Part shown: positions 1 through 64,000 of the stretch, one piece after another | Layout: the number at the start of each line of letters is the position of its first letter | How positions within the stretch are numbered: the first letter of the stretch is position 1 | Source: Escherichia phage ECp13 | Length of the DNA stretch: 64,000 bases | Sequence record: PP274704.1 | Direction: 5' to 3' (one strand) | The notes under the pieces: model-generated | What the model was told of the DNA's origin: nothing | Seen by the model: the letters and a program-made list of their open reading frames with translations, nothing else | Databases searched by the model: none | Position numbers and translations under genes: made by a program

Positions 1-378
1 TATTCTGACATTGACCCAGAAATGAAAATGGATTGGGACAAAGATGTTTCTAGATCCCTTGGATTAAGGTCAATTAAAAATAGCCTTTTAGGAATTATTA
101 CAACTAGAAAGGGGTCAAGGCCATTTGACCCAGAATTTGGATGCGATTTATCTGATCAGCTTTTTGAGAATATGACTCCTCTTACTGCTGATACTGTTGA
201 GCGTAACATTGAAAGCGCAGTAAGAAACTACGAGCCACGTATTGATAAATTAGCAGTTAATGTAATACCAGTTTATGATGATTATACTCTGATAGTAGAA
301 ATACGCTTTTCAGTCATCGATAACCCTGATGATATTGAGCAGATAAAACTGCAACTGGCTTCTAGTAACAGAGTATAA
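1..378 (+). CDS. 25: baseplate wedge subunit gp25, 5'-truncated by window edge
   Basis: In frame from nt 1 (YSDIDPEMKMDWDK...), stop at 376-378; recognised as the C-terminal part of T4 gp25 (132 aa in T4). Confidence 0.9.
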   Translation, partial: YSDIDPEMKMDWDKDVSRSLGLRSIKNSLLGIITTRKGSRPFDPEFGCDLSDQLFENMTPLTADTVERNIESAVRNYEPRIDKLAVNVIPVYDDYTLIVEIRFSVIDNPDDIEQIKLQLASSNRV

Positions 379-404
379 TGCTTCACGTATAAACGTGGTA
401 TAAT
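374..404 (+). promoter_or_regulatory. middle (MotA-box) promoter for uvsY
   Basis: TAATGCTTCA (376-385) then 13 bp then TATAAT (399-404), 40 nt upstream of uvsY ATG; matches MotA box plus sigma70 -10 architecture. Confidence 0.5.
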
Positions 405-444
405 GAATCTAAGTCCATCCAATAACAATTGAATAGAGAACAAT

Positions 445-858
445 ATGAGATTAGAAGATCTTCAAGAAGAATTGAAGAAAGATGTGTTTATAGATTCGAC
501 TAAATTACAGTATGAAGCAGCTAATAATGTGATGTTATATAGTAAATGGCTTAATAAGCATTCAAGTATTAAAAAAGAAATGCTTAGAATTGAAGCACAG
601 AAAAAAGTTGCTCTTAAAGCTAAATTAGACTACTACTCGGGACGAGGAGATGGTGATGAATTTAGTATGGACCGTTATGAGAAATCAGAAATGAAGACAG
701 TTCTATCAGCTGATAAGGATGTTTTAAAAGTTGATACTTCATTGCAATATTGGGGAATTTTATTGGATTTCTGTAGCGGAGCTCTTGATGCTATTAAATC
801 ACGCGGATTTGCTATTAAGCATATTCAAGACATGCGAGCATTTGAGGCTGGAAAATAA
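445..858 (+). CDS. uvsY: recombination mediator UvsY
   Basis: 137-aa ORF, MRLEDLQEELKKDVFIDSTKLQYEAANN...; length and sequence recognised as T4 UvsY. Confidence 0.92.
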   Translation: MRLEDLQEELKKDVFIDSTKLQYEAANNVMLYSKWLNKHSSIKKEMLRIEAQKKVALKAKLDYYSGRGDGDEFSMDRYEKSEMKTVLSADKDVLKVDTSLQYWGILLDFCSGALDAIKSRGFAIKHIQDMRAFEAGK

Positions 859-1082
859 TGAAATATAGCATTGATGATGCTTTTAATTATGAAGAAGAAT
901 TCGAAACGGAAATTCAATTCTTAATGAAAAAGTATAATCTCAAGCGTCAGGATATTCGTATCCTGGCCGACCATCCATGCGGTGAAGATGTACTTTATGT
1001 TAAAGGAAAATTTGCTGGATATCTTGATGAATATTTTTATTCTAAAGATATGGGCATTGATATGCATATGAGAGTTATATAA
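858..1082 (+). CDS. uvsY.-1: small protein, positional equivalent of T4 uvsY.-1
   Basis: 74-aa ORF with ATGA start/stop overlap with uvsY; position matches T4 uvsY.-1. Confidence 0.7.
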   Translation: MKYSIDDAFNYEEEFETEIQFLMKKYNLKRQDIRILADHPCGEDVLYVKGKFAGYLDEYFYSKDMGIDMHMRVI

Positions 1083-1110
1083 ATAGATATATAATTTAGA
1101 GGAGACAATC

Positions 1111-1278
1111 ATGTCAGATAAGATTTGTGTTGTCTGTAAAACTCCAATCGATTCTGCATTGGTTGTTGAAACAGACAAAGGTCCTGTACATCCTGGGCCT
1201 TGTTATAATTACATTAAAGAACTACCGGTTTCAGAAAGTTCGGAAGAACAATTAAATGAAACACAACTTTTGCTATAG
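1111..1278 (+). CDS. uvsY.-2: small Cys-rich protein, positional equivalent of T4 uvsY.-2
   Basis: 55-aa ORF (below track cutoff), MSDKICVVCKTPID...; GGAG RBS 6 nt upstream; CxxC motif. Confidence 0.55.
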   Translation: MSDKICVVCKTPIDSALVVETDKGPVHPGPCYNYIKELPVSESSEEQLNETQLLL

Positions 1279-1333
1279 TGTGACCTTTAGTCTATAGTTT
1301 TGGCCCTTCCTTTTTGGTTGGGCCTTTTTTAAT

Positions 1334-1576
1334 TTAAAAGCTTTCTTCTACTTCATCGTCTGAATCTTCTAATTCAGCTCTTTTTCCTGCCAAAGCATCT
1401 CTGACTGAGATGTCATCAGTATCTTTTAATTCAGTTTCTTTAACTCTTTTCTTATAATAAGCTTCAAGTTCTTCTAGACCTTCTATTGTTTGACAAGAGG
1501 CAATTTTACCCATAAATTCATCAATAGAAGCTTCATAAAGAAATTGTTTAAATTCTAGTAACATCTTTTTCTCCAA
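1334..1576 (-). CDS. uvsW.1: UvsW.1 small acidic protein
   Basis: 80-aa ORF directly downstream of uvsW on minus strand; T4 has UvsW.1 at this position. Confidence 0.75.
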   Translation of the reverse strand: MEKKMLLEFKQFLYEASIDEFMGKIASCQTIEGLEELEAYYKKRVKETELKDTDDISVRDALAGKRAELEDSDDEVEESF

Positions 1577-1589
1577 AGGGCCGAAGCCC

Positions 1590-3101
1590 TTATAAATTAA
1601 CTGTTTTCATTACGTAATTAAATTTTTCATCTGCATATCGCTGAATACGATCAATGCCGTGTTTTAAAAGATAGTTCAAATGAACGTATTTCTTTTTCGT
1701 ATTAGCAGATTTTGGCTTAACACCGCAATCATCTATGAGGTCCCAGACTGTTGCGATTGTTTTAGAACCGTGTTTACGTAATACGCGACCTATTGTTTGC
1801 AATACAATAATTTTAGATTTAACACCGTGTGCTAAAACAACGTGATGCAGATTTTTAACTGAAATACCAGTAGAAAATACACCATAACTAGCTACTATAA
1901 TTATTCCTTTACCGTTTTCAGCTAAGGTTTTCATTACATTGCGGGTTTCGGTATCAACTTCCCCTGATACGTAATAAACTTTATCGTATTCATTTTTAAT
2001 TAAATCGAAAATAGCTTTACCATGTGATACATGCTTAAACATGACAAAAGCGTTTTCATCTTTTTGTGCAAGCTTAATAGCTAATTTAGCGATCCATTTA
2101 TTTCTTTTACTGAGCCCAGTAATAATTTTTATTTCTTCTTGGTAAGTTTTTCCCTTTAATTTAGTAGTGAACTCATCGGGATAGCGAAGAAAAATACTAT
2201 TAATTTTTAACTCGGTTACTTGTCCATCTTCCATTAATTTAGAAGTAGTTACTGGCTTAAATATTTCACCAAACATTCCAACATACTGCATGATATTAGC
2301 TTTGCCATCACGTAATGAACCAGATAAACCGAATTTGAACATGCAGTTATTTAAACCTGATATGATAGATGAAATACTTTTTCCAGTAGCAAGATGACAT
2401 TCATCATTCATCATCATTCCAAACTGTGAGAACCATTCTTTCGGTTGTTTTACTACAGTTTGCCATGTACCAACAACGACTGGTGCATCATTTTTATATT
2501 TATCATCTTTTGATGCTCCACCGCCGATTTTCTTTATCATTGCATGACTGAATAAACGATAGTCAACAAAGTCATCAGCCATCTGAGTTGTCAGAGCAGT
2601 TGTTGGAACAATGATAAGAATTTTACCTTCATAATTTTCCAAATAATATCGAGCAAGCAAAGCTTGAATTAAAGATTTACCTGCGGATGTTGGAAGATTA
2701 AGAATTCTACGACGATTAACTAATCCTTCGAACACTGCATCTTTTTGATACCAGTGTGGTTCAATTCTTTTATTTCCTGAATAGATTTCTAATTTAGAAA
2801 GCCATTCATCAAAATCTTTTCTTGATAATTCTTCTTTTTCGTTAATCTGTGGGTCAATCCAGGCTTTATAGCCAAAGTTATCACAGAACTTTTTAATTTG
2901 CCCAACTAAGCCGAATGGAAGAAGGCGATTATAATCTAAAAGACGGATTCGTCCATCCCAGTGGCCATATTTGTACTTCGGATTAAAACGATACCCATCA
3001 GCTTCAAAGCTAAAGAAATCACGGAGTTCATGAAATGTACTTTCTTCACAATCAATTCTCACGTGACTAAAATCATAAAAATGTACTTTAATGTCAGTCA
3101 T
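1590..3101 (-). CDS. uvsW: UvsW DNA/RNA helicase
   Basis: 503-aa ORF; Walker A (NLPTSAGKS), DExH-like (MMMNDECH) and helicase C motifs; length matches T4 UvsW. Confidence 0.92.
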   Translation of the reverse strand: MTDIKVHFYDFSHVRIDCEESTFHELRDFFSFEADGYRFNPKYKYGHWDGRIRLLDYNRLLPFGLVGQIKKFCDNFGYKAWIDPQINEKEELSRKDFDEWLSKLEIYSGNKRIEPHWYQKDAVFEGLVNRRRILNLPTSAGKSLIQALLARYYLENYEGKILIIVPTTALTTQMADDFVDYRLFSHAMIKKIGGGASKDDKYKNDAPVVVGTWQTVVKQPKEWFSQFGMMMNDECHLATGKSISSIISGLNNCMFKFGLSGSLRDGKANIMQYVGMFGEIFKPVTTSKLMEDGQVTELKINSIFLRYPDEFTTKLKGKTYQEEIKIITGLSKRNKWIAKLAIKLAQKDENAFVMFKHVSHGKAIFDLIKNEYDKVYYVSGEVDTETRNVMKTLAENGKGIIIVASYGVFSTGISVKNLHHVVLAHGVKSKIIVLQTIGRVLRKHGSKTIATVWDLIDDCGVKPKSANTKKKYVHLNYLLKHGIDRIQRYADEKFNYVMKTVNL

Positions 3102-3130
3102 GTCTAAATACCGTGTAATAAATATATCTA

Positions 3131-3138
3131 TATTTATA
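3131..3138 (-). promoter_or_regulatory. late promoter (TATAAATA) for uvsW
   Basis: tatttata on plus strand reads TATAAATA on minus strand, 30 nt upstream of uvsW start codon (3101). Confidence 0.6.
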
Positions 3139-3151
3139 CTGAGGAAATATT

Positions 3152-3832
3152 ATGATAGATAAAGATTATATTGCAGAGCTGAAGGCTCTTGATGATAATA
3201 AAGAAGCTAAAGCTAAATTAGCTGAATATGCTGAACAGTTTGGTATAAAGGTCAAAAAGAATAAATCTTTTGATAATATCGTTAATGATATTGAAGAAGC
3301 TTTCCAGAAGCTCGCTAGTGAACCTATGCCAGAGACTGATGGGTTATCTATTAAAGACTTAATTGATGCTGCTGATGCCGCAGACGGATTAAAATATGAC
3401 GATGAAGAAGTCAATCCAGAGGCAGCACTTCTGATTGATTCTCCGGTTAAATCTGACATTAAAATTGAAGTAGTAGAAACGGATAAAATTCCTGAAAATA
3501 CCGATGTTTTGATTGAAGATACTCCTTTTGTTGAAGAAAAATTCGAACAGGCTGTAGCTGAGATTATTGAATCTGAAAAGCCGTCTGTATTTACTCTTCC
3601 GGAAAACTTTAGCCCAAATCTTCAGCTGATTGGAAAAAATCCAGGATTCTGCACTGTTCCTTGGTGGATTTACCAATGGATTGCTGAAACTCCGGATTGG
3701 AAATCTCACCCAACTAGTTTTGAACATGCGTCTGCTCATCAAACTTTGTTTAGCTTAATTTACTACATTAATCGTGACGGATCAGTTCTAATTCGTGAAA
3801 CACGCAATTCTTCTTTCGTAACATTAAAATAA
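3152..3832 (+). CDS. inh: inhibitor of prohead protease gp21 (Inh)
   Basis: 226-aa ORF, same length and position (between uvsW and hoc) as T4 Inh; no segE-like ORF intervenes. Confidence 0.8.
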   Translation: MIDKDYIAELKALDDNKEAKAKLAEYAEQFGIKVKKNKSFDNIVNDIEEAFQKLASEPMPETDGLSIKDLIDAADAADGLKYDDEEVNPEAALLIDSPVKSDIKIEVVETDKIPENTDVLIEDTPFVEEKFEQAVAEIIESEKPSVFTLPENFSPNLQLIGKNPGFCTVPWWIYQWIAETPDWKSHPTSFEHASAHQTLFSLIYYINRDGSVLIRETRNSSFVTLK

Positions 3833-3841
3833 GGATAACTT

Positions 3842-5260
3842 ATGGCTTTTACAGTTGATATAACTCCTAAAACACCTACTGGAGTTATTGATGAAACCAA
3901 GCAGTTTACTGCTGCACCAAGTGGTCAAACCGAAGGTGGAACTATTACCTATGCTTGGAGTGTAGATAATGTTCCACAGGATGGAGCTGAAGCAACTTTT
4001 GATTATGTATTAAAAGGACCTGCCGGTCAAAAGACTATTAAGGTGGTTGCAACAAATACAGTTCCAGAAGCTGATCCTGAAACAGCAGAAACTACGACAA
4101 CTATCACAGTTAAAAATAAAACACAAACAACTACCTTGGCAGTAACTCCTGCTAGTCCTCCAGCTGGAGTAATCGGAACAGCTGTCCAATTTACTGCTGC
4201 CTTAGCTTCACAGCCATCGGGCGCAACAGCCACGTATCAATGGCACGTTGACGGTTCTCCTGTAAGCGAAGCAACTTCTGCTACATTCAATTACACTCCT
4301 ACCACAAGTGGAGTTAAAAAAATCAAGTGCATAGCTCAAGTAACTGCGGCAGATTATGATGCACTGAGCGTTACTTCTAATGAAGTGTCACTGACAGTTA
4401 ATAAAAAGACGCAGACAACTACCTTAGCTGTAACTCCTAATAGTCCTTCAGCTGGAGTAATTGGAACCCCAGTTCAATTTACTGCTGCCTTAGCTTCTCA
4501 ACCCGATGGCGCAACTGCTACATATAAATGGTATGTAGATGATTCTCAAATTGGTGGAGAAACTAACTCTACATTTAACTATACTCCAACTACAAGTGGA
4601 GTAAAAAGAATTAAATGTGTAGCGCAAGTAACTGCAGAAAATTACAATGAAAAGGAAGTTACTTCCAACGAAGTGTCACTGACGGTTAATAAGAAGACAA
4701 TGAATCCACAGGTTGCATTGACTCCTCCTTCTATTAACGTTCAGCAAGATGCTTCGGCTACATTTACAGCTAATGTTACTGGAGCACCTGAAGCAGCACA
4801 AATTACTTATTCATGGAAGAAAGATTCTTCTCCTGTGGAAGGGTCAACTAACGTATACACCGTTGACACCTCATCTATTGGAAGTCAAACTATTGAAGTT
4901 ACTGCTGTCGTTACAGCAACTGACTATGACAGTAAAACAGTTAAAGCAACAGGCCAAGTTCAGGTGACTGATAAAGTTGCTCCGGAACCAGAAGGTGAAT
5001 TGCCTTATGTTCATCCTCTTCCACATCGTACTTCAGCTTATATCTGGTGCGGTTGGTGGGTTATGGATGAAATCCAAAAAATGACCGAAGAAGGTAAAGA
5101 TTGGAAAACTGAAGATCCAGATAGTAAATACTACCTGCACCGTTACACCCTTCAGAAGATGATGAAAGACTATCCAGAAGTTGATGTTCAAGAATCACGT
5201 AATGGATACATCATTCATAAAACTGCTTTAGAAACTGGTATCATCTATACCTATCCATAA
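3842..5260 (+). CDS. hoc: Hoc outer capsid decoration protein with four Ig-like domains
   Basis: 472-aa ORF with repeated ~96-aa Ig-like modules (TTLAVTP...VQFTAALASQP...FNYTPTTSGVK...VSLTV) plus conserved C-terminal capsid-binding region; T4 Hoc is 376 aa. Confidence 0.85.
   Translation: MAFTVDITPKTPTGVIDETKQFTAAPSGQTEGGTITYAWSVDNVPQDGAEATFDYVLKGPAGQKTIKVVATNTVPEADPETAETTTTITVKNKTQTTTLAVTPASPPAGVIGTAVQFTAALASQPSGATATYQWHVDGSPVSEATSATFNYTPTTSGVKKIKCIAQVTAADYDALSVTSNEVSLTVNKKTQTTTLAVTPNSPSAGVIGTPVQFTAALASQPDGATATYKWYVDDSQIGGETNSTFNYTPTTSGVKRIKCVAQVTAENYNEKEVTSNEVSLTVNKKTMNPQVALTPPSINVQQDASATFTANVTGAPEAAQITYSWKKDSSPVEGSTNVYTVDTSSIGSQTIEVTAVVTATDYDSKTVKATGQVQVTDKVAPEPEGELPYVHPLPHRTSAYIWCGWWVMDEIQKMTEEGKDWKTEDPDSKYYLHRYTLQKMMKDYPEVDVQESRNGYIIHKTALETGIIYTYP
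4118..4693 (+). repeat. tandem duplication (2 x ~288 bp) inside hoc encoding two near-identical Ig-like domains
   Basis: Units ~4118-4405 and ~4406-4693 align at roughly 80% nucleotide identity by eye; protein repeats KTQTTTLAVTP...SNEVSLTVNKKT. Confidence 0.8.
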
Positions 5261-5264
5261 TCAT

Positions 5265-5290
5265 AAGGGCTTCGGCCCCTTTCTTCATTT
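5265..5290 (+). terminator. stem-loop (UUCG tetraloop) with U-rich tail after hoc
   Basis: GGGC-ttcg-GCCC followed by cctttcttcatttt, 7 nt after hoc stop. Confidence 0.4.
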
Positions 5291-5348
5291 TGAAAGCACA
5301 CAAAACACACTCATAAAATGATGTATATAATGGCACCAACTCGATAAC

Positions 5349-5564
5349 ATGAGATTGATTATGAGAACTGAGGTTGTGGTGTTTACACTCCATGAGTCTG
5401 GAAAGTCATTCATTGAAATTGCTCGTGAATTGAACTTACAGGCAAAAGAAGTGGCTGTATTATGGGCTCGAGCTATGACTGCTAAGAATAAATTTGAGAC
5501 TCGAGAAAAAGTTGTCTATAGAAAAAGACATATTAATAAAAAGGTGAAAAATGGAACAGTATGA
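5349..5564 (+). CDS. 24.3: small HTH-like protein, positional equivalent of T4 24.3
   Basis: 71-aa ORF; SGKSFIEIARELNLQAKEVAVLWARA resembles a helix-turn-helix. Confidence 0.6.
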   Translation: MRLIMRTEVVVFTLHESGKSFIEIARELNLQAKEVAVLWARAMTAKNKFETREKVVYRKRHINKKVKNGTV

Positions 5565-5829
5565 TCTTTATGAAAATGAATCTTTTGCTAATCAATTACG
5601 AGAAAAAGCACTTAAAAGCAAACAGTTTAAGCTAGAGTGTTTTATTAAAGATTTTTCAGAACTTGCTAATAAAGCAGCTGAACAAGGTAAAACATATTTT
5701 AGTTATTATTGCACTGCTCGCGATAAATTGATTACTGAAGAAATTGGTGATTGGCTGAGAAAAGAAGGATTTAGCTTTAAAGTCAATAGTGATCAGCGTG
5801 ATGGTGATTGGTTAGAAATTACATTTTGA
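5551..5829 (+). CDS. 24.2: hypothetical protein, positional equivalent of T4 24.2
   Basis: 92-aa ORF overlapping upstream gene; conserved position upstream of rnlB. Confidence 0.6.
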   Translation: MEQYDLYENESFANQLREKALKSKQFKLECFIKDFSELANKAAEQGKTYFSYYCTARDKLITEEIGDWLRKEGFSFKVNSDQRDGDWLEITF

Positions 5830-5838
5830 GGATTAATT

Positions 5839-6843
5839 ATGTTTAAAAAGTATAGCAGTCTTGAAAATCATTACAATTCTAAATTTATTGAAAAACTTTA
5901 TAGTTTAGGATTGACTGGTGGCGAATGGGTAGCTCGTGAAAAGATTCATGGCACAAATTTCTCATTAATTATTGAGCGTGATAAAGCAACTTGTGCTAAA
6001 CGTACTGGTCCTATTCTTCCTGCTGAAGATTTCTTTGGGTATGAAATTATTTTGAAGAATTACGCTGATTCCATTAAAGCAGTACAAGATATTATGGAAA
6101 CTTCAGCAGTTGTATCTTATCAAGTCTTTGGCGAATTCGCTGGACCTGGCATTCAGAAGAATGTCGATTATGGTGATAAAGATTTTTATGTATTTGACAT
6201 TATTGTTACTACCGAAAGTGGTGATGTGACTTATGTCGATGATTATATGATGGAATCATTCTGCAATACATTTAAATTTAAAATGGCTCCACTTTTAGGT
6301 CGCGGTAAATTTGAAGAGCTTATTAAATTGCCAAATGATTTAGATTCTGTCGTCCAAGATTATAATTTTACAGTAGACCATGCTGGATTAGTTGATGCAA
6401 ATAAATGCGTTTGGAATGCTGAAGCAAAAGGCGAAGTATTTACCGCTGAAGGATATGTATTGAAACCTTGTTATCCTTCTTGGATGCCTAATGGCAATCG
6501 CGTAGCTATCAAATGCAAGAACTCTAAATTTAGTGAAAAGAAAAAGTCTGATAAGCCTATTAAAGCTAAAGTTGAGTTGTCAGAAGCTGATAATAAATTG
6601 CTGGGAATTTTAGCTTGTTATGTTACACTGAACCGAGTAAATAACGTTATTTCTAAAATTGGCGAAATTGGTCCAAAAGATTTTGGAAAGGTGATGGGAC
6701 TAACGGTTCAAGATATTTTGGAAGAAACTTCTCGTGAAGGTATTACTCTAACTCAAGCGGATAATCCTTCTTTGATTAAGAAGGAATTAGTTAAAATGGT
6801 ACAAGATGTACTTCGTCCGGCTTGGATTGAATTGGTAAGTTAA
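5839..6843 (+). CDS. rnlB: RNA ligase 2 (Rnl2)
   Basis: 334-aa ORF with nucleotidyltransferase motif I KIHGTN; length and position match T4 RnlB. Confidence 0.9.
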
Positions 6844-6877
6844 ATAAAAAGGGACCTTTCGGTCCCTTTGTTTTATT
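6844..6877. terminator. bidirectional intrinsic terminator between convergent rnlB and gene 24
   Basis: GGGACC-tttc-GGTCCC hairpin flanked by A-run upstream and T-run downstream, exactly between the two stop codons. Confidence 0.65.
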
Positions 6878-8156
6878 CATCAATGATAATTTTTGGTAGC
6901 TTAACACCTAATAAAACAGACAAATCTGAACGACCCGCCATTTTATCCATGTCTCCACCATCAATTACTCTTGCTTCTTTTTCATCTTTTGCTACAGTGT
7001 AAGGATTTGCAGATAAAGCATATCTAACTAATAAACCGATAGATGGCTGCAAACTTTCTGGATCAACTACAACTTTAAATGCACCTACATGTTCAGGGTC
7101 ATCTAAGTCAAGACCTTCTGTATACGGAGCATAGAAAATTGACCCAACAATTTCTTTTTCACCGATATTTTCTACTACGCCAACGATTACATAATCTAAT
7201 GGGCTGTTGGTATCGCAATAAAGCGGTAAACCATTAGCTAAGAACCCGTAGGCATTTTGTGAAAGATATTTGTCATCTTCTGGTTTATGTTTTAACCAAC
7301 CTGATGCAGCAAGAATTGCAGCGGCACGAGCTGAAGCAACACAGAATGTTGCAGTATAAGTTGATTCTTTTTGGATATGCGAAACCATTTCACATACCAT
7401 TCGGTATAATGAACGACCAGCTTCAGGTGCAGATGCATAACTCAAATCAATGAATCCAGTATCAGTAATTCCTGTAACTTTATAGCGTTTTGACACTGTA
7501 ATCAAAGACTGCAGAATATCTTTATTGATTTCATCTGCCATTTCGGTTGCAAGCAAATCTTCCAAGAAATTAGGAGCATCGAATCCATTTGCTTCTAAAT
7601 CTTGTGCTAATTCAACTGTGATGCCAGTTTTAAGTTTACGAGATTTAACCGCGGTTTGCCATTTATTAATCTGGAATCTAGCATCCGCAATTTCACTATC
7701 AGAGCTTTCAAATTTGCTTGTTACTGCAGCATCAGAAAATAGACGAACCTTTAAAAGAACAATTGCAATCTGAAGAGCTAATTCTAAATCGCTTTCTTCA
7801 ATATCAGCAAATGGTGTATCTTCTAATACTTTATAAACGATATTATTATATTTGAATAAATCGCCTTTATTGAGAGTTAATTTAGACTCTTCTGTTAATT
7901 CTGTGATTTGTTCTCGGTCTACATACCCAGCTTCGCCGGCGTAAGTAGCACCAGTTTTAAATGTAAATTCGTTATCTGGGTTAAGGTATTTGATACCATA
8001 AAAAGCAGCAACAGGTTGATTAGTTCTTTGCGTTGCTACAATGTCAGAATATATTAATTTAGTGGTAGCGCGAGTCAAAGCAACGAGATTTGGGCGACCG
8101 ATTGAGTTGCTATTCGTTGTGGTTGATTCGCGCAGAAGTTCGTTGATTTTAGCCAT
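6873..8156 (-). CDS. 24: head vertex protein gp24
   Basis: 427-aa ORF, same length as T4 gp24; gp23-like fold residues; adjacent to gene 23. Confidence 0.92.
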   Translation of the reverse strand: MAKINELLRESTTTNSNSIGRPNLVALTRATTKLIYSDIVATQRTNQPVAAFYGIKYLNPDNEFTFKTGATYAGEAGYVDREQITELTEESKLTLNKGDLFKYNNIVYKVLEDTPFADIEESDLELALQIAIVLLKVRLFSDAAVTSKFESSDSEIADARFQINKWQTAVKSRKLKTGITVELAQDLEANGFDAPNFLEDLLATEMADEINKDILQSLITVSKRYKVTGITDTGFIDLSYASAPEAGRSLYRMVCEMVSHIQKESTYTATFCVASARAAAILAASGWLKHKPEDDKYLSQNAYGFLANGLPLYCDTNSPLDYVIVGVVENIGEKEIVGSIFYAPYTEGLDLDDPEHVGAFKVVVDPESLQPSIGLLVRYALSANPYTVAKDEKEARVIDGGDMDKMAGRSDLSVLLGVKLPKIIIDE

Positions 8157-8183
8157 TGCGCTTTCCTTTTGGTTTATATGATT

Positions 8184-8191
8184 TATTTATA
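8184..8191 (-). promoter_or_regulatory. late promoter (TATAAATA) for gene 24
   Basis: tatttata on plus strand, 28 nt upstream of gene 24 start (8156). Confidence 0.65.
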
Positions 8192-8204
8192 CCATAAAAA
8201 CAAC

Positions 8205-8226
8205 TAAAGGGACCCGAAGGTCCCTT
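8205..8226 (-). terminator. hairpin terminator/attenuator downstream of gene 23
   Basis: GGGACC-cgaa-GGTCCC palindrome at 8209-8224, followed on minus strand by a T-rich run. Confidence 0.55.
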
Positions 8227-8239
8227 AAATCGTCAAAGA

Positions 8240-9805
8240 TTAGATACCTTTAACATATACACGGCGGAAGTAAGCGTTTTTACCAAGGCTATTCAGAATA
8301 GAAGGCATACCGCTCTGGATGCGAGAAGCCGGAGCCTGAGCAGCGGATTCTGCAAATGGGTTGATACCGATACCGTAACGAGTTTTGAATCCCATTACTG
8401 GTTGGAAGTTCTTCGGATCGGAACCACGCAGCGGAGTCAGAGCTACATATGGAGCGTAGTAAATACCAGCATCCATTTCGTTCGGACCTTTATAACCTAC
8501 AGTGAAATAATCCTGTTTAGCATACTGGTCGATATATACACGGTATTTACCACCCAGAACACCAGCAAATACTGACTTAGTAGTATCAGTGTTAAAGCCG
8601 GTAGCCAGACCCTGTGCAGCATAAGAAATGCCAGTATCAACTGAAGCCAGAACGTTAACTACGTTACGGGAAGCGATAATGAAGTTACCTTCACCACGAC
8701 CGGTCTGACGAGCAATTTCAACTGCTTCTTTGTCAATCTGGAACAACAGAGCTTTAAAGGATTCACCCGCCCAGCGAGCACCACGAATATCAATCGGATC
8801 CTGGAAGTCAAACACACCAGCTTTAGAACCCGGAGTCAGGGTCATACCAGATTTACCAACCTGAGCTGAGTAGTTAATCCAATCAACAACTTCACGGTTG
8901 ATTTCCAGCATGATTTCGGTAGCCAGAATACCAGACAGTTCAGCATCAGCATCCATACCGTGAACAGCGCGGAGGTCTTGTGCTAATTCGATAGAGTAAG
9001 CAGCTTTCAGCTGGCGAGATTTAGCTTCGATAACTTGTTTATCGATACGGAAGCCCATTTCATTCCATGGGTTATCGGTAGAACCGTTGAAACCTTCCTG
9101 AAGTTCAGCGATAGAAGTAGCCATACCTTCAGCGATTTCTACCAGTACACCAGCTTCCATTTGTTTCTTAATTTCAGCATCTAATTTAGCTGCATCATCC
9201 GCAGTAGAACTAATTGTTACTTGAGCAGAAGCTTGCAGATACACAGTACCAGTGTCCTGGAAGAAGTGAGTATAGATATCACCTACTGTAGTTTGTGTAC
9301 TAGCAGCCAGAGCTGGGAATTTCTTAGCAGCACCCTGACCAGAGAACATTGCATCTGGACCATACATTGGGTGGAATGCTTCTTTAGCACCGGCAGCGAT
9401 TGGGTCTTTACCATATACTGCACGCAGTGCGAATACCTGGCCAGTCGGGCTGTTCATCGGCTGAACACCGCAAATGTCGAAAGCAATCAGGTTAGGAATA
9501 GCACGACGTACCATACCCATAACAGCTGGGCCAATCTGAGTTACTGCGCCAGAAGTCTGACCTGCAGCGATGTTGGTAGCATTGTAACCGTGGTCACCAC
9601 CGATTTCAGCTTCTGTTAAGAAAGAACCGAATGCCTGAGCAATTTTTTCGTCTTTATATTCCGGAGCTGTCTGGAAATCTTTTTCCTGGTTTTCAAAGAT
9701 TTTAGCGATAATCGCTTGTTTGCTATTAGCAATTTCCGGTAAACCTTCACCTTCCAGTAATGGCTTCCATTTGTTCAAAAGTTCAGCTTTAGTTTTGATA
9801 GTCAT
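8240..9805 (-). CDS. 23: major capsid protein gp23
   Basis: 521-aa ORF, length identical to T4 gp23; host-like GC-richer codon usage typical of this highly expressed gene. Confidence 0.95.
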   Translation of the reverse strand: MTIKTKAELLNKWKPLLEGEGLPEIANSKQAIIAKIFENQEKDFQTAPEYKDEKIAQAFGSFLTEAEIGGDHGYNATNIAAGQTSGAVTQIGPAVMGMVRRAIPNLIAFDICGVQPMNSPTGQVFALRAVYGKDPIAAGAKEAFHPMYGPDAMFSGQGAAKKFPALAASTQTTVGDIYTHFFQDTGTVYLQASAQVTISSTADDAAKLDAEIKKQMEAGVLVEIAEGMATSIAELQEGFNGSTDNPWNEMGFRIDKQVIEAKSRQLKAAYSIELAQDLRAVHGMDADAELSGILATEIMLEINREVVDWINYSAQVGKSGMTLTPGSKAGVFDFQDPIDIRGARWAGESFKALLFQIDKEAVEIARQTGRGEGNFIIASRNVVNVLASVDTGISYAAQGLATGFNTDTTKSVFAGVLGGKYRVYIDQYAKQDYFTVGYKGPNEMDAGIYYAPYVALTPLRGSDPKNFQPVMGFKTRYGIGINPFAESAAQAPASRIQSGMPSILNSLGKNAYFRRVYVKGI

Positions 9806-9823
9806 TTGTGTTAACCTTTAAAA

Positions 9824-10633
9824 TTAGAAACGAGATGCGACTTTCGCATATACACTTACAATATCTTCTGCACCAGGTGCAGCTTTATCTTCTACAGCTT
9901 CAGTGACGAAATTCAGTCCGGCTGCTTCAGTATCAGGAGTATTTATACTCTCAGTAATAGTGCTTTCATCTTTATTAGATTTCTTCACCATTTCTACGAT
10001 GGCACTCAATTTACTTGAGAATGCATCTGAATAATCCATACCTTCGACCAGAGCAGAGACTTTTTCTTTTTGAGACTCAGTCAGATCTTTAGTACTTTCG
10101 CTCAATGCCACTTCACGCTGCACATAATTAATATATGCGTCGCGCATATTGAGTTCTTCGAACAGACGAGCTGATTCTTCTTTATGTTCTTGCAGCTCTT
10201 CTTCCATTTCAGCTACAACATCAACTGATTCTTCTGGAACAACAACGTTGTGTTCAACAAAGAGCTCTTTTAATCCACCAAGCATGGATTCAAACAGTTC
10301 GGCTTTGATGCCTTTATCAACTGCTAATTTATTTTCAGCGAGCCATTCTTTTGCAAGATGGTCGATGAATTTAGAAGCTTGCTCAGCGATTTTCTTCTCA
10401 GCTTTTTCTTCGGCTTCTTCTTTATTTTTTTCTACTTCTTCTTCTGCTTTTTCAGCAATTTTAGCGATATGAGATTCAGCTAATTTAACGGCGTGCTGCT
10501 TGACGGTAGCTTCGAATACAGTGCCGAAAGTTTCTTTTGCTTCCGGAGAAATATTAACTGATTCGAAAATACTATCAAGAGCAACGGAAGCATCAATTTT
10601 TTGCGCTTCAGCAATCAGTTGTTCTTTAAGCAT
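9824..10633 (-). CDS. 22: prohead core scaffold protein gp22
   Basis: 269-aa acidic coiled-coil ORF; length and position match T4 gp22. Confidence 0.9.
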   Translation of the reverse strand: MLKEQLIAEAQKIDASVALDSIFESVNISPEAKETFGTVFEATVKQHAVKLAESHIAKIAEKAEEEVEKNKEEAEEKAEKKIAEQASKFIDHLAKEWLAENKLAVDKGIKAELFESMLGGLKELFVEHNVVVPEESVDVVAEMEEELQEHKEESARLFEELNMRDAYINYVQREVALSESTKDLTESQKEKVSALVEGMDYSDAFSSKLSAIVEMVKKSNKDESTITESINTPDTEAAGLNFVTEAVEDKAAPGAEDIVSVYAKVASRF

Positions 10634-10660
10634 TTTGTAGTCCTGTTGTTTAGATAATAA

Positions 10661-10668
10661 TATTTATA
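10661..10668 (-). promoter_or_regulatory. late promoter (TATAAATA) for gene 22
   Basis: tatttata on plus strand, 28 nt upstream of gene 22 start (10633). Confidence 0.6.
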
Positions 10669-11302
10669 ACGCTTTTTTCATGGCCTCTGCGAGAGCCATA
10701 TAGGCGTCATCGGCACTTGTATCGGCTTCCGCCGTCTGTGATTCGGTAATTTCCTTAGGAGTTACCCATGCATCTGGAGCACTTGGACCCCATACTGCAT
10801 CAACACCTACAGTTAATTTGAATCCTTCGTTTACGATACGATAACCTTTATTTGTGTCAGTCAATGAACCTAATCCACGAGAAGAAACTCCTGGAATCCA
10901 TCCGGCACGAATATTAGCTGCTAATTTATCTCCAGGACCATGGTCACCTTCAATAACACGAGCTCGTCCGTATACGTCATTTCCTTTCCACCACATATCT
11001 TCTATAATGATAGCGGCTTGCATCGGGTCAACATTAGCGCGTGGAGGATGATTTAATTCTCCGAGAGCTTGTTTAGTTAAAACTTGCTCATTGATATAGT
11101 CTTTTACCGCTTTTTCTAATATGCGTTTTGGATAAAGACGTTTATTTCTATTGACGACTTCCGCTTGCATGAATATTCCTTCGATGTATAAACCAGGTTT
11201 TAAACCGAGGTCTTTTCCATCATGAGATTCAAGCATTGGCACGCCATCAATAATTTCGCCAGGTTGACCCCAAGTTTCAATTAGTAATTGGGGTTCATTC
11301 AT
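10664..11302 (-). CDS. 21: prohead protease gp21
   Basis: 212-aa ORF, same length as T4 gp21; between 68 and 22. Confidence 0.9.
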   Translation of the reverse strand: MNEPQLLIETWGQPGEIIDGVPMLESHDGKDLGLKPGLYIEGIFMQAEVVNRNKRLYPKRILEKAVKDYINEQVLTKQALGELNHPPRANVDPMQAAIIIEDMWWKGNDVYGRARVIEGDHGPGDKLAANIRAGWIPGVSSRGLGSLTDTNKGYRIVNEGFKLTVGVDAVWGPSAPDAWVTPKEITESQTAEADTSADDAYMALAEAMKKAL

Positions 11303-11727
11303 TAGCTTAATCCTAATGCTTTACGGCGTTTAAGAGCTTTTTTACGCTTACGCTGAGCACGAGATTGACCTGCTGGATTGGCAATCTTCGTTTTGGTAGC
11401 TTTGCGAGCAATTTGTCTACGTTTTGCTTTAGACAGCCCGGTGGTTTGAAATGCATTACGTTCACGCGTTTTGCGGTCTTTGGTACGTGTAATTTCACCA
11501 CGAGCAGAAACATGTTTAACGATGAATTCATTTAGCGGCATATCTTCATTAATAGAAGCTAATGCAATCGCTAAATCAGTTTCATCATCAAGCATATTCT
11601 CGACAATTGTATTTATATCGTCTTTATTTAAAGCAGAAGACAATTCGTCAAAGCGACCCTGTGCTTCAGGAATAAGTGCTTCGACATTCTCGAGAACCAA
11701 TTCATGAGTTTCAGGGATCAGAAGCAT
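11302..11727 (-). CDS. 68: prohead core protein gp68
   Basis: 141-aa ORF with basic C-terminus; length matches T4 gp68. Confidence 0.85.
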
Positions 11728-11974
11728 TATTCATCATCCTCGTCTTCGTCAGAGTCTTTGTCTTTTTTGTCGTCTTTATCATCGCTATCTTCATCATCCT
11801 CGTCTTCGTCATCATCCTCATCATCAGGTTCTTCACCTTCGATTAAGAAATTGCGAGCGATAGCGATTTTTTCTTCTTTAATTAAATCAATCGTTCTTGC
11901 AGCCATGGCTTCAGCAAATAATTTACGAGCGGCTACGAGGTCGTTTGATTTAATAGCTTCAATTAAACCTTCCA

Positions 11975-11975
<1 letters not shown>
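11727..11975 (-). CDS. 67: prohead core protein gp67
   Basis: 82-aa ORF ending in a long Asp/Glu tract; matches T4 gp67 position and character. Confidence 0.85.
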
Positions 11976-13600
<1,625 letters not shown>

Positions 13601-13632
13601 TTAAGCAGGATGGGGATTTCTCCCCATTCATT

Positions 13633-14124
13633 TTATTCCCAATAATCGAGAGCGAGAGTTACTTCAAAGGTTTGGATTTCATTGTTTGAATCCCAATCTA
13701 ACTGAAGTTCACCCACGTTAGTAGGCCACAGGCCTTTAATTTCGACTTCTTTTGTTACAGTTTTAGCGTCACGAGCATATTGGCGAACAACAGCGCTCTT
13801 TTTATACTCTGCTGGTTTTCCACCAGTAATTTCGTTCCCCTGCCCAGCGGCAATGCTTTGCCAATCAACAAACTTCTGACGAGCATCATGTGCCTCATCG
13901 TTCATTACTGTAACAGTCCAGTCATCGAATGTACGATCGCCTGCTACGTTAATTTTACGGTTCATAAATCCGACTGGAATTTTTTCTACAATACCAGCTG
14001 GTAAAGCAGTGGCTTTACATTGAAACGTAAAATTTTGTCCAAGATAAGAAATTTCTACTTGGAATAAGTTAGGTCGAGCAAAATCACCAGATTCAAACGC
14101 TCGTGTTACATCATCTACAAACAT
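13633..14124 (-). CDS. 19: tail tube protein gp19
   Basis: 163-aa ORF, length identical to T4 gp19. Confidence 0.92.
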   Translation of the reverse strand: MFVDDVTRAFESGDFARPNLFQVEISYLGQNFTFQCKATALPAGIVEKIPVGFMNRKINVAGDRTFDDWTVTVMNDEAHDARQKFVDWQSIAAGQGNEITGGKPAEYKKSAVVRQYARDAKTVTKEVEIKGLWPTNVGELQLDWDSNNEIQTFEVTLALDYWE

Positions 14125-14138
14125 ATTAGCCTCTGTAG

Positions 14139-14146
14139 TATTTATA
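14139..14146 (-). promoter_or_regulatory. late promoter (TATAAATA) for gene 19
   Basis: tatttata on plus strand, 15 nt upstream of gp19 start codon. Confidence 0.65.
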
Positions 14147-14196
14147 TCCCTATGTTTAACCTAGGCATATAGAATTAAAGAATTAAGGATATAGTG

Positions 14197-14204
14197 TATT
14201 TATA
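14197..14204 (-). promoter_or_regulatory. second TATAAATA motif preceded by hairpin, just downstream of the HNH ORF
   Basis: tatttata at 14197-14204; GGCCTG-ccgaaa-CAGGCC hairpin at 14206-14223 lies between the HNH stop and this motif. Confidence 0.45.
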
Positions 14205-14230
14205 TGGCCTGCCGAAACAGGCCTTTAGAA

Positions 14231-14848
14231 TCATTCTAGTAAATCCCAAAGATCTACACTATTTCTTTTTGATTTTTCTCGGTTAGATTCCCAAGTGATT
14301 ATTTCTAAATTATTAATACCGCCAATTATTTCAGCAGGAATTAAATTATCAAAACCGTATTTGATAGATACCTTATGATCAAGTTGGTAAGCACCTTTTG
14401 TACCGCACACTCCTATTTTATCAGCATTTGGCCATTTTGACCAAATTTTCTTATGCTTACGAGTTTCTTTATATACCAATGAAATATATTCACGCATTTC
14501 AGATTTATTTGGGTTCCATCTTGGATGATTTACGCCATGCATACATTCTACTGTTTTTCCTTTATTCGCGGAACCATATGAATTATTGCGCATTTTATCT
14601 TTATGACGGCAATCACGACAAATATCAGTGTTTCTTCCAATGCGTTGGTTATATTCAATTCCACATTTATCGCAACGGCATTTTACATACGCGGTATTAC
14701 CTTTAATGTCTTCAACTTTAACATCAATTTCATAATACCTAAATCCATGTTTAACCGCTCCAAGAGGTGTTAATTTATAACCCTTTGATTGATAATGTTT
14801 AAAATTTGATGGTACAATTTTCACTTTAACAAACTTAGAAATAATCAC
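14231..14848 (-). CDS. freestanding HNH-family endonuclease with N-terminal Zn-ribbon (putative homing endonuclease)
   Basis: 205-aa ORF with GTG start and GAGGAA RBS; CxxC...CxxC region (CRCDKCG...CRDCRH) then HNH/HNN-like core (YQLDHKVSIKYGFDNL...GGINNLEIITWESNREK); AT-rich relative to flanking genes 18 and 19. Confidence 0.7.
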   Translation of the reverse strand: MIISKFVKVKIVPSNFKHYQSKGYKLTPLGAVKHGFRYYEIDVKVEDIKGNTAYVKCRCDKCGIEYNQRIGRNTDICRDCRHKDKMRNNSYGSANKGKTVECMHGVNHPRWNPNKSEMREYISLVYKETRKHKKIWSKWPNADKIGVCGTKGAYQLDHKVSIKYGFDNLIPAEIIGGINNLEIITWESNREKSKRNSVDLWDLLE

Positions 14849-14859
14849 TTGTTTCCTCG

Positions 14860-14880
14860 AGAATAGGGCCGAAGCCCCAT
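14860..14880 (-). terminator. hairpin after gene 18
   Basis: GGGC-cgaa-GCCC palindrome between gp18 stop (14887) and the HNH RBS. Confidence 0.4.
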
Positions 14881-14886
14881 AATCAA

Positions 14887-16866
14887 TTAACCTGCAAGAC
14901 CAGTTAACTCATCGAAGTCTGCACCAGTAGCAGTTGCGACGAAATTCAAAGTAATATAATTTATACTGCGCGCCGGTTGGATGTAGAATGTTGCAACAAA
15001 CTCATTTCTATCAATTACTGACGGAGTGTTATTTGTTGTATCGCAAACTACACGATATTCATAAATTCCACCGAGAGCTTTAATTCCCTGCAAGTACTGG
15101 GAAGTTTCTGTGCGGAATGATGAACGAGTAAACGCGTTGTTTAATTCGAACAAACGATATTTTGAACTACGTCCGATATTCGTTTTCAACATATTAAACA
15201 GACGACGAACGTTAATACGATCAAATGGAGAAGGAACAGAAGTAGCTGTTTTATCACCATATAATACGTAACCATCACCACCTGTACCAGTTACTGGGTT
15301 GATAGCTTCTTGATATAAACGGTCGCGCTGAGCTTGGCGAGTTTCAATAGCAAGTTTAATAACGTTCAAAATTTGGCCACGATTATAACCAGCTGGAGAC
15401 ATCCAAGTCTGAGAAATGTTATCTGTTCTTGCGCATAAACCAGCAATATCAGCTGCTAATGGAACCCAACGATTTACATCATTATATTTGTCATACTGAT
15501 ACTTGTAGTTACCATCAATTGCTGCGTAGGTTGAACTGATATTAAAGTTATTATCAGTGTATGAACCTGCTGCGGTTCTCCAGTTGACTAAGTTATCAAC
15601 AGCACGAGTTACAGGAATTCCAACTACAGTTTCACGCGGTGGCGAGCACAGTACTAAGCAATCTTGGCGAGCATCCCCAATTGAAACGACGTGTTTTTGG
15701 ACAGTAGATGCTGTTTCTAAAGATTCACCGGCGCAAGAACCCGCAATAAACAACTGAACATCAACAGATTCGCGGTCAGCAAAGAAGTCCCAAGCTTCCA
15801 TCAAATCTCCTGCTGTTACTTCAGCATTTGACGATAATCCACCAGACAGAGTTAAAATTCCAGAGAAGCCTTCTGGCCAGTTTTGTGCAGTTGCAAAAAT
15901 ATATTCTGAACCGCCTTTTGCGAAAAAGTCATCAATGTAGATGTTACTATCGTAAATATCTTTTTCACCACGTTTTGTTGAAAGAACAACGCTTTGAACA
16001 ATAGCATCATTGCGACGAACTATAATAGCGTATTGTGAATCAGTTTGTGGTCCATATCCAAACACTGCTTTGGCAGTAGATGCACGTGTTCCGCCACCTG
16101 GATAAATCGGCAGTAATGCAGAAGCCCCTTTTGCGTAGTCAGCTTTAGATACAATTTCAATTTCAATTTTATCGCCCAACTCGCCTGGATAAAGAGCTAC
16201 TACTCCTGGAATTCCATATTTTTCGAGATTTGCCTGAAAGTCAACAGCTGTCATAGCAGCTTCGGCATTTTCAATTTCAGCTAATAAAATACCAGAATCA
16301 GTAATAATTTTTCCAAGAGTTATTACTGCAGCTAAACCAGATGAAGACGAAGAAATTTCCGCGGTCCAGTTAGAACCTAATTCTGGATATTCGCCTACTT
16401 CTTTCGCTTTAGCGATAATTTTTGCGGTAGGAATATTAATTTTCTTAATTTTTCCATCAGCATCTACTTCGGTAACTTTACATTCTGTTTCAACATCTTC
16501 TGAAACATACTTAACCGTGATTTTATCTCCAACCGCGTAGTTACTACCTGGTGTAGAAATAGTGTATTCAATATTACCGGCAATCGGAGATGAGTTTTTA
16601 GCGGTATCTCTATCGACAGCACGCACAACTCGCAAATCATTTCCGTATTGTAAGAAATTCATTGCAGACATAAAATAGTCAGCAGTTTCAGCTGTAGGTT
16701 GACCAAAAGTATTAACTAAATCTACTTCATTTGTAACCTGTTTAATTTGAAAAGCAGGACCCCACTGGAATTTACCGGCCAAAGCTGCTGTACCAGTAGA
16801 GTTATTAACCACGGTGCTTTGAACCGTAGTTTCTTTGAGCTCAATGCCCGGAGATAATAAAGTCAT
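14887..16866 (-). CDS. 18: tail sheath protein gp18
   Basis: 659-aa ORF, length identical to T4 gp18. Confidence 0.95.
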   Translation of the reverse strand: MTLLSPGIELKETTVQSTVVNNSTGTAALAGKFQWGPAFQIKQVTNEVDLVNTFGQPTAETADYFMSAMNFLQYGNDLRVVRAVDRDTAKNSSPIAGNIEYTISTPGSNYAVGDKITVKYVSEDVETECKVTEVDADGKIKKINIPTAKIIAKAKEVGEYPELGSNWTAEISSSSSGLAAVITLGKIITDSGILLAEIENAEAAMTAVDFQANLEKYGIPGVVALYPGELGDKIEIEIVSKADYAKGASALLPIYPGGGTRASTAKAVFGYGPQTDSQYAIIVRRNDAIVQSVVLSTKRGEKDIYDSNIYIDDFFAKGGSEYIFATAQNWPEGFSGILTLSGGLSSNAEVTAGDLMEAWDFFADRESVDVQLFIAGSCAGESLETASTVQKHVVSIGDARQDCLVLCSPPRETVVGIPVTRAVDNLVNWRTAAGSYTDNNFNISSTYAAIDGNYKYQYDKYNDVNRWVPLAADIAGLCARTDNISQTWMSPAGYNRGQILNVIKLAIETRQAQRDRLYQEAINPVTGTGGDGYVLYGDKTATSVPSPFDRINVRRLFNMLKTNIGRSSKYRLFELNNAFTRSSFRTETSQYLQGIKALGGIYEYRVVCDTTNNTPSVIDRNEFVATFYIQPARSINYITLNFVATATGADFDELTGLAG

Positions 16867-16894
16867 TTTTAATCCTCTTTAATATGCTTTAATA

Positions 16895-20035
<3,141 letters not shown>

Positions 20036-20076
20036 GATTTCTCCTAATCTGGGCTTTAATTAGTTTATAATATTTA

Positions 20077-21778
<1,702 letters not shown>

Positions 21779-21809
21779 TTAAAAATCCTTTGGGCCTTGC
21801 GGCCCCATG

Positions 21810-23267
21810 TTATGCTGGTGATAAAAAGGTAGAAAGTAATACCCATTCGCCGTCTTTACGAACGTAAGCTTGACCATCTTTTGGAGCTTCAGGAATATAA
21901 CCTGCTTCCTGTAAAGTCTGAACATCCGCCTGTAATGAAGATACATTACTTTTAATACTACGCATTTCTTGATTAATAGAAGAAATGTTAGTTTCATTAG
22001 CTTTTATTGAATTAGTTAATCCACGTTCTTCGACAGTTGAACCATTTGGATTTGTTCCATTTACTAATTTATTTAATGTTACAACCTGTCCTTTAATTCC
22101 GGAATTGTTATTACCAATTTCAACTTGCAAGTTTTGAACATCATTATTCAGTCTATTAACGGAAGTTTCAACAGTTGAAACTCTATTTAAAAGAGACCCA
22201 GGAGGAGAAGGTTGTCCACCGCTAGAATCAGTTCCAACAATTTGGTTTAACCACGAAACGTTTGCTCGTAGTCCAGATGAAGTGTTTTCACCTACAATTC
22301 CATTTAAAGACTCAATAGAGGTAGTATTATCTTTAATTTGACCTTTAATACTAGAAGGAATATCATCTGAGCCAATTGATGTTTCAATGACAGTTAATCG
22401 CTGTTTAACACCTCCGCTTTTATTTAGCTCATCAGTTAAAGCTGAAATTTCTCGTGTATTAGTGTTAACATCTGTGATTATTGAAGTATTTCCTGGATAT
22501 CCAATAGAAGTTTTGATAGATTTAATTTCGGAATTAAGATTAATTTGTGATTGATCTAAATTATGCACACGTGAATATATACTTTCACTAAATGAAGGTG
22601 GTCTTTGTCCTAATTCCTGTCTAAGATTTCCTACTTCGATTGTAAGCGAACCTACATCAGATTCAATAAATTTTTCTTCTAAATCACTTAGACGTATTCC
22701 TTGGGAAGTTATAGCATCTGTGTTATTAATAATACGATGCTTCATTCCCGTGCTGGTATTTCCTACAACAGGAAGACCATTAATATCTTGTCCAGCATAT
22801 TGTCCTAGTTCCCTTTTAATCCACAACAAATCATTTCTAATCGTTCTATAAACTGAATTTGCTTGCGAATTAAATGGGCCAATATCAGAAAGAATATTGT
22901 CAACCGTAGTATTTGTACCATTTAATATATCAGTATGTTCACTTGTGAGCGTCTTTAAACTTGATATATCATTTTTATTAACGCTGATTTGTGACAGTGC
23001 TTCTATATCTCCAGATACATCCAAAATGCCTTGAATTGTTTTAATATCTTCCTGAGATGTTTCAACAGCATCTTTAAGAATTCCTATATTTTCATCAAGA
23101 ACCTCAACATTTTTAAACACGGAAACAGTTGGTCTATTCATTGATCCATCGTTTCCATACTTAGTACTAGCTCCTAGTATTTCTTCACCATTTTTAATCC
23201 ATGAAATACGTTCCTGACCTTCGCCAGGAACGCTATCAACAAAAGGTAACTCTTTTAATTCAATCAT
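21810..23267 (-). CDS. wac: fibritin (whisker antigen control)
   Basis: 485-aa ORF of serine-rich coiled-coil segments, foldon-like C-terminus ([27 protein letters not shown]); T4 wac is 487 aa. Confidence 0.9.
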
Positions 23268-23276
23268 TTGTAATCC

Positions 23277-24827
23277 TTAGTAATGAATTTTAATAATATA
23301 GTTTAATGATATATTCCATGGTCTAGTTTCATAACCAATTAATCCTTCACGATTAAGTGTACCAAGGGCATCTCTCGGTCCACCTAATTCAAATCCATCA
23401 TTAGTGAAGTATGAAGCATTATCCCAGTCGGCATATTTTCTAGTTCCAAGATATCCTTGATAAACGGACGCGCCAAATGGAGCTTCATGTCTTTGGTATT
23501 CTCCCCAGCCACCAGCATGTTTATGGTATGACATTTGTTGTGCCTGAACACCACCAACATGCATTCCGTCACATCCTACACCAAGTCTATCCTTCCCATA
23601 ACCATCTTGTCCGCGTTGATTTAAAATATGACCACCTGTGCCAGCTCCTCTGACGAAAAGACCTCGCATATCAGGAATGCCAGGATTATTCCAATCACCA
23701 CCAAATCTTGTTCCAACTGTGTTTCTATAATCAGGATATTGATCTCCTGACACGGTTCCACCATGGCACATAATCCAACCTGGAGGTGCAGAATCACCCG
23801 CAAACATCATAATAGTTCCAACTGGAACCCTTTCAGACGCATATCTTTCAGTGGCAACGGGTTGATCGCCATTTTTCCACATACCGCCGCGTGACCAAAT
23901 TCCATTTGCTGTAAGATGGTCTAAATTTAAAGAACCGTTAATAGTTTGTCCACCGCGAGTATTAATTACATCTGCGTTCCATGCTAATGCTCCAGAGCCA
24001 TCACCTTCGGGGGCAATACCGGCTTGCGTCGTTAATTTTACTACACCGCGCATAGAACCAGTAGCTCCTCGACCATTTAATGTTTCGCCTGTTACTGCAA
24101 CATCTCCCAAATTACTGTTAATTTCTGACTGCGTTCCTAAACGTATAACACCCTTATATTCTTGTGTTGCAACAGAATTCATAAAGGTATATGGGGAAAT
24201 TGCATATCCTTCGCGGAGAGTTCCTTGACGAGTTTGCGCAACAGTAGATAATTGAACTACACCTCTCACAGATTCTGATGCAGTATCTTCGGAAGGAGCT
24301 ATTTGTGAAATTAATTTTATTGCAAGTTTTTGCGTTTTTAATGGAGTCATTGCCGTAGTATCATCAACTCCAGCTAAAGCTGCAGGTGTAGATGATATTT
24401 TAATAACCCCGTTTGATGACTCAGACGAATATCTATTTTGGAATACATCGTCAGTATGGTATTTCAGTTTTTGCGGCGTTATTGATGAATTATTATCTGA
24501 GCCTTCTAAAGTTTCTTCATTTGTTGAATAGCGCGTTAAACCATATTTAGTTTCAGTAGCATTTGGATACAATAATCTTGTTGCTAATGTAGCGGGTGTA
24601 ACGATTTTAGAATTATTAGTTCCATCTAAAACTTCTTGCTCTGACGCAATCATTGCTATTCCTTTAACTTCCATAGTTGCATCAGGAATACCATTTACGC
24701 CAATATTACTTATTTTTGATAATGCAGACTGCACTGTCGTAACAGTGTCAGGAAAATTCGATCCTACTGGATCGAATTTAACATATTTTGATTCATTTGA
24801 TACGTGCTGATATGTATTGTTATTCAT
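23277..24827 (-). CDS. 12: short tail fibre protein gp12
   Basis: 516-aa ORF between wac and gene 11; T4 gp12 is 527 aa. Confidence 0.88.
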
Positions 24828-25483
24828 GCTATTCTCTCAAAATAATAAAATACTGTAGGTTGTGTGTGACTATCTAGCGTGACAGTTTGCGCACCCAATA
24901 ATTGCCAAGTTCCATATCCGGGCTTAGAAGGAGAAATTATTTCTTGTTTGAAAGTAATTCCTTTATCAGAGTATTGTTCTAAGATATGTTCTTGGTTATC
25001 TAAATACTTAACTTGTATTTTATTTCCTATGGTAGGATGGTCTTCAAATGAATCAATTGCAATAAATTTTGCAACCATTTCCTGTAGAGCTGTTCTAACG
25101 GCACTTGTGAATTCGATTGAAGTCATTCCATTAGTAGCTTTAACAGGAATGCCAAACATGTTAACAATAACTGGGTCACCTGGTTTGGCTGAAGTATCAT
25201 TGACAGTTCCTTCAAATGACCAATAGTCTGTTTGCTGCACGCCAGTAGGAGATACGCCGCTTATATTAACTAATACAGCTCCAACTTGTTGCTCTGCCAT
25301 ATTTCTAACATCATTAATAGCTGATTCGACATTTGGGTCATAAAAACCTTTTGCTATTTGTGAAATTGTTACAGCGCCGACCGGTTGATTATTCATAACC
25401 GAAATATCATTTTTCTTAGTTCTAAAACCGAGAAAATCTGCTAAGCGGGAAATGACTCCCGCTTTATTATTAAGTAAACTCAT
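24824..25483 (-). CDS. 11: baseplate wedge/short-fibre attachment protein gp11
   Basis: ORF to 25501; ATG at 25483 (MSLLNNKAG...) gives 219 aa, the T4 gp11 length, with TAATG overlap to gene 10. Confidence 0.88.
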
Positions 25484-27288
25484 TATGCAATCCTTATCCA
25501 ACGATATACAGTAATAGACGGTTGAATATTACTAATATTAGCAGGAGGAGTATGTGAAGAGTTTGTTGTTGCGTAATCTTCACGATATTTTGTATATATA
25601 GGACCAGTTTCATCTGGGTCATATTGGCAACCTCCAATAATAACCGATCCATTTTCGTCTTCAATTAAAACTCTTTCGTCGGTTTTAGTTGCAGGAAGAT
25701 TTGCGTTTTCAAGCGTTACTGATGTTGTTCCAACCGTTCCACCTGCCGTATGTGAAGGATTTCCGCTAGAATCTAAATCATTATTGTTTAAAGCAAAGTT
25801 TGGATCCGTAACATCATCATTCCATCCTACTAAAACTTGTCCTTTACCAAATAATTTCCATGAACCAAATCCCATATAAGTCACCGGATTATTTGGGTTT
25901 ATAGCATTTTCATAAATTGAACCAACAGGATAAATGCTGTCGAAAATAGATGATATTGAATTATACGTTCTAGTATAAGAATCAACTTTTTCAACATTTG
26001 GCCAACCGATTTTATCAAAATCTGTTAAGGCCACATCACCAGTAACTTCAGTAGATGATCCTTTACTAACATAGCGGTCATCAGTCAATTCAATAATGTC
26101 ATCTTTTTCTAAAAGAGTTCCTAAATCGTTATTGAACCATGTTATAACGATAATGTCACCGGATTCAAATTTTCTATCAAATAAAAGACTGATAGGTTTT
26201 CCGTCTTCATATTCTATAGAATAATCGGTGTTTGATTCTTTCCATTCGCCACCAAGAGATATACATCCTTCTTGCGTATCTGAATTAGCGCCTTCGCACA
26301 AAAACAGAGGATATCCAGCTGTTCCAGCCTGCTGCTGTAAAATTCCATTAAAACGAACCTCAAGAGAGTTCGGATTAATGGGTTCACCAGGAATTAATCC
26401 AAATGCAGAAAATGGAATTGATTTCATCGCCGATAAATCAGTAACATAAATGCTTCCTTCTAAAGAAGTCTTTGATGTTAGTTTTGAATCCAGTACTTTT
26501 ATTTGGCGTCTTGTATATGAACTTCTCCATTGTGATACACCATCCATAAATGTTTCAATTTGAACAGTGTCACCAATATTACAAGGCTGTCTTAATCGAA
26601 TATTAAATCCATCAAGAGGAACTAATTCGCCTTCATTTTCGCCCGGAGAGCCAAAGTCACTGTTTTCGCTAAATACATCGCCGTAATACAATTCGTTACC
26701 ACGATGTTTTACTCTGATGTTATTGACATTATAACTAGTTCCACGGAAAATATCTAAAAAGTCAGTTTGTCCTTGAACTTCAACTAAAAATTCTTTGCGA
26801 GCTACATTACTAATATCTGAACTAATAATTTTATCAATTTGCTTATTTTTGACATACTCCCAGCGTCCTGGAGCGCAATAAACGAGCTCTAAATCACTAA
26901 ATTGAATATTAATTTCAACTGACGATGACGACCCTTTAATTGTATCTCCGGAAGCAGCTACTAAAGTAACTGGATTGATGTTCCATGTAGCGAATACGTC
27001 TCTAGCTCTAATTACCTTGTTGTAATCATTAACAGTTCCTTTAGGAAGTTGTAGTGTTACTCTCCCAGACGAAGTATTAATAGCGTATGATTTTCCCCAT
27101 TCTGCCGTTAGTGTTTGCCCAGATGAAGCATTATAAGTTTTCCAGGCACCGGCTGAATATGGAACATTCCCATCACCAAGCTCATAATAAAGTTCATCAA
27201 AGTTTTCATTTATTTTTATACCACCTTTACGCAGGTAGTCACCGGTACCATCATCAACAACATTACCGATATTAATATTTTGTTTCAT
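25483..27288 (-). CDS. 10: baseplate wedge protein gp10
   Basis: 601-aa ORF; T4 gp10 is 602 aa. Confidence 0.9.
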
Positions 27289-28154
27289 TATTGAGCCACC
27301 CCGATTTTCTGCGTAGCGATAACTTTAACTGCTGCTCTCATACCGACAGTTGAAGAACTTATAGTCGCCGTTACATAATTTTCTTTAATACTAAATGTAA
27401 TATTAGCGATTTCGTCTTCTTCGGTTTCATTCCCAACCCGCATGACAGCATATTCAGAAGAAATGACCGTTGAATTAACAGTATCTACAAGAATATTTAT
27501 TTCTGCCGTTTTAATTTTTCTTCCATCTACCGATTGACAAGTAACTAGCAATTTAGCCATATTGTATTCAGTACGATGAAATAATGGAATGTCAACTGAT
27601 CCAGATGTAGAAATATTCCATGTACCTTCGGCAGGTGATTCCTTTTGGCCAAACATACTTTCAATAGAATAATTCCAAACTGACGTAGAATTATCAGATG
27701 AAATACAGCGCAAAGTAACTTTACTATATGGACTAGTTACTACTAAATTACCTGAAACACCTTTTATTGAATCAATCGCTTGAATCGTTAAAGGATTAGT
27801 AACTGATATAGATCCATTTGAGTTAATAAATTCAACGCAGTCACCAAGTTCGCCTCTTTCAATGATAACTTTAACACCTACAGTAGAGGTATCAATATCA
27901 TGCCTAGTGCCAACTTTTACTGGAGTTGCGTACTCTGCAATAGAGTGTTTTTGATAATATCCAGTAGCATGAATAATTTGGCCATCTGCTCCGGTGCCAT
28001 TTGCTACTGCCATTTTGCGCTGATCGCCAAACGCATTATAAATTGCGTTAAAATCACTATTAATTTTATTACCACCGTCGAATAAGATATCACCAGTAGA
28101 AGCGTTACCAATTTCGCCGGTATCAATCAATTTCTTTGGTTCTTGAATGAACAT
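27288..28154 (-). CDS. 9: baseplate wedge protein gp9 (long tail fibre socket)
   Basis: 288-aa ORF, T4 gp9 length. Confidence 0.9.
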   Translation of the reverse strand: MFIQEPKKLIDTGEIGNASTGDILFDGGNKINSDFNAIYNAFGDQRKMAVANGTGADGQIIHATGYYQKHSIAEYATPVKVGTRHDIDTSTVGVKVIIERGELGDCVEFINSNGSISVTNPLTIQAIDSIKGVSGNLVVTSPYSKVTLRCISSDNSTSVWNYSIESMFGQKESPAEGTWNISTSGSVDIPLFHRTEYNMAKLLVTCQSVDGRKIKTAEINILVDTVNSTVISSEYAVMRVGNETEEDEIANITFSIKENYVTATISSSTVGMRAAVKVIATQKIGVAQ

Positions 28155-28178
28155 AGCGGTTTCCTTATGAGTTTATAG

Positions 28179-28186
28179 TATTTATA
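28179..28186 (-). promoter_or_regulatory. late promoter (TATAAATA) for gene 9
   Basis: tatttata on plus strand, 25 nt upstream of gp9 start. Confidence 0.65.
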
Positions 28187-28190
28187 AAGA

Positions 28191-28216
28191 AAAAGGGAGC
28201 CCATGGGCTCCCTTAA
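28191..28216 (-). terminator. hairpin terminator after gene 8
   Basis: GGGAGCCC/GGGCTCCC palindrome followed on minus strand by TTTT; lies between gp8 stop and the gp9 promoter. Confidence 0.55.
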
Positions 28217-28217
28217 T

Positions 28218-29222
28218 TTAAAATGTAAACAGAATATTGATTTCTTCTGTTTGATCCATTGCCATGATAATAGGTGGCCTATTTTCCATATAAATCATTT
28301 CGCCCGAATGCCTCATTAAATCTTCCGGATCATAATAATCCTTTTCAGCTTTAACGTTTGGGTCATTTGGATGAACTTTAGCTTCAAGAGGATTGGTGAT
28401 TATTGATATTTGTCTAAATCCTTTATTTCCCGGTAATGCAGCATCAGGAAAGTAAACTGAATCTAAATATGCTTTAAAACGGATAGTATTTGCCTTAACG
28501 CGATAAATTAATCCAAAATCATCTTGTTGCCATGTGAGATTATCTTCATACCCCCATCTAGCCGGGTCTTCTTTTAATTCCTCAGGCCAAGGAACCACGA
28601 TATATTCATTCGTGCATCTATTTATAGATACATCAGGCGGAATCTCAAAAAGATATTCCCAAACATATCCGTCTCCGGGTTCGATTGTTCCTTCAGCGTC
28701 TCCTCGACCTTCAGGAGGAGTCATTGACCTAACAGAAGGAGTCCATTTTCCACCTAACTTAAGACATTCATCCTTATTAGTTAAAGATGCTATTGAACAC
28801 GTTCCGGTATCAGGAACATCTAAACAACGATATACTAACCAGCCTGCGCCTGATTCAGTAGCGTTGTAAGGAGCTGAGTTACACACTACAATATCGTTAA
28901 TTCTAAATGTGTATGGATCCGGATATCTCGTATCTCCCCAATCTCTACGAGGAATAACTGCATCAAGCATAGATGGAAGAACCTTTACGGTTCCCATCAT
29001 ATGAGTCCACATGTCAGTTACACCCAATACAGAATCAGTTGGATAAGGTGGAGCAAAGCCCACCTCATTTTCATTTGATGACCACGGTTCTGATCTTCCA
29101 AATGTGATAAAGATAGTGTTTTTATCCGGACCACTCCCAATTGAATTATAAAAATTCAACATTTTTTCTGTTCTAAATTTTGAAGTAACTATCGCACGAT
29201 AGATAACACTTGAATCATTCAT
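28218..29222 (-). CDS. 8: baseplate wedge protein gp8
   Basis: 334-aa ORF, T4 gp8 length. Confidence 0.9.
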   Translation of the reverse strand: MNDSSVIYRAIVTSKFRTEKMLNFYNSIGSGPDKNTIFITFGRSEPWSSNENEVGFAPPYPTDSVLGVTDMWTHMMGTVKVLPSMLDAVIPRRDWGDTRYPDPYTFRINDIVVCNSAPYNATESGAGWLVYRCLDVPDTGTCSIASLTNKDECLKLGGKWTPSVRSMTPPEGRGDAEGTIEPGDGYVWEYLFEIPPDVSINRCTNEYIVVPWPEELKEDPARWGYEDNLTWQQDDFGLIYRVKANTIRFKAYLDSVYFPDAALPGNKGFRQISIITNPLEAKVHPNDPNVKAEKDYYDPEDLMRHSGEMIYMENRPPIIMAMDQTEEINILFTF

Positions 29223-32200
29223 CTATTTTAACCTGTGTTGGATTTTCAGGGTCTCTTGGATTTCCTATATTATCTTTTAGACGTTTATTAACTAAATCTC
29301 TAAATTGTGCAAATGTTGTTCCAGATGCATCAAATAAAGGACTCATTAATTTGCGTCGTTCAGACGGCAATTGACCTTGAAATATTGAATTGTTATTTTC
29401 AGCATTATAGTCATCAGGAAGAGGATATTCTACGCCAGCCATTGGGCCAGGTTCATAAATTGCTTCGCCTGTTACCGAATCATGCTCAATTTCACCAGTC
29501 GGAGTCAATTTAGCTACTCTATCAGCATATTCGGTAGGCAATCCAGAATCCCATTTGTAGTTTTTGTATTTATTAATTATAGTCTCTGTATGTTTAAGAG
29601 TTAAACCAACATTAATAAACATCGTTAAAAGGGTAATTGCTATAAATCCAAATCCTACTGGATGAACAAAACGAATAACGTCAGATTTCCAGCGGGAAGA
29701 AGGCAAATTGGATTTAATTTTCATTACATAATATGATCGACTTCTATTAATATAGTCTATATTATTTTGAAGCAAATCCTTTCCTTTAACTCCACGAATA
29801 ATTTCGCCTTCAAAACTAGGAAGTCTTTCTGCTTTAACTTCTTGACCAGCAATTAATCTTCCCAAAAGATTATGAATAGTTACGGTCCATTGCAATTTAC
29901 CATTAGAATAGCTTCTTTCTATATAAGTAACATTACATCTTCCTGTAGCTGTATAAATCGTTTGTCCTACTAAGTCTTCAGTCAAAGAATCAGATTGAAC
30001 GATTATATCATATTCAGTACCAGCCCCAGATTCAATTTCAATTTCAACCTCTTCATTATAAAGAACTTTAAAAAGAAATTTGTATGATGCTTCAATTCCT
30101 TTAGTAGAATAAAAATCATAGCTACGTGATTCGAAAAATCTTGCAACAGCATCACGTTTGTCAGCATTTAAATAAATGTTTCTTTTATATATCTCTGACC
30201 ACAAATATTCCCATGCATGCTCTTCTCGTGGATATTTGTTACGAATTAAATTTCGTAAATTGTTATACTGAGTTCCATATCCATCAGAAAGATATTGAAT
30301 ATATGCTTCGCAAAATGCTTCAAAATTCGAATCCTGTAACAAATAAGAATCAGGCATCATTGTGCCAATCAATGGTCTTAAATCAGGGTCAGCTAATCCA
30401 CTCTCTTCTTCAGGCGACCAAGGAGTTTCATGTTCTTGGTTTTGTAAAAATGCTTTTAAAAATACTCCAGTTGGCTTCCAAATAATTTCGACAGTGTCTC
30501 TAACACGATAGTTAAAATCGTAGTAAGAAATTATTTCGCCGGAGGCTTTATAGAAAAGCATCCCAGATGCATATTTTTTAAATCCAGTGAATTTAACATT
30601 TGGCATTACTATAGTGCAATCGCCGTCATCCCAGTATTCATGAACTAATCTATCTGGAGATGTTTCTGGAAAATTTTCAATAACTTTAGTGTATTTTAAA
30701 TCAGCATAAACTACTACAGCTCTATCAGAGTTGTTTATCCAACAACGTGTGTTAGATTTTTTAGACCAGTTAAAGAATGGTTCTGCGTAGTATTTCATTG
30801 GCTGAGGCGTAAAAGTTTCCCAATCAGATTTTTCATCTGCTATAAATGCCATCATATGATAATGCTTATCAGCTAACCATTCACGAGGAAATTCATATTT
30901 AACGGCACCAATTAACTGATATTTTGCTGCAGTTTCAGAGTCATTAACAATATTATCACTTAAAAACTTAAAATTACTCGAAGATAGCGAAACTAATTTA
31001 CCGTCAGTTGACATATTCGCATACCCTGGTTGAATACGTCTTCTTTCTTCTTCAGTGTTGCCAAAAACTCTTTTCCATGTTTTTGTGTCATGATTTAAAA
31101 CATATATTCCTTTATCAGCAGAATCAATTATTTTTGATGTTCTAGGATTAGCATTTACTGTTTCAACTTCACCAATAATAAGAGCAAAAACTTTATCACC
31201 GATAGAATCCATTTTATAGCATACTGCTTTAGGATTTCCAGTTATAGTCATTGTATCAGGTTCAAAAAGCCTTTCCGAATATGTTGGAGATAATGGATCA
31301 GAATCTATAGGTGCATTACTCGTTTTTATGTATCTAACTTTGTCTCTGGCGACAACGTAAATGTAATCATCGGTGCAAGTAATAGCTTCTGCAATGCGAT
31401 ATACATTCGCTGGTAAAGTCGCGTAAGTGGCAAAAATTTCTACATCAAATCCTAAATGTAATTGGTCGCCAAGTTTAGCGAATGTTATATCCTGCGAACT
31501 AAATCTGACATCGTCAGCTGACCATCTAACATCAGTAGATTTGCGGCCATAGAAAATCTTGTCGTATCCTAGAACGTATGTTGTGTTCGCAGATTGGTAA
31601 TATACTGTCTTAGATAAAGGATATCCTACGCGGTCATTGAAGAGCTTTACAGCTTTCCAGGTTTGTCCTTTATCATTGGATACTTTAACTACAGGCTGAT
31701 AGCGCTCAAAAAGATATAGAACCCCTTCTGATTCCATCAAATAAACTCGGTTAATATCCTTACATACTTGCTGAATAGAACCCTGTATTTCATGATACTC
31801 ATTTTCACCAATAATAAAATTACTTATTGATGAAACGTCAACATATGATGGGCTGAATTGGAATGATTCATTCATCAATGCAGCCATTATAGTGTCATTA
31901 TTAAAATTAACATAGTTAGAATTATTAAGAGTAAATTTTTCCTGAATGAATTTATTGGCTAATTGCATTTCAATCATGTTTTGAAATGTATAAGCATTTG
32001 TAGCAAAAGTTTCAAACTCTTCGGTATAAATCCAATCAGACTGCTCAAAATCTTGTGCAGCTGTAGCCACTCTAATAATGTATGATGTCAATGGGTCAGC
32101 ATCGTCAAAAAAGAAGCTGTTATTTGCAGTATATCCTAAGTTAATCCAACGATATTGATCACTCGGGAGATTTTCCCCCGAGTCTGTTTTTGTCTCAGCG

Positions 32201-32313
32201 ATTTCTACAAAATAGTAGAAATTAGCACCAACGTCATCCCAGCGTACTTGCACCTGATTTGCGGATAACTTGGAAATTCTGAGACTAGTGACTGAAGGTG
32301 CTTTTACTGTCAT
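29215..32313 (-). CDS. 7: baseplate wedge protein gp7
   Basis: 1032-aa ORF, T4 gp7 length. Confidence 0.93.
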   Translation of the reverse strand: MTVKAPSVTSLRISKLSANQVQVRWDDVGANFYYFVEIAETKTDSGENLPSDQYRWINLGYTANNSFFFDDADPLTSYIIRVATAAQDFEQSDWIYTEEFETFATNAYTFQNMIEMQLANKFIQEKFTLNNSNYVNFNNDTIMAALMNESFQFSPSYVDVSSISNFIIGENEYHEIQGSIQQVCKDINRVYLMESEGVLYLFERYQPVVKVSNDKGQTWKAVKLFNDRVGYPLSKTVYYQSANTTYVLGYDKIFYGRKSTDVRWSADDVRFSSQDITFAKLGDQLHLGFDVEIFATYATLPANVYRIAEAITCTDDYIYVVARDKVRYIKTSNAPIDSDPLSPTYSERLFEPDTMTITGNPKAVCYKMDSIGDKVFALIIGEVETVNANPRTSKIIDSADKGIYVLNHDTKTWKRVFGNTEEERRRIQPGYANMSTDGKLVSLSSSNFKFLSDNIVNDSETAAKYQLIGAVKYEFPREWLADKHYHMMAFIADEKSDWETFTPQPMKYYAEPFFNWSKKSNTRCWINNSDRAVVVYADLKYTKVIENFPETSPDRLVHEYWDDGDCTIVMPNVKFTGFKKYASGMLFYKASGEIISYYDFNYRVRDTVEIIWKPTGVFLKAFLQNQEHETPWSPEEESGLADPDLRPLIGTMMPDSYLLQDSNFEAFCEAYIQYLSDGYGTQYNNLRNLIRNKYPREEHAWEYLWSEIYKRNIYLNADKRDAVARFFESRSYDFYSTKGIEASYKFLFKVLYNEEVEIEIESGAGTEYDIIVQSDSLTEDLVGQTIYTATGRCNVTYIERSYSNGKLQWTVTIHNLLGRLIAGQEVKAERLPSFEGEIIRGVKGKDLLQNNIDYINRSRSYYVMKIKSNLPSSRWKSDVIRFVHPVGFGFIAITLLTMFINVGLTLKHTETIINKYKNYKWDSGLPTEYADRVAKLTPTGEIEHDSVTGEAIYEPGPMAGVEYPLPDDYNAENNNSIFQGQLPSERRKLMSPLFDASGTTFAQFRDLVNKRLKDNIGNPRDPENPTQVKIDE

Positions 32314-34292
32314 TGTGATATAGGCTCCAAATCGATAGTTAAGTATTGTGGACGTAAGTCATTTTCAAATACAATCAGTGAACCGTCGCGAGTAAAGATA
32401 ACATCATCGGTTGGGTCAGAATATAATTCAATAGTCTGAACTTCAAATTTTTCAGATGTTAAATTAATTTTAGCGATATTCCAATAAATCACATCAGCTG
32501 GATAATTTATTTCACCGATAACATAGTATTTGTCGCGTCCATCAGAATTTGCTAATTTGTTAAAATCGTTGCCTGTATATGGCTGAATGTTTTCATTTTC
32601 TGTAACATCGCCAGAAGCAAATGGACCAATAATAACTTTACCAATTCCTTTAGAATCTCGGTCTGTTGATACTATGCGAACGTCATATAATACATCTTCT
32701 TCTAAACCAGTATCAGGATTTACAACCTTTCGTCCAGAATTAAATGAAAACGTATTAGATTCCATAGAACGGTCTTTTATTTGATTATTGTATTTAATAC
32801 CTGCTTCAGGCGTTTTATAGAAGTTTTGTACTTCACGAACAATTTGAATTGTCGCTGATGAACCAATGATAGAATGATCTGCATCATCTACATATGTCAA
32901 CATCTTAGATTTAGCGAAAGATGAGTTAAAAATTTCTACATCTTCGGTATAATAACGATCAATTTTATCAATTATTTGACCTTCGAGCCACTGCTCAGAT
33001 TCTTGCAGCTTATTTAAAGCATATGTGACTTTTAAATTAGTCTTAATAAAAAGATAATTAGGAGAAATAATTGATGGCGTAATAGGAGCTAAATTATAGT
33101 CTTTGAGATAATTTTTAATATCTTCGCGCTGTACAGTAGTTAAATATAGCCCTGATTTAGGTTTAGCGGCAATAAATGCATAACCAGGTTTAGTAGAATC
33201 AGTGAACGTCTGAACTGCTTGAATAATAGAACCAAATCTCTCTGAAACGAATGTATCATAATCAGTCGCAGTTACGCAGCGTTGCTGGGTTTCGCGTTTA
33301 ATAGTACCCAATTCGCGAATACGTTCAATATCTTCTGGATCGCCACCGCCATCTGCCCCAACAAAATCCGGGTCATCGTTTGGATTTTCATTAATATTGA
33401 TGACAGTTATATTTGTCAATGTATCTGCGTATGAAAATCCGACTGCGCCATTCGCATCTGCACCGTTAGTACTGATGTACTCAATAACAATCGTAGAGTT
33501 CTGGGTAGGTTTAAGACCTCCAATATAATTAGCAGTCAATGCTCCTTCTGCCGCATTAACAGAAATCTCACCTTCACCAAAATAAAACTCAGTATTTCCA
33601 TCAATAGTTTCACGCATGTAGTAAATTGTCGATGTAGAACCAGCATGAACCATTGACTTTCTTGTCCAGTTAATCCATTCTGCTCCATCAACGTATAGTT
33701 TAACTTGATTTCTATCTATATTTTTGTCATAAATGATAATAGGTGTTAATTTATCATAGATGATTTCAGTTCTTACTATACGCCCCTGGGCTAATTTTAA
33801 ACGCGGAAAATATTGGTTATTTTTATCACGAATAGCAATAACATCTTCGGTAGATACAAAGTTGTAAGGATTAACGGAAGTATCCTTTGCATATGCTAAA
33901 AAGCGAGTACCACGAGGAATAGTAATGTAATTTCTATTCAATGCGTCTGTGCAAGTTAGCATAATTTCAGTTTGAGCAGCTGATTTTGAAGTAGGTAAAT
34001 ATCCATTATCTTGTGCAGCTTGAACTACTGAACTACGCAAATTAGCAGTACGCATAAAGCTTTCGTACAAGGCAGCATTACCAAACTGCTGAATGTATAA
34101 TGTATTATAAGCCAAAAGGTCGCACAGAACGTTTAATCTTGAGCCTTCAAAATCATAATCCAAAAATTCATTTTGGCCATTAAGCCATTCAATGAGGTTT
34201 TGTTTTATTTCAGCAAATGTACCCCCGACGAATATCTCGGGAATAGCATTTGCTGTTCTTGTTAATTGATAATTTACAGGGGTATTTGCCAT
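32310..34292 (-). CDS. 6: baseplate wedge protein gp6
   Basis: 660-aa ORF, T4 gp6 length. Confidence 0.93.
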   Translation of the reverse strand: MANTPVNYQLTRTANAIPEIFVGGTFAEIKQNLIEWLNGQNEFLDYDFEGSRLNVLCDLLAYNTLYIQQFGNAALYESFMRTANLRSSVVQAAQDNGYLPTSKSAAQTEIMLTCTDALNRNYITIPRGTRFLAYAKDTSVNPYNFVSTEDVIAIRDKNNQYFPRLKLAQGRIVRTEIIYDKLTPIIIYDKNIDRNQVKLYVDGAEWINWTRKSMVHAGSTSTIYYMRETIDGNTEFYFGEGEISVNAAEGALTANYIGGLKPTQNSTIVIEYISTNGADANGAVGFSYADTLTNITVININENPNDDPDFVGADGGGDPEDIERIRELGTIKRETQQRCVTATDYDTFVSERFGSIIQAVQTFTDSTKPGYAFIAAKPKSGLYLTTVQREDIKNYLKDYNLAPITPSIISPNYLFIKTNLKVTYALNKLQESEQWLEGQIIDKIDRYYTEDVEIFNSSFAKSKMLTYVDDADHSIIGSSATIQIVREVQNFYKTPEAGIKYNNQIKDRSMESNTFSFNSGRKVVNPDTGLEEDVLYDVRIVSTDRDSKGIGKVIIGPFASGDVTENENIQPYTGNDFNKLANSDGRDKYYVIGEINYPADVIYWNIAKINLTSEKFEVQTIELYSDPTDDVIFTRDGSLIVFENDLRPQYLTIDLEPISQ

Positions 34293-34300
34293 TTTAAATC

Positions 34301-34594
34301 CTATTTAATGAATACTTTAGATGATGCCTGAGCCACAGTATCACCGCATGATATTGGATCAGCCATTTGAACAGCTTTCTTTCCAGTGACATATACCTTA
34401 GAAGTTCTAGGTTGTGTCACTCCGCCATGTGTTTCATATGGCTTTTTAATTTCTGTGTGTTCTGTAATTGGATCACCTGCTACGAGAACAGCAATTCCTC
34501 CAGTGAATACTTTACTTTGTGTAGCATTCACAACTGTTGGAGGCCATGCTTCATGGCCGGCAGTAACACACTTATCATAACTTAATCCTGACAT
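34301..34594 (-). CDS. 5.4: PAAR-repeat spike tip protein gp5.4
   Basis: 97-aa ORF, T4 gp5.4 length; immediately upstream of gene 6. Confidence 0.85.
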
Positions 34595-35152
34595 TTATGG
34601 CCTCTCATACACGTAGCTTCTCAATTTATTAGCCCAACGACTCCAATTTCCAACTATAGTTTTTGTGTAATTTTTAACAAGAGTTTTTCTTATTGGAGCT
34701 GGAGGATCAGTTGGTTCAGTGGTATCAGAAGATGACCTAGAATTACTGCCAGAACCTCCAGATTCACTTTGTTCTTGGTAGTCATATATTAATGTTACTT
34801 CGTAAGTGAATGTCTTCTGGAGGTTTTGAGGAGCTTTCCATAAATATAACTGAGTATTAGAATCAGTTGGAAGGCCTTCCCATGAAGCAGCAGTTTTAAA
34901 TTCATCATCTAAACGATATTTCAATGCGTCATTTCCAAATCCAAATACAGATTCATACGTTCCATATAAACGATTTTCTTCTACTAAAACCCCAGGAGTT
35001 TCTTCGTAACTAGTTATATTTATAGATACTAACGTTTCACCTGTTTCTAATTGAGCGGTAAAGGTGACGTCGATAGAAGAACCTTCCATGGATTCTCCTA
35101 AATCAGCGCTCATTGGAAGTATATTAGCCAATGTCAATCCTCGATCCATCAA
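34595..35152 (-). CDS. 5.1: hypothetical protein, positional equivalent of T4 5.1
   Basis: 185-aa ORF directly downstream of gene 5. Confidence 0.7.
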
Positions 35153-36851
35153 TTGTGTATTGACCAGATGAAATAGAACTCATAGATGCCATTTTTTCTG
35201 TCCAATCGCCACCAACGTCCCAATCAACTGTCCCAGCAACTTTCCAAGAAAGATTTCCATTTACTGTATTAGTCTGATTTCCTTCAACTAAAGTGGTAGC
35301 ATCTCCTTTAACTGTAATGTCAGCATTACCTTCAACTACAATAGTAACATTACCTTTGACTAGGATAGTTCCATTACCTTCAACCGTCTTAGTTTCATCG
35401 CCACGCACAAATATTGTATTGCTTCCATCTATTTGGTGGAGACGATTATCCATGTTGTAATAAATTTCTGATCCACCGACGTTAGTCTTTTTATCGCCAG
35501 CTACCAAAAAATTACCATCAGCATTTGTTATATCATACAAATTATCAACAGTTTTTCTTGTTCTTCTTCCTGACGGTGATACTTCCTCATATGTTCCAGT
35601 CGGATGAACTAATCTGTATCGTTCTTGCCCAGGGGTATCATCAAACTCCTGAATATGACCGCTTTCAGTTTCCATTGTATGAACATACGGATATTCGCCT
35701 TTATATGAAGAAACAGGTTCTTTAAATAAAATTCTCGAATCATTCGGAATAGGAGGGTCAGCTGGATCAGAAGACTTTGCTACAGTAGCAGCCATTGCTG
35801 ACAAAGACCTAGCCGGTGTTTTCACTTCAATACCGTATGATTCCAAATTACCCGTAAGAATAATCATGGTAACACGGGATGCACGGCCTTTTGTTTGTTG
35901 ATACCACAATGAATCACGACCAGCTTTATATGCTTTTTCCCAATCTCCGGCTAACATAGCAGTTAACATTGTGTTAAATTTAGCTACACCACCAACACCC
36001 ATCTGAAATGCCATATTTTCTAATGCCATTTGACGAGAACGATTAACTGCTTGCCAAACTGGGCCAACTTTAGAATGTGATTTAATGTCACGTTGCATAT
36101 CAGCCAAATCACGTTCAAATAAAGTTACCGCTTCTTCCATTGTAATAGAACCTGGATTTCCGGTAATTTCACGACCAACTTGTTTTGATAAAACTTTATT
36201 AATTTGAGTCATATCACGAACTGGCTGCTTCATGATAAGATGACCAATACCAATTGTCGGATATCCTTCAGTATCCCAATAAACTTTTAGTCTTAATCCT
36301 TCATCACGGCGAAGCATTTCAGCCATTGACATATTTGGATTATCATCAGTTGGAATCTCTGATAGCGGTCTATCATCGGGATTTATCGCAGTGTCTAGAT
36401 TACTGTCTTGGATAATATTAGAAGACGAATCATATCCTACTTCTCCGCCTTGGTTTAATACGTTAGTATCATTTCCTAGACGTCTAGGATACTGTCCAGT
36501 CGGGTCAGAAAATCCTTCAAGTCTATTCGGTTTTTCGCGAACTATTCCACCATACGTGCCAAGGACAATTCCGTTAGTTTTCCATTTGTCTAAAAAATGA
36601 CCATAAACTCTAGTTCCTTCTACCGGACCAGTAACGGAGCCTCCAATTCCAGACATTGCTGCAGAAGTTATAGGTTGAATAACTGACATCCATGGTAATT
36701 TATCAGTTGGAATACCCATTACATCGCCTTGTGCTCTTTGAGGTGGATGCAGACCAACTACACGAACACGAACACGACCTAATTTTAATGGGTCCATTCT
36801 ATCTTCAACAACACCAACAAACCAATTAAGGTTATTACTTATCATTTCCAT
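35124..36851 (-). CDS. 5: baseplate hub subunit and tail lysozyme gp5
   Basis: 575-aa ORF, T4 gp5 length; T4-lysozyme-like domain (LRLKVYWDTEGYPTIGIGHL) and C-terminal beta-helix repeats (VxG repeats). Confidence 0.95.
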   Translation of the reverse strand: MEMISNNLNWFVGVVEDRMDPLKLGRVRVRVVGLHPPQRAQGDVMGIPTDKLPWMSVIQPITSAAMSGIGGSVTGPVEGTRVYGHFLDKWKTNGIVLGTYGGIVREKPNRLEGFSDPTGQYPRRLGNDTNVLNQGGEVGYDSSSNIIQDSNLDTAINPDDRPLSEIPTDDNPNMSMAEMLRRDEGLRLKVYWDTEGYPTIGIGHLIMKQPVRDMTQINKVLSKQVGREITGNPGSITMEEAVTLFERDLADMQRDIKSHSKVGPVWQAVNRSRQMALENMAFQMGVGGVAKFNTMLTAMLAGDWEKAYKAGRDSLWYQQTKGRASRVTMIILTGNLESYGIEVKTPARSLSAMAATVAKSSDPADPPIPNDSRILFKEPVSSYKGEYPYVHTMETESGHIQEFDDTPGQERYRLVHPTGTYEEVSPSGRRTRKTVDNLYDITNADGNFLVAGDKKTNVGGSEIYYNMDNRLHQIDGSNTIFVRGDETKTVEGNGTILVKGNVTIVVEGNADITVKGDATTLVEGNQTNTVNGNLSWKVAGTVDWDVGGDWTEKMASMSSISSGQYTIDGSRIDIG

Positions 36852-37425
36852 AAGATTTCTCCATTATACGTATAAGGTCGTTCATAAATGAATTGATGTC
36901 TGATTTTGCTATTATTTTTATTTGACGAAGTTTTTCATTTTCAAGAACAGCAGCTTCATACGTATCGACCGCAGCAAGTGCTCCTTCATATTGAGGATAT
37001 TTTCTAGCTTTATCGCCTTTGTCATACCAAACATATGGATTATCATCATATGATACTAAATTATAAAATTTTTCACCGTTTTCATTCACATGATATACTA
37101 TTTGGTCTCCACCTACGTTTTTGTATTTTTGTATAGATGCTTGATAAGCAGCTTCTTGCGAAGTAATCCATCCATAATACGGATCATAATTATCATTACA
37201 CATCAATAAAACCCAATACAACTGTGGATTTCCATATATAGCATTTGCTAATTCTTCCGGGCGTGGTGAACCTTTAATATAATAAGTGCGTAAGCGGTAT
37301 CCCGCAAGAGCACGTTTGAAATAGTCTTTATAGTTTCTAAAAATATCTGTCATAGGAATAGTCGGCGCGTTTTTATTCACCGTTTTGGCCGCATATTCAA
37401 TCGGATCAAAAAATGTAAAGAGCAT
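36835..37425 (-). CDS. 53: baseplate wedge protein gp53
   Basis: 196-aa ORF, T4 gp53 length. Confidence 0.9.
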   Translation of the reverse strand: MLFTFFDPIEYAAKTVNKNAPTIPMTDIFRNYKDYFKRALAGYRLRTYYIKGSPRPEELANAIYGNPQLYWVLLMCNDNYDPYYGWITSQEAAYQASIQKYKNVGGDQIVYHVNENGEKFYNLVSYDDNPYVWYDKGDKARKYPQYEGALAAVDTYEAAVLENEKLRQIKIIAKSDINSFMNDLIRIMEKSYGNDK

Positions 37426-37438
37426 GGGCCCTCCTGTT

Positions 37439-37446
37439 TATAAATA
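37439..37446 (+). promoter_or_regulatory. late promoter (TATAAATA) for gene 4
   Basis: TATAAATA on plus strand, 27 nt upstream of gene 4 ATG (37473). Confidence 0.65.
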
Positions 37447-37453
37447 TATTATC

Positions 37454-37461
37454 TATTTATA
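37454..37461 (-). promoter_or_regulatory. late promoter (TATAAATA) for gene 53, divergent from the gene 4 promoter
   Basis: tatttata on plus strand, 29 nt upstream of gene 53 start (37425). Confidence 0.65.
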
Positions 37462-37472
37462 AGGAGAATCCA

Positions 37473-37925
37473 ATGGCATATTCTGGAAAATGGGTTCCTA
37501 AAAATATATCAAAATATAGAGGTGACCCTAAAAAAATTACGTATAGATCAAATTGGGAAAAATTCTTTTTTGAATGGTTAGATAAAAATCCAGAAATTAT
37601 TGCATGGGGTAGTGAAACAGCAGTAATTCCTTATTTTTGTAATGCAGAAGGGAAAAAACGTAGATACTTCATGGATATTTGGATGAAAGATTCTTCTGGA
37701 CAAGAATTTTTTATTGAAATAAAACCTAAAAAAGAAACACAACCACCAGTTAAACCAGCACATCTAACAACTGCAGCGAAGAAAAGATTTATGAATGAAA
37801 TTTATACATATTCCGTTAATACTGACAAATGGAAAGCAGCACAAGCTTTAGCTGAAAAGCGTGGAATAAAATTTAGAATTCTAACAGAAGATGGATTACG
37901 AGCTCTTGGCTTTAAGGGGGCATAA
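37473..37925 (+). CDS. 4: head completion protein gp4
   Basis: 150-aa ORF, T4 gp4 length. Confidence 0.9.
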
Positions 37926-38749
37926 TGGCTATTTTTCAAATAATTAATGAAAGCACTCCCCAAGTTCCAAAGGTTAAGCAATCATTAAACGAAAAGAAAT
38001 GGATTCAGATAGGTCTTGAATACAGAAAGGCCAAAGCAAAAGGAATGACAGGAAAGCAATTTGCCGAAGAAAGAGGAATCAAATACTCTACGTTTACTTC
38101 AGCAATGTCAAAATATGCTTCAGGAATTAAAACAGCTGAAAAGATTCAAAAGCTTGAATCAAAACCAATGAATAAACTCAATAAGCAAGAAAGACAACTG
38201 CTTATGATAAATTCATTCAGGCAAACATTGCGTGATAAAATTCGTAATGAAGGTGCAGCAATTAATAATAAAACCAGAAAGTGGTTTGCTGAAACTATTA
38301 AGCAAGTAAAAGGACATAAGGTTGTTCGCCCGCAGCCTGGACGAATATATGCTTTTGCTTATGATGCTAAACACAAGGAAACTCTTCCTTACTGGGATAA
38401 ATTTCCTTTGATAATTTACCTTGGTTTAGGTAAACATAATTTAATGTACGGGTTGAACTTGCACTATATTCCACCTAAAGCTCGTCAGCAATTTTTAGAA
38501 GAGCTTTTAAAGCAATATTCAAATACACCTACTATTACTAATAAAACGAAATTAAAAATTGATTGGAGTCAAGTGAAAGGATTTAGGGGTGCAGACCAAA
38601 TGATTAAGGCATATATACCCGGTAATATTATGGGTAGCCTTGTTGAAATCGCCCCGAAAGACTGGGCGAACGTTGTGTTAATGCCACTTCAGCAGTTCGT
38701 TTCAAAAGGAAAACGTTTCTCTGCAAACAAAGTCTGGTCAAATATCTAA
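37925..38749 (+). CDS. 2: DNA end protector protein gp2
   Basis: 274-aa ORF, T4 gp2 length. Confidence 0.9.
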
Positions 38750-38855
38750 TTCTATTATCTTCCATTCTTTTCTATTGTTTGTTCTAATTGGAATTGAATG
38801 GAAGGGACTTAGACCCATTATACCACCAACATTTATAAAGCATTATGAGGAATAT

Positions 38856-39386
38856 ATGTCGCAAGCATTGCAACAAATTTTTAACCAAGCAAATACAACT
38901 AACTTTGTAGTATCAATACCACATAGTAATACTACATCTGCTTTTACTTTAAATGCTCAATCAGTTCCTATTCCGGGAATTAGAATACCTGTTACTGATA
39001 CCGTGACTGGGCCGTTTGGACTAGGCAGAGCACAACGTCCAGGAGTTACATTTGAGTACGATCCACTCATCGTGAGATTTATAGTTGACGAAGAGCTTAA
39101 GTCGTGGATAGGAATGTATGAATGGATGCTAGGAACTAGTAACTATCTTACAGGCGAAAATACTGCCCAAAAAACAGGTCCTGAATACATTACGCTTTAC
39201 ATTTTAGATAATAGTAAAACTGAAATCGTGATGTCAATAAATTTTTATAAGCCTTGGGTTTCTGACCTGTCTGAAGTAGAATTTAGCTACACGGAAGATT
39301 CAGACCCAGCTTTAGTATGCACAGCAACGATTCCTTATACGTATTTTCAAGTAGAAAAAGATGGCAAAATTATAGCAGAAGTTTAA
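38856..39386 (+). CDS. 3: tail completion and sheath stabiliser protein gp3
   Basis: Track ORF starts at 38775 from a non-ATG codon; ATG at 38856 (MSQALQQIF...) with GAGGAA RBS gives 176 aa, the T4 gp3 length. Confidence 0.88.
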   Translation: MSQALQQIFNQANTTNFVVSIPHSNTTSAFTLNAQSVPIPGIRIPVTDTVTGPFGLGRAQRPGVTFEYDPLIVRFIVDEELKSWIGMYEWMLGTSNYLTGENTAQKTGPEYITLYILDNSKTEIVMSINFYKPWVSDLSEVEFSYTEDSDPALVCTATIPYTYFQVEKDGKIIAEV

Positions 39387-39393
39387 TGCTTCA

Positions 39394-39420
39394 GTTTCAT
39401 GTGTTATAATCTTAACTAAA
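39394..39420 (+). promoter_or_regulatory. middle (MotA-box) promoter for gene 1
   Basis: TAATGCTTCA (39394-39403) then 11 bp then TATAAT (39415-39420), 16 nt upstream of gene 1 ATG; same 10-mer as the uvsY MotA box. Confidence 0.5.
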
Positions 39421-39435
39421 TTTGAGGAGAAACAT

Positions 39436-40160
39436 ATGAAACTAATCTTTTTAAGTGGTGTAAAGCGCAGTGGAAAAGATACTACTGCAGATTTTATCAT
39501 GAATAATTATTCTGCAGTTAAATATCAACTTGCTGGTCCTATTAAAGATGCATTGGCTTATGCATGGGGTGTATTTGCAGCAAACAATGATTATCCTTGC
39601 TTAACTCGTAAAGAGTTTGAAGGAATTGATTATGATCGTGAGACTAATTTAAATCTGACTAAATTAGAAGTAATTACGATTATGGAACAAGCATTTTGCT
39701 ATCTTAATAGTAAAAGCCCAATTAAAGGTGTGTTTGTTTTTGATGACGAAGGAAAAGAATCGGTTACTTTCGTAGCATTTAACAAGATTGCTGACGTTAT
39801 AAATAATATTGAAGATCAATGGTCAGTCCGTCGTCTGATGCAAGCCCTAGGTACGGATTTGATTGTTAATAACTTCGACCGCATGTATTGGGTAAAATTA
39901 TTTGCTTTAGATTATCTTGATAAATTTAACTCAGGTTATGATTATTATATCGTTCCTGATACTCGTCAAGATCATGAAATGGATGCGGCTAGGGCGATGG
40001 GTGCTACAGTAATTCATGTAGTTCGTCCTGGTCAAAAATCCAATGATATGCATATTACAGAAGCTGGATTGCCAATTCGTGATGGCGATTTAGTAATTAC
40101 AAACGATGGTTCTCTTGAAGAACTTTTTTCTAAAATTAAAAATACACTAAAGGTACTATA

Positions 40161-40161
<1 letters not shown>
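39436..40161 (+). CDS. 1: deoxynucleoside monophosphate kinase gp1
   Basis: 241-aa ORF with P-loop (GVKRSGKDT); T4 gp1 length. Confidence 0.92.
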
Positions 40162-40854
<693 letters not shown>

Positions 40855-40869
40855 TAATTTCACAAAGTT

Positions 40870-40899
40870 GTTTACATGCTGATGAGGTAGTGATACTAT
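40870..40899 (+). promoter_or_regulatory. early sigma70-type promoter
   Basis: GTTTAC (40870-40875), 18 bp, TACTAT (40894-40899) with TG upstream; 31 nt before the IP-like gene start. Confidence 0.6.
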
Positions 40900-40929
40900 T
40901 ATCTCATCAAAATTAATTAGGAAAATAAA

Positions 40930-41187
40930 ATGAAAACTTTCAAAGAGTTTGCTACAAAAACCACTATCACTGAATCTTCTCACGGTATGGAAGTAAAGCT
41001 TGGAATGGCTTTAGCTGAAGCTGAGCGTCTTTTCTCTCGTATTAAAGAACTTGCTGCTGCAGTCGATCCTTCATCTTTTAAAGGAGACCAAACTAAAGTT
41101 AAAGCACTTTTAGCATTATGCTCCGATGCAGGAGAAATTGCTAAAAATGGTTCTAAGATGAAGAAACGATTAGAAGATTTAAAATAA
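40930..41187 (+). CDS. internal-protein-like small protein with capsid-targeting-like N-terminus
   Basis: 85-aa ORF at the T4 ipI position; MKTFKEFATKTTITE resembles the T4 IP targeting sequence (MKTYQEFIAE) with an I-x-E gp21-type cleavage motif. Confidence 0.6.
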   Translation: MKTFKEFATKTTITESSHGMEVKLGMALAEAERLFSRIKELAAAVDPSSFKGDQTKVKALLALCSDAGEIAKNGSKMKKRLEDLK

Positions 41188-41199
41188 TTTCACAAAGTT

Positions 41200-41229
41200 G
41201 TTTACATAGGGTTTTAGTTGTGATACTAT
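41200..41229 (+). promoter_or_regulatory. early sigma70-type promoter (repeat copy of 40870-40899)
   Basis: GTTTAC, 18 bp, TACTAT; embedded in a 32-bp exact direct repeat of the copy upstream of the IP-like gene. Confidence 0.6.
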
Positions 41230-41257
41230 TACCCTATCAACTACCGAGGAGAATAAA

Positions 41258-41443
41258 ATGAAACGTTGTGAATTAATTCGAAATGTTGCTATTGCAATTT
41301 CTGCTTCCGCTTTTAGTTTTTCAATGTTTGTTGGATTTATATGCGGATTATTGACTACAGCAGAAAATGTGTTTTCACTTGTAGTAGCATTTTTAATTGG
41401 TTTAATTGCTATCGTTATGGATAAAATTTCTAAAGGTGAATAG
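41258..41443 (+). CDS. small membrane protein (2 predicted TM helices)
   Basis: 61-aa hydrophobic ORF with GAGGAG RBS. Confidence 0.55.
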   Translation: MKRCELIRNVAIAISASAFSFSMFVGFICGLLTTAENVFSLVVAFLIGLIAIVMDKISKGE

Positions 41444-41444
41444 A

Positions 41445-41825
41445 ATGTACAAAGTGTATGCGGATTATCAGGCTAATCCATCTGAAAAGCCAGGTTGTCA
41501 AATTGGATGGGCTCATGATACTTTGCTTGAAGCAGTAGATGCTGCTCAAAAATTGGGATATAAATATGTAGAGATTGTTCAACCGTCAGGAAAAGTTATT
41601 ACTCTTGAAGAGTTCAATAACATTAAACCAAACTTTTTACTTTTTGCAGGTGATAATTATTATCCTCGTGGTGGATATGCTGATTTAATAGCGAAAGCCG
41701 CTACCGAAGATGAACTCCGTGACATTATCAAAGAAAATGAAAACAAACCGATGTATGGTTCTAATCGCTTTGATTGGTGGCAAATTGTAAATGCCAATAC
41801 GCACACTATTGTTGATGAAGGTTGA
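41445..41825 (+). CDS. hypothetical protein
   Basis: 126 aa from ATG 41445 (RBS AAGGTGA 7 nt upstream), immediately after the upstream stop. Confidence 0.55.
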   Translation: MYKVYADYQANPSEKPGCQIGWAHDTLLEAVDAAQKLGYKYVEIVQPSGKVITLEEFNNIKPNFLLFAGDNYYPRGGYADLIAKAATEDELRDIIKENENKPMYGSNRFDWWQIVNANTHTIVDEG

Positions 41826-42118
41826 TAATGATTCTTTATGCGAAAGTATCATCCATTGAAAATGGATATAAATATGATCAAGAAGCAGCTAAAGCCTTGA
41901 TTGATGATTATGGCGTTTTAACATATTTTGAAGTTGAAAAGGTTTACATTGGCCGTTCATCTTCTCAAGTTAAATTAGTAAAGGAAGACCGTACATTTAA
42001 TACAGTAAATTTTGATTTCTTTATTGAAACAGAAAAAGGTCCTCTTGAATATGATATTTTCAAGAATCCTTTGGGTCTTGAATGTATTAAATATACTTAC
42101 ATTAATGCAGCGTGGTGA
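41822..42118 (+). CDS. hypothetical protein
   Basis: 98-aa ORF, ATGA overlap with upstream gene. Confidence 0.5.
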   Translation: MIMILYAKVSSIENGYKYDQEAAKALIDDYGVLTYFEVEKVYIGRSSSQVKLVKEDRTFNTVNFDFFIETEKGPLEYDIFKNPLGLECIKYTYINAAW

Positions 42119-42120
42119 AA

Positions 42121-42636
42121 ATGAATATTTGTTTAGGTACTACAATTCCGCAGGGCTACGTAATTGATGTCACTACCTGGGAAAATGATGGTGACAACTA
42201 TAAAACTAAAACACTGTTTGACGTAGAAGAGCATGAAATCTTACAATTTCAGTATCTTTTAAAGAAGTTTAAAAGCAGATATTCTAGTACTAAAATTGAG
42301 CGCTATTGTGGTAATGGTTTGTTCAGCGAGCAATCTCTTTTTATTTATGAATACTTGGTTGAAGGACTGTTCTCAGACCAGCTTTATCCAGAATTCATTA
42401 AAAAGGTCTTTCGCATAGAAGTTGATCTTGGTAATAAATCTGAAGAAGATGAAGAACGTGTATTTGACTTATTCTTTGTGAATGGTAATAAAGTGCTTGA
42501 AGGACTTATTAATATTTTAGGTAATGCTTCTGAGTATTATGATTATGATTTTTTGCGTGTAGTTGAGAGTGTTAAATACTCTTATATAGAAGAAGAAATT
42601 GTTTTGCCGACAGTTAAAATGTTTAATTTGCTTTAA
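42121..42636 (+). CDS. hypothetical protein
   Basis: 171 aa from ATG 42121 (track starts at a GTG at 42112); acidic segments. Confidence 0.5.
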   Translation: MNICLGTTIPQGYVIDVTTWENDGDNYKTKTLFDVEEHEILQFQYLLKKFKSRYSSTKIERYCGNGLFSEQSLFIYEYLVEGLFSDQLYPEFIKKVFRIEVDLGNKSEEDEERVFDLFFVNGNKVLEGLINILGNASEYYDYDFLRVVESVKYSYIEEEIVLPTVKMFNLL

Positions 42637-42720
42637 GAATTATTTGTTATTATTAACTCATATCGCACTGATTAATACCCTCTATCATCAAGGGTTCTTG
42701 TTTGAGAGCCTTTGTTAATA

Positions 42721-42781
42721 ATTTTGGTAGAGCGCCTGATTTGGGATCAGGAGGTCCAAGGTTCAAATCCTTGTATGGAGA
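42721..42781 (+). pseudogene. tRNA-Pro(UGG) 3' fragment (5' acceptor and D-arm missing)
   Basis: Intact anticodon arm (CCTGA-tttggga-TCAGG, anticodon TGG), variable loop, T-arm (CAAGG-ttcaaat-CCTTG) and 3' acceptor TATGGAG; no complementary 5' acceptor or D-stem upstream. Confidence 0.5.
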
Positions 42782-42783
42782 CT

Positions 42784-42883
42784 GGAGGCGTGGCAGAGTG
42801 GTTTAATGCACCGGTCTTGAAAACCGGCAGTCGCTCCGGCGACTCATACTAGGTCGTAGGTTCGATCCCTACTGCCTCGACCA
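42784..42883 (+). tRNA. tRNA-Ser(UGA), type II with long variable arm, CCA encoded
   Basis: Acceptor GGAGGCG, D-arm GCA-gagtggtttaa-TGC, anticodon arm CCGGT-cttgaaa-ACCGG (anticodon TGA), variable stem GTCGC/GCGAC, T-arm GTAGG-ttcgatc-CCTAC, 3' TGCCTCG-A-CCA; immediately follows the Pro fragment as in the T4 Pro-Ser pair. Confidence 0.6.
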
Positions 42884-43051
42884 AACAAGAAACCGGGTCG
42901 CTACCGGTAAGTCGTCGGACTGATGTTCCCTGGAGTATAGTTCCTCCCACAGTTTTACTGTGTTCTGGTTCTTTACTATCACAGCTGAAACGGCGCACCG
43001 AATTATCGATTCGAGGAAATATCTTTGCCGTAAGCCGAGTAGCGTTTTTGA

Positions 43052-43143
43052 CGGAACGTTCGGATATGGTCGAGATATGGCCTTTTAAAAATATTGAGTA
43101 GCGTCAACTGCTTAATAACCGGGTTCGAATCCCGGCGTTTCGT
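43052..43143 (+). ncRNA. tRNA-like element (acceptor stem plus canonical T-arm), possible stable small RNA or degenerate tRNA
   Basis: CGGAACG (43052-58) pairs with CGTTTCG (43136-42); T-arm CCGGG-ttcgaat-CCCGG; no canonical anticodon arm; lies in a 630-bp ORF-free stretch. Confidence 0.3.
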
Positions 43144-43195
43144 ACAAACACTTGCCTTAGCAGGTGGAACCCCGACAAGGTTGCCGCAAGGCTTA

Positions 43196-43222
43196 GCCCC
43201 GACCGAAAGGTTGGGGCTTTTT
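43196..43222 (+). terminator. intrinsic terminator closing the tRNA/small-RNA region
   Basis: CCCCGACC-gaaa-GGTTGGGG hairpin followed by CTTTTT. Confidence 0.65.
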
Positions 43223-43224
43223 AG

Positions 43225-43232
43225 TATAAATA
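43225..43232 (+). promoter_or_regulatory. late promoter (TATAAATA) for the IP-like gene at 43273
   Basis: TATAAATA on plus strand, 41 nt upstream of the ATG. Confidence 0.55.
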
Positions 43233-43272
43233 TAGTAGTATATTAAATCCACGAATTAAAACAGGAAATAAG

Positions 43273-43746
43273 ATGAAATCATATGCTCAATTTTTAAATG
43301 AAGCGGTGTTAAATGAAGCATCTAGCACCGAAATTCAAGCCGTCGCAAAAGCAGCCATTGCAGCGGGTAAATATTCCTATAAAGATGCTTCTGACGAATC
43401 ACGATTCCAATTTGCTCGCGACATGAAAGCAGAAGGATTTACGGGAAATGCGGTTAGTATGGCCTGGAAAAGTCTAGTTGCTACTGGCGCTGCTTTTGCA
43501 AAGGCTTCGGGTAAACCTGCTCCTAAAGCAGATCCTAAAGCTGCACAAGAAAAAAATATCGTTAAAGGAATTATCGCTAAATATGAAGCTATCCTTAAAG
43601 AGCTTTTAGTAATCAAAACCGAAGGCCAAAAGTTAGCCCGTGCTTATAGTTTCAAAGATAATCCACATGTTCACTCTCTTGAGTATGTTGAAGACATTCA
43701 AAAAATTATTAAAGACCGCATTTGGTCTGCTAAACAAATCAAATAA
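43273..43746 (+). CDS. internal-protein-like protein with capsid-targeting-like N-terminus
   Basis: 157-aa ORF; MKSYAQFLNE-A resembles the 10-residue T4 IP targeting sequence ending in an L-x-E cleavage motif; late promoter upstream. Confidence 0.6.
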   Translation: MKSYAQFLNEAVLNEASSTEIQAVAKAAIAAGKYSYKDASDESRFQFARDMKAEGFTGNAVSMAWKSLVATGAAFAKASGKPAPKADPKAAQEKNIVKGIIAKYEAILKELLVIKTEGQKLARAYSFKDNPHVHSLEYVEDIQKIIKDRIWSAKQIK

Positions 43747-43755
43747 CATTCTTAA

Positions 43756-43782
43756 CCCCGACCAAAAGGTTGGGGCTTTTTG
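43756..43782 (+). terminator. intrinsic terminator (second copy of the 43196 hairpin)
   Basis: CCCCGACC-aaaa-GGTTGGGG followed by CTTTTT, 10 nt after the IP-like stop. Confidence 0.65.
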
Positions 43783-43914
43783 GTATCTAGGCCTTTCTGG
43801 ACCTCTCTAGGCATCATTTAGTTTATACCCTTTATAATATATTATCCTATCTTTTAATTGCCCCTCCCTGCCCTAGAATTCCCTAAAAATTTTTAAAAAT
43901 TTTTTCACAAAACT

Positions 43915-43944
43915 ATTTACATCCCTGTTCTTCCATGGTACTAT
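43915..43944 (+). promoter_or_regulatory. early sigma70-type promoter (conserved module TGGTACTATACAACTATCAACT)
   Basis: TTTACA at 43916-43921, 17 bp, TACTAT (43939-43944). Confidence 0.6.
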
Positions 43945-43988
43945 ACAACTATCAACTACTGATACAGAAAAACAACTTGGAGAATGAA

Positions 43989-44252
43989 ATGGATAATTAC
44001 GGCGAACTGTTCAACTTCTTTATGAAATGCGTTTCAGAAGATTTCGGTCGTACAGTGAATGATATTAAAGTTATCGGTCCTGACCATCCGATGTTTGAAA
44101 CTTACGCAGTAATGGGTAATGAAGACGGACAGTGGTATACTGTAAAGGTTGTGATTAACATGTTCACAGCAGAAGGTTATGTTAAACTGTCTTCTAAAGT
44201 TTACCACGATAACGACGAAATCGCAGAAGAATATTTCAATAATATGAAATAA
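43989..44252 (+). CDS. hypothetical protein
   Basis: 87 aa from ATG 43989 (GGAGA RBS 9 nt upstream); track ORF starts further upstream at 43935. Confidence 0.5.
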   Translation: MDNYGELFNFFMKCVSEDFGRTVNDIKVIGPDHPMFETYAVMGNEDGQWYTVKVVINMFTAEGYVKLSSKVYHDNDEIAEEYFNNMK

Positions 44253-44282
44253 GTTTACATAGGCTCATGATTGAGATATTAT
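44253..44282 (+). promoter_or_regulatory. early sigma70-type promoter
   Basis: GTTTAC (44253-44258), 18 bp, TATTAT (44277-44282). Confidence 0.55.
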
Positions 44283-44308
44283 GAGCCTACAATTTGAGGA
44301 AAACCGTT

Positions 44309-44839
44309 ATGTCTCTTTATACCGAACTGAATGAAACTTCCGAAAAATCTTTTGATGATATCTTATCAATAATGCAAAAACAGGTATTAGAACAGCTTAG
44401 TGAAGCCGCAAGCAATGGGCACAAGGCTTGTCGAGTCCAAAGCCCACATCGCCGCATGTATGAACGCCCTCTTATTAATTGGCTAGAAAGCGAAGGTCTT
44501 ACAGTTAAGATTTGCCCTGCTAAATTTGATGTCCCACGTATTCTTAATATTTACTGGGATAAACCGGCTGAGAAATCGGTTGAGAAAAGTGACCCTTGGG
44601 TTGTTAATGTAAAAACATGTGACAGTGGATGCTCACTTGAGGTGTCTGCTGTAATTAAAGGCACTCATGGTGAAAAATCATGGGGTTGGCCTAGTAAAGA
44701 TAAAGAAATCGTGTTAAGTGTAAAAGCTACTAGTATTAGTACTCCTATAGCTAAAAGCATTATCGCCGCCGCCGTTGAAGAAGCTGAACGAATTTGTAAA
44801 ATTAAAAATAGTTTACATCTCTTAAATAGTATGATATAA
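44309..44839 (+). CDS. hypothetical protein
   Basis: 176 aa from ATG 44309 (RBS GAGGAA); track ORF begins at a TTG at 44294. Confidence 0.5.
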   Translation: MSLYTELNETSEKSFDDILSIMQKQVLEQLSEAASNGHKACRVQSPHRRMYERPLINWLESEGLTVKICPAKFDVPRILNIYWDKPAEKSVEKSDPWVVNVKTCDSGCSLEVSAVIKGTHGEKSWGWPSKDKEIVLSVKATSISTPIAKSIIAAAVEEAERICKIKNSLHLLNSMI

Positions 44840-44881
44840 TTCTTCCACAGATTTTATTTTTAATCAACCTAAGGAAATACT

Positions 44882-45475
44882 ATGAACACACTGAAGAAAA
44901 TTGTTGAATTTATTCGCACTAAACTTGGTTCTGCTATGGCTAAAAATCTATCTGTTGAAGAACAGTATACTGCTGCAGCAGCAAAACTGCTTGATAAAAT
45001 TAAAGATCTAAAAACTGCTTCTGTTAAATCTATTAATGAAGAAAAACGTATTCGTGAACTTATTGTCGAAAAGAATCGACAGGCCGAATCAAAAGAGCGT
45101 GAAATTCGTAAACTTCTTTCCGAAGGTCAAGATGTAACAATGCATGCTAAACTCGGTTTACTATATCGTCGAACAGCTGAGCAGTTGACTACTAAGGCTG
45201 ACGGTTATGCTGAAATGCGAATTGAAATCGCCAAGAAAGTAGTTGAGTTAGATGATGCTCGCCAAGAACTTGCAGTTAAATTGGAATATATCCGTGAAAC
45301 TCGTGCAGCAAATGCCCTTGGAATTAGTACTGCCGATGATGTAGTTGAAATTGCAGCACTGACTAAGGTTGATATTGAAGATACTCTTGCTCGAGTTGAA
45401 ACCTTTAACGGTAATATTTCTGGGGTTGAAACTACCTCTGCCGATGTTCAGGAATACATTAATTCTCTGAAATAA
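44882..45475 (+). CDS. coiled-coil protein with PspA/IM30-like architecture
   Basis: 197-aa ORF; N-terminal amphipathic segment then long heptad-rich helices; local resemblance to E. coli PspA (for example LARVETF versus PspA ARFESFE). Confidence 0.45.
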
Positions 45476-45516
45476 TGATAAGGGGCTTCGGCCCCTTATA
45501 CTTGGAGTAAATAGGA

Positions 45517-46131
45517 ATGAAAATGAAAATGCAAAGTGATTTCAATTCAATGTTTGAAGAGTTCCAAAGACAGGTTGATGTTCCAGATCAATTACTAAAT
45601 GCTCTTAAGCGTATGGCAGAAGGACGTAATTACTATTGGGGGTCTTCATATGAAACTGATGAAAGCCTTTCCGGAAGATTTTCTAGAGGTAAAAAGTCTT
45701 TAATACGTCCTGGAATACTCATTAACAGTATTGAATCAATTCATTCATTGACATGTGATTTTGATGTTGAATTTACTGATTTCATTTCTCCTGAATGGAC
45801 AGTTTGTTATTTAAATGACGATTATGATTATCTTGGCGTTTATAGTTTAAGTGACGCATGGTTTAAACGTAATTTACAAAAGTCAAATTTGTTCTATATT
45901 GATACTACGGTAAAATTTCAGGGAAAGAAATATTTCTTTACTCTTATAATTGATTCTGAAACAAAGCATGAAAATAAACGTATTCTTAGTAAAAAGAATA
46001 TCTTAACTATTGTTGATGATCTTTTTGATAAATTCGTGGAAAATCCCAATTTTGAAAGCGATTTATTATTAGAAAAATTTGTTAAGGAATGTAGAGAATA
46101 TGTCAAAGCCATCACTATACCTTCCAAGTAA
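45517..46131 (+). CDS. hypothetical protein
   Basis: 204-aa ORF with GGAG RBS. Confidence 0.5.
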   Translation: MKMKMQSDFNSMFEEFQRQVDVPDQLLNALKRMAEGRNYYWGSSYETDESLSGRFSRGKKSLIRPGILINSIESIHSLTCDFDVEFTDFISPEWTVCYLNDDYDYLGVYSLSDAWFKRNLQKSNLFYIDTTVKFQGKKYFFTLIIDSETKHENKRILSKKNILTIVDDLFDKFVENPNFESDLLLEKFVKECREYVKAITIPSK

Positions 46132-46492
46132 ACCTGTGAAGTATGAATTAAAGCGTCAGATAATTTCTACTGATGTGTTAATAGGTCCTGTGGTAGCTGT
46201 ATCATTTGTGATTTTGCTGATTGCTGGAATGGTTATAGACGTTATGACTGATATTGAATCTGGTGTAATATTTGGAGCAACACTAATTCTTCCATTGGTA
46301 GTTCCGTTTTTATTAGTACCTGTAAATTGGGTAGGATACTGGTATCAAGGAAGACACTATCGTAAACGCGTACGCGAATGGAAAGCTCAGTGTAAAAAGA
46401 TTAAAAAGGAACACCAGCTTAAACTTGATATGTATGAATTTAATGAAATTATGAAATTTGTTAAGGAATCACGATGCAAAAGCCAAAACTAA
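46100..46492 (+). CDS. small membrane protein (2 TM), paralog 1 of 3
   Basis: 130 aa from ATG 46100; two hydrophobic helices; C-terminal motif KFVKESRCK shared with the next two ORFs. Confidence 0.5.
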   Translation: MSKPSLYLPSKPVKYELKRQIISTDVLIGPVVAVSFVILLIAGMVIDVMTDIESGVIFGATLILPLVVPFLLVPVNWVGYWYQGRHYRKRVREWKAQCKKIKKEHQLKLDMYEFNEIMKFVKESRCKSQN

Positions 46493-46836
46493 ATAAAGTT
46501 AAATATTCGTTTCCTGAGGCACTATTAATTCTTGCCGTATCAGCATTTGTAGCTCTTGCAGGTAGTCTTATTGGATTAATGATTGACTGTATTATTTTAA
46601 ACATCGACGGCCCAGTAATTATAGAAGAGGTTTGGAGTGAACTTCGTTATACTATAGCGATTTCATTATTTTCATTCTTTGGTACCATGTTATATTTTCA
46701 TTATGATAATTTTAAAATAAATTGGCAAAGAAAAAAGGATTACAAAATACAATTAAAGGAATATAATAGCTACATGTCTTATATTGAAAATGAATCAATG
46801 AAAGAGTTTGTGAGTGATTGTAGGAAAATCAAATGA
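46474..46836 (+). CDS. small membrane protein (2 TM), paralog 2 of 3
   Basis: 120-aa ORF; two hydrophobic helices; C-terminal EFVSDCRKIK. Confidence 0.5.
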   Translation: MQKPKLNKVKYSFPEALLILAVSAFVALAGSLIGLMIDCIILNIDGPVIIEEVWSELRYTIAISLFSFFGTMLYFHYDNFKINWQRKKDYKIQLKEYNSYMSYIENESMKEFVSDCRKIK

Positions 46837-47321
46837 TTTTAAAAACTCGCTGGTATGATTTAGATGATGGGGACGATGGCATTTCATTTGATAGAGTTGA
46901 CTGGAGCGGCTGTTCTGAAGATACAAAGAAACGATTAATTAGGGAGTTTAGAATGGGATATCAAGCAGTTAAGCCATCTACTGTAACAGATGATAAATTC
47001 GTGTGTATTCAAAATGGCCGTGCTAAGTTAACGAATGCTGATTGGTTTACAGGCAAGAATATGCTTTTATGGTATATCATTAGTCTTCCTGTGTCATCAT
47101 TCGTATTTTATTTCTTTGGAAAAAATCCAATGGATAGAATAGGAGATTGGGCTCTTTTTACTCTGCTTGTTAATATTTTTATAACAGCAGTAATATCAGG
47201 AATATGGTGCGTGTTCATTGAAATGCCATGGCGGTTACGTAGGCAGCAAAAGATTTTTGATGAAAAGAAATATACCCAAAATTTAAATAACTTTATCACT
47301 GAATGCAGGAAATTAAAATGA
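46833..47321 (+). CDS. small membrane protein (2 TM), paralog 3 of 3
   Basis: 162-aa ORF; two hydrophobic helices; C-terminal NFITECRKLK. Confidence 0.5.
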   Translation: MILKTRWYDLDDGDDGISFDRVDWSGCSEDTKKRLIREFRMGYQAVKPSTVTDDKFVCIQNGRAKLTNADWFTGKNMLLWYIISLPVSSFVFYFFGKNPMDRIGDWALFTLLVNIFITAVISGIWCVFIEMPWRLRRQQKIFDEKKYTQNLNNFITECRKLK

Positions 47322-47758
47322 AAACACTATCAGCTGGTATTATCTTTATGACAGAAGATAAAGATTTATTTATGGGACGAGTTACTGGTTCTCGTAAACC
47401 TGGAATGATGGCACATCGCTGGGATATTCCAAAGGGCCGTGTAGAAAGTTCTGATTTGAATGCACTGGAAGCTGCAAAAAGAGAATGCTCAGAAGAGACT
47501 GGTTTTATCGATTATAATTCAGACCTTCTAGAAGACCTAGGTGTATTTAAATATTCTAGTAATAAAGACTTACAGTTATTTTATTATACGATTCCAGTAG
47601 AGCATGAGATGTTTAGAAATTGCCATTGCGAGTCTTATTTTGAAAATAAAGATGGTGTTATGATTCCAGAGATGGATGCTTTTGCCCTTATTCCTCGTAC
47701 TCAGTGGCAATATGTGATGGGTCCTTCACTTTACCGAATAATGAACAGCCTCTTTTAA
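47303..47758 (+). CDS. nudE: Nudix hydrolase NudE
   Basis: Nudix box GRVESSDLNALEAAKRECSEETGF; directly upstream of e as T4 e.1/nudE; start may be the ATG at 47318. Confidence 0.85.
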   Translation: MQEIKMKTLSAGIIFMTEDKDLFMGRVTGSRKPGMMAHRWDIPKGRVESSDLNALEAAKRECSEETGFIDYNSDLLEDLGVFKYSSNKDLQLFYYTIPVEHEMFRNCHCESYFENKDGVMIPEMDAFALIPRTQWQYVMGPSLYRIMNSLF

Positions 47759-48289
<531 letters not shown>

Positions 48290-48293
48290 AGTT

Positions 48294-48323
48294 GTTTACT
48301 TTCTCCTAGAATTGTGATAGTAT
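48294..48323 (+). promoter_or_regulatory. early sigma70-type promoter for denV
   Basis: GTTTAC (48294-48299), 18 bp, TAGTAT (48318-48323); 25 nt upstream of denV ATG. Confidence 0.55.
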
Positions 48324-48348
48324 ATTAACAGTTACTTGGAGGGATAAA

Positions 48349-48765
48349 ATGACTCGTATTAATTTGACTTTAGTATCTGAACTTGCTGATCAACATTTAA
48401 TCGCAGAATACCGTGAACTGCCGCGTGTTTTTGGTATAGTTCGTAAACATGTTGCAAATGGTAAGCGGGTTAAAGATTTTAAAATATCTTCCGAGTTTAT
48501 TTTAGGTTCTGGTCATGTCACGTTCTTTTACGATAAGTTAGAATTTTTGCGAAAGCGTCAATCAGACATTATAACGGAATGCTTAAAACGTGGGTTCAGT
48601 ATAAAAGATACTGAAGTTCCTGACATCAGCGATATTCCAGCAGAATGGAAAAATGATTATAATCCATGCAAATCAGCTATTAAATTGAGCCAACAACGAC
48701 TCGATGAAAAAATTTTAATGAAGCCATACTGGTATAAATACTACGGTAAAACTATTTACATTTAA
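48349..48765 (+). CDS. denV: endonuclease V (pyrimidine dimer DNA glycosylase)
   Basis: 138-aa [31 protein letters not shown]...; length and sequence recognised as T4 endonuclease V. Confidence 0.92.
48733..48740 (+). promoter_or_regulatory. late promoter (TATAAATA) inside 3' end of denV, serving the downstream IP gene
   Basis: TATAAATA 35 nt upstream of the IP ATG at 48775. Confidence 0.55.
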
Positions 48766-48774
48766 AGGAAACAC

Positions 48775-49248
48775 ATGAAAACATATCAAGAATTTATCAC
48801 TGAAGCAGCTATTAATTCTCAAATTATCGCTGAATCTTTTATTGATCTTTTGAAATTTAAAAAAGGTCAAAAAATCACTGCTGTATTGGATGATGGTACA
48901 GAAGTTGAGATGGATGTACAGGGATATAATTATGCAGTAGATGGAAAACTGTATAATAAATCTCATGCTAAATTTGATTCATTTGACGATTTTGTTAATA
49001 CAGTTGAAGATGAAAAAACTCGTAGATCCATTGCAACTGGCGACGCTAAGGTTCTTATGGCACATGGTCATGAACGTATCCGCGCGAAGCAGAATAAAAT
49101 GGGTGAAGATAATTTTGCATTAGTTGGTTATCAATCTGGTAAACAAACTTATGGTTATCAGCGTACTGCTACCATGTATAACAAAAATGGTAAAATCGCT
49201 TTCGTGAATAGCAAAGGTTCTATTCAGTACGTCAAATCATTCAAATAA
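48775..49248 (+). CDS. internal protein (IPII/IPIII-type) with canonical capsid targeting sequence
   Basis: 157-aa ORF starting MKTYQEFITE-A, matching the T4 IP targeting sequence and gp21 cleavage site. Confidence 0.75.
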   Translation: MKTYQEFITEAAINSQIIAESFIDLLKFKKGQKITAVLDDGTEVEMDVQGYNYAVDGKLYNKSHAKFDSFDDFVNTVEDEKTRRSIATGDAKVLMAHGHERIRAKQNKMGEDNFALVGYQSGKQTYGYQRTATMYNKNGKIAFVNSKGSIQYVKSFK

Positions 49249-49401
49249 GCAAATAAGAAATATGGGAACAAGCTGGACCTCATGATTCTATGAGGGATTC
49301 CCGCCAACCTGTAATAAGGTCGAGCCCGAGTGCGGTAATGGGTAAATACAGAAATGGACAATTCATGCGCCATGGAATGGCCCAAATTTAGAGAGAATAA
49401 A

Positions 49402-49941
49402 ATGAGAACATTTTTAACTGGTCCTTATCTATCCCTGATGAATGCTTTTACATACCATTCTGATGCTAGAGTAGAAGAAATTTGTAAAAACGATTATATC
49501 CTACCATTTGAAGACTTACTCAAACAGTATTGCACACTTCGACTAGATGGTGGACGTCAATCCGGTAAATCAACTGCTGTGACTAACTTTGCTGCTAATT
49601 GGCTGTATGATGGTGGAACAGTTATTGTTCTTTCTAATACTTCAGCTTACGCTAAAATTTCTGCAGGCCACATTAAAAAAGAATTTTCTCGTTATTCTAG
49701 TGACGATATTCGATTCCGCTTATTTACTGATTCTGTCCGTAGTTTTGTTGGTAATAGAGGCAGCAAGTTCAGAGGTTTATCGCTTTCGCGGATTTTGTAT
49801 ATAATCGATGAGCCGGTTAAATCTCCCGATATGGATAAAATTTACGATATTCATATTGAAACTGTACAATACTGTTGCAATAGTAAATGTTGCACTGGTG
49901 GTATTACTCGTCCGCAGTTTTTCGTAATCGGAATGCAATGA
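49402..49941 (+). CDS. small P-loop NTPase
   Basis: 179 aa from ATG 49402 (RBS AGAGAGA); Walker A GGRQSGKST and Walker B-like LYIIDEP. Confidence 0.55.
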   Translation: MRTFLTGPYLSLMNAFTYHSDARVEEICKNDYILPFEDLLKQYCTLRLDGGRQSGKSTAVTNFAANWLYDGGTVIVLSNTSAYAKISAGHIKKEFSRYSSDDIRFRLFTDSVRSFVGNRGSKFRGLSLSRILYIIDEPVKSPDMDKIYDIHIETVQYCCNSKCCTGGITRPQFFVIGMQ

Positions 49942-50267
49942 TGACAGACACACAGCTTTTCGAATATCTTTATTTTTCGCCAAAAACTATTAAAAATAAA
50001 TTGGTGAATCATTTTGAAATTTTGGCAAATAACAACGTCTTGAGCGAATTTTATCCTAAGCAATACAAATTACAAAAAGGTGTATTCAAAGGATGCAGAG
50101 TTTTGTGTACTGCTCCTAATGCAAGATTAATGAATAAAATTCCATATTTTACCATGGAATTTATTGATGGACCTTTTAAAGGACTAATCACCCAAAGTTT
50201 AATGGCATATGATTCTGAGCCATTTTTAATTAAAGAACAGTCTTGGATAAATTTATTTTCTAATTGA
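49938..50267 (+). CDS. hypothetical protein
   Basis: 109 aa from ATG 49938 (ATGA overlap with upstream stop). Confidence 0.5.
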   Translation: MMTDTQLFEYLYFSPKTIKNKLVNHFEILANNNVLSEFYPKQYKLQKGVFKGCRVLCTAPNARLMNKIPYFTMEFIDGPFKGLITQSLMAYDSEPFLIKEQSWINLFSN

Positions 50268-50273
50268 GGTTAT

Positions 50274-50636
50274 ATGAAAGCATATCAAATTCTTGAAGGC
50301 ACACATAAAGGTACTATTTATTTTGAAGATGGTATTCAAGCACGAATTATTGTTTCTAAAACCTTTAAAGAGGACTCTTTTGTAGACCCAGAAATTTTCT
50401 ACGGTTTGCACACCCGTGAAATTGAAATTGAACCACAGCCTACAGTTAAAATTGAAGGTGGTCAGCACCTGAACGTTAACGTTCTGCGTCGTGAAACTCT
50501 GGAAGATGCAGTTAAGCATCCGGAAAAATATCCGCAGCTGACCATCCGTGTATCCGGTTATGCAGTTCGCTTTAACTCTCTGACTCCGGAACAGCAGCGC
50601 GACGTTATCGCTCGTACCTTTACTGAGAGCTTGTAA
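50274..50636 (+). CDS. autonomous glycyl-radical cofactor (GrcA/YfiD-like)
   Basis: 120-aa ORF; C-terminal half carries the glycyl-radical motif [25 protein letters not shown] and matches E. coli GrcA as recalled; T4 encodes a homolog (Y06I) between regB and denV; 3' half uses host-like codons (CTG, CGT, CCG). Confidence 0.8.
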
Positions 50637-50857
50637 TGGCAAAGATAATTATTGAAGGTTCTAAAGATGTGTTAAATGCTTTCGCCGAATGGTTTAGTAA
50701 TTCAGGCGAACAGCAATTTAATGAAGCGTGGACCATGGGTGATATTGATGGAATTTATCCTACGACAGAAATTTCTGTTCAAGGATATGGCATTCATGAA
50801 CCTATTCGTTTAGTTGAATATGATTTATGTACTGGTGAGGAAGTCAAATATGATTGA
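50636..50857 (+). CDS. hypothetical protein
   Basis: 73-aa ORF, ATGA-type coupling to upstream gene. Confidence 0.5.
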   Translation: MAKIIIEGSKDVLNAFAEWFSNSGEQQFNEAWTMGDIDGIYPTTEISVQGYGIHEPIRLVEYDLCTGEEVKYD

Positions 50858-51116
50858 AGATATTAAAGGTTATAAGCCACATACTGAAGAGAAAATTGGT
50901 AAAGTGAATGCTATCAAAGATGCTGAAGTTCGTTTAGGACTTATCTTTGACGCTTTATACGATGAATTCTGGGAAGCACTGGATAATTGTGAAGACTGTG
51001 AATTCGCGAAGAATTATGCTGAAAGCCTCGATCAGTTAACTATTGCTAAAACGAAACTCAAAGAAGCCAGTATGTGGGCTTGTCGTGCTGTGTTCCAACC
51101 AGAGGAAAAATATTAA
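50850..51116 (+). CDS. hypothetical protein
   Basis: 88 aa from ATG 50850 (RBS GAGGAAG). Confidence 0.5.
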
Positions 51117-51394
51117 TGGCTCAATTAAGCGCAGGGTTTGGTTATGAGTATTATACTGCCCCTCGTCGTGTATCTGTTGCTCCTAAGAAAATTCAAAGTC
51201 TTGATGACTTCCAGGAAGTAGTCCGTAAAGCTTTCCAGGACTATGCGCGTTATCTTAAAGAAGATTCACAGGACTGTCTAGAAGAAGATGAAATTGCTTA
51301 CTATGAGCAGCGTCTTGAACAGCTTAAAAACCTACATGAGGTTCGTGCAGAAGTTACAAAGTCTATGAATAAATTGATTAGATTTAAAGAATAA
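51116..51394 (+). CDS. hypothetical protein
   Basis: 92 aa from ATG 51116 (RBS AGAGGA; TAATG overlap). Confidence 0.5.
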
Positions 51395-51396
51395 CT

Positions 51397-51426
51397 GTTT
51401 ACTTTTCCTCTTGACTGTGGTATAAT
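51397..51426 (+). promoter_or_regulatory. early sigma70-type promoter for regB
   Basis: GTTTAC (51397-51402), 18 bp, TGG-TATAAT (51421-51426). Confidence 0.65.
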
Positions 51427-51453
51427 TTTTCTATCAGTTAAGAGGAGAATAAC

Positions 51454-51915
51454 ATGACTATCAATACAGAAGTTTTTATCCGTCGAAATAAGCTTCGTCG
51501 TCACTTTGAGTCGGAGTTTCGTCAAATTAACAATGAGATTCGTGAGGCATCAAAAGCAGCAGGAGTCTCATCGTTTCATCTAAAATATTCTCAGCATCTT
51601 CTTGATCGTGCAATTCAACGGGAGATTGATGAGACATATGTTTTTGAATTATTCCACAAAATAAAAGACCATGTTTTAGAAGTTAATGAATTCCTGAGTA
51701 TGCCTCCGCGTCCTGATATTGACGAGGATTTTATTGATGGGGTTGAATATCGTCCTGGACGTTTAGAAATCACAGATGGAAATCTTTGGCTTGGATTTAC
51801 GGTTTGTAAACCTAATGCGAAGTTCAAAGACCCGTCGCTTCAATGTAGGATGGCAATTATCAACAGTCGTCGTTTACCAGGAAAGGCTTCTAAAGCAGTA
51901 ATTAAAACTCAATGA
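51454..51915 (+). CDS. regB: RegB sequence-specific endoribonuclease
   Basis: 153-aa ORF MTINTEVFIRRNKLRRHFESEFRQINNEIREASK...; length and sequence recognised as T4 RegB. Confidence 0.9.
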   Translation: MTINTEVFIRRNKLRRHFESEFRQINNEIREASKAAGVSSFHLKYSQHLLDRAIQREIDETYVFELFHKIKDHVLEVNEFLSMPPRPDIDEDFIDGVEYRPGRLEITDGNLWLGFTVCKPNAKFKDPSLQCRMAIINSRRLPGKASKAVIKTQ

Positions 51916-51922
51916 GGTAAGC

Positions 51923-52468
51923 ATGAGAAAAGCACTACTCGCTGGTCTATTGGCCATTTCTATGATGGCACATAGCTCCGAGCATACTTTCAGTAATGTC
52001 CAACTCGATAACATGCGTTACGCATATCAATTCGGGGAACAATTTTCTAAGGATGGAAAATATAAAACACACAAAAATATCCACAAGAGCGGATTAGGTC
52101 ATATAATGGCTGCTATTTTATGGCAAGAAAGCTCTGCCGGAGTTAATTTAAAATCTAAACCAAAGCATCATGCCTACGGAATGTTCCAAAATTATTTGCC
52201 GACCATGCGAGCAAGAGTTAAGGAACTTGGTTATAATATGACCGATGCTGAAATAAAAAGAATGTTGAATAAACGGTCCAATTCAGCTTCCTGGGCGTAC
52301 ATTGAACTTTCTTATTGGTTAAATATACATAAGGGAGATATAAGAAAGGCGATATCCTCTTATAATTCGGGATGGAACGTTAAAGCAGGTTCTAAATATG
52401 CTTCTGAAGTCCTAGAAAAGGCTAATTACCTTAAAAATAATAAACTTTTGGAAATAGTAAATGACTAA
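51923..52468 (+). CDS. secreted lytic-transglycosylase-like protein (positional equivalent of T4 vs.1)
   Basis: 181-aa ORF with signal peptide (MRKALLAGLLAISMMAHS) and SLT-like motifs (WQESS...YGMFQ...YNSG). Confidence 0.65.
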   Translation: MRKALLAGLLAISMMAHSSEHTFSNVQLDNMRYAYQFGEQFSKDGKYKTHKNIHKSGLGHIMAAILWQESSAGVNLKSKPKHHAYGMFQNYLPTMRARVKELGYNMTDAEIKRMLNKRSNSASWAYIELSYWLNIHKGDIRKAISSYNSGWNVKAGSKYASEVLEKANYLKNNKLLEIVND

Positions 52469-52802
52469 AATTTTGGTTTTATGTATAGGATTAATTTCAT
52501 TTTCTGCGTTAGCAGATACATCATATACTGAAATTAGAGAGTATGTAAATCGTACTGCCGCGGATTATTGCGGGAAAAATAAAGCATGCCAAGCTGAATT
52601 TGCACAGAAATTAATATATGCATATAAAGACGGAGAAAGAGATAAATCAAGCAGATATAAAAATGATACATTGTTAAAACGATATGCTAAAAAATGGAAT
52701 ACCTTAGAATGTTCAGTTGCGGAGGAGAAAGATAAAGCCGCTTGTCATTCAATGGTTGACCGTTTGGTAGATTCTTATAATCGAGGATTGAGTACTAGAT
52801 GA
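52461..52802 (+). CDS. small secreted protein (positional equivalent of T4 vs)
   Basis: 113-aa ORF with N-terminal signal peptide and four Cys residues. Confidence 0.55.
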   Translation: MTKILVLCIGLISFSALADTSYTEIREYVNRTAADYCGKNKACQAEFAQKLIYAYKDGERDKSSRYKNDTLLKRYAKKWNTLECSVAEEKDKAACHSMVDRLVDSYNRGLSTR

Positions 52803-53278
52803 TTGTAAAATATATCAAGGGCGATATTGTCGCCCTATTTCTTCAAGGTAATATTATTGCGCACGGGTGTAATTGCTTCCACACAATGGGCTCTGGCGTA
52901 GCGGGTCAATTAGCAAGAGCCTATCCCAAAATTTTAGAAATAGATAAAACTACTACCGAGTACGGTTCTCGCGATAAATTAGGCGATATGTCTGTTGTTT
53001 TTAAACATAGTCCTACGGGATTTGGTATATGCTATAATTTGTATACGCAATACGAACCGGGTCCTAATCTTGATTATGGTGCTTTAGTAAACTGCATGAT
53101 AGAATTAAATCTACAGGCAGAAACCCTTTTGTTTAAACCAGTAATTTACATTCCACGCATAGGTTGCGGTATTGCTGGTGGTGATTGGGACAAGGTTTCT
53201 AAATTAATCGACATGTTTACTCCTGATATTGATTTAATAGTGGTGGATTATGAAAGTACATTACCCGCATCCGTTTGA
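52799..53278 (+). CDS. macro-domain protein (predicted ADP-ribose binding or hydrolase)
   Basis: 159-aa ORF; macro-domain signature elements KGDI..., NIIAHGCNCFHTMGSGVAGQL, IPRIGCGIAGGDW. Confidence 0.65.
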   Translation: MIVKYIKGDIVALFLQGNIIAHGCNCFHTMGSGVAGQLARAYPKILEIDKTTTEYGSRDKLGDMSVVFKHSPTGFGICYNLYTQYEPGPNLDYGALVNCMIELNLQAETLLFKPVIYIPRIGCGIAGGDWDKVSKLIDMFTPDIDLIVVDYESTLPASV

Positions 53279-53462
53279 TCCTAAAAACAGAGTGGAAATT
53301 ATTCGTCAATGGGAACGCATTTGCCGTACTAAATGCCCAATTAATAGTCCACATGATGTAAATAAAGACTATATTGGAACATTCGTTGAATATACCTTTA
53401 TTGATAAGAAAGGTCGTAAACAGCACGTAGAAGAATATTGCTTAAAGGTTACATGGTTATGA
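53250..53462 (+). CDS. hypothetical protein
   Basis: 70-aa ORF overlapping the macro-domain gene 3' end. Confidence 0.45.
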   Translation: MKVHYPHPFDPKNRVEIIRQWERICRTKCPINSPHDVNKDYIGTFVEYTFIDKKGRKQHVEEYCLKVTWL

Positions 53463-53665
53463 GCCAAACTAGTATTCTTAAAAATGCACACTGCGAAAAG
53501 TGTGAATGGCCAGTTGTTTTTGCTTTATGTAATGATGAAATGGCTTGTGATTTCGATTATTGGTGCTATTGTTCTAATAAAGGATGCATCAATCATAAAG
53601 GTGAAGGATTTTATTCGGGATTTTATCCTTATCCTGATTTCGTTAAAGAAGGTAAACCGAAATGA
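53453..53665 (+). CDS. small Cys-rich protein (putative zinc-binding)
   Basis: About 70 aa with 10 Cys (CEKCEW...CNDEMACDFDYWCYCSNKGC); start at 53453 or 53459. Confidence 0.5.
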   Translation: MVMSQTSILKNAHCEKCEWPVVFALCNDEMACDFDYWCYCSNKGCINHKGEGFYSGFYPYPDFVKEGKPK

Positions 53666-53835
53666 ATAGTTTTGAGTTACAATATGAAGTGTTACGTGAA
53701 CTTGATAATTTAATTGAACTCGCTGTTAATAAAGGTTTTGCCATTGGAATCGGTCAAAAAGATACTGATCATTTAACTATGGAAATATTTAAGCAAAAGC
53801 GAATTATTTTAAAACTCCTGGAAATTAATATATGA
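53662..53835 (+). CDS. small hypothetical protein
   Basis: 57-aa ORF (below track cutoff) with ATGA coupling at both ends. Confidence 0.4.
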   Translation: MNSFELQYEVLRELDNLIELAVNKGFAIGIGQKDTDHLTMEIFKQKRIILKLLEINI

Positions 53836-54017
53836 GTCTGAGTAAAGAACAAAAAGATAAATTGTTTGAGCTTATCCATGAACTTCTAGATGAGCATACA
53901 GAAGCAAACACCTTTTATGATGAATACGGTCCGCTATCTCCCGAACAGCAAGAAGAATTTGCTGATCGGTTTGATAAGAAAGAAAATGAATTAATAGCTT
54001 ATGTGAATACGCTTTAA
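53832..54017 (+). CDS. small acidic helical protein (member of a repeated ~60-aa family)
   Basis: 61-aa ORF MSLSKEQKDKLFELIHELL... Confidence 0.5.
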   Translation: MSLSKEQKDKLFELIHELLDEHTEANTFYDEYGPLSPEQQEEFADRFDKKENELIAYVNTL

Positions 54018-54026
54018 GAAGGTGAT

Positions 54027-54608
54027 ATGGCGAGTTTAATTTTTACTTATGCAGCAATGAATGCTGGAAAATCTGCTTCTCTTTTGACTGCTGCGCATAA
54101 TTATAAAGAACGCGGAATGGGTGTATTAGTTCTTAAGCCTGCTATTGATACTCGCGATTCTGTCTGTGAAGTCGTTTCTCGCATTGGAATTAAACAGGAA
54201 GCGAATATTATTACGGATGATATGGATATTTTTGAGTTCTATAAATGGGCTGAAGCACAAAAAGATATTCATTGCGTATTTGTAGATGAAGCTCAGTTTT
54301 TAAAAACTGAACAGGTGCATCAATTAAGCCGAATTGTTGATACATATAATGTTCCTGTTATGGCTTATGGGCTAAGGACCGATTTCGCTGGAAAATTATT
54401 TGAAGGTTCTAAAGAACTTTTGGCGATTGCAGATAAACTTATTGAACTAAAAGCAGTTTGTCATTGCGGTAAAAAAGCGATTATGACAGCTCGATTAATG
54501 GAAGATGGAACACCAGTTAAAGAAGGCAATCAAATCTGTATTGGTGATGAAATTTATGTTTCTTTGTGTAGAAAACATTGGAATGAATTAACTAAAAAGC
54601 TCGGTTAG
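54027..54608 (+). CDS. tk: thymidine kinase
   Basis: 193-aa ORF with P-loop (AMNAGKS) and C-terminal Cys cluster; T4 Tk length. Confidence 0.92.
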   Translation: MASLIFTYAAMNAGKSASLLTAAHNYKERGMGVLVLKPAIDTRDSVCEVVSRIGIKQEANIITDDMDIFEFYKWAEAQKDIHCVFVDEAQFLKTEQVHQLSRIVDTYNVPVMAYGLRTDFAGKLFEGSKELLAIADKLIELKAVCHCGKKAIMTARLMEDGTPVKEGNQICIGDEIYVSLCRKHWNELTKKLG

Positions 54609-54650
54609 TGCAAAAGTTATAAATAGGTTTATCTAACTAAAGGGGTATAT

Positions 54651-54863
54651 ATGCTACAATTAACTGAAAAGCAACTTCGCAATCTTACTGTTCTTCAATT
54701 AGATGAAATTCGTAGGGAAGTTGGAAATATCATTTCAGCTTTGCGTCGAGAAGTATCACTCAACCAATCTCCGGCAGACTATACTAGATTGCGAAATTTT
54801 GAAAAATACCTTGATAAAGTTAAGGCCGTGCATCGGCATAAAGTAAATACAGGACAAAAATGA
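54651..54863 (+). CDS. rI.-1: small protein, positional equivalent of T4 rI.-1
   Basis: 70-aa ORF between tk and rI. Confidence 0.6.
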
Positions 54864-54875
54864 TAGGAGGCCTTT

Positions 54876-55169
54876 ATGGCCTTAAAAGCAACGGCACTAT
54901 TTGCCATGCTAGGATTAGCGTTTGCTTTATCTCCACCAATTGAAGCGAATGTCGATCCTCATTTTGATAAATTTATGGAATCTGGTATTAGACACGTTTA
55001 TATGCTTTTTGAAAATAAAAGCGTAGAATCATCTGAACAGTTCTATAGTTTTATGCGAACGACTTATAAAAATGACCCGTGTTCTTCCGATTTTGAATGT
55101 ATAGAGCGAGGCGCGGAGATGGCACAATCATACGCTAGAATTATGAACATTAAATTGGAGACTGAATGA
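54876..55169 (+). CDS. rI: lysis inhibition regulator RI
   Basis: 97-aa ORF with N-terminal signal-anchor (MALKATALFAMLGLAFALSPPIEA); T4 RI length. Confidence 0.88.
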   Translation: MALKATALFAMLGLAFALSPPIEANVDPHFDKFMESGIRHVYMLFENKSVESSEQFYSFMRTTYKNDPCSSDFECIERGAEMAQSYARIMNIKLETE

Positions 55170-55552
55170 AATTCAGCGACTTTTCACAAAGTGGAAAACC
55201 TTCAAAGGCAGATGAATACTTAGGTTTATTAATGGCTGCACAAGCTTATTTTCATTCTGCACATTTTGAAACTAAAAGTTATGCTAGACACAAAGCATAC
55301 GATTTTATTTTCTCTGAGTTGCCAGATTTGATTGATAAATTTGGTGAGCAATATTTGGGGTATTCTGGTAGAAAATACACGCCTTCTATTCCAGATGCCA
55401 GTAAACTTCCTACCGACACAATTAAAATGATTGATCGCATACTAGACCAATCTAACAGCATTTATAAAGAAATGCCTCCAGCCATTCAAAGCACGATAGA
55501 TGATATTACTGGGATGTTTTACCAGAGTAAATATCTTCTTTCCCTCGAATAA
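55166..55552 (+). CDS. rI.1: hypothetical protein, positional equivalent of T4 rI.1
   Basis: 128-aa ORF overlapping rI stop. Confidence 0.6.
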
Positions 55553-55556
55553 CATT

Positions 55557-55580
55557 AGTCTCCTTCGGGAGACTTTTTTC
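55557..55580 (+). terminator. intrinsic terminator after rI.1
   Basis: AGTCTCC-ttcg-GGAGACT hairpin followed by TTTTTT. Confidence 0.7.
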
Positions 55581-55589
55581 ATTTTACCG

Positions 55590-55619
55590 GTTTACTTTCC
55601 ATTTGAGCTGTGATACTAT
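55590..55619 (+). promoter_or_regulatory. early sigma70-type promoter
   Basis: GTTTAC (55590-55595), 18 bp, TACTAT (55614-55619). Confidence 0.6.
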
Positions 55620-55647
55620 ACAACCATCGGATAAAGAGGAGAACATC

Positions 55648-55836
55648 ATGAAAATTGAAGCACTCAATCAAGAAGGAAATATCTACGTCATCATTAATGG
55701 TGATTTTTTCGTCAACATGGATGAAGTTACTAGTGAAGAACTTGTAGAACTTCTTAAGAAACGCTATAGTATGTGTGATGAAGCTGCGACTCATATGGCG
55801 TGTGCAATATTTTCTCTTTCATATGTGGTGGAATAA
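55648..55836 (+). CDS. small hypothetical protein
   Basis: 62 aa from ATG 55648 (RBS AAGAGGAG). Confidence 0.5.
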
Positions 55837-56018
55837 TGATTAGTATTGAACAAGCAGATAAAATTAAAGAATTGGTAGCTTTAATTCGCAAAGCAGATGA
55901 GGAACGCATTAACTTTGCCTTATCAGGTATTGAAGAATTTGAAGCTAAAGTTGATAATGCTTTAGAAGCGTTAGATATGTTTCTTGATGAAATTATCGAT
56001 CATAATACGAGAGTTTAA
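55836..56018 (+). CDS. small helical protein (repeated ~60-aa family)
   Basis: 60 aa from ATG 55836 (TAATG overlap), [17 protein letters not shown]... Confidence 0.5.
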   Translation: MISIEQADKIKELVALIRKADEERINFALSGIEEFEAKVDNALEALDMFLDEIIDHNTRV

Positions 56019-56020
56019 GT

Positions 56021-56215
56021 ATGCTAACACGTGAACAGTTTGAAAAAATCATTAAATTAGCACGTGATGTTGAAATAGATTCATACCAATTGGCAGTTGA
56101 GCATTGTGAAGGATACTCATACGATGGTATAGAAGCAGCTAAAAAGGATTTGGATAAATCCAAAGCTAAGTTAGTTCAATATCTTGAAATGATTAGGTGG
56201 AATAATGAAAACTGA
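56021..56215 (+). CDS. small helical protein (repeated ~60-aa family)
   Basis: 64-aa ORF MLTREQFEKIIKLARDV... Confidence 0.5.
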   Translation: MLTREQFEKIIKLARDVEIDSYQLAVEHCEGYSYDGIEAAKKDLDKSKAKLVQYLEMIRWNNEN

Positions 56216-56378
56216 AAAGCAGATGTTTTTAATGAAGCTAATTGAAGAATATGCTAATGCAGTTTCTGACTATGAGTATTCTGCTAGGGAAAGAGGTACA
56301 GCTTTCGCAAAGGAAGAAATGAAAATCATGGTTGATGCTCACACAAAGCTTCAGAATTTTATTGAAAACGTCATTTAA
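56205..56378 (+). CDS. small helical protein (repeated ~60-aa family)
   Basis: 57-aa ORF (below track cutoff), MKTEKQMFLMKLIEEYANAV...; RBS AGGTGG. Confidence 0.45.
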   Translation: MKTEKQMFLMKLIEEYANAVSDYEYSARERGTAFAKEEMKIMVDAHTKLQNFIENVI

Positions 56379-56380
56379 TT

Positions 56381-56410
56381 GTTTACAAGTTGGCAAGGTT
56401 ATGGTATAGT
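56381..56410 (+). promoter_or_regulatory. early sigma70-type promoter
   Basis: GTTTAC (56381-56386), 18 bp, TATAGT (56405-56410). Confidence 0.55.
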
Positions 56411-56542
56411 AATCTTGTCAACTGCCAAGGAGAAGAGAATGAAAGTTTTGTTTGTTGTGTATGTGATGATTCAATATAATTATCCAATGTTTACTTATAA
56501 TCTGGTGAACAACATTATTGATATTATTCAAAGGAGTATGTA

Positions 56543-56728
56543 ATGACAAGTGAGCAGGCTTTTAAATTAAGAGAATTAATTGAGATGTATAGTAAAGCTG
56601 TTCATACATCAACAGTTATTGATGAATCAGCTTTCTCTGGATATGCTAACAAGATTAAATATAAAACTCTTATGGAAGAAGCTAAAGTAAATCTTGATTC
56701 TTATATTGAAACTTTAATTGGTGAATAA
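56543..56728 (+). CDS. small helical protein (repeated ~60-aa family)
   Basis: 61-aa ORF MTSEQAFKLRELIEMYSKAV... Confidence 0.5.
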   Translation: MTSEQAFKLRELIEMYSKAVHTSTVIDESAFSGYANKIKYKTLMEEAKVNLDSYIETLIGE

Positions 56729-56729
56729 T

Positions 56730-56996
56730 GTGAGCTTTCCGAAATTAGAAGTAGGTGATTTAGTCTTAACAAAATTGTGGAATGATGCTCAATCAGTAGA
56801 AATCTGCCAATATCGTGGAGCAACAGGTAATTTGATGTACACGATTTATAATCCAGAAATTTTGTTAGAGTGTCATTTGGAACGCTTTATAAAAGACACT
56901 GATAGTATGCCTTATAGTGTATCGATTGTGCGTAAATCTGATACAAAGGAATACTCTAAAATTTTAGAACAAATTTATGTCAGTAAAAAGGATTAA
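56730..56996 (+). CDS. hypothetical protein (non-ATG start)
   Basis: Track ORF from TTG 56718; GTG at 56730 with GGTGA RBS is the likelier start, about 88 aa. Confidence 0.4.
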   Translation: MSFPKLEVGDLVLTKLWNDAQSVEICQYRGATGNLMYTIYNPEILLECHLERFIKDTDSMPYSVSIVRKSDTKEYSKILEQIYVSKKD

Positions 56997-56997
56997 T

Positions 56998-57531
56998 ATG
57001 AAACGATTAGTATTAGAAGTTAGTCCACTTTTTGGCGAATTGGCTATAGAAAAAGTAAATAATATGTATCGTTTGACGCAAGAAGACGATATGCTATATT
57101 TTACGCCCAGTGAAATCATTCATTTAACCCAAATTGAATATCCTTATACTGATAAAATAGTAAGCATTAATGATGAGCACAAAATTCATTTTTATTCTTC
57201 ATGCCCAGGATTTAATATTAAAAGTGAGTCAATGTGTTTATCAGTTATCCATTGGGATAGTTTTATAGATAAGATTAAATATTTTTATTATTCTAATGAA
57301 AGAAAACATAGTTTAAAATGGTTTAAAAATTGCAATGCTATTATTACTAACGCTTGCAATCAGAATGATGAAACTGTTTTAAATGTGTCAAAATGCTATG
57401 AAGATGGAGATGTCTTAACTATTCGTCAAATTGACGATTTTCGATCGCATATTGTCACATTTACCAAAGACGAAGCTATTGCGCTAAAGACTTATCTTGA
57501 TTCTGTCATTCCAACTATGATTTCAAAGTGA
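56998..57531 (+). CDS. hypothetical protein, paralog A
   Basis: 177 aa from ATG 56998 (RBS AAAAGGA); C-terminus ...KDEAIALKTYLDSVIPTMISK. Confidence 0.5.
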   Translation: MKRLVLEVSPLFGELAIEKVNNMYRLTQEDDMLYFTPSEIIHLTQIEYPYTDKIVSINDEHKIHFYSSCPGFNIKSESMCLSVIHWDSFIDKIKYFYYSNERKHSLKWFKNCNAIITNACNQNDETVLNVSKCYEDGDVLTIRQIDDFRSHIVTFTKDEAIALKTYLDSVIPTMISK

Positions 57532-57537
57532 GGAAAT

Positions 57538-58059
57538 ATGTTTATTTCAAGTGGAAGTGGTTTAATTCGCGTTGAATTTAAAAATGACATCTTCTTTATT
57601 CAAGGAGATGATATTATTAAAATGAGTTATGATGAAATTAAGAAAATTTGTAATGCTCTTGAAAATCATGGAAAGGTGAATGCTGTCATTGATATTGGCG
57701 ATTTATGGGTGACACTTTATGAAGTATCCGAAGGATTTAACATTGAAGATGAAAATAACATTTTAGCTATTGATAAAAGAAGTGATTTGTTTGATGTGTT
57801 AAAAGTTTATGAACAGTCAAACGGTGGAAGAAAAGCTGCATTGATTTATCAAAAACCACATTCATGTGGAACTGCTTCAATCATTTCAGATATTGAAGAT
57901 GAAACTGATACTTATATGTGTGTTTTAAAAGCTGGTGGTGACCGTCATCCGGATTTTATTTCTATTCGTCAAAACAATGGAGAAATTTCATTATCAAAAT
58001 CAGAAGCTGAAGCTATGATTAAGTATTTAACAACTGTTACACCTTCAATGAAAGGATGA
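57538..58059 (+). CDS. hypothetical protein, paralog B
   Basis: 173-aa ORF; C-terminus ...KSEAEAMIKYLTTVTPSMKG parallels the upstream ORF. Confidence 0.5.
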   Translation: MFISSGSGLIRVEFKNDIFFIQGDDIIKMSYDEIKKICNALENHGKVNAVIDIGDLWVTLYEVSEGFNIEDENNILAIDKRSDLFDVLKVYEQSNGGRKAALIYQKPHSCGTASIISDIEDETDTYMCVLKAGGDRHPDFISIRQNNGEISLSKSEAEAMIKYLTTVTPSMKG

Positions 58060-58541
58060 TTATAACTATGGTTATTAATGAAAACTCTTGGCACTTTAAA
58101 ATTTACTCGGCATTTAATAGCACATGGAATCGTCCAAAAACGTTATGTGCTTATTTTTGGAAAACGTTTCTCCCGGTATTAGCGGTTTCAATTGTTGGAT
58201 TTGCAACTTTAACAGGTGCTGCAATCATTGGCCAAGAAATTTTAATTAAATTCTTTGTCTTTAGTAGTCTATGGACATTAGTTCCGGCTTCAATTGGTAT
58301 AGGTATTTTAGCATTATCGGTCATGGTTCTTATTGCTGTCGGGGCGGTAATTGGTCCTTCTTGGTTGTTAGACAAATATAACGACCGAAAGCTCAATAAA
58401 GAAATTGAGCTCATTGTACAAAACGAAGAACGAATCAAAAATGGACTTGAGCCTATTCAACCCAAGAAATCTATTATCGTCGAATTTTTAAAAGCGCGTA
58501 AAGCTAAAGTATGTCCTGTTATTGAATATAAGGCTGAATGA
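58056..58541 (+). CDS. membrane protein
   Basis: 161-aa ORF with two or three hydrophobic helices and a charged C-terminal tail. Confidence 0.5.
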   Translation: MIITMVINENSWHFKIYSAFNSTWNRPKTLCAYFWKTFLPVLAVSIVGFATLTGAAIIGQEILIKFFVFSSLWTLVPASIGIGILALSVMVLIAVGAVIGPSWLLDKYNDRKLNKEIELIVQNEERIKNGLEPIQPKKSIIVEFLKARKAKVCPVIEYKAE

Positions 58542-59551
58542 TGAAAACAGTAATGAAAAGCTATTTTGGTAGTCATCTTTATGGAACTTCTACTCCAGAA
58601 TCTGATGTAGATTTTAAAGAAATCTTTGTTCCTCCTGCTCGCGATATTCTTATCGGAAATGTTAAAGAGCATATGAGTAAAAACACTAACAACACATCAT
58701 CTAAAAACACTAAAGATGATATTGACCATGAACTATACAGTCTTAAATATTTCTTTAAATTAGCTGCAGATGGTGAAACTGTAGCATTGGATATGCTCCA
58801 TACTCCACCTGAACTAGTGGTTAAATCAGATTTGCCTGATGTATGGAAGTTTATTCAAGACAATCGTTCTCGTTTTTATACGACTAACATGAAATCCTAT
58901 TTAGGATATGTCCGCAAGCAAGCTTCTAAATACGGTGTTAAGGGTTCTCGTTTGGCCGCATTGCGTGATGTATTGAAAGTAGTTAATCAAATCCCCGATC
59001 AGTGGGTTGATTATCAAGAAGGAATCCCTGATAGACTTCGTCGTACTAAGGTAGAAGATATCAAACACAGACTCCCTGAAAATGAGTTCTGTGAATGGGT
59101 ATTCCATAATCATGAGAAAACAGGCCCACAAACGTTCTACACTGTGTTGGGTCGTAAATATCAGACAACACTTTCTCTTATTGAACTTAAGCAGTCACTG
59201 AACAAATTAGATGCTGAATACGGCGAACGCGCTCGTAAGGCTGAAGCGAATGAGGGCATTGACTGGAAAGCTCTGAGTCATGCTTGTCGTGGTGGACTCC
59301 AACTATTGGAAATTTACAAAACAGGTGACTTAGTTTATCCACTTCAAGACGCTCCATTTATTCTCGACGTGAAGCTGGGTAAACACCCATTTAAAACTGT
59401 TCAAGAGTTTTTGGAAGATGTGGTCGATCAAGTAGAAGCAGCATCCATTGAAGCTTCTAAGAACGGTATGCAGCAAAAAGTAGACATGGGTTTCTGGGAT
59501 GACTTCCTTGAGAGGGTTTATCTTGAAAACCATCGAAGTTATTATAAATGA
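58538..59551 (+). CDS. nucleotidyltransferase-fold protein (Pol-beta superfamily motif)
   Basis: 337-aa ORF; N-terminal YFGSHLYGTSTPESDVDF matches the G[GS]...D.D minimal NTase motif. Confidence 0.55.
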   Translation: MMKTVMKSYFGSHLYGTSTPESDVDFKEIFVPPARDILIGNVKEHMSKNTNNTSSKNTKDDIDHELYSLKYFFKLAADGETVALDMLHTPPELVVKSDLPDVWKFIQDNRSRFYTTNMKSYLGYVRKQASKYGVKGSRLAALRDVLKVVNQIPDQWVDYQEGIPDRLRRTKVEDIKHRLPENEFCEWVFHNHEKTGPQTFYTVLGRKYQTTLSLIELKQSLNKLDAEYGERARKAEANEGIDWKALSHACRGGLQLLEIYKTGDLVYPLQDAPFILDVKLGKHPFKTVQEFLEDVVDQVEAASIEASKNGMQQKVDMGFWDDFLERVYLENHRSYYK

Positions 59552-59553
59552 TA

Positions 59554-59580
59554 GGGAGCCTTCGGGCTCCCTTTTTATTT
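59554..59580 (+). terminator. intrinsic terminator after the NTase-fold gene
   Basis: GGGAGCC-ttcg-GGCTCCC hairpin followed by TTTTTATTT. Confidence 0.7.
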
Positions 59581-59600
59581 CAAAATTTTTTCACAAAACG

Positions 59601-59630
59601 GTTTACAAGCATAAAGCTTTATGGTACTAT
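59601..59630 (+). promoter_or_regulatory. early sigma70-type promoter (conserved module)
   Basis: GTTTAC (59601-59606), 18 bp, TACTAT (59625-59630); shares TGGTACTATACAACTATCAACT with the 43915 and 61040 promoters. Confidence 0.6.
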
Positions 59631-59664
59631 ACAACTATCAACTGATACGGATTTGGAGAATAAA

Positions 59665-60633
59665 ATGAAAACTGTAACTATCAATAAGGGTATCTACTTC
59701 GGTAAAGAAATCTCTGGAACTTTTGAGCTCTTAGGCGAATGGTTCCCAGATAATGCTCCGGTAGATGCACAAGGAGATGGTAAAGTTTTTGTTGAAATTG
59801 ACGGTAAACGTCGCGGTGTTTGGGTTTACAAATCAGATATTTCATATGATGGTGTAAAGGTTGAAGAAGTTAAAGAATCGTATGAAGATATGAAAACCCG
59901 CATTAATAAAAGATTTAATGTTATGGGAATGATGACGAATGGTATTATTAATGGAAATATTCGTTCATTGATTATCTCTGGTGCAGCAGGTATTGGTAAA
60001 ACGTATTCTTTAGATAAAGCTTTAAATAAAGCAAATGATATTGGATACATTGAATATAAAAGTATTAATGGTAAAATCTCTGGTATTGGTCTTTATGAGC
60101 AGCTTTGGAATAATCGTGAAGAGAATTCTGTCCTTTTGATTGATGATGTGGATGTTTTCTCTGATATGGACATTCTTAATCTTCTAAAAGCCGCTCTGGA
60201 CACCGGAGAGACCCGTAAAGTCTGCTGGAGCACTGCGTCTTCTTACTTAGAAGAAAAAGGCATTGAGCGTGAGTTTGAATTTAAAGGAACGATTGTTTTT
60301 ATCACAAACGTTGACATTGACCGCGAATTAGACCGTGGTACTAAACTTGCTCCACATTTACAAGCATTAGTGTCCCGCTCGGTTTATTTGGATTTGGGTG
60401 TTCACACTAATGAAGAAATTATGGTCAGGGTTGAAGATGTTATTCTTTCAACTGACATGATGCAAAAGCGCGGTCTTTCTGATGAAGAAACTTATAAAGC
60501 ATTATCATGGATGAAAGTTAATGTTAATCGTTTACGCAATGTTTCACTGCGTACTGCTCTTTATCTTGCTGACTTTATTATGACCGACAAAAACGGTTGG
60601 GAAGAAATCGCTGAGGTTACTCTTCTGAAATAA
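59665..60633 (+). CDS. AAA+ family ATPase
   Basis: 322 aa from ATG 59665 (RBS GGAGAA); Walker A GAAGIGKT, Walker B VLLIDDVD, sensor-like FITN. Confidence 0.6.
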   Translation: MKTVTINKGIYFGKEISGTFELLGEWFPDNAPVDAQGDGKVFVEIDGKRRGVWVYKSDISYDGVKVEEVKESYEDMKTRINKRFNVMGMMTNGIINGNIRSLIISGAAGIGKTYSLDKALNKANDIGYIEYKSINGKISGIGLYEQLWNNREENSVLLIDDVDVFSDMDILNLLKAALDTGETRKVCWSTASSYLEEKGIEREFEFKGTIVFITNVDIDRELDRGTKLAPHLQALVSRSVYLDLGVHTNEEIMVRVEDVILSTDMMQKRGLSDEETYKALSWMKVNVNRLRNVSLRTALYLADFIMTDKNGWEEIAEVTLLK

Positions 60634-60734
60634 TTCATAAGAGGACTTCTATGACAAAAAGGCAGTTCAGAAATAGATTATATGGACTGCCATTAAAAAG
60701 ATGACTAGAATTAAACTGGTGAATGGAGGTAGTG

Positions 60735-61037
60735 ATGTTATACTCAAAGGCTCGTGAAATTTACGAAACTAAAATTAAAGAAGCAGTATTTCAGTTCGCA
60801 ACAACGATGCGATGGACAAATGATTGGGAGTATTCAAAAAATCATAAGAAGCCCATGGTGGCAAGAAAGGCTCATATGTTAGTGTTAATAGACCGTGAGC
60901 AGATTAAAGCCCGAGAAGCCCTCCAGAATCACAAAAAGGCTGCCTTTGAATGGTTTATGGATAACACTGCTCCTGAGACCAAGAAAGCAGTGAGCGCCTG
61001 GTTCAGTGGAAAAAATTGTGAAAGAAGTTTCTTTTAG
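60735..61037 (+). CDS. hypothetical protein
   Basis: 100 aa from ATG 60735 (RBS GGAGG at 5 nt). Confidence 0.5.
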   Translation: MLYSKAREIYETKIKEAVFQFATTMRWTNDWEYSKNHKKPMVARKAHMLVLIDREQIKAREALQNHKKAAFEWFMDNTAPETKKAVSAWFSGKNCERSFF

Positions 61038-61039
61038 TG

Positions 61040-61069
61040 GTTTACAAGACTATTCCTCTGTGGTACTAT
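61040..61069 (+). promoter_or_regulatory. early sigma70-type promoter (conserved module)
   Basis: GTTTAC (61040-61045), 18 bp, TACTAT (61064-61069). Confidence 0.6.
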
Positions 61070-61097
61070 ACAACTATCAACTACGGAGGAACAGAAA

Positions 61098-61625
61098 ATG
61101 AACGCTAAAGATATTTTCAACTTGGTAAATTATAACGATGGTAAATTTAAATCTGAAGCACAAAGCAAGTTCTTTAATGACATCTCAATCGGAGGTGAAA
61201 TCACTGTTGATGGAGGACAAATTTACAAATCCCGTTGGAATTGGATCGTTATTATCGATGAGATCGGTATTGTAGAAATTTACAAGAATACGAATAAAAA
61301 TCGTACATTACACTGGTCTCGTGATACTAACGAACAGCACAAAAAGGATAAAGCATCTAAATTATCTCGTGTAACTCAAGAAGATATTGAGTTCATCAAG
61401 AAAGATATTTTAATGTATGATAACTTAATTGCTGAAGAGCAAGCTGTTATTGATAAATTTGACGAGATTAAAGCTTCTCGTGAAATTCCTGATTTTATGA
61501 AAGAATCAGTAAATGAACGATACTCTCTCATTTCAGAGCGTATTGAAACTTACAAAAAGCAAAGAGCTGAACGCCAAAATACTCTTCGGAAGTTTGAAGA
61601 ACGGTTAAAGACGGTACTCGCATAA
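61098..61625 (+). CDS. hypothetical protein
   Basis: 175-aa ORF with RBS GGAGGA. Confidence 0.5.
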   Translation: MNAKDIFNLVNYNDGKFKSEAQSKFFNDISIGGEITVDGGQIYKSRWNWIVIIDEIGIVEIYKNTNKNRTLHWSRDTNEQHKKDKASKLSRVTQEDIEFIKKDILMYDNLIAEEQAVIDKFDEIKASREIPDFMKESVNERYSLISERIETYKKQRAERQNTLRKFEERLKTVLA

Positions 61626-61680
61626 CCGCTTTATACCAAGGATGGTATAATGGTTCTAAGCCCTTATAATTGAGATTATT

Positions 61681-62082
61681 ATGAAACAGTTGATAATTAA
61701 AAGATTGAATTTATTGATATGTTGTTTATGTGTAGTAGTTGCATATGGTTATTACGCAATTAATGATTATATGCACTATAAAGATTATGATGTTACTGTA
61801 GTTAATACCATTACAGGAATACAAGGAAAAGGGTCTAGTTTATCGTTTATTGCCGTATATGAACTTAAAGACGGCTATAGATTTAGTGAATATATTTCCC
61901 CAGAGATGTATTCTTCAATAGAAAAAGGTGATAATATTACTGTAAGTTTACGTCCTTTCGACGTAAAACAGACGTGGTTTGATAATATTGTTTGGTTCTT
62001 TGGAATGGCATTAGTTCAGTCTATATGCGGTACTTATATAGTCTGTTCAATCTTATTTAGTGTAATTAGTAAAATTGAGTGA
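61681..62082 (+). CDS. membrane protein
   Basis: 133-aa ORF with N-terminal and C-terminal hydrophobic helices. Confidence 0.5.
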   Translation: MKQLIIKRLNLLICCLCVVVAYGYYAINDYMHYKDYDVTVVNTITGIQGKGSSLSFIAVYELKDGYRFSEYISPEMYSSIEKGDNITVSLRPFDVKQTWFDNIVWFFGMALVQSICGTYIVCSILFSVISKIE

Positions 62083-62089
62083 GGAAAAT

Positions 62090-62980
62090 ATGTCAGTAGT
62101 AATTAATAATGTCAATGCAGTAATTAAATCTTTAGTTAATAAAAAAATGATGAATGAATGGACTGTATTTCGCAGTGCAGAGCCAGATAAATTTTTTCAT
62201 AGATTTAACCCAACTTTGGATTTGAATGTTATCGACAGAGATGTTCATGCTGAAATTTTAGATAAGTTTAAAGTTGATATTGGATTTGGATTAGAAAAAC
62301 ATTTACAGCGAACAAATGGATCTGGAATGAGTTTATCTAATCGCATTATGAAAGCCCTTAATAAAATTGGAGCATTGTCTCGTATTAATGCAAGTGAAAT
62401 CCTTCGTAATTATAATAAAGGATATGACCTTTATGGTCGACTGATGCCAAAATTATCATTCGATCAAATGATTACGGATTTGTGGGAAAATCAAAGACGA
62501 TTATTAGCATTAGGCGCTCGATTAGCTAAAGGTCTAGATAAACAAATGATTTTTAAGACCAATAATACAGAAGACCTTAAATGCTTTAAATTTAGTACTC
62601 GTGGCATTGATTATTATATCAGAGCTCACTCTACAGATTATGTCAATATGGGGCATCATCTCTGTTTAGCTTTTGAAGTTTTAAAAGAAGCTGGAACATT
62701 AGAATATTCATCTGGGGCAAAATGTCCTATTGGTTCAAGTTGTATTTTAATTTATCGCCCGGATGAATCCAGTTCAACTACATTGCCTACGAAACCTGTA
62801 CCAGTTCGTAGTAACGAAAAACATTCTGAACAAATTGATTATTTTAATAAACAGATTGAAGAGCTGAATATTTCTATTCAACAATATGATGATGAAATTT
62901 TCAGACTATCTGGACTGAGTAGTAAAGCTAAATCTGAGCGTGAAAAGTTAATTAAAATTGTCGATTTACTTAAATCTTAA
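62090..62980 (+). CDS. hypothetical protein with C-terminal coiled coil
   Basis: 296 aa from ATG 62090 (RBS GAGGAAA); track ORF starts at a TTG at 62075. Confidence 0.5.
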   Translation: MSVVINNVNAVIKSLVNKKMMNEWTVFRSAEPDKFFHRFNPTLDLNVIDRDVHAEILDKFKVDIGFGLEKHLQRTNGSGMSLSNRIMKALNKIGALSRINASEILRNYNKGYDLYGRLMPKLSFDQMITDLWENQRRLLALGARLAKGLDKQMIFKTNNTEDLKCFKFSTRGIDYYIRAHSTDYVNMGHHLCLAFEVLKEAGTLEYSSGAKCPIGSSCILIYRPDESSSTTLPTKPVPVRSNEKHSEQIDYFNKQIEELNISIQQYDDEIFRLSGLSSKAKSEREKLIKIVDLLKS

Positions 62981-62988
62981 GGAATACC

Positions 62989-64000
62989 ATGAAAACTCGT
63001 TCTCAAATTGAAGATATGGTTCGTACTGCCAGCGATACTCGTAATGTTATGACATTTTTGTGCGAAAATAATTTAGACCCTGATAAAGTTAATCGTGCTA
63101 TTCATCACTTTAAATATCTAAATAGCAGTGAATGGGTGAGTAATTTTAGTAAAGCGGGGTATATTACACAAATGACGGCTCGTGAGCAGCTCACAGATTT
63201 TTGTAAAACTATTGATTATAAAAATCCTCTATTTGTTCAAGGCGTTGGTCAAAGTAAGGTCGATTTATCGTCTGGATTTTTTAATCCAAATCATTATCGT
63301 ATTGAATGGAGATTTATTGCTCTATTCCGTAAACAATTAAAGCAAATTTTATCAACTGCGAGTCGATTAAAAGGTTCTGATATTAACTTAAAGAACCTGA
63401 AATTTGATGGTTATACTCTTCAGATGGAAGTAAGACCATTAAAAGAAAATAACAGAACTGCGCGAATTAGCTTTAAACCTAATACAAAAAATTCTCTTTC
63501 AATTTGCGAATGCCTTAAATCACAGTTGACAGAAGCATTTAAGTATATGGATGTTGTTGCCGCTGTTCAGTCTAAGATTTTACCTCGTTTTGAGCGATTT
63601 AAATTAGACACAACAACGTATGAACTTGATATGTTCGTTTCATTTAAATACGATTTTTTGAGAAAGGACGAAATCCCGCAAGAGAAAAAGCAGGAAGTGC
63701 AAGATATCTTAAATTTATCCAATTACTCATCAAACGATCCTAAATTTTGGATGTATAGCTCAGGTAATAAGGATGCATGGAAATTCAATAAAGCGAATTT
63801 TCTTCCTATTGAAAATCCGAGTCTTAAACCTGTTGAAAAATGGCACGCCGATGCGATTGAGAATTCTCTTAAAGCAGTAGATGATGAACTCGTTAAAGCA
63901 ACTAATGAAGTGTTAGAAGCTGAAAAGATGCTAGAACAAGCTCAGTCAAGGGTTCAAAATCTGACAAAGCAACGTTCTAAACTGAACAATGCACTAAATG
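62989..64000 (+). CDS. hypothetical protein with C-terminal coiled coil, 3'-truncated by window edge
   Basis: Open frame from ATG 62989 (RBS AAGGAA) to the window end with no stop, more than 337 codons; absent from the ORF track because no stop is in view. Confidence 0.5.
   Translation, partial: MKTRSQIEDMVRTASDTRNVMTFLCENNLDPDKVNRAIHHFKYLNSSEWVSNFSKAGYITQMTAREQLTDFCKTIDYKNPLFVQGVGQSKVDLSSGFFNPNHYRIEWRFIALFRKQLKQILSTASRLKGSDINLKNLKFDGYTLQMEVRPLKENNRTARISFKPNTKNSLSICECLKSQLTEAFKYMDVVAAVQSKILPRFERFKLDTTTYELDMFVSFKYDFLRKDEIPQEKKQEVQDILNLSNYSSNDPKFWMYSSGNKDAWKFNKANFLPIENPSLKPVEKWHADAIENSLKAVDDELVKATNEVLEAEKMLEQAQSRVQNLTKQRSKLNNALN

Follow-up and report, generated by a model that had tools for sequence, protein, structure and literature searches.

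Tandem domain-2 modules in the Hoc capsid protein of a T4-like Escherichia phage and their probable origin in an old Tequatrovirus cassette pool

The gene encoding Hoc (highly immunogenic outer capsid protein) was found downstream of inh (3152-3832) and upstream of 24.3, 24.2, and rnlB in the window, the whole stretch of 64,000 nucleotides of Escherichia phage ECp13 (PP274704.1) that was analyzed. A T4-type Hoc sits as one monomer in the middle of every gp23 hexamer on the mature capsid and is dispensable for growth. The gene order uvsW, inh, hoc, 24.3, 24.2, rnlB matches that of T4, AR1, and pSs-1, and the location of the gene between inh and 24.3/24.2/rnlB is that of a T4-type hoc. An earlier sequence-only reading had named the gene hoc, and this name is upheld by the conserved gene order and by a phmmer match of the product to T4 Hoc (PDB 5vf3_Z) with an E value of 1.9e-222. 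Positions 1-25000 of the window share 97.7% identity with the Tequatrovirus Shigella phage pSs-1, and the window phage is a T4-like Tequatrovirus of the pSs-1 group. T4 Hoc has 376 amino acids, and the window Hoc is longer by exactly 96; its residues 1-113 align to residues 1-113 of T4 Hoc, and a second alignment block pairs residues 190-472 with residues 94-376. The predicted mass is 50.6 kDa versus 40.4 kDa for the T4 protein (about 10 kDa heavier), and both proteins are acidic, with predicted pI values of 4.8 and 4.7, respectively. A minus-strand open reading frame of 68 amino acids (4027-4233) overlaps the window hoc. The features of the locus are listed in Table 1.

Table 1. Positions of hoc, its domains and repeat units, and an adjoining signal, numbered as in the window
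Feature	Position	Strand	Remarks
hoc (highly immunogenic outer capsid protein)	3842-5260	+	472 aa plus stop codon; single ORF
Ig-like domain 1 (aa 1-92)	3842-4117	+	beta-sandwich at residues 1-91 in AlphaFold model
DNA tandem repeat, full extent	4106-4699	+	Tandem Repeats Finder: period 288, 2.1 copies
Domain-2 module, copy 1 (aa 93-188), cassette type A	4118-4405	+	hmmsearch domain 93-188
KNP1-type deletion junction	4152-4159 (copy 1); partner 4440-4447 (copy 2)	+	gene positions 311-318
Variable patch 1 (module aa 44-56)	4247-4285 (copy 1); 4535-4573 (copy 2)	+	dN/dS 0.45
Variable patch 2 (module aa 77-84)	4346-4369 (copy 1); 4634-4657 (copy 2)	+	dN/dS 0.90
Domain-2 module, copy 2 (aa 189-284), cassette type B	4406-4693	+	hmmsearch domain 189-284
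Ig-like domain 3 (aa 285-376)	4694-4969	+	Pfam I-set/Ig_3 match 289-374; aligns to T4 domain 3
C-terminal capsid-binding domain (aa 377-472 = T4 281-376)	4970-5257	+	near-identical to T4
Terminator-like GC hairpin (AAGGGCTTCGGCCCCTT), then T-tract	5265-5281	+	directly 3' of hoc stop codon

Directly upstream of hoc, no TATAAATA was found, so that hoc is probably cotranscribed with inh. A scan for sigma-70 promoters returned 8 sites, compared with 8.9 in shuffled sequences, and thus no excess. The spacer between uvsW and inh contains, at 3115-3140, a plus-strand AATAAATA and a minus-strand TATAAATA (plus-strand reading of the latter, TATTTATA); these motifs look like divergent T4-type late promoters for inh-hoc and uvsW. 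The hairpin downstream of hoc probably terminates the inh-hoc transcript; a terminator is annotated at this place in some related records. The gap between uvsW (1590-3101, minus strand) and inh spans about 50 nt in the window (3101-3152), and at this position, adjoining inh-hoc, T4 (3058-3675) and AR1 (144-761) carry the homing endonuclease gene segE. We speculate that the presence or absence of segE beside hoc could promote coconversion and mosaicism of the hoc region.

Within hoc, codons 93-284 correspond exactly to positions 4118-4693 and consist of an in-frame tandem pair of 288-nt (96-aa) units. The two units are identical at 221 of 288 nucleotides and 74 of 96 amino acids, without indels or gaps, which at the nucleotide level gives a z score of 20 against shuffles (20,000 shuffles; 74.6 ± 7.3 identical positions; maximum, 103). 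Tandem Repeats Finder reports 77% matches and 0% indels over the full extent of the repeat (score, 710), and a second repeat search pairs 4106-4393 with 4394-4681 at 77%. These data confirm the tandemly duplicated Ig-like domain that the sequence-only reading had placed at 4118-4693. The length and domain count of T4 Hoc had been named beforehand as the comparison by which that claim could be refuted, and the T4 protein proved to be one unit shorter.

The window Hoc is laid out as Ig domain 1, a domain-2 module of type A, a domain-2 module of type B, domain 3, and the capsid-binding domain. Pfam matches to PKD and Ig-type families span the N-terminal 375 residues, with PKD, Ig_2, and I-set above their cutoffs and Ig_3 slightly under its own. 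An AlphaFold2 model built on 44 relatives (mean pLDDT, 84) contains four beta-sandwich domains, at residues 1-91, 93-187, 189-283, and 285-376, the last being domain 3, followed by a C-terminal alpha/beta domain. The copy 1 module is modeled with block-mean pLDDT values mostly above 90 (one block, 86), and the C-terminal domain is modeled with poor confidence (pLDDT about 40-65). The top PDB matches of the model in Foldseek were four-Ig fragments of Dscam1, Sidekick-2, and ICAM-5; the N-terminal string of Ig-like domains that belongs to a Hoc protein is thus found by Pfam, AlphaFold, and Foldseek. The count of four Ig-like modules, against three in T4, was therefore correct, with domain 2 being the one present twice. 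Copy 2 is the counterpart of T4 domain 2. At the nucleotide level, domain 1 is 100% identical to that of phage KNP1 and 89% identical to that of T4. Domains 1, 2, and 3 of the window Hoc are mutually 28-38% identical, and the duplication of domain 2 is the latest in a series of Ig duplications in Hoc.

The capsid-binding domain is strongly conserved, with a dN/dS of 0.035 between the window and T4. In T4 Hoc, the residues contacting gp23 are Tyr293, His295, Arg300, Trp309, Trp310, Asp313, and Glu355-Gly359 (PMC10385173). Their counterparts in the window Hoc, each displaced by +96 (Y389, H391, R396, W405, W406, D409, and E451-S452-R453-N454-G455), are all present and are invariant in 44 relatives, so that the domain carries both the ESRNG loop and the conserved aromatic and arginine residues of a Hoc protein. 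Because this domain is unchanged, the window Hoc should occupy the hexamer centers as T4 Hoc does. Judged by all of the defining features that can be read from sequence, the protein of the window is a Hoc of the ordinary kind.

The sequence-only reading had implied that a Hoc with an additional domain is unusual, and in this it was mistaken. In a search that covered 5.8 billion proteins, the best 120 matches fell into length classes of 376-378, 468-472, and 567-570 aa. A module HMM applied to 122 proteins (the 120 relatives plus the window and T4 sequences) found one module in proteins of 376/378 aa, two in those of 468/472 aa, and three in those of 567-570 aa, with all 122 conforming. When one module was compared by tblastn with GenBank phages, 954 places in 647 records were matched, and an evenly spaced sample of 56 records contained 30 with one module, 23 with two, 2 with three, and 1 with four. 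A spread sample from a whole-gene megablast search gave single-piece full-length matches in 17 of 60; since the two samples differ (17/60 and 23/56), we give the prevalence as a range, with two-module Hoc present in about a third to 40% of deposited relatives. The carriers include AR1, PP01, wV7, Sf21, phiD1, and the nearest relative, pSs-1, whose 472-aa Hoc lies at the same coordinates as that of the window (3842-5260) and contains cassettes A and C. The longest Tequatrovirus allele seen in this analysis is that of Escherichia phage slur14 (NC_028448, 1225-3219), a Hoc of 664 aa with six Ig-like domains, of which four are domain-2 modules in the order A-B-B'-C (74-84% nucleotide identity among themselves). 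Hoc proteins of 376, 472, 568, and 664 aa thus carry 1, 2, 3, and 4 cassettes, in steps of exactly 96 aa. The two-module Hoc is a common and old allele, and the exact window protein is present in public data. Two further records bear on annotation: that of phage moskry annotates a repeat inside hoc, and MZ501066 (phage FriedrichMiescher) contains the annotation "capsid whiskers protein Hoc part 1," a label suggesting that hoc is split or frameshifted there.

Repeats of this kind disturb assemblies of hoc, and the pair of units could in principle be a misassembly of a window gene that truly has one unit. The RefSeq record of Shigella phage KNP5 (NC_055713) has a gap of 990 N at about 740-1730, exactly in the hoc repeat region, and annotates just a 588-nt 3' fragment as Hoc; tandem cassettes evidently break short-read assemblies. 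We give the artefact next to no credence for the window, as the two units differ at 67 of 288 positions, which a read pile counted twice would not, and form an uninterrupted reading frame; the identical 472-aa protein has 9 independent member sequences in database cluster P0009, and hundreds of independent genomes share the two-module architecture. KNP5 itself had been a candidate for a longer Hoc on account of a 2,072-nt span, and it was rejected when the span was explained by the assembly gap.

Clustering of 171 modules from the 122 proteins revealed grouping by type and not by phage. Type A is found at the first position and types B and C are found later, with type C comprising the last module of three-module proteins together with the second module of pSs-1 (97% identity between those); single-module proteins carry A, B, C, or mosaics. 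In every phage examined, modules within one gene are 74-80% identical at the nucleotide level, and orthologues from different phages are 83-100% identical. The window follows this pattern, with 77% identity between copy 1 and copy 2 and 83-97% identity between each copy and its orthologues elsewhere. The counterparts of copy 1 (type A) are module 1 of sb2 (94%), the single module of RB14 (88%), and module 1 of UGKSEcP2 and phiD1 (87%), and those of copy 2 (type B) are the modules of KNP1 (97%), module 2 of AR1 (94%), module 2 of sb2 (93%), and domain 2 of T4 (87%). On these sequence relationships, the domain-2 modules are a set of old paralogues, cassettes A, B, and C, in circulation within the gene pool of Tequatrovirus.

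Between copy 1 and copy 2 of the window, dS is 0.92, which is near saturation, and dN/dS is 0.16, which indicates that both copies have been kept by selection. Between the window and T4, dS is 0.38 for domain 1, 0.50 for domain 3, and 0.26 for domain 4. The dS between the copies, together with the closer orthologues of each copy elsewhere, places the duplication before the divergence of the sampled Tequatrovirus phages. The relatively recent duplication proposed by the sequence-only reading is not sustained by these values. A recent in-frame duplication of domain 2 in the window lineage, starting from a T4-like three-Ig Hoc, would account for an in-frame tandem without indels whose units share 77% identity, and for the single unit of T4. 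It is nevertheless very improbable: the dS between the copies is about twice that between the window and T4 in other domains, and a recent lineage-specific event predicts copies that are closest to each other with a low dS, which is not what was found. Furthermore, the A-B arrangement also occurs in AR1, sb2, phiD1, and many others, and the single-module phages with A, B, C, or mosaic modules likewise speak against it. The dS values also argue against a massive recent horizontal spread of a single duplicated allele.

Compared with pSs-1, hoc is a local hotspot of divergence: domain 1 of the window is only 86.6% identical to that of pSs-1, against 97.7% over 25 kb, and the modules are 83% identical (copy 1 to module 1, and copy 2 to module 2, which is of type C). 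This sequence pattern indicates that hoc alleles have been exchanged by recombination.

The species group of the window phage also includes phage KNP1, which is 98% identical to the window over 25 kb and has a Hoc of 376 aa. A breakpoint scan revealed that removal of exactly 288 nt from the window hoc yields the KNP1 hoc with 5 mismatches in 1,131 nt; exactly one unit, gained or lost at a homologous breakpoint, thus separates the two genes, as expected for a copy number polymorphism. The KNP1 module consists of a short type-A head and a type-B body, as would be expected if the two units had undergone unequal homologous recombination. KNP1 is excluded as the parent, because duplication of its module could not give units that differ by 23%. 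From the sequence comparison, KNP1 is a recent loss of one unit from a window-like allele. The KNP1 record is flagged UNVERIFIED, which leaves some small chance of an assembly collapse, although two units of 77% identity are unlikely to be merged by artefact into a clean in-frame chimera. In a second case, phiD1 has two modules that match modules 1 and 2 of the three-module UGKSEcP2 with 100% identity. The relations of KNP1 and phiD1 imply that the cassette number is still changing, with loss at least being documented.

These losses also bear on the possibility that the multicassette form is ancestral, that the three-Ig Hoc of T4 has collapsed, and that the window Hoc is partly reduced and does not represent a gain. 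The clear recent loss in KNP1 from a window-like allele and the equivalence of phiD1 to UGKSEcP2 without cassette C are in line with such a history. Many single-module proteins, moreover, pair an A-type first variable patch with a KE-type second patch, as deletion chimeras would, and VDDSPVSEATSAT plus ATDYDAKE is found in 16 of 82 single-module proteins. Recombination between misaligned single-cassette genes of different types could equally have built the multicassette forms, however, and in the T4 module the first patch is B-type and the second A-type, the reverse of what a simple A-B deletion would leave. The Paracelsus-type allele was tried as an outgroup for A, B, and C and did not root their tree, since its module 1 is equidistant from them (51-53% amino acid identity). 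We therefore consider multicassette ancestry a serious contender that falls somewhat short of an even chance. As to the direction of the older events, either a multicassette ancestor with later losses or the stacking of cassettes by recombination between single-cassette phages could have produced the present alleles.

The two window copies are intact, and purifying selection holds in both apart from two variable patches, where the differences between them are concentrated. Outside both patches, the dN/dS of the domain-2 module is 0-0.12 (0.02-0.12 in the parts flanking patch 1). The patches contain the most variable columns, with high entropy, across the 171 modules; patch 2 variants, among them DYDALS, NYNEKE, and DYDAKE, are combined in many ways with those of patch 1. 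In the AlphaFold model, patch 1 lies largely between the strands at 129-136 and 148-151, and patch 2 lies between those at 157-168 and 175-178. Going by strand order alone, the patches would correspond to the C'-E and F-G loops, both at the domain's N-terminal end.

Taken together, it is highly probable in our judgment that the two modules are old A and B paralogues of domain 2, drawn from a Tequatrovirus cassette pool in which the number of cassettes varies by recombination, and that they would give a longer Hoc fiber. The most likely cause of changes in cassette number is unequal homologous recombination of the 288-nt units, which could occur during replication or in mixed infections. The resulting fiber would gain one Ig domain (roughly 4 nm) over the 18 nm reported for T4 Hoc and about 10 kDa in mass, would be attached to the gp23 hexamer center by the unchanged C-terminal domain, and would display two nonidentical copies of a domain implicated in mucin and bacterial-surface adhesion. 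Hoc Ig domains have been linked to mucin glycan binding, attachment to the Escherichia coli surface, and pH-dependent dispersion (PMC10385173, PMC9271167, PMC11853027), and residues S183, L184, and T185 in domain 2 of the PNJ-9 Hoc mediate MUC2 binding (PMC11853027). Both window copies contain an EVSLT motif that includes the Ser-Leu-Thr of this binding site. Beyond the architecture, homology, age, distribution, and deletion relationship observed here for the window Hoc, a longer fiber with a second, different adhesive domain is likely, and a change in adhesion, avidity, or capsid surface interaction brought about by the extra domain is plausible. A more far-reaching proposal, which we put forward as tentative and rather unlikely as a whole, is that cassette number (1 to 4) is a fast-toggling length polymorphism driven by unequal recombination among the ancient cassettes A, B, and C, that the three-Ig Hoc of T4 is a collapsed mosaic descended from a longer fiber, and that cassette number and patches together tune the reach of the fiber and the choice of glycans or surfaces to which the capsid adheres.

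For practical uses of T4-like phages in display, vaccines, and therapy, it is relevant that the length of Hoc is not fixed at 376 aa and that close relatives, such as the window phage and KNP1, can differ by one cassette. Mucus adherence, immunogenicity, and how well the hoc region is assembled from reads could all depend on such a difference. In the literature searched, which included PMC10385173, PMC11853027, PMC9271167, PMC13435897, PMC10580926, and PMC3012670, we found general variation in Ig number and no explicit description of a domain-2 copy number series in Tequatrovirus, with its A, B, and C cassettes, 96-aa steps, and deletion chimeras; the alleles themselves are abundantly deposited.

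Compared with T4 Hoc (376 aa; PDB 5vf3 and 8t1x; PMC10385173), the window protein is the product of the same gene at the same genome position, with the same C-terminal domain, all of the capsid-contact residues conserved, and homologous domains 1, 2, and 3. The difference is that T4 Hoc has one domain-2 module and the window Hoc has two, which adds 96 aa and about 10 kDa. Hoc homologues in general combine a conserved C-terminal domain with a variable number of Ig domains, from 1 in PG7 to 10 in the 1,174-aa Hoc of Serratia phage Muldoon (PMC10385173). RB49 Hoc has three Ig domains, as in T4, and PNJ-9 Hoc lacks domain 3 (PMC11853027); the Hoc proteins of all these phages share with the window Hoc the conserved capsid-binding domain and a variable Ig string. 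The Ig domains of PNJ-9, Muldoon, PG7, and RB49 are only distantly related to those of the window, and their changes in number did not proceed via the A, B, and C cassettes.

Closer to the window, the Hoc allele of Paracelsus and O157 typing phage 6 (1225-2640; 471 aa) lies at the same locus and has four Ig-like domains and a C-terminal domain near-identical to that of the window. Its middle modules are 40% identical to each other at the amino acid level and 42-53% identical to A, B, and C; the low identity between them implies a split much older than that of the window modules. A database protein of 567 aa (P0050) is a chimera in which a type-A cassette is followed by two divergent Paracelsus-type modules. 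The Hoc proteins of UGKSEcP1/2 (568-570 aa) and slur14 (664 aa) are built from the same cassette family as the window Hoc and in the same order, A coming first and, in these longer proteins, C last, and contain one or two cassettes more. The two-module Hoc proteins of pSs-1, sb2, AR1, PP01, wV7, Sf21, phiD1, and BF15 (472-474 aa) have a five-domain architecture identical to that of the window, with hoc nucleotide identities to the window of 92-94% for AR1, PP01, wV7, Sf21, and sb2 and 88.5% for phiD1. Their differences from the window are only allelic, and pSs-1, though it is the closest genome overall, carries A and C in place of A and B.

Follow-up and report, generated by a model that had tools for sequence, protein, structure and literature searches.

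Recombination, marker exclusion, and mosaicism in T-even phages all bear the imprint of homing endonuclease genes. Among the closest described systems, T4 MobA-E, I-TevIII, and I-HmuI are free-standing genes located between conserved phage genes, and they combine an HNH-class motif with zinc-binding and modular DNA-binding parts and a patchy occurrence among T-even phages. These genes show late or regulated expression and have the same orientation as their neighbors (PMC2988022). An open reading frame (ORF) in Escherichia phage ECp13 (sequence record PP274704.1; the 64,000-nucleotide stretch analyzed here is referred to as the window) resembles these genes in these respects, with late expression predicted. 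The ORF is probably a homing endonuclease gene of the free-standing kind, belonging to an HNH subfamily not previously described; a literature search found no description of an ORF of this family between genes 18 and 19.

The ORF (14231..14848; minus strand, as are the other features of this locus) ends with TGA; its length of 205 amino acids, its GTG start, and its place between the genes for the tail sheath and the tail tube are as stated in the original prediction. Upstream is gene 18 (tail sheath, 14887..16866), encoding 659 amino acids with 97.9% identity to T4 gp18, and downstream is gene 19 (tail tube, 13633..14124), the product of which is 98.8% identical to T4 gp19; the large terminase gene and the portal gene are each one gene away. 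In T4, genes 18 and 19 are indeed adjacent, as the original prediction had it, with a spacer of 116 nt in comparison to 762 nt in the window. Alignment with T4 and 18 other Tequatrovirus junctions showed that the 8 nt TAC(G/A)GTGC of insert-free phages is replaced by a cassette of 655 nt (14232..14886). This cassette extends from immediately after the gp18 TAA, where its boundary is ambiguous by 1 nt, to the TGA of the ORF, the last base of which is native sequence; identity between the window and T4 spacers resumes exactly at ATTCTAAAGG. It contains, besides the ORF, its own UUCG hairpin (14864..14880), with a C(UUCG)G tetraloop directly 3' of the gp18 stop codon, and a Shine-Dalgarno sequence, GAGG (14855..14858), read from the sequence 6 nt 5' of the GTG and identical in the T6-type cassette. 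The window copy of the hairpin has a 1-nt deletion (GGCCC vs. GGCCCC), and analogous hairpins are found between gp18 and the ORF in S16, POP12, RZ, Mokit, and phiM12. Beyond the UUCG hairpin, no significant structure was found in the leader RNA (z -0.42). The AT-rich composition that had been noted was also borne out, with the ORF at 31.9% GC in comparison to 35.9% for the window, 39.6% for gp18, and 40.4% for gp19.

Two elements originally read as signs of an inserted cassette turned out to be native to the spacer. A hairpin (GGCCTGTTTCGGCAGGCC, 14206..14223) and a second, distal TATAAATA late-promoter box (14197..14204) do exist downstream of the ORF, but both lie outside the insert and are found base for base in insert-free T4 and in ten other insert-free phages. 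The proximal TATAAATA box 5' of gene 19 (14139..14146) is likewise present in the spacers of T4 and of these ten phages, and the insert-free phage Lutter has two annotated promoters in this spacer. The hairpin and second box were thus ruled out as cassette parts, and the hairpin and both boxes, being native, carry no information on the insertion. The observation that ECp13 has no ORF at two further sites held: an 83-nt gap separates genes 23 and 24 (8157-8239), where T4 has segD, and a 50-nt gap separates inh and uvsW (3102-3151), where T4 has segE.

Most close relatives have an empty junction. Among approximately 501 Tequatrovirus records, approximately 384 have an empty T4-type junction, 47 carry an RB3-type allele ("L"), to which the window ORF belongs, and 70 carry the other allele, the T6-type ("S"). 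Presence in all close relatives, named beforehand as a finding that would tell against the prediction, is not what is seen, as approximately 77% of these records, including T4, T2, and RB68, have no counterpart. This distribution also weighs against an extremely unlikely alternative, in which the ORF encodes a terminase-associated HNH packaging protein like HK97 gp74 or the GVE2 HNH protein. Its location near gp17 (terminase) and gp20 (portal) would be compatible with such a role, but phages that lack it package normally, nonsense copies persist in viable phages, and T4 gp17 has its own headful nuclease; the packaging function was rejected because most relatives do not have the gene. The sequence TAC(G/A)GTGC was common to all 11 empty junctions examined, and only 5 loci in IMG/VR matched the empty-junction pattern exactly.

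The family of the ORF is widespread. A homolog is encoded in 239 phage records, with E-values down to 1e-125, and the ORF matches PHROG 5104 (E 4e-91), a family described as of "unknown function"; these matches place the ORF far beyond chance. The at least 239 deposited phage genomes with a family member include T6, RB3, and PP01, and metagenomes contain approximately 6,100 clusters of relatives. Family members are labeled "hypothetical" almost throughout, with occasional mislabeling as "holin" or "type II restriction endonuclease," so that naming the family would correct annotation. Every full-length relative of at least approximately 30% identity is located just 3' of gp18, a position that is kept in Tevenvirinae, Twarogvirinae, Emdodecavirus, and environmental T4-like contigs, with a range extending from enterobacterial phages to Acinetobacter, Sinorhizobium, and environmental phages.

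The predicted protein has two structured parts connected by a linker. The N-terminal domain (approximately residues 1-86; 14591..14848), here of the L type, consists of beta strands and the CxxC...CxxC zinc ribbon of the original prediction, which was found at codons 57-80 (14609-14680) as C59-C62 and C77-C80. C59, C62, and C77 are invariant across the family alignment, and residues 1-80 have pLDDT values of 89-93 in an AF2 model. Weak treble-clef zinc-finger matches were obtained for this domain, to mS66 in the PDB and to Pfam DUF4379 in 10 of 148 relatives. It is probably a DNA-recognition module, although this function is putative. The linker (approximately residues 87-110; 14519..14590) is modeled with low confidence (pLDDT 62-68); its length varies across the family, and in relatives it is expanded or contains DUF7487 repeats.

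The C-terminal part contains an HNH-like beta-beta-alpha core (residues 154-192; 14273..14389) with the motif AYQLDH(158)...N(180)LEIITWESN(189)REK, so that the HNH/HNN-like residues originally noted are present as D157, H158, N180, and N189. In the AF2 model, D157-H158 are at the end of a predicted strand (residues 154-158), N180 precedes a second (181-185), and N189 is within a helix (186-191). D157-H158 do not vary among 34 sequences and are conserved to 90% or more in a set of 148, N180 and N189 are invariant also in an alignment of the C-terminal domain alone that includes other architectures, and all of these residues are invariant or nearly so down to approximately 28-33% identity. Curated models did not deliver the family assignment that had been proposed as a check: the ORF protein matched no Pfam (E <= 1) or NCBIfam model, HNH or other, nor did it match a PADLOC defense family. 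Searches of PDB sequences with phmmer and three profile searches found no HNH, returning only zinc-finger and spurious LRR matches, and Foldseek against the PDB gave no match. With hhalign, comparison of a C-terminal domain profile to the SpCas9 HNH domain, for which an approximate query sequence was used, aligned only YxxDH (probability 1.4%, not significant). Among the 148 relatives there were Pfam matches to HNH_4 (three, 3.5e-4), HNH (one), and NUMOD3 (two), those to HNH_4 and HNH being weak. The fold matches were specific but weak and were to HNH nucleases only; the non-nuclease fold that would have told against the prediction was not among them. From the conserved motif and the weak matches of relatives, the C-terminal part is probably an HNH nuclease domain.

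The failure of curated HNH models to detect the ORF protein, together with its position directly 5' of the gene 19 late promoters, could instead point to an HNH-like protein that has degenerated, binds DNA without cutting it, and is kept at this site in a role such as the control of gene 19 expression. This is very unlikely. The D-H, N, and N residues are invariant, other architectures included, and such retention of putative catalytic residues is not expected if catalysis has been lost; furthermore, most relatives lack the gene while their gene 19 control region is identical.

The history of the ORF is decoupled from that of its flanks. Between T6 and the window, gp18 is 98.6% and gp19 100% identical, while the ORF products are only 49.8% identical, and phages with approximately 72% gp18 identity carry ORFs of 64%, 45%, 39%, and 34% identity; ORF identity is thus uncorrelated with gp18 identity. 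These observations bear on the alternative of an old resident accessory gene of the T4-superfamily tail module, inherited vertically with many losses and no current mobility, the nuclease of which could degrade competitor or host DNA or give partial exclusion without self-copying. Such a gene would not be expected to differ to this extent (50% identity between T6-type and RB3-type ORFs) within flanks of 98.6-100% identity, or to be so poorly predicted by gp18. The post-gp18 location shared by the groups listed above does agree with long residence, since a resident gene with frequent loss would also show a conserved position in very distant phages. A single sequence, however, is found at all empty junctions, including those of phages with approximately 76% junction identity that align over the whole spacer, and this is more readily explained by an ancestral empty site than by numerous separate deletions.

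Patterns of selection and linkage give the resident-gene alternative some support. The ORF protein is under strong purifying selection: dN/dS is 0.13 for the RB3-type copies, compared in six genomes, and 0.07 for those of the T6-type. Such selection counts also in favor of a resident gene. Synonymous divergence of the ORF (0.064) is close to that of the gp18 flank (0.071), indicating that the copies are not the product of a recent sweep and that much of the pattern seen within each type is explained by inheritance of the ORF together with its flanks. A search for SNPs specific to carriers, covering 480 nt of gp18, the whole spacer, and 390 nt of gp19 in 9 carriers and 10 empties, found none that was strict. 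In the last approximately 90 nt of gp18, all six RB3-type genomes have one haplotype, all three T6-type genomes have another, and ten empty-site phages have four. This uniformity within each type counts indirectly toward homing, although empty T2 has the RB3-type haplotype and empty G28 the T6-type. Six of the 9 carriers but none of the 10 empties have a particular haplotype of gp19 nt 285-391, which in so small a sample is a lead only.

An inverted copy and the sharing of the nuclease domain with other architectures point away from quiet residence. In L019, the ORF is inverted between gp18 and gp19. The same C-terminal domain is found elsewhere in genomes fused to HTH, zinc-ribbon, or DUF7487 modules, and this shuffling of one nuclease domain onto other DNA-binding modules at other sites is a modularity typical of homing endonucleases. 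The copy in Pu-Krd-SF2 has a nonsense codon at position 89 and that in L044 has an internal stop, degenerate copies of the kind expected from a cycle of invasion and decay. On balance, the resident-gene alternative is unlikely. The core of the original prediction, a free-standing HNH-type endonuclease gene carried as a mobile cassette, is supported by the insertion polymorphism, the second allele, the decoupling from flanks, the inverted and pseudogene copies, purifying selection, and the fold and motif evidence, with nuclease activity and homing themselves putative.

The two alleles differ in a particular way. An idiomorphic core (approximately codons 9-132; 14453..14825) has approximately 45% nucleotide identity between the window and the T6-type allele, while the sequences around this core (leader, first eight codons, and 3' third) are 88-100% identical between the L and S cassettes. 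The mosaic pattern recurs: two other phage lineages show it, as do five L/S protein pairs. N-terminal domains cluster by type, L or S, and C-terminal domains cluster by phage lineage. Thus, L and S N-terminal modules are 17-27% identical to each other and 41-60% identical within their own type across lineages, while the nuclease modules of an L/S pair are 92-100% identical within a lineage and 70-83% between lineages. It is possible, and is offered tentatively, that the ORF belongs to an ancient, site-faithful homing endonuclease family that has followed the tail sheath gene, at its 3' end, through the whole T4 superfamily, with two long-lived idiomorphs in each lineage. If L and S differ in the sequences they recognize, three alleles (empty, L, and S) would coexist at the gp18/gp19 junction as a system in which selfish genes compete mutually, beyond mere invasion and decay, and each form might cut both the empty site and the allele of the other form.

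A mechanism for the ORF as a homing endonuclease gene can be proposed. In this phage the ORF appears to have no late promoter of its own and its late transcription would start at the late promoter of gene 18 and reach it by read-through. The N-terminal zinc ribbon may bind a specific DNA sequence in the region of the gene 18 3' end and the 18/19 junction, with the flexible linker joining it to the C-terminal HNH domain, which would nick or cut. By analogy with Cas9-type DH..N..N HNH domains, H158 may act as general base and D157 and N189 as metal ligands. In a mixed infection with an empty-junction phage, T4 recombination would repair the break with the genome that bears the ORF as template, copying the cassette and some gp18/gp19 flanking sequence into the recipient. 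Carriers may owe their protection to the insertion itself, which interrupts the junction.

T-even phages are now in wide use for therapy and engineering. A named homing gene at this locus would predict that, in crosses of T4-like phages, the region of the sheath, tube, and portal genes is a hotspot of biased inheritance. The L/S pairs provide a natural experiment, with one nuclease domain and two putative recognition domains at one site, and a way to ask how homing endonucleases change specificity and compete.

In comparison to known systems, the ORF does not correspond fully to any one type. Proteins of the Mob/I-HmuI type have their HNH_3 domain at the N-terminus and their DNA-binding modules at the C-terminus, while the order is reversed here (zinc ribbon at residues 57-80 and HNH at 154-192 of 205); likewise, the ORF protein has no HNH_3 match at E <= 1, and the weak matches of its relatives are to HNH_4, the Cas9-type, a separation from Mob that is made by description. 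The ORF shares with the SpCas9 HNH domain the motif pattern DH-x(~20)-N-x(8)-N-R-x-K and the presence of helices between the two strands. Three relatives of the ORF match Cas9-type HNH (Pfam HNH_4), yet its protein context and biology are entirely unlike those of the ORF. F-LimVII, F-LimVIII, and F-LimX of phage LIMEstone1 are annotated as homologs of Hef of Acj9 and CP220 (PMC3296691). F-LimVIII is also located between gp18 and gp19 and is inverted, as is the L019 copy, and Hef-like proteins have DUF7487 repeats that are also seen in some relatives of the ORF but not in the window ORF. The nuclease part of the F-Lim proteins, however, matches not HNH but the Vsr-like models MTES_1575 and DUF559, neither of which is found in the ORF, and hhalign against F-LimVIII indicated no relation (probability 0.5%). 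Membership in the Hef-like group was therefore rejected on the basis of nuclease class, with the F-Lim proteins as representatives. The presence of this Hef-like gene of a different class at the same junction in LIMEstone1 suggests that the gp18/gp19 boundary attracts homing genes repeatedly. IPA-HNH and other divergent HNH genes of the ICP1-like group, compared here by description, differ in having an N-terminal HNH joined to AP2 and in their phage lineage and insertion site (PMC10448857). Like the ORF, though, they are too divergent for Pfam and are seen by more sensitive comparison, and they are likewise tied to essential structural genes and to boundaries of genetic exchange (PMC10448857).

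The T4-like (Tequatrovirus) segment of the window carries its late genes on the minus strand, and between gene 18 (tail sheath; 14887-16866, minus strand) and gene 19 (tail tube; 13633-14124, minus strand) lies an ORF of 205 codons with a GTG start (14231-14848, minus strand). The core of the original prediction, that the ORF is an inserted, free-standing homing endonuclease gene of HNH type, is supported by insertion polymorphism, by decoupling from the flanking genes, and by motif and fold. The insert comprises 655 nt (14232-14886, minus strand) and replaces 8 nt, TAC(G/A)GTGC, of the 116-nt gene 18/19 spacer of T4. It abuts the TAA of gp18 at one end, and at the other takes in the stop codon of the ORF (TGA) except for the final base, which is native sequence; it carries the GTG-started ORF, a GAGG Shine-Dalgarno sequence and, just 3' of the gp18 stop, a C(UUCG)G hairpin. 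The GTG is taken as the true start because distant homologues begin M-I-I-S-K, and the 216-aa product annotated in some records is a translation from an in-frame upstream ATG. That ATG is abolished in the window by a 1-nt deletion in the hairpin stem (14864-14880; GGCCC vs GGCCCC in other RB3-type phages, which share the window's allele). A second 1-nt deletion relative to these phages lies in the native spacer at ~14160 (ATATGCCTAGG vs ATATGCCCTAGG). GTG start codons and a hairpin in the gp18-ORF interval are seen again in other lineages, and the CBH8 and Bp7 copies of the ORF have a TATAAATA of their own.

The ORF is AT-rich, as had been noted (GC 31.9%, vs ~40% for the gp18 and gp19 genes alike), and no ORF occupies the positions at which T4 has segD and segE: the 23/24 interval (8157-8239, 83 nt) and the inh/uvsW interval (3102-3151, 50 nt) are short and empty here. 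Downstream of the ORF there are indeed a hairpin and two TATAAATA boxes, but their reading as signs of a mobile cassette fails: in the alignment of the window and T4 junctions, the hairpin GGCCTGTTTCGGCAGGCC and both boxes recur base-for-base in the insert-free T4 spacer, and they are also found in ten further insert-free phages. They are therefore native gene 18/19 signals and no evidence for a cassette.

Junction searches covered 50,697 phage records, ~501 of them at Tequatrovirus level. The ORF is not a fixture of close relatives, since ~384 of the ~501 have an empty T4-type junction; the RB3-type ORF occurs in 47 records (also RB5/6/7/9/10, pSs-1, HY03, HP3) and a second, T6-type allele in 70 (also PST, PP01). 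A role as a terminase-associated HNH protein is excluded because the gene is missing from most relatives. Two records are probably in error: HP3 is classified as Rosemountvirus, and the window's T4-like region is matched at 98.8% identity by the 32-kb record MG010123.1, which is named 'Staphylococcus phage SAJK-IND'. In phages at ~76% junction identity the whole empty spacer can still be aligned, which fits an ancestrally empty junction. T6 and the window share 98.6% identity in gp18 and 100% in gp19 vs 49.8% in the ORF. Other phages have gp18 ~72% identical to that of the window, with gp19 and ORF at 67% and 64% in Roth21, 71% and 45% in RZ, 71% and 39% in CBH8, and 73% and 34% in Bp7. Judged by these identities, the history of the ORF is uncoupled from that of its flanks. 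A full-length family member in an environmental contig (L019, 3001-3591) lies between gp18 and gp19 in opposite orientation to both. Pseudogenes also occur: a T6-type ORF with a single nonsense mutation at codon 89 in Escherichia phage Pu-Krd-SF2 (L106, 1240-1845), and an environmental contig (L044, 2989-3312) where an internal stop is present and the C-terminal half alone remains. Intact copies have dN/dS of 0.13 (RB3-type, six genomes) and 0.07 (T6-type); the protein is therefore under selection.

The predicted CxxC...CxxC ribbon (C59/C62 and C77/C80) and HNH/HNN-like core (D157, H158, N180 and N189, forming DH...N...N) are both present in the product. In its AF2 model (pLDDT 85.7, pTM 0.47), a linker of low confidence (~residues 87-110) joins an N-terminal beta/zinc-ribbon domain to a C-terminal domain in which strand 154-158 ends in D-H, N180 precedes strand 181-185, and N189 lies on helix 186-191. 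An exhaustive profile search matched 6,103 cluster representatives at E <= 0.001. Assignment to an HNH family by profile held only in part: HNH_4 matched 3/148 relatives and HNH 1/148 (NUMOD3, 2/148; the treble-clef DUF4379, 10/148), but the ORF product itself had no match among curated Pfam, NCBIfam or PADLOC models, and sequence-profile tests against solved structures and the SpCas9 HNH domain gave no significant match. It falls in PHROG 5104, labelled 'unknown function'. Taken together, the specificity of motif and modelled fold, rather than any single significant score, makes an HNH nuclease a well-supported assignment. Public names are nearly all 'hypothetical protein', with 'homing endonuclease' in one record; 'holin' (ZCEC14, SYGD1) and 'type II restriction endonuclease' (Roth04, Roth21) are probable misannotations.

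The RB3-type (L) and T6-type (S) cassettes of the window and T6 are identical in the leader and first 8 codons and 88-100% identical in the 3' third, whereas across the ~373 nt in between (codons 9-132) identity does not rise above noise. This pattern is repeated in Dhakavirus-like and CBH8/Bp7-related lineages, with flanks 90-100% identical. In protein alignments of five L/S pairs, N-domains were 41-60% (L vs L) and 47-60% (S vs S) identical across lineages vs 17-27% between L and S; C-domains were 92-100% identical within an L/S pair of one lineage and 70-83% between lineages. N-domains thus cluster by type and C-domains by lineage, so that two old, putative recognition modules appear to have long coexisted, with the nuclease module homogenised by recombination within each lineage.

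In the cases examined, all full-length relatives at >= ~30% identity lie directly downstream of a gp18 homologue (T6, S16, Klebsiella Roth21, Acinetobacter Mokit and Acj61-like phages, Pectobacterium POP12, RZ, CBH8, Bp7, Sinorhizobium phiM12, and dozens of environmental contigs, the gp18 of which is just ~45-58% identical to that of phiM12). In phiM12 the next gene is not gp19; gp18 is thus the constant neighbour, and it is the gene 18 3' end that the family accompanies. Alignments of gp18 from distant phages reach the last residue, and those of gp19 begin 13-16 residues in. A 270-aa relative (L075, 3001-3813; also L087), 28% identical over its full length, combines the N-domain of the family with a longer linker and adjoins a gyrase B/topoisomerase II-like gene, not gp18.

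Among nine ORF-carrying and ten empty-site genomes, no SNP in the gp18, spacer or gp19 flanks is strictly diagnostic of carriage. At the 3' end of gp18 (final ~90 nt), 6/6 RB3-type genomes have one haplotype, 3/3 T6-type genomes another, and the ten empty-site phages four between them, T2 having the RB3-type and G28 the T6-type; the native 107/108-nt spacer is almost invariant across all three junctions. In this small Tequatrovirus sample, with kinship ignored, the gp19 haplotype GAGAAGTCTCTGC at variable columns of nt 285-391 (window ~13734-13840) is found in 6/9 carriers and 0/10 empty sites, and could be a co-conversion trace or mere population structure. Should the empty allele be the enzyme's target, splitting of the site by insertion would be the simplest self-protection.

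No published description of the gene 18/19 ORF was found in the literature. The ORF is present in RB3 and also in Acj61 (L015, which we take to be Acj61). Although both carry it, zero 'other HNH' or hef-like genes were counted in either (Petrov et al., 2010), and it apparently went unrecognised as a homing gene. The family's added interest lies in its L/S dimorphism and in its faithfulness to one site throughout the T4 superfamily. In Dickeya phage LIMEstone1 (L114, NC_019925) the 596-aa F-LimVIII, annotated as Hef-like (PMC3296691), lies inverted (8129-9919, plus strand) between gp18 (9946-11844, minus strand) and gp19 (7305-7838, minus strand). It has DUF7487 repeats and an MTES_1575/DUF559 (Vsr-like) nuclease region and does not align with the ORF family; it shares the junction but belongs to a different nuclease class, making this a hotspot used by two classes. 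The neighbouring gp19/gp20 (portal) junction of Dhakavirus-like phages holds a 190-aa ORF (L108, 1619-2191; L109, 1908-2480; Bp7, L011, 3769-4350) that is probably a seg-like homing gene, as its N-terminus resembles GIY-YIG and it weakly matches NUMOD3.

The element may work like the free-standing HNH homing genes of the T4 Mob proteins, I-TevIII and I-HmuI, although its domain order is reversed and the HNH_3 profile does not match it. Relatives of the C-domain alone occur at other genomic sites, joined to N-terminal HTH, zinc-ribbon or DUF7487-repeat modules, and this swapping corresponds to the beads-on-a-string modularity known in phage homing endonucleases (PMC2988022).

Follow-up and report, generated by a model that had tools for sequence, protein, structure and literature searches.

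The interval upstream of the tRNA genes in T-even phages

In phage T4 (T4T annotation), the interval between the internal protein gene ipI and tRNA-Gln is occupied by three genes, trna.4, trna.3, and trna.2, which code for a predicted membrane protein of 61 aa and for proteins of 136 and 96 aa, respectively, and the T4 map of the SegB paper agrees in placing segB elsewhere (PMC2330249). A middle promoter is situated just upstream of the T4 tRNA gene cluster (PMC2330249). The internal protein (IP) locus constitutes a documented shuffling region (PMC4122927), and PeSL cassettes have been described for T4-type phages (PMC2839356, PMC4122927).

The window, i.e., the whole stretch of 64,000 nt analysed here, belongs to a T4-like phage (Tequatrovirus); the region considered is 99.5% identical to Shigella phage Sfk20 (Tequatrovirus pss1) and is matched by nearly 1,000 T-even-type phage records. 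Its local gene order is gp53, dNMP kinase (gene 1), 57A, 57B, an 85-aa internal head protein, four ORFs (41258-42636), tRNA remnants, and a 157-aa IP-like protein. An earlier note on this DNA had located the four ORFs where T4 carries segB. T4 has tRNA.4, tRNA.3, and tRNA.2 at this place and segB elsewhere, and with this placement corrected, the block turns out to be the usual tRNA.4-.3-.2 operon of T-even phages, extended by one T2-type gene, for which no special explanation is needed. It is ordinary for a T-even phage, and its gene content is already known, namely as a named and widely conserved accessory early operon. A replacement of segB was considered and is rejected: none of the four products contains a GIY-YIG domain (no Pfam or NCBIfam match at E<=1), and the T4 segB site is not the one occupied, the corresponding part of the tRNA cluster being deleted in the window.

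Organization of the four genes

All four ORFs are located on the + strand, and the first three are orthologous to T4 Trna.4, Trna.3, and Trna.2, with 100%, 57%, and 88.5% identity, respectively (tblastn E=3e-36, 8e-39, and 7e-54). The first (41258-41443) codes for a 61-aa protein that matches phrog_1692 (E=6e-35), is predicted, as is its T4 ortholog, to be a membrane protein, and exhibits two hydrophobic segments with 19-residue Kyte-Doolittle means of up to 2.35. The second (41445-41825) encodes 126 aa and represents a different allele of Trna.3, the third (41828-42118) encodes 96 aa, and the fourth (42121-42636) encodes a very acidic protein of 171 aa (pI 4.5) of the orphan phage family phrog_2290, present in T2 and absent from T4. 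The soluble proteins of 126, 96, and 171 aa are all acidic (pI 4.5-4.8). Stop and start codons are separated by spacers of 1, 2, and 2 nt, and each of the four starts is preceded by a Shine-Dalgarno-like GGTGA or GAAGG. Coordinates, spacing, and the two hydrophobic segments of the first product thus agree with the previous description of four coupled ORFs of 61, 126, 98, and 171 aa, except that the third ORF, if read from its ATG as in the annotations of Sfk20 and T4, has 96 aa; 98 aa are obtained only with a TTG start at 41822.

Order and place (IP gene,.4,.3,.2, tRNA-Gln) on the early strand are common to the window and T4T (T4Tp139-137; Trna.2 = UniProt P13324), and the lengths are similar (61 aa; 126 vs. 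136 aa; 96 aa), whereas T4 possesses another allele of Trna.3. Concerning this gene, the comparison with T4 reveals a mosaic, with 29% identity in the N-terminal half and 85% in the C-terminal half, and the nucleotide match begins only at 41630. The allele of the window is that of Gaprivervirus VR20 (92%). The conserved C-terminal half (NFLLFAGDNYYPxGGYxDL...FDWWQIV) also matches three PHROGs of short stand-alone phage proteins.

The whole T4T genome was searched in six-frame translation by phmmer/hmmsearch with single sequences and profiles. The 61-, 126-, and 96-aa proteins have exactly one T4 homologue each (T4T locus L002, 4752-5683), whereas no homologue of the 171-aa protein was found in the T4T genome with either sequence or profile (best E=0.55), and no second copy elsewhere in the window. 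T4 orthologs of all four genes at the same position, which the earlier note had regarded as speaking against its reading, are thus clear for three of them, and the 171-aa gene is without one.

Promoters and transcription

The block had been described as starting right after a repeated early promoter, which is confirmed by a 69-nt direct repeat with promoter hexamers at 41172-41240. This PeSL-like cassette on the + strand carries TTTACA-17-TACTAT with an upstream TG, with the -35 hexamer TTTACA at 41201 and the extended -10 element TG-n-TACTAT ending at 41229, and a stem TAGGGT/ACCCTA brackets the -10 element. Its sister copy at 40842-40910 is 83% identical and possesses in the same place the stem GATGAG/CTCATC, such that in these two copies the sequence of the stem (6-7 bp) differs, but the pairing is kept (z = -0.7 and -2.1). 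A third, weaker copy at 43887-43955 lacks the stem. The arrangement resembles the PeSL cassettes and the shuffling of T-even IP loci (Arbiol 2010, Comeau 2014, Repoila 1994) in that an early promoter plus stem-loop of about 70 nt is repeated and borders small accessory ORFs, the region being hyperplastic. Unlike in PeSL shuffling, the indels of the block fall at gene junctions, in microhomologies around Shine-Dalgarno, stop, and start sequences, and not at the PeSLs.

No terminator-like site was found on the + strand between the early promoter and 43195. The first terminator-like hairpin 3' of the block on this strand is situated at 43195-43218, after a region similar to rnaD and rnaC, and is probably the end of the transcription unit, as judged from the sequence. 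Since no such site precedes it, a single message starting at the PeSL-type early promoter (41201-41229) would cover the block, and the four ORFs, with their short spacers and own Shine-Dalgarno-like sequences, would be translated in tight succession. The transcript presumably continues into the tRNA/stable-RNA unit, which also appears to have a middle promoter of its own: a MotA-box site, TGCTTTA-N12-TATTAT, is found on the + strand at 42629-42653 and shares sequence with the end of the 171-aa gene, namely its last two codons and stop. Eleven such middle-promoter-like sites exist in the window, vs. 2.15 expected by chance. The match fits the published T4 middle promoter, such that the 171-aa cassette sits exactly between Trna.2 and the tRNA promoter.

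The tRNA cluster remnant and the stable RNAs

The block had also been placed in a hyperplastic region beside a truncated tRNA cluster, and this holds: a 5'-truncated tRNA-Pro and a tRNA-Ser/Arg chimera remain at 42710-42884 on the + strand (Rfam 30.3 and 49.4 bits), and ARAGORN called zero tRNAs in the whole window. Compared to Sfk20, the cluster region (42710-42886) exhibits three deletions, one of 264 bp comprising Gln, Leu, Gly, and 15 nt at the 5' end of Pro, one of 402 bp that runs from the 3' end of Ser through the Thr, Met, Tyr, and Asn genes into the 5' part of Arg, and one of 364 bp comprising a 116-aa ORF. This arrangement is contiguous in none of the best-matching records listed from a search of 50,697, each of which needs at least three pieces. 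In two of the three deletions, both breakpoints lie inside tRNA genes, which suggests either recombination between tRNA genes or an assembly collapse. The following part (42887-43227) aligns at about 90% to T4 rnaD and rnaC (stable RNA species 2 and 1) and is closed by the strong hairpin at 43195-43218, which is repeated at 43756-43775.

Neighbouring anti-CBASS and internal head protein genes

Gene 57B/acb1 (anti-CBASS) is located at 40403-40860 (Pfam Acb1, E=3e-52). Relative to T4T, T2, and Sfk20, it has a deletion of 1 nt in a GGGCCC run near 40764, after which the frame shifts at about residue 121, resulting in 133 instead of 152 aa; the normal C-terminus is readable in another frame. The frameshift may reflect a real pseudogene or a homopolymer sequencing error.

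T-even internal head proteins begin with an N-terminal capsid-targeting sequence of the MKT(Y/F)xEF type, which ends with (L/I)-x-E, the prohead protease site. Starts resembling these T4 sequences, including the (I/L)-x-E site, are exhibited by the 85-aa protein (40930-41187; MKTFKEFATKTTITE, i.e., MKTFKEF...ITE; phrog_3499) and by the 157-aa protein (43273-43746; MKSYAQFLNEAVLNE, i.e., MKSYAQF...LNE). The 85-aa protein has no match in the ipI region of T4 and is 98.8% identical to an "internal head protein" of T2, and it therefore represents an alternative IP rather than a homologue of IPI. A membership of the four ORFs in the IP family was rejected on inspection, their starts (MKRCELIRN, MYKVYADY, MILYAKV, and MNICLGT) lacking a capsid-targeting sequence.

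Searches for function and the preferred explanation

The earlier note had recognized no motif in any of the four products, and the searches bear this out: Pfam and NCBIfam as well as sequence and fold searches against the PDB were all negative. Scans with Pfam, NCBIfam, and PHROGs matched only PHROGs of unknown function, PDB profile searches with the 171-, 126-, and 96-aa proteins returned nothing below E=0.03, and the matches in BFVD are exclusively uncharacterised phage proteins. In a literature search, no characterisation of tRNA.3, tRNA.4, or the 171-aa family was found. Experimental hints can now be tied to the 96-aa gene of the window. In a pull-down, T4 Trna.2 belonged to the two T4 proteins that wild-type DRT1 enriched relative to an RT-dead control, an observation which the authors left there (PMC13275509), and it is classified as "Semi-Fit" in a T4 CRISPRi-ART screen, i.e., its fold change exceeded the cut-off, whereas statistical significance was not reached. 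Since T4 is still sensitive to DRT1, Trna.2 is not an effective inhibitor of it.

The explanation we favour, with moderate confidence, is that the block is the T-even early operon upstream of the tRNA genes, composed of tRNA.4, tRNA.3, tRNA.2, and the T2-type 171-aa cassette, whose products act independently as early host-interaction proteins. The identity, order, and position of the genes as well as the purifying selection and the single-gene losses and gains described below are observations. Concerning the products, the three acidic soluble proteins and the one membrane hairpin would be small, non-essential proteins made early, which most likely bind host proteins and thereby modulate host takeover or blunt host defences; we infer this by analogy, because the neighbours in the region, Acb1/57B and the internal head proteins, do so. 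The likeness to the T-even counter-defence proteins Acb1/57B and IPI* consists in being early or injected, small, non-essential, variable among relatives, and situated within 1 kb, whereas sequence and fold similarity to the four ORFs as well as a capsid-targeting sequence in the latter are lacking. Indirect evidence for an anti-defence role comes from this neighbourhood, the acidity of the soluble proteins, and the enrichment of T4 Trna.2 with DRT1. The extreme conservation of Trna.4, with at least 99% identity in 428 of the 790 records that contain it, is unusual for a gene engaged in an arms race and counts against the host-interaction reading.

The 171-aa protein family

The 171-aa protein matches phrog_2290 over its full length (residues 1-170, E=1e-66). 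An exhaustive HMM search yielded 992 clusters (50% identity) at E<=1e-3, all of them single-domain proteins of about 120-190 aa. Its motifs are W20-E21-N22-D23-(G)-D25 (W-E-N-D-(G/A)-D in the family), G64-N65, and R146-V147-x-E149; among 62 diverse members, E21, N22, and D23 are invariant, and at least 90% also have G12, W20, D25, F50, G64, N65, R146, and V147. A Pfam scan of these 62 members yielded no shared family, and the predicted model is confident, but without a fold match. Such a strictly invariant polar motif is better suited to catalysis or ligand binding than to a simple decoy that binds proteins, and it also counts against the host-interaction reading. A likeness to calcium sensors was rejected, the ENDGD loop matching a calmodulin-based calcium sensor only at a non-significant E=0.05 and misfitting the DxDxDG motif.

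The most viable alternative to independent host-interaction proteins, possible although rather unlikely, concerns this protein and maybe the whole block: it would be tRNA-linked, i.e., have tRNA or translation as its target, either as an enzyme or by binding a ligand (tRNA processing, repair, or protection, or the countering of host tRNA-targeting nucleases), which would be why the gene is kept beside tRNA genes. In 28 of 57 IMG/VR loci of the family, tRNA genes are found within 8 kb on the same strand, and in 13 of the 57 a tRNA lies within about 1 kb, including non-T4-like contigs and jumbo phages; in a Klebsiella phage, the family gene is even located inside the tRNA array. Yet, many of the loci are related by descent and the counts cover this family alone, about half of the 57 are devoid of tRNA genes within 8 kb, and in large phages small early accessory genes accumulate quite generally in tRNA regions, such that proximity may mean nothing. 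Among 141 neighbouring ORFs at non-T4-like loci there are three CCA-adding enzymes, two RNA ligases, one Thg1, and one class I aminoacyl-tRNA synthetase, which agrees with a tRNA-linked role, as does the persistence of invariant E, N, D, D, K, N, R, and E residues across about 25% identity; the model of the 171-aa protein, however, is without similarity to any RNA-acting fold. Likewise, the gene ends in this phage inside the middle-promoter-like site of the tRNA unit, but T4 grows with tRNAs and without the 171-aa gene, and in the window the gene persists with not a single tRNA gene left intact.

In its more specific form, a family of about 1,000 clusters would possess an acidic W-E-N-D-G-D / G-N / R-V-x-E site that binds metal, nucleotide, or RNA and would act in tRNA metabolism or against tRNA-targeting host defences. 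We consider this proposal doubtful; if true, such a role would explain the recurrent placement of the family inside the tRNA arrays of unrelated T4-like and jumbo phages. This large "WENDGD" family, which is found in large phages and has no Pfam entry and no detectable fold relative, is the only lead of wider interest at the locus.

No conserved partner gene was found beside the 171-aa homologues at 80 loci, where synteny is only lineage-specific. In several phages, ORFs downstream of the homologues (L013 9881-10324 and related T4-like loci; L029 11400-11747) are NADAR/YbiA-like as judged by eye or belong to the YspA/SLOG family, the latter matched by Pfam in two of the neighbouring ORFs scanned. 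NAPRTase and ADP-ribosylglycohydrolase are also found near 171-aa homologues, and these NAD/ADP-ribose-related genes may share the accessory region.

Distribution of the four genes among phages

Translated searches of 50,697 phage records found homologues of the 61-, 126-, 96-, and 171-aa proteins in 790, 762, 804, and 575 records, respectively; the identity falls to 27-40% in phages of Klebsiella, Aeromonas, Proteus, and Erwinia and in jumbo phages of Salmonella. T-even-type copies (at least 60% identical) of the 171-aa gene exist in about 255 records according to identity bands, vs. about 655 for Trna.2. Besides the window, all four genes occur in Sfk20 and in the IMG/VR contig 3300010279_000005. 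Sfk20 exhibits the same arrangement with 98-99% protein identity; the contig has the four genes in the same order, with 99% identity in the 171-aa protein, 94% in Trna.2, and the T4-type allele of Trna.3 (61%). Both differ from the window in possessing an intact cluster of 10 tRNAs, and Sfk20 also lacks the 1-nt deletion in 57B.

Other phages contain subsets, namely the 61-, 126-, and 96-aa genes in T4, the 61-, 96-, and 171-aa genes in T2, and the 61-, 126-, and 171-aa genes in VR20. Between the IP genes and tRNA-Gln, T2 (PV958097, CDS0038-0040) has the three genes at 100%, 93.5%, and 86% identity and shares the 85-aa internal head protein with the window, whereas Trna.3 is missing and the stop of the 61-aa gene runs directly into the start of Trna.2, with an AAGGT microhomology at this junction. 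As in T2, the junction in T4 is gene-precise and situated at short similar sequences around Shine-Dalgarno, stop, and start: directly after Trna.2 comes ...ATGCTTTAAGAATTATTTG, the retained 3' end of the 171-aa gene, which forms a MotA box identical to that of the window. The 171-aa gene is a common, T2-type gene apparently lost by T4, and the T4 arrangement looks like a deletion that had to preserve the tRNA promoter.

That single genes come and go in this way argues for a stack of independent cassettes and not for one machine. A single functional module, i.e., a membrane-anchored complex with the 61-aa hairpin as the tether of the three soluble proteins, is highly unlikely: although the spacers of 1-2 nt, the single promoter, and the conserved order wherever the genes co-occur would suit it, it is largely refuted by the patterns of presence and absence, with T4, T2, and VR20 each viable without a different member. 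Furthermore, hundreds of phages contain a member of the 171-aa family in whose vicinity relatives of the other three genes are not detectable, the levels of conservation diverge widely (100% vs. 57% to T4), and the members are without profile similarity to each other, the profile-profile comparison among them giving no paralogy. The four products would thus be independent cassettes rather than subunits. Concerning the accessory module proposed in the earlier note, the reading as an accessory block that is early, non-core, and part of the hyperplastic IP/tRNA region is upheld, whereas a functional unit is doubtful. Homology and structure comparisons revealed no domain, and the different subsets carried by T4-, T2-, VR20-, and Sfk20-type phages constitute a natural "knock-out series" for phenotyping four conserved ORFans.

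Coding status

The four ORFs are, by their sequences, genes and not chance ORFs, because all four are under purifying selection, with pairwise omega (dN/dS vs. homologues) of 0.03-0.5, and each is found in 575-804 phage records. That they are a transcribed leader of the tRNA cluster or decaying remnants in a hyperplastic region, as the absence of known domains, the damage to the adjacent acb1 and tRNA genes, and the deletion mutants showing the tRNA region to be non-essential in laboratory T4 might suggest, is already refuted by this selection and by the detection of the Trna.2 protein by mass spectrometry in T4 infection, and homologues kept across genera as well as confident AF2 models also oppose it. 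Omega amounts to 0.2-0.38 in the 61-aa gene and, even at a dS of 1.2-1.7, to 0.04 in the 126-aa gene when compared to the Gaprivervirus copies.

Follow-up and report, generated by a model that had tools for sequence, protein, structure and literature searches.

A Tequatrovirus tRNA locus cut down to a tRNA-Pro stump and a Ser::Arg hybrid gene, probably by two homology-independent deletions

The tRNA locus of Escherichia phage ECp13 (PP274704.1) contains no intact tRNA gene: its cluster is cut down to a stump of tRNA-Pro and a hybrid of tRNA-Ser and tRNA-Arg. We consider it highly probable that this is the remnant of a ten-gene T-even operon gutted by two recent deletions that did not depend on homology, and that the phage would make no canonical tRNA and depend on the tRNAs of its host. 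The analysis covered a window of 64,000 nucleotides (the whole stretch of DNA, hereafter 64 kb), in which ARAGORN, run with default settings, called zero tRNA genes anywhere. A tRNA finder was the check that the first-pass annotation had proposed for its truncated tRNA-Pro, and the default run indeed called neither a complete tRNA-Pro nor any other tRNA. The same annotation had counted about one intact gene, a tRNA-Ser; zero intact genes remain, the Ser gene being fused after its nt 65, at position 42849, to nt 42–73 and the CCA of tRNA-Arg.

The window is part of a Tequatrovirus genome with T4-type gene content. Over 22 kb around the tRNA locus, it is 98.3% identical to the Shigella/Escherichia phages KNP5 and KNP1 and 98.4% identical to Sfk20. 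The 27.8 kb upstream of the scar are colinear with Sfk20 (98.3%) without large indels, so the scar is a local event. The tRNA locus of Sfk20 holds ten genes (Gln, Leu, Gly, Pro, Ser, Thr, Met, Tyr, Asn and Arg), 10/10 of which are called by ARAGORN and nine of which score 59–74 bits with the Rfam tRNA model; the same ten tRNAs are present in KNP5, sb2 and one IMG/VR relative. ARAGORN calls ten tRNA genes each in Sfk20, KNP5 and locus L007, versus none in the window. Position, leader, rnaD, rnaC and terminator of the T2L/Sfk20-type operon are all conserved in the window, and the intact tRNA array is missing. The parental cluster was of the ten-gene Sfk20/KNP5 type, near the T2L type, and not of the eight-gene T4 type.

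The anatomy of the locus was obtained by BLAST of the window against Sfk20 (locus L001), which returned four colinear pieces and thereby exact breakpoints.

Piece 1: window 42500–42723, Sfk20 L001 1401–1624, 98.7% identity
Piece 2: window 42723–42848, Sfk20 L001 1889–2014, 126/126 identical, and likewise in T4
Piece 3: window 42849–42884, Sfk20 L001 2417–2452, 36/36 identical
Piece 4: window 42887–43400, Sfk20 L001 2817–3330, 99.6% identity

The features of the locus are as follows.

42121–42636: upstream 171-aa ORF (phrog_2290)
42637..42722, + strand: native leader, once before tRNA-Gln, now abutting the tRNA-Pro remnant
42723..42724: junction J1 (deletion 1), from the BLAST pieces and three-way print-outs
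42723..42781, + strand: pseudo-tRNA-Pro(UGG), nt 16–74, 59/59 identical to Sfk20 and T4
42784..42848, + strand: tRNA-Ser(UGA) nt 1–65, 100% identical to Sfk20 and T4
42848..42849: junction J2 (deletion 2), from the BLAST pieces and sequence print-outs
42849..42883, + strand: tRNA-Arg(UCU) nt 42–73 and encoded CCA, identical to Sfk20
42784..42883, + strand: Ser::Arg hybrid tRNA-like gene, 97 nt plus CCA
~42885..42999, + strand: rnaD (species 2 stable RNA), apparently intact, aligned with T4 rnaD
43006..43144, + strand: rnaC (species 1 stable RNA), intact, 137/139 identical to T4
43195..43223, + strand: intrinsic-terminator-like hairpin (43195–43218) and T-run closing the RNA operon

The leader sequence is common to Sfk20, KNP5, sb2, T4 and the IMG/VR relative, and a CT spacer separates the tRNA-Pro remnant from the start of tRNA-Ser. 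The Ser piece runs from the 5' acceptor strand through the D-arm, the anticodon arm and the long variable stem-loop into the T-stem, of which it keeps the first 3 nt. The Arg piece starts 2 nt before the end of the anticodon stem and continues through variable loop, T-arm and 3' acceptor strand to the discriminator A and the CCA. Further downstream, rnaD matches its T4 counterpart at the ends and has diverged in the centre, and the terminator-like hairpin has a 10-bp stem (7 GC pairs) ahead of TTTTT. In its 3' half, rnaC itself resembles a tRNA and contains GGTTCGAATCC, the same core as in the preferred SegB site of tRNA-Asn; with its threshold lowered, ARAGORN reports 43051–43145 as a tRNA whose anticodon has 4 bases, and Rfam reports a weak tRNA-Sec match.

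Deletion 1 removed 264 bp (Sfk20 L001 1625–1888), and with them tRNA-Gln, Leu, Gly and nt 1–15 of tRNA-Pro; its start may be read as exactly nt 1 of tRNA-Gln. Deletion 2, a second event that looks independent of the first, removed 402 bp (Sfk20 L001 2015–2416) comprising nt 66–87 of tRNA-Ser (its last 22 nt), tRNA-Thr, Met, Tyr and Asn, and nt 1–41 of tRNA-Arg. The first-pass annotation had inferred one breakpoint inside tRNA-Pro that took the upstream tRNAs together with segB. Its breakpoint stands, located between nt 15 and 16, as does the removal of Gln, Leu and Gly; the loss of segB finds no support, and the second deletion had escaped it.

At J1, ...TTAATAAT(T) is joined to (T)TTGGTAGAGC, with a microhomology of 1 nt (the ambiguous T). 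At J2, ...GACTCATA is joined to CTAGGTCGTAGG, with a microhomology of 0 nt. The sequences around all four breakpoints are alike in Sfk20, KNP5, sb2 and T4, and in the IMG/VR relative wherever its anchor matched; the reading of the junctions is therefore independent of the parent chosen. Homologous blocks were available nearby, namely TTGGTA in the D-loops of Gln and Pro and TAGGTTC in the T-arms of Ser and Arg, and neither junction used them. Because only 0–1 nt are shared and these blocks were bypassed, the joins are illegitimate and not unequal crossovers between tRNA genes, and we ruled out homologous tRNA–tRNA recombination. Ligation at a restriction site was considered for J2, whose right side coincides with the AvrII cut position of CCTAGG, and was rejected since the left side has no compatible site. 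An ancestrally small cluster was also ruled out, the fragments being internal pieces of intact genes at 100% identity.

A third gap relative to Sfk20 (364 bp, at 42884..42887) lies just after the hybrid and corresponds to a missing 351-bp ORF of 116 aa (Sfk20 L001 2468–2818). This ORF, named trna.2 in the T2L record and assigned to phrog_3355 (unknown function), follows tRNA-Arg in Sfk20, KNP5 and T2L and is absent from the window, sb2 and UFV13. Positions 42849–43784 of the window are colinear with sb2, whose junction at the site of the missing ORF is the same as here. We therefore rejected this gap as part of the scar and regard it as a natural presence/absence polymorphism shared with sb2 and UFV13. 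In Sfk20, a TTAAG direct repeat borders the ORF on both sides. Neither this 116-aa ORF nor the ORFs flanking the locus could be given a function from Pfam and PHROGs scans.

The upstream side of the operon varies as well. In a comparison of 42094–42617 with sb2 (L033), sb2 and T4 have, in place of the 171-aa ORF (phrog_2290), another ORF of 95 aa, named trna.2 in the T4 record; close relatives are thus mosaic at the upstream edge of the tRNA operon as well. Other differences from Sfk20 were noted elsewhere in the window. Between the tail-tube gene (13633–14124) and the tail-sheath gene (14887–16866), where Sfk20 has 8 bp, the window carries a 205-aa ORF (14231–14848, - strand) that matches phrog_5104 (unknown function) and has no match in a Pfam scan. 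Its C-terminus shows, by eye, an HNH-like pattern (DHKVSI...N...N), and it may be a free-standing mobile endonuclease gene. Positions 56544–56986 (441 bp, versus 13 bp in Sfk20) hold two small ORFs of 61 and 92 aa. Downstream of a 157-aa ORF (43273–43746), positions 43781–44863 differ from Sfk20 by replacement-type indels (gaps of ~640 bp, and ~550 versus 370 bp) with the small-ORF content typical of T-even hypervariable regions.

The stump of tRNA-Pro(UGG) was described correctly as 5'-truncated in the first-pass annotation: 42723–42781 corresponds to nt 16–74, at 100% identity to Sfk20 and T4, and the leader of tRNA-Gln lies directly upstream. Its anticodon arm and T-arm are identical to those of the intact gene. 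The 5' strand of the acceptor (nt 1–7) is deleted, and the leader offers CUUUGUU in its place, with 3 Watson–Crick pairs, 3 GU pairs and 1 mismatch. The 5' strand of the D-stem, GCUC, is deleted too, and the leader's UAAU is unable to pair with GAGC. The Rfam tRNA model aligns the remnant (42710–42781) with a broken D-stem and a GU-rich pseudo-acceptor, at 30.3 bits, against a gathering score of 29 and 66.8 bits for the intact gene. ARAGORN reports it only with the lowered threshold of its -ps option. In minimum-free-energy folds, intact tRNA-Pro, tRNA-Ser and tRNA-Arg form cloverleaves, and the Pro stump and the Ser::Arg hybrid do not.

The Ser::Arg hybrid is a precisely defined natural fusion of two tRNA genes. 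It contains the D, anticodon, variable and T arms once each, and its acceptor strands pair at 6/7 positions because the acceptor stems of Ser and Arg are nearly alike. The exception is a G1.G72 mismatch, next to discriminator A73, where native tRNA-Ser has G1-C72 and G73. The variable region measures 28 nt versus 18 in native Ser, the extra ten being unpaired. With the Rfam tRNA model, the hybrid (42784–42880) scores 49.4 bits, versus 62.6 for Ser and 68.1 for Arg. Its cloverleaf has a predicted energy of -32.9 kcal/mol, 3 kcal/mol above the minimum of -35.9 kcal/mol, and the acceptor helix accounts for ~6% of the ensemble; in a competing hairpin, the Arg-derived GUCGU rivals the 5' strand of the variable stem for GGCGAC. 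ARAGORN does not call the hybrid by default and, at a much lowered threshold, misreads it as tRNA-Phe. From these structure predictions, the hybrid is probably non-functional.

Several features would nevertheless suit a working tRNA-Ser(UGA)-like molecule. On that view, deletion 2 would have survived by keeping a tRNA that can be folded and processed while shedding five others, and the phage would retain a single functional tRNA, albeit one whose 28-nt variable region is abnormal. No cloverleaf element is missing or duplicated, Arg contributes an encoded CCA, the Rfam score is well over the threshold of 29, and the cloverleaf lies close in energy to the minimum. The hybrid also retains G2-C71, A3-U70, C11-G24 and the long variable stem, which we take to be identity elements for SerRS. 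Of 45 ordered gene pairs, only Ser-5'/Arg-3' has acceptor strands that match at 6/7 positions or more, and an arm-complete, acceptor-compatible hybrid arises in only 0.22% of random endpoint pairs, a rarity that hints at selection or at a register-preserving mechanism. Yet this statistic is post hoc, and the sister deletion yielded a plainly dead Pro stump. The ten additional unpaired nucleotides fall between the variable stem and the T-stem, where, as Asahara, Himeno and colleagues reportedly found, geometry sets the orientation of the arm that SerRS reads. Together with the altered first pair and discriminator, the hairpin competition that leaves a non-cloverleaf minimum, and the missing or mistaken ARAGORN calls, these points make a working hybrid unlikely.

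An artefact of assembly or sequencing, or a deletion strain engineered or passaged in the laboratory, would be another reading of the scar. Its two blunt, microhomology-free junctions lie within 600 bp and occur in no other public sequence searched, and the possible start of deletion 1 at nt 1 of tRNA-Gln could suggest design. Assemblers, however, collapse repeats, and neither J1 nor J2 has one; the remaining three breakpoints interrupt tRNA genes where no designer would have put them, and elsewhere in the window only ordinary T-even polymorphisms set it apart from its nearest relatives. If the loss arose spontaneously during laboratory propagation, the deletions would be no less real and of the same kind. 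We judge an unnatural origin very improbable. The history implied by the first-pass annotation is scarcely tenable, namely a single breakpoint in Pro that removed the upstream tRNAs and segB from a T4-type eight-gene cluster and left Ser intact. It has in its favour a real breakpoint in Pro and the real loss of Gln, Leu and Gly. Against it, Ser is fused to Arg, and what is left of Arg is, together with its flanks, 100% identical to ten-gene clusters that have no segB. That annotation was right in giving T4 eight tRNAs here; the segB of T4 is found between tRNA-Ile and tRNA-Arg, which puts it transcriptionally downstream of Pro and not, as had been supposed, on the Gln side.

These arguments leave the gutting of a ten-gene operon by two homology-independent deletions as the preferred explanation, and the scar was sought in other genomes. 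The 23-mers across J1 and across J2 were each absent from IMG/VR, JGI metagenome contigs and GTDB genome contigs, and no phage record spanned the scar in fewer than three BLAST pieces. A query made of the flanks only found both flanks within ~635 bp of each other in 0/757 related phage records. A collapsed cluster of this kind is thus unique in the 757-record phage collection. Neither a Tequatrovirus devoid of tRNAs nor this hybrid came up in literature searches, and the sampled Tequatroviruses keep 7–11 tRNA genes. Five IMG/VR genomes of ~170 kb carry only Met/Arg or Met/Asn/Arg at the locus downstream of a homologue of the 171-aa ORF, so the number of tRNAs at this site varies in nature.

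Loss of segB was also suggested by the first-pass annotation, and nothing in the sequences compared indicates it. The gene is absent from the tRNA cluster in the closest relatives (Sfk20, KNP5 and sb2 have no such annotation there), and a tblastn search of the window with T4 SegB returned no match at E<=10. The enzyme itself could still have acted on the locus from another phage. SegB recognizes a 27-bp site starting at GGTTCRANTCC and, in the segB-less cluster of T2L, cuts nine of the ten tRNA genes at their 3' ends; in modified T2L DNA, it prefers the Asn site, with the Ser site second (PMC2330249). Its breaks remodel the tRNA locus through gene conversion and segmental amplification (PMC13096335). 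In Sfk20, the GGTTCRANTCC core is found in rnaC and in eight tRNA genes (Gln, Leu, Pro, Ser, Thr, Met, Tyr and Asn), and Arg has the variant GGTTCGATCCC. Of these, just three remain in the window: the copies in Pro (42760) and rnaC (43122) and the variant in Arg (42859). Deletion 1 takes out the Gln, Leu and Gly sites. Deletion 2 begins at the first G of the Ser motif and takes out the Ser, Met, Tyr and Asn sites. Together, the deletions affect seven of the nine genes for which a site is reported, with the preferred Asn and Ser sites among them.

This positional evidence makes it plausible, if doubtful, that the deletions were caused by breaks made by SegB from a co-infecting segB+ phage. Multiple cuts in a mixed infection, followed by rejoining without a template, would produce two adjacent blunt deletions with a 126-bp fragment surviving between them. 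Against SegB as the cause, the Pro site, the Arg site and the rnaC copy of the core survived both deletions. The geometry of the cut sites was dropped as a test: with sites recurring about every 85 bp, any endpoint lies near one, and the geometry does not discriminate. That the deletions are the footprint of untemplated repair of SegB breaks amounting to escape of the target, with the hybrid retained as a processed and used tRNA, appears improbable.

Whatever made the breaks, junctions of 0–1 nt point to end-joining or another illegitimate join after double-strand breaks, and not to a homologous crossover. Two such deletions, of 264 and 402 bp, would have gutted the Gln-Leu-Gly-Pro-Ser-Thr-Met-Tyr-Asn-Arg operon. 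What remains of it would still be transcribed from upstream promoters, and rnaD and rnaC would presumably still be made. There would be no canonical tRNA output: the Pro stump would be nothing but a 5' leader, and the hybrid product would most likely misfold and be poorly charged or uncharged. The phage would then rely on host tRNAs, a loss that would be tolerated because the tRNA genes of T-even phages are dispensable.

For annotation, we recommend that no functional tRNA gene be called in this interval. The locus matters beyond its annotation, since T-even tRNA genes are now thought to be partly spare parts against host defences that cleave tRNAs, as with the tRNA-Tyr of T6, which counters Septu. 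A wild-type-like Tequatrovirus without an intact cluster tRNA, compared with near-isogenic relatives carrying ten, would provide a direct test of the spare-parts idea, and the same comparison would allow the translational cost of tRNA loss to be measured. If SegB made the breaks, homing endonucleases would erode their target loci besides converting or amplifying them. If, in addition, the reading as target escape were true, this would be the first natural case of a phage evading a homing endonuclease by deleting its targets; otherwise, it is an ordinary loss of dispensable genes.

Deletions in this region have a precedent in the psu-b series of spontaneous T4 mutants, reportedly described by Wilson, Kim and Abelson. 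Like the present phage, the psu-b mutants and a T6 mutant engineered to lack the tRNA-rich region are viable T-even phages that miss some or all genes of the same cluster. Such phages tolerate the loss but pay for it with a reduced burst or with weaker resistance to defences that cleave tRNAs. The T6 mutant is more sensitive to the Septu defence (PMC13096335). The window differs from these mutants in having an Sfk20/KNP5-like ten-gene parent and two microhomology-free junctions, and in retaining a Pro stump and a hybrid. It shares with the T2L/Sfk20/KNP5 operon the slot between the phrog_2290 ORF and rnaD/rnaC, and its tRNA pieces are 100% identical to those of that operon, whereas it has none of the ten tRNAs intact and lacks the 116-aa ORF. 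T4-like phages of other genera have naturally small sets of 2–3 tRNAs at the same syntenic locus, but their tRNA genes are intact and they are distant relatives (43% protein identity), while the window carries a fresh scar. Compared with the T-even clusters targeted by SegB, its parent cluster is segB-less and of the type that SegB cuts at most tRNA 3' ends; the documented outcomes of SegB cleavage are homology-dependent (homing and uvsX/uvsY-dependent amplification), in contrast to the homology-free deletion seen here in a window with no segB gene. We conclude that the scar is a new example of a known process, the loss of dispensable T-even tRNA genes by deletion, and that it is rare but ordinary.

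Follow-up and report, generated by a model that had tools for sequence, protein, structure and literature searches.

The tRNA region of Escherichia phage ECp13 contains about 310 bp (42884-43195) that lack an evident protein-coding gene, which raises the question of what, if anything, is encoded there. The window, i.e., the whole 64-kb stretch of DNA that was analyzed, represents a Tequatrovirus (T4-like) segment and is about 99% identical around this locus to Shigella phage Sfk20 and its relatives. A sequence-only reading of the same DNA had reported that no open reading frame (ORF) of at least 60 amino acids is present. Indeed, none overlaps 42884-43195, the longest ORFs having 50 aa (43094-43246, + strand) and 49 aa (42849-42998, − strand), and the span free of ORFs of at least 60 aa is wider than first drawn (42637-43272). 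As candidates for the content of this span, a degenerate tRNA and the counterparts of two T4 RNAs had been proposed. The latter, rnaD and rnaC, are small stable RNAs of phage T4 and have been known since the 1970s.

Features were placed by aligning the window with T4 and Sfk20 in a three-way comparison and by pairwise mapping, and all of those located in the window are given on the + strand. In the T4 reference (NC_000866), tRNA-Arg is followed in transcription order by rnaD ("species 2 RNA," 119 nt; T4s002, 71053-71171) and rnaC ("species 1 RNA," 139 nt; T4s001, 70908-71046). The window shows the order of the T4 annotation, i.e., tRNA-Arg, rnaD, rnaC, terminator. The 3' part of tRNA-Arg (42849-42883), comprising T arm, acceptor 3' strand, discriminator, and CCA, is 100% identical to Sfk20 (L001 2377-2412). 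The rnaD orthologue, identified by alignment to the T4 annotation as a T2-type allele of 115 nt (42885-42999), starts 1 nt after the CCA of tRNA-Arg and ends 6 nt before rnaC, a position like that in T4. It is followed by the spacer GAAUUA (43000-43005; AAAUUA in T4) and the 139-nt rnaC orthologue with a predicted cloverleaf fold (43006-43144), the latter being assigned by T4 identity, a covariance model match, and covariation. Downstream of rnaC, a 50-nt 3' trailer (43145-43194), nearly identical in T4, contains a hairpin of 7 bp (43149-43166), and part of the terminator stem is repeated in it. The unit ends at an intrinsic terminator (43195-43223) with a 10-bp stem, a GAAA loop, and a U run, which is conserved in T4.

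At the sequence level, rnaC matches its T4 counterpart at 137 of 139 positions, ungapped and over equal length; one of the two substitutions is located in an internal loop, and through the other, U-A becomes U-G at a pair of the 10-bp arm. For rnaD, conservation covers the first ~40 and the last ~22 nt (alignment blocks of 37 and 22 nt with one mismatch), and the central arm (approximately 42925-42977) is of the T2 type and cannot be aligned by sequence with that of T4. Since both homology and gene order match T4, 42884-43195 is very probably the orthologue of the T4 rnaD-rnaC locus, a judgment that includes the folds described below. The proposed correspondence to the two stable small RNAs of T4 is thus borne out by rnaC, by both ends of rnaD, and by their location behind tRNA-Arg. 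Judged from the sequence, rnaD and rnaC appear to be the final two genes in the tRNA operon of the phage, which would extend up to the terminator at 43195-43223. Such a locus is an already known kind of feature and ordinary for genome annotation. In T4, RNAC and RNAD are classed as late RNAs, and a Northern blot with a probe for RNAC has been published (PMC9697503). It is for T4 only that RNAC has been shown as a stable RNA of ~140 nt, and the 58-nt RNAC oligonucleotide published in that study is, by eye, identical to 43006-43063 of the window (PMC9697503).

Inspection of the flanks revealed that no intact tRNA gene is left in the adjacent cluster and that rnaD and rnaC are untouched. Three segments of Sfk20, which carries 10 tRNA genes, are absent from the window, two of them being tRNA deletions. 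The first (L001 1585-1848) spans tRNA-Gln to the 5' part of tRNA-Pro (window junction 42723/42724), and the second (L001 1975-2376) reaches from tRNA-Ser, whose 3' part is lost, into tRNA-Arg, which lacks its 5' part (junction 42848/42849); both junctions show 0 to 2 nt of microhomology. The Rfam tRNA model still matches the remnants, namely a 5'-truncated tRNA-Pro (42710-42781, 30.3 bits) and a Ser(5')/Arg(3') chimera (42784-42880, 49.4 bits), in which six of seven acceptor pairs can form by eye. The deletion junctions were not found as contiguous sequence in any record of the phage collection, and the tRNA-Ser/Arg junction is absent from IMG/VR. The third segment (L001 2413-2776) carries a 116-aa ORF (phrog_3355) between tRNA-Arg and rnaD. 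This ORF is present in Sfk20, BW-1, T2, BMB16, and G4498 and lacking in the window and in T4, and represents a presence/absence polymorphism at a spacer of 1 to 4 nt (window 42884-42887). The flanking genes fall only in PHROGs families of unknown function.

Trailer and terminator together fold better than shuffled sequences (z = −3.3). The hairpin that terminates the rnaC unit (CCCCGACC-loop-GGTTGGGG followed by a T run; 43195-43223) recurs at the end of the next gene (43756-43780), and its partial copy in the rnaC trailer reads CCCCGAC..GGTTG (43170-43184, with CCCCGAC at 43170-43176). Directly after the terminator and ahead of the ORF at 43273, a sequence resembling a T4 late promoter, TATAAATA, was noticed by eye at 43225-43232. 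Likewise by eye, a MotA-box-like sequence, TTTGCTTTA, with TATTAT 12 nt downstream, was seen at the stop codon that ends the ORF preceding the tRNA remnants (42627-42653). A sigma-70 scan of the + strand reported nothing at 43225-43232 or 42627-42653.

Furthermore, we analyzed the distribution of rnaC and found it in 745 phage records, many of which are 100% identical to the window; identity is at least 95% in 680 of them. The gene is annotated by name in records including RB3, RB10, Aplg8, and ATK47/48. Homologues from Tequatrovirus, Karamvirus, Kanagawavirus, Gelderlandvirus, and Mosugukvirus are without exception located within a tRNA cluster, typically with tRNA-Trp on one side and tRNA-Gly on the other, and differ in length by 1 to 2 nt (138 to 141 nt). 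Nineteen distinct sequences from these five genera of Tevenvirinae were aligned (A4) and used to build a covariance model (R1); with this model, rnaC was detected in the window exactly once, at 157.9 bits. A weak R1 match at 48436-48529 (15.7 bits, E = 0.12) is almost certainly due to chance. A search of metagenomes with a degenerate pattern for rnaC yielded 34 loci with 11 true rnaC copies, 10 of which score like Tequatrovirus copies, the remaining one being lower scoring and more G+C rich; little diversity was therefore gained.

The alignment allowed us to examine the fold of rnaC. The 3' strand of the acceptor, CGUUUCG (43136-43142), pairs with the extreme 5' end of the RNA, CGAUUCG (43007-43013), over seven positions with two U.U mismatches, so that the whole 139-nt RNA is predicted to form a four-armed, tRNA-like cloverleaf. 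In this model, the acceptor is followed by a long arm of 70 nt in the D-arm position (43014-43083) with the tip loop UUGACG (43048-43053), an A-rich linker, a second arm (43092-43117) with a 10-bp stem and the 6-nt loop CGUCAA (43102-43107), and, after a single nucleotide, a T arm (43119-43135) that stacks directly on the acceptor 3' strand. The long arm and the 10-bp arm thereby stand where a tRNA has its D and anticodon arms. The perfect T arm, CCGGG-UUCGAAU-CCCGG, had already been recognized from the sequence and is found exactly as described. The predicted fold has an energy of −50.2 kcal/mol (z = −4.55), which none of 200 shuffles reached, and the minimum-energy fold of the window sequence differs from the RNAalifold consensus by no more than one or two additional pairs at the ends of helices.

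Comparison of the 19 sequences supports this model, with 94.2% of the cells being paired. Compensatory changes occur in 25 of 44 pairs, compared to 8.9 ± 1.8 in shuffled alignments (0/500 reached 25), and at most seven compensated pairs remained when the 3' partners were slid by one to three columns as a control. In the long arm (helices 2 to 5), 15 of 22 pairs are compensated, and in the second arm (helix 6), 7 of 10 are. In the acceptor, the pair 43009:43140 is AU in nine sequences, GC in nine, and GU in one; in the T arm, the middle pair is G-C in 11, U-A in 7, and U-G in 1. The two acceptor U.U mismatches are present in 18 of the 19 sequences, the exception being phage PM2 (L008), in which both are replaced by U-A, giving a perfect 7-bp stem. 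The T-arm helix is also kept with other loops, i.e., UGCAUGC in Kanagawavirus-like phages (L004, L010, L022, L024) and UUCGGUC in PM2, and strict T-loop identity is therefore dispensable in some lineages. Both these noncanonical loops and the acceptor mismatches count against tRNA mimicry by rnaC, the loops weakening its strict form.

The loops of the two long arms, UUGACG and CGUCAA, are perfectly complementary to each other and identical in 18 of the 19 sequences across the five genera, and their cores, GACG and CGUC, are found in all 19. In PM2, the exception, the second loop is one A shorter and the first loop has a change at the U that would match this A. These loops could engage in a kissing interaction or constitute a shared binding or recognition site. 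A four-arm, tRNA-like structure supported by covariation is thus proposed for rnaC over five genera, for which no Rfam family exists.

For rnaD, 10 distinct variants were aligned (A5). The window carries an allele that also occurs in T2, AugustSocin, Sfk20, and BW-1 (98 to 100% identity for T2, AugustSocin, and Sfk20). Across the variants, the first ~48 and last ~25 nt are shared, the central ~50 nt are hypervariable, and positions ~25 to 48 are invariant though only partly paired. We folded five variants with widely differing central arms as well as that of BMB16, a point variant of the window allele; in all six, a 5' hairpin, a terminal stem, and a long irregular rod were predicted. The 5' hairpin, ACCGG-GUCGCUA-CCGGU (42892-42908), has 5 bp and a 7-nt loop, and its closing pair is A-U in seven, G-C in two, and G-U in one of the 10 sequences. 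The rod ends in an apical hairpin, CACAG-UUUUA-CUGUG (42948-42962), the local hairpin singled out in the sequence-only reading, with its strands located precisely at 42948-42952 and 42958-42962. The fold energy of rnaD is no better than that of shuffled sequences (z of about −0.9). Compensated pairs amount to 10 of 33 versus 5.9 ± 1.5 in shuffles (2/500), and the covariation score is 0.226 versus 0.120 (0/500), with slid partners giving at most 0.088. In BMB16, a double change (C>U plus G>A) keeps the pair 42943:42968. Folding and covariation thus indicate that rnaD consists of a 5' hairpin and a long irregular rod in which sequence varies and pairing is kept.

A published evolution experiment touches this rod. 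Three of three lines of phage BW-1 evolved on the semi-permissive strain ECOR34 share the single nucleotide polymorphism (SNP) 164264 T>C, which was placed in rnaD (PMC12685909). In BW-1 (L026, OR125554.1), this SNP corresponds to A>G on the RNA strand and is homologous to position 42960 of the window, i.e., in the apical hairpin. The ancestor reads CACAG-UUUUA-CUAUG and the evolved lines carry CUGUG, as do all six natural T2-type alleles sampled (window, Sfk20, T2, BMB16, G4498, and L012), so that the SNP appears to be a reversion that would restore a Watson-Crick pair in the apical hairpin. Its nature as a reversion was not remarked on by the authors (PMC12685909). The change being shared by the three lines could reflect standing variation in the stock instead of three independent events. 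This SNP is the sole functional hint on rnaD and rnaC. As the only experimental-evolution change reported at the locus, repairing, by this reading, a base pair of rnaD, it offers a concrete and cheap genetic test of a host-specific role.

In classical T4 work by McClain, Abelson, Apirion, and colleagues, rnaC and rnaD were reportedly transcribed together with the tRNAs, the species 2/species 1 precursor is said to be cut by RNase P and further host RNases, and the tRNA region is reportedly dispensable in laboratory hosts. By analogy to this work, a processing route by host tRNA-maturation enzymes is likely. Both RNAs would be transcribed with the tRNAs as one precursor and excised by these enzymes; RNase P would recognize the stack of acceptor and T arm and generate the 5' end of rnaC, which would also free rnaD. 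Trimming at the 3' side would follow the RNase P cut, and the compact folds would let rnaC and rnaD accumulate as stable RNAs. As to function, it is possible, albeit doubtful, that rnaC mimics a tRNA and thereby ties up a tRNA-binding factor of the host or the phage, with both RNAs serving as host-dependent accessory factors; the loops UUGACG and CGUCAA would lend such a mimic specificity. An accessory role fits the reported dispensability of the tRNA region in T4 and selection on the rnaD hairpin specific to ECOR34. We regard as rather unlikely the further-reaching combination in which rnaC is a dedicated tRNA mimic and rnaD a host-range modifier acting through the hairpin at 42948-42962. Here, the complementary rnaC loops would kiss and shape the molecule or would bind a tRNA-acting host factor, candidates being a tRNA-targeting defense nuclease or a tRNA-modification or processing enzyme. 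The apical hairpin of rnaD would be needed on some natural E. coli strains, as hinted by the BW-1/ECOR34 reversion. If this were true, rnaC and rnaD would represent an RNA-based counter-defense or host-tuning module overlooked since the 1970s.

Alternatively, both RNAs might be functionless by-products, either tRNA-derived relics that are kept by processing and stability or cis-acting processing spacers and a terminator module of the tRNA operon. We consider this unlikely but worth weighing, as the hypervariable center of rnaD and the reported dispensability of the T4 tRNA region in laboratory hosts both point in that direction. Furthermore, decades have passed without any function being found (PMC3014915), and the functions of T4 RNAC and RNAD are stated as unknown (PMC3014915, PMC9697503). 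The conservation of rnaC speaks against it, i.e., its presence in five genera with 25 compensated pairs and near-invariant loops, and at least 95% identity in 680 of 745 records. The BW-1 reversion, moreover, indicates selection on a base pair of rnaD. That rnaD and rnaC are intact where tRNA genes were deleted is a weak argument, since the deletions look recent.

A role as trans-acting antisense RNAs, in which rnaD or rnaC would bind mRNAs of the phage or the host through conserved segments left unpaired, is improbable. Positions ~25 to 48 of rnaD, invariant yet only partly paired, would suit such a role, and in T4 both are abundant late RNAs (PMC9697503). However, no complementarity of at least 13 nt to either strand was detected in the other 63 kb of the window, and matches of 11 to 12 nt occur at chance level within it.

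The view that rnaC harbors a degenerate or unusual tRNA originates from a 92-nt element, closed by a stem of CGGAACG (43052-43058) with CGUUUCG (43136-43142), one pair being G.U, that had been described as a tRNA-like module. Its T arm and acceptor 3' strand stand, and the stem can form in the sequence; the stem is not maintained in evolution, and the partner of the 3' strand is 43007-43013. Thus, the stem proposed earlier (43051/2-43058/9 with 43135/6-43143) has a covariation score of 0.054 versus 0.097 in shuffles, and its fourth pair (43054:43140) is broken in 8 of the 19 sequences. We rejected 43052-43058 as acceptor partner because it lacks covariation, whereas 43140 covaries cleanly with 43009. 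The aligned sequences indicate that the tRNA-like module is not a 92-nt sub-element and that its closing strand is the true 5' end of the 139-nt RNA, as expected if RNase P makes that end.

As a tRNA, this element of 92 to 95 nt (43051/2-43143) would carry a long extra arm or insert, with ACGGAACG paired to CGUUUCGU. Besides the stem and the perfect T arm, such a reading can cite that in phage PG7 the homologous 95 nt (L003 1546-1640) come out as "tRNA-Met (cat)" with ARAGORN and are so annotated in GenBank, and that a "tRNA-Lys" is annotated beneath the rnaC match in phage G4507 (NC_054919). In the window itself, ARAGORN found neither a tRNA gene nor a tmRNA over the whole 64 kb. The covariance model search that had been suggested gave no Rfam family for either RNA at the gathering score or at E up to 10. 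The tRNA model (RF00005) had no match within 42884-43195 even at E up to 10, tRNA-Sec (RF01852) reached 16.6 bits compared to a gathering score of 47 (E = 3.6, chance level), and the matches to isrK and anti-hemB were at chance level too; Rfam 15 thus holds no family matching rnaC or rnaD. In addition, a start at 43051/2 would fall inside the annotated 139-nt mature T4 RNA. A tRNA is therefore very improbable, the degenerate tRNA suggested earlier does not hold, and the "tRNA-Met" call on the 95-nt sub-element of PG7 is best read as a false positive.

Least credible of all are small protein-coding genes: ORFs of 42 aa (42960-43088) and 50 aa (43094-43246) as well as minus-strand ORFs do exist, and hypothetical proteins are annotated over rnaC or rnaD in CHD16UKE1, UFV10, FL12, and G4498, but substitutions track base pairing and not codons, the 1- to 2-nt length differences among the rnaC homologues (138 to 141 nt) would break reading frames, the ORFs start with GTG or TTG, and the locus is annotated as RNA in T4, RB3, RB10, and ATK47. 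Public annotations are inconsistent, with tRNA-Met on part of rnaC (PG7), tRNA-Lys (G4507), and hypothetical coding sequences in many Tequatrovirus records. With the identification as orthologues of the T4 RNAs, the proper label for this stretch is rnaD plus rnaC rather than hypothetical proteins or an odd tRNA.

Transfer RNA-like modules are known from other non-coding RNAs, namely the bacterial Y-RNA-like YrlA, the tRNA-like domain of tmRNA, mascRNA, and the TMERs of gammaherpesvirus 68. In these, a mimic of acceptor and T arm inside an RNA that is not a tRNA lets tRNA-processing enzymes excise and stabilize it. The arm layout of rnaC differs from theirs, and no Ro or SmpB partner is implied; neither rnaC nor rnaD is similar to any Rfam family beyond chance at E up to 10, and no tmRNA was called by ARAGORN. 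Class II tRNAs and tRNA-Sec (RF00005, RF01852) likewise have a 7-bp acceptor stacked on a 5-bp T arm with the UUCGAAU loop. The rnaC arm that ends one nucleotide before the T arm resembles the long variable arm of class II tRNAs, which are also encoded in tRNA operons. In contrast to these tRNAs, rnaC has a 70-nt arm instead of a D arm and lacks a 7-nt anticodon loop, has no encoded CCA, contains two U.U mismatches in the acceptor, and is recognized neither by the two covariance models nor by ARAGORN.

The nearest described counterparts are the T4 genes themselves. The ECp13 rnaD differs from that of T4 in its central arm, a T2-type allele, and in length (115 versus 119 nt), but lies in the same place, 1 nt past the CCA of tRNA-Arg, and has the same build of a 5' hairpin plus rod. 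For rnaC, ECp13 is set apart by two substitutions and by upstream tRNA genes that are mostly deleted; it is otherwise the same gene as in T4, with the same length and the same predicted fold, and it likewise closes the tRNA cluster ahead of the same terminator.

Follow-up and report, generated by a model that had tools for sequence, protein, structure and literature searches.

The 64,000-nucleotide segment of Escherichia phage ECp13 analysed here (record PP274704.1; hereafter the window) contains a 157-codon open reading frame, gene A (coordinates 43273 to 43746, + strand), whose product is probably directed to the prohead by a capsid targeting sequence (CTS) and processed there as an internal protein (Ip), the gene presumably forming a late cassette bounded by terminators. 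We regard it as a new family among the already known T-even internal proteins, lying in a third, unrecognised Ip locus. The idea is known in kind, and polymorphic, CTS-bearing T-even Ip genes that are shuffled via flanking homologies were described by Repoila et al. in 1994, as that work is cited in later papers (PMC12373910, PMC3012670, PMC4122927). What appears to be new is that this family and a second one at the same position, B, are unrecognised as Ips in the annotations examined, that they occupy a third locus, and that the terminator following rnaC serves as the left boundary of the cassette.

The window is part of a T4-like genome (genus Tequatrovirus), its + strand corresponding to the T4 minus strand, and its closest DNA relatives are the Shigella and Escherichia phages ESh16, KNP1 and Sfk20, with 98-99.9% identity. 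Gene order runs from dNMP kinase through 57A, 57B, Ip5, the homologues of tRNA.4 to tRNA.2 and a remnant tRNA cluster to rnaD and rnaC, and continues with the gene A cassette, then e.8 and e.7 and, further along, e (lysozyme), denV and Ip4. The ORF at 40930 is 100% identical to RB14 Ip5 and that at 48775 is 99% identical to RB14 Ip4, and these two fill both of the classical Ip loci (57B-tRNA.4 and e-denV). Silas et al. (2025) speak of "the two Ip loci" (PMC12373910); gene A lies in neither, being situated between rnaC and e.8. On its left is the homologue of rnaC (species 1 RNA; 43006 to 43144, + strand), the last member of the tRNA/rnaD/rnaC cluster and near-identical to T4 rnaC (NC_000866, 70908-71046). 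The conserved right-hand neighbour is the e.8 homologue (43989 to 44252, + strand; aligned with T4 e.8), a gene present in 596 phage records, and its transcription unit has a sigma-70-type, early promoter-like site at 43916 to 43944 on the + strand (TTTACA-17-TACTAT, with TG upstream).

The gene A protein begins MKSYAQFLNE|A, and the leader (43273 to 43317, + strand) comprises this CTS-like sequence at residues 1-10 and a second LNE|A site at residues 13-15. T4 IPII and IPIII start MKTYQEFIAE|A and T4 IPI starts MKTFKEFTSTTTPVSTITE|A. According to a review of work from the Black laboratory, the prohead protease gp21 cuts after L/I-x-E and the first ten residues of IPIII are enough for encapsidation, and suppressor analysis of IPIII assigned residues 4 and 7 to targeting and residues 8 and 10 to processing (PMC9026906). 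Compared with the T4 sequence MKTYQEFIAE, gene A retains Y4 and F7, the targeting positions, and an earlier note on this DNA that proposed a CTS-like leader with an L-x-E site on the 157-residue ORF is borne out at the processing positions too, with L8 and E10 kept. Counted simply by identity, the leader matches the T4 CTS at five of ten residues, a level reached by 6 of the 2526 ATG-initiated peptides of the window, and the pattern MK[STA][YF]xxF is more discriminating: in all six frames it fits just three ATG-initiated peptides, namely gene A, Ip5 and Ip4.

Two gp21-type L/I-x-E motifs are recognisable in the leader, L8-N-E10|A and L13-N-E15|A, so cleavage may fall after E10, E15 or both. 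The family alignment shows that the universally conserved glutamate is E15 (LNE|AS), and that the window allele and two relatives (P0002 and P0003) share a five-residue insertion that provides the additional LNE|A at E10. In the nucleotide sequence the element TTAAATGAAGC occurs twice in the leader, at 43294-43304 and 43309-43319, 15 nt apart. The AF2 model has residues 1-15 disordered. The N-terminal peptide of the unprocessed form reads SYAQFLNEAVLNEASSTEIQAVAK, and the peptides beginning at A11 and A16 read AVLNEASSTEIQAVAK and ASSTEIQAVAK, respectively.

Over its whole length (residues 1-157) the protein matches the profile of phrog_2280, a family of "unknown function", with E = 1.7e-60. 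A tblastn search places gene A in 511 phage records, and every one of them carries the annotation "hypothetical protein"; F413_gp249 of ime09 has exactly the window's sequence, and the cluster members include AR1, PP01 and Bas42, likewise all "hypothetical". Five genera of the Tevenvirinae are represented (Tequatrovirus, Mosigvirus, Dhakavirus, Tegunavirus and Jiaodavirus). Relatives number 14 by a word-indexed search and 13 by an exhaustive profile search of 1.84 billion representative proteins, the latter 13 all sharing one architecture and coming from T4-like phages, with none from cellular organisms; a scan of IMG/VR added six further loci only. That architecture consists of the leader, a three-helix N-domain (approximately residues 16-75, with GKYSY and AWKS motifs), a linker rich in Pro, Lys and Ala, and a helical C-domain of which there are at least two alternatives, swapped between relatives, while the N-domain is conserved across the five genera.

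The predicted mature product is a basic, lysine-rich protein of about 15.5-16 kDa, and its pI of 9.5 falls inside the range of 9.0-9.65 calculated for mature IPI, IPII, IPIII, Ip4 and Ip5. It is otherwise unlike these proteins, as the earlier note had stated for the T4 Ips: BLASTP of the mature part against the same five finds nothing below E = 0.5, and the PHROGs of gene A and the Ip proteins are distinct. Because Ip1, Ip2 and Ip3 are themselves mutually unrelated (PMC12373910), missing similarity to them says nothing about function. Pfam returned sub-threshold noise only, and there were no matches in NCBIfam, in PADLOC or in sequence-profile searches of the PDB. The AF2 model is all-helical, with a coiled-coil hairpin and a pLDDT of 73. 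Searched with Foldseek, it gave no informative fold match, the best hit in the PDB having E = 1.4 and BFVD returning only the protein itself.

The strongest internal argument that the leader is selected as a functional peptide, and not kept as DNA homology, comes from remote homologues. Their mature parts are only 26-30% identical, yet they still start M-x-x-F/Y-x-x-F-L-x-E; M1 and F7 are invariant and F/Y4, L8 and E10 nearly so. Alternatively, gene A might encode a late protein of the ordinary cytoplasmic sort that is never packaged, its 5' end (promoter, ribosome binding site and first ten codons) having been kept as homology for shuffling. Such an explanation draws on the proposal of Repoila et al. 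that shuffling proceeds through homologies in and around the Ip ORFs (as cited in PMC4122927), and it would fit the finding that genes A and B have only their first 11 residues in common. We nevertheless consider it very unlikely, since the leader is conserved as amino acids at the mapped functional positions in homologues from other genera, between which the DNA has diverged too far for recombination, and since the ten-residue T4 CTS is enough to bring foreign proteins, GFP among them, into the head (PMC9026906, PMC3012670), from which it follows that a late-expressed protein bearing a CTS should be packaged whatever its origin.

Virion proteomics points the same way, albeit from a preparation that is not clean. 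The locus is also present in Yersinia phage fD1 (HE956711), whose g140 product, 97% identical to the gene A protein, was detected by LC-MS/MS as particle-associated (PMC8309999, Table S3). In all, between 113 and 137 of the 277 gene products were counted there as associated with particles, dNMP kinase and topoisomerase among them (PMC8309999), and the detection of g140 therefore proves expression and weakly supports encapsidation. A literature search on AR1 and fHe-Yen9-01 for virion proteomics of a cleaner kind yielded nothing usable. Packaging of the gene A protein into heads is well supported by inference, from conservation of the leader and from the detection of its fD1 orthologue.

The cassette itself is delimited by two terminator hairpins. 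The upstream one (43195 to 43222, + strand; stem 43195-43218 followed by a T-run) has a folding energy of -20.3 kcal/mol and was identified by terminator scan and by alignment with T4; the downstream one (43756 to 43781, + strand; -15.1 kcal/mol, also found by the scan) is a copy of the post-rnaC terminator with a G to A change in the loop. The core, CCCCGACC-R-AAAGGTTGGGGCTTTTT (pattern CCCCGACCRAAAGGTTGGGGCTTTTT), has exactly two matches in the 64-kb window, at 43197-43222 and 43756-43781, and no further ones with up to three mismatches, the number expected by chance being none. The bracketing of gene A by two near-identical hairpins that the earlier note described is therefore real and peculiar to this place, although its coordinates were one base off, counting in one g too many at 43196 and another at 43782. 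The repeated sequence is in fact longer than the hairpins. It is a direct repeat of 36 nt, its two copies differing at three positions and starting 559 bp apart, CTTA[G/A]CCCCGACC[G/A]AAAGGTTGGGGCTTTTT[A/G]GTAT, of which copy 1 (CTTAGCCCCGACCGAAAGGTTGGGGCTTTTTAGTAT) lies at 43192 to 43227 and copy 2 (CTTAACCCCGACCAAAAGGTTGGGGCTTTTTGGTAT) at 43751 to 43786, both on the + strand. What has to be amended in the notion of a repeat-bracketed cassette is the status of the left-hand copy: the post-rnaC terminator is resident, T4 having just one copy of it, so the upstream hairpin is not specific to the cassette and the downstream hairpin is its duplicate.

Comparison with other T-even genomes shows presence or absence of genes precisely at the hairpin, as the earlier note had predicted, T4 and T2 being empty and others containing one or two CTS genes. 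In T4, rnaC ends about 50 nt before the single hairpin, which is followed by GGTATCTAAGCC and then by e.8 with no intervening gene; this empty site matches one repeat copy exactly. Relative to T4 the window therefore carries an extra 559-bp unit made up of a late promoter motif, a gene and a second hairpin. PST and ACG-C40 share the empty state with T4 and T2, whereas the window, ESh16, fD1, RB27 and a48 have gene A only. Gene B alone is found in RB14, as ncORF136c (187 residues, starting MKTYAEFLTE|A), and in RB69, where it is split, and both genes are present in Sfk20, KarlGJung and OE5505 as well as in ESh32, in which B is frameshifted. We found gene B in 165 records. Its product also matches phrog_2280 (E = 2e-53), and the paralogy of A and B that a common PHROG might suggest was rejected in pairwise comparison, where only the first 11 residues align. 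Modules begin directly after GGGGCTTTTT, and each is closed by a hairpin with GGGCTTTTT behind it. What comes after the final module is invariably GGTATCTAGGCC, in the A, B and A+B states alike; the same sequence follows repeat copy 2 in the window and the single hairpin of T4.

Could the two hairpins simply be ordinary members of a terminator family, with no mobile unit, and gene A an ancestral gene that T4 has lost? The sequences are equally compatible with an ancestral T4 state and with one that results from a deletion, and the downstream hairpin of Dhakavirus-like genomes is an unrelated one (GCCCCGTCTGGGG). We hold this explanation to be highly improbable all the same. The hairpin pattern occurs at those two places only, even when three mismatches are allowed, and the similarity reaches beyond the hairpin on both sides to make up the 36 nt; the T4 site is exactly one repeat copy; and all four combinations of the A and B modules exist, with junctions at the hairpin and the T-run. 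Loss by recombination between the repeats would, moreover, be cassette behaviour in itself. Lineage-specific variants common to both hairpin copies occur in RB27 (AGCC/AGCC) and in Mosigvirus RPN187 (TTCC/TTCC), but the variants are mixed between the copies in L014 and L015, and concerted evolution of the two hairpins was consequently dropped as a strong claim. We read the variant pattern as suggesting repeated recombination in or beside the hairpins.

Expression signals agree with a separate late unit. The T4-type late promoter motif TATAAATA lies at 43225 to 43232 on the + strand, 48 nt before the ATG and exactly where the earlier note had placed a late promoter for the gene. The motif alone is weak evidence, as it is common in an AT-rich genome: the window contains 23 copies against 9.6 expected from shuffles. 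Its position is more telling, since TATAAATA or a one-mismatch variant stands just 3' of the hairpin in 15 of the 15 gene A loci whose upstream region was displayed, which come from four genera (Tequatro-, Mosig-, Dhaka- and Tegunavirus). A promoter scan of the + strand between the hairpin and gene A (43196-43272) found no sigma-70-like site. A Shine-Dalgarno-like AGGAAA lies at 43263 to 43268 (+ strand), 4 nt before the ATG, an element that also precedes gene A in other phages. The flanking homology of Ip genes in the 1994 work of Repoila and colleagues reportedly includes the late promoter.

These features suggest the following course of events. Transcription coming from upstream would stop at the post-rnaC hairpin, if this acts as the terminator that it resembles, and TATAAATA, three bases past the T-run, would then drive late transcription of gene A alone, with the duplicated hairpin ending the transcript ahead of the e.8 early promoter. 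By analogy with the ten-residue CTS of IPIII, MKSYAQFLNE would dock the protein in the scaffolding core of the prohead, where gp21 may cut the leader off at LNE|A (behind E10, E15 or both), leaving a basic helical product of the size given above in the DNA-filled head. The protein would be ejected with the DNA and could act ahead of phage gene expression. Modules may be acquired, lost or swapped when co-infecting relatives recombine, the putative crossover sites being the 36-nt repeats and the shorter GGGCTTTTT common to module B.

As to what the injected protein does, the likeliest role would be stoichiometric inhibition of a nuclease-type defence of the host, in the manner of Ip1-3 and GmrSD, and on the strength of this analogy we put an anti-defence function at about an even chance. 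Each of the proteins Ip1 to Ip3 blocks a different type IV restriction enzyme of the GmrSD kind, whereas for ten other Ip genes, ip4-10 among them, no inhibition of further GmrSD variants could be reproduced (Silas et al., 2025; PMC12373910); GmrSD therefore need not be what every Ip acts on. Gene A may instead be packaged by way of its leader and have a structural or physical role, in core assembly, in condensation of DNA as a counter-ion or in DNA ejection, its polymorphism reflecting redundancy among Ips. The composition of the protein, basic and lysine-rich with its Pro/Lys/Ala linker and coiled-coil hairpin, would suit such a role, as would the morphogenetic function together with gp22 that has been suggested for IPIII (PMC9026906); the PADLOC search found no defence-related homology, and conservation of the N-domain over five genera would be unusual in a fast-evolving inhibitor. 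Gene A is dispensable, however, being missing from T4, T2 and PST with their empty sites, all three T4 Ips have a defined anti-restriction target (PMC12373910), and swapping of C-domains between relatives suits a protein engaged in an arms race better than a housekeeping one. We therefore think a purely structural role rather unlikely. More speculative than an anti-defence function as such, and in our estimation doubtful, is the extended proposal that rnaC-e.8 is a third Ip locus of the Tevenvirinae with at least two injected families (A and B), that A is a modular effector against a defence other than the GmrSD variants matched by Ip1-3, and that these proteins represent a new class acting before phage gene expression.

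About ten Ip genes have been described in the literature, and there is a small chance that A or B is already among Repoila's Ip4-Ip13 numbers, from which they are here set apart by annotation and not by sequence. Groups that named Ip4, Ip5 and Ip6 left these ORFs "hypothetical", which argues that they are not among the numbered Ips. RB32ORF133c, RB14ncORF136c, RB69ORF149c and phrog_2280 were unmentioned in any paper found in our literature search.

To our knowledge, no counter-defence proteins encoded by phages other than the internal proteins are already there at DNA entry. About 500 sequenced T4-like phages carry a member of the gene A family, which is "hypothetical" in every record examined, and many of these phages are candidates for therapy; recognising A and B as CTS proteins would improve annotation and provide two ready candidates for screens of defence inhibitors. 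The gene A locus also offers a clean natural example of a cassette that would move by recombination at a terminator. It leaves the internal-protein concept unchanged and is not conceptually surprising; were the extended proposal true, with a third Ip locus and a target other than a GmrSD variant, it would define a new class of anti-defence proteins that act before phage genes are expressed.

Gene A and its surroundings share features with three known systems. The closest are the T4 Ips and the T-even Ip4-Ip10 and beyond, which like gene A have an N-terminal CTS, an L/I-x-E gp21 site and a small basic product, as well as a late promoter of the kind whose motif precedes gene A, and which are likewise dispensable, variably present in close relatives, unrelated in their mature parts and flanked by sequences capable of shuffling. 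Gene A differs from them in lying outside the 57B-tRNA.4 and e-denV loci, where T4, T2 and PST have no gene, and in its two-domain architecture with a conserved N-domain and alternative C-domains; it also differs from Ip4 and Ip5 in being "hypothetical" in all records examined, while those two are named in the same genomes. The second system is that of the PeSL cassettes, which consist of an early promoter plus a stem-loop (Arbiol et al., 2010, PMC2839356; Comeau et al., 2014, PMC4122927). As in PeSL cassettes, a single non-essential ORF is placed between repeated promoter and terminator motifs, relatives have an empty site with a single motif, and recombination in or beside the stem-loop would explain gain and loss. 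However, the repeated unit at gene A is a terminator followed by the late promoter motif TATAAATA and not a sigma-70 early promoter, and its upstream copy doubles as the terminator of the tRNA cluster. Finally, lambdoid morons, with their own promoter and terminator, resemble gene A as autonomous transcription units set between two resident units, but morons are not thought to move via conserved flanking repeats (PMC2839356), whereas the flanks of gene A are a likely substrate for recombination.

The interval between rnaC and e.8, which in ECp13 holds gene A (the 157-aa candidate internal-protein ORF at window positions 43273-43746), carries in other phages a second gene with a capsid targeting sequence (CTS), gene B. 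This is an unannotated ORF of 187 aa that starts with MKTYAEFLTE|A, encodes a mature product with a pI of 9.5, and has its own, different terminator hairpin together with a late-promoter motif containing one mismatch, either AATAAATA or GATAAATA. Gene B lies at coordinates 4803-5366 of the Sfk20 locus (L001) and at 510-1073 of the RB14 locus (L004), where it corresponds to ncORF136c; it occurs in 165 phage records and is not present in the window. Genes A and B share one PHROG, yet only their leaders can be aligned. Some genomes seem to carry a broken gene B: in ESh32 a single base is missing from codon 3 (L006, 2270-2831; the record is marked UNVERIFIED), and in RB69 two overlapping ORFs, ORF149c/148c, divide the gene between them (L005, 514-1076). 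These disruptions may reflect either pseudogenisation or sequencing error.

The leader of gene A contains two copies of the 11-nt sequence TTAAATGAAGC, 15 nt apart (window 43294-43319), and this doubling also doubles the LNE|A protease motif, placing one site at E10 and another at E15. The gene A alleles of RB27, Mosigvirus and the Klebsiella phages have a single LNE|A site.

The sequences flanking gene A are variable as well. Downstream of the gene in phage a48 (L018) the hairpin is CCCCAACCTTTCGGCTGGGG, the exact reverse complement of CCCCAGCCGAAAGGTTGGGG, a variant of the upstream hairpin found in RB27 and in locus L015; the palindromic terminator of a48 is inverted in place. On the 5' side of gene A in phage mogra (L017) the rnaC 3' trailer is shortened: its internal CCCCGACAAGGTTG element runs straight into GGGGCTTTTT, as if the stretch separating these two similar motifs had been deleted. 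Yersinia phage fHe-Yen9-01 has a different arrangement (L020, 622-1737), in which one hairpin and TATAAATA are followed by two tandem CTS-like ORFs separated by only 9 nt, one of 189 aa beginning MLQYNEFLKE and the other of 178 aa, combining the gene A N-domain with an alternative C-domain.

Upstream of rnaC, the tRNA cluster of the window (42700-42890) is a deletion mosaic when set against the 10-tRNA cluster of Sfk20. Near 42723 the start of tRNA-Gln is fused to the interior of tRNA-Pro, and near 42848 most of tRNA-Ser is fused to the 3' end of tRNA-Arg; because of these junctions, both Rfam 'tRNA' matches (42710-42781 and 42784-42880) are chimeras. ARAGORN found zero tRNAs in the entire 64-kb window, and the closest public relatives retain tRNAs.

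Two further CTS genes lie at the classical Ip loci: Ip5 (40930-41187; 85 aa, 100% identical to RB14 Ip5) at the 57B-tRNA.4 locus, and, following denV, Ip4 (48775-49248), whose 157 aa match RB14 Ip4 at 99% identity. With gene A, these bring the ECp13 total to three CTS proteins, none of which is IPI, IPII or IPIII of T4. The ORF at 48349-48765, between e and Ip4, we take to be denV, encoding endonuclease V. The resulting order, e-denV-Ip4, differs from that of T4, which is e, ipIII, ipII, denV; the classical Ip locus is therefore rearranged too in ECp13.
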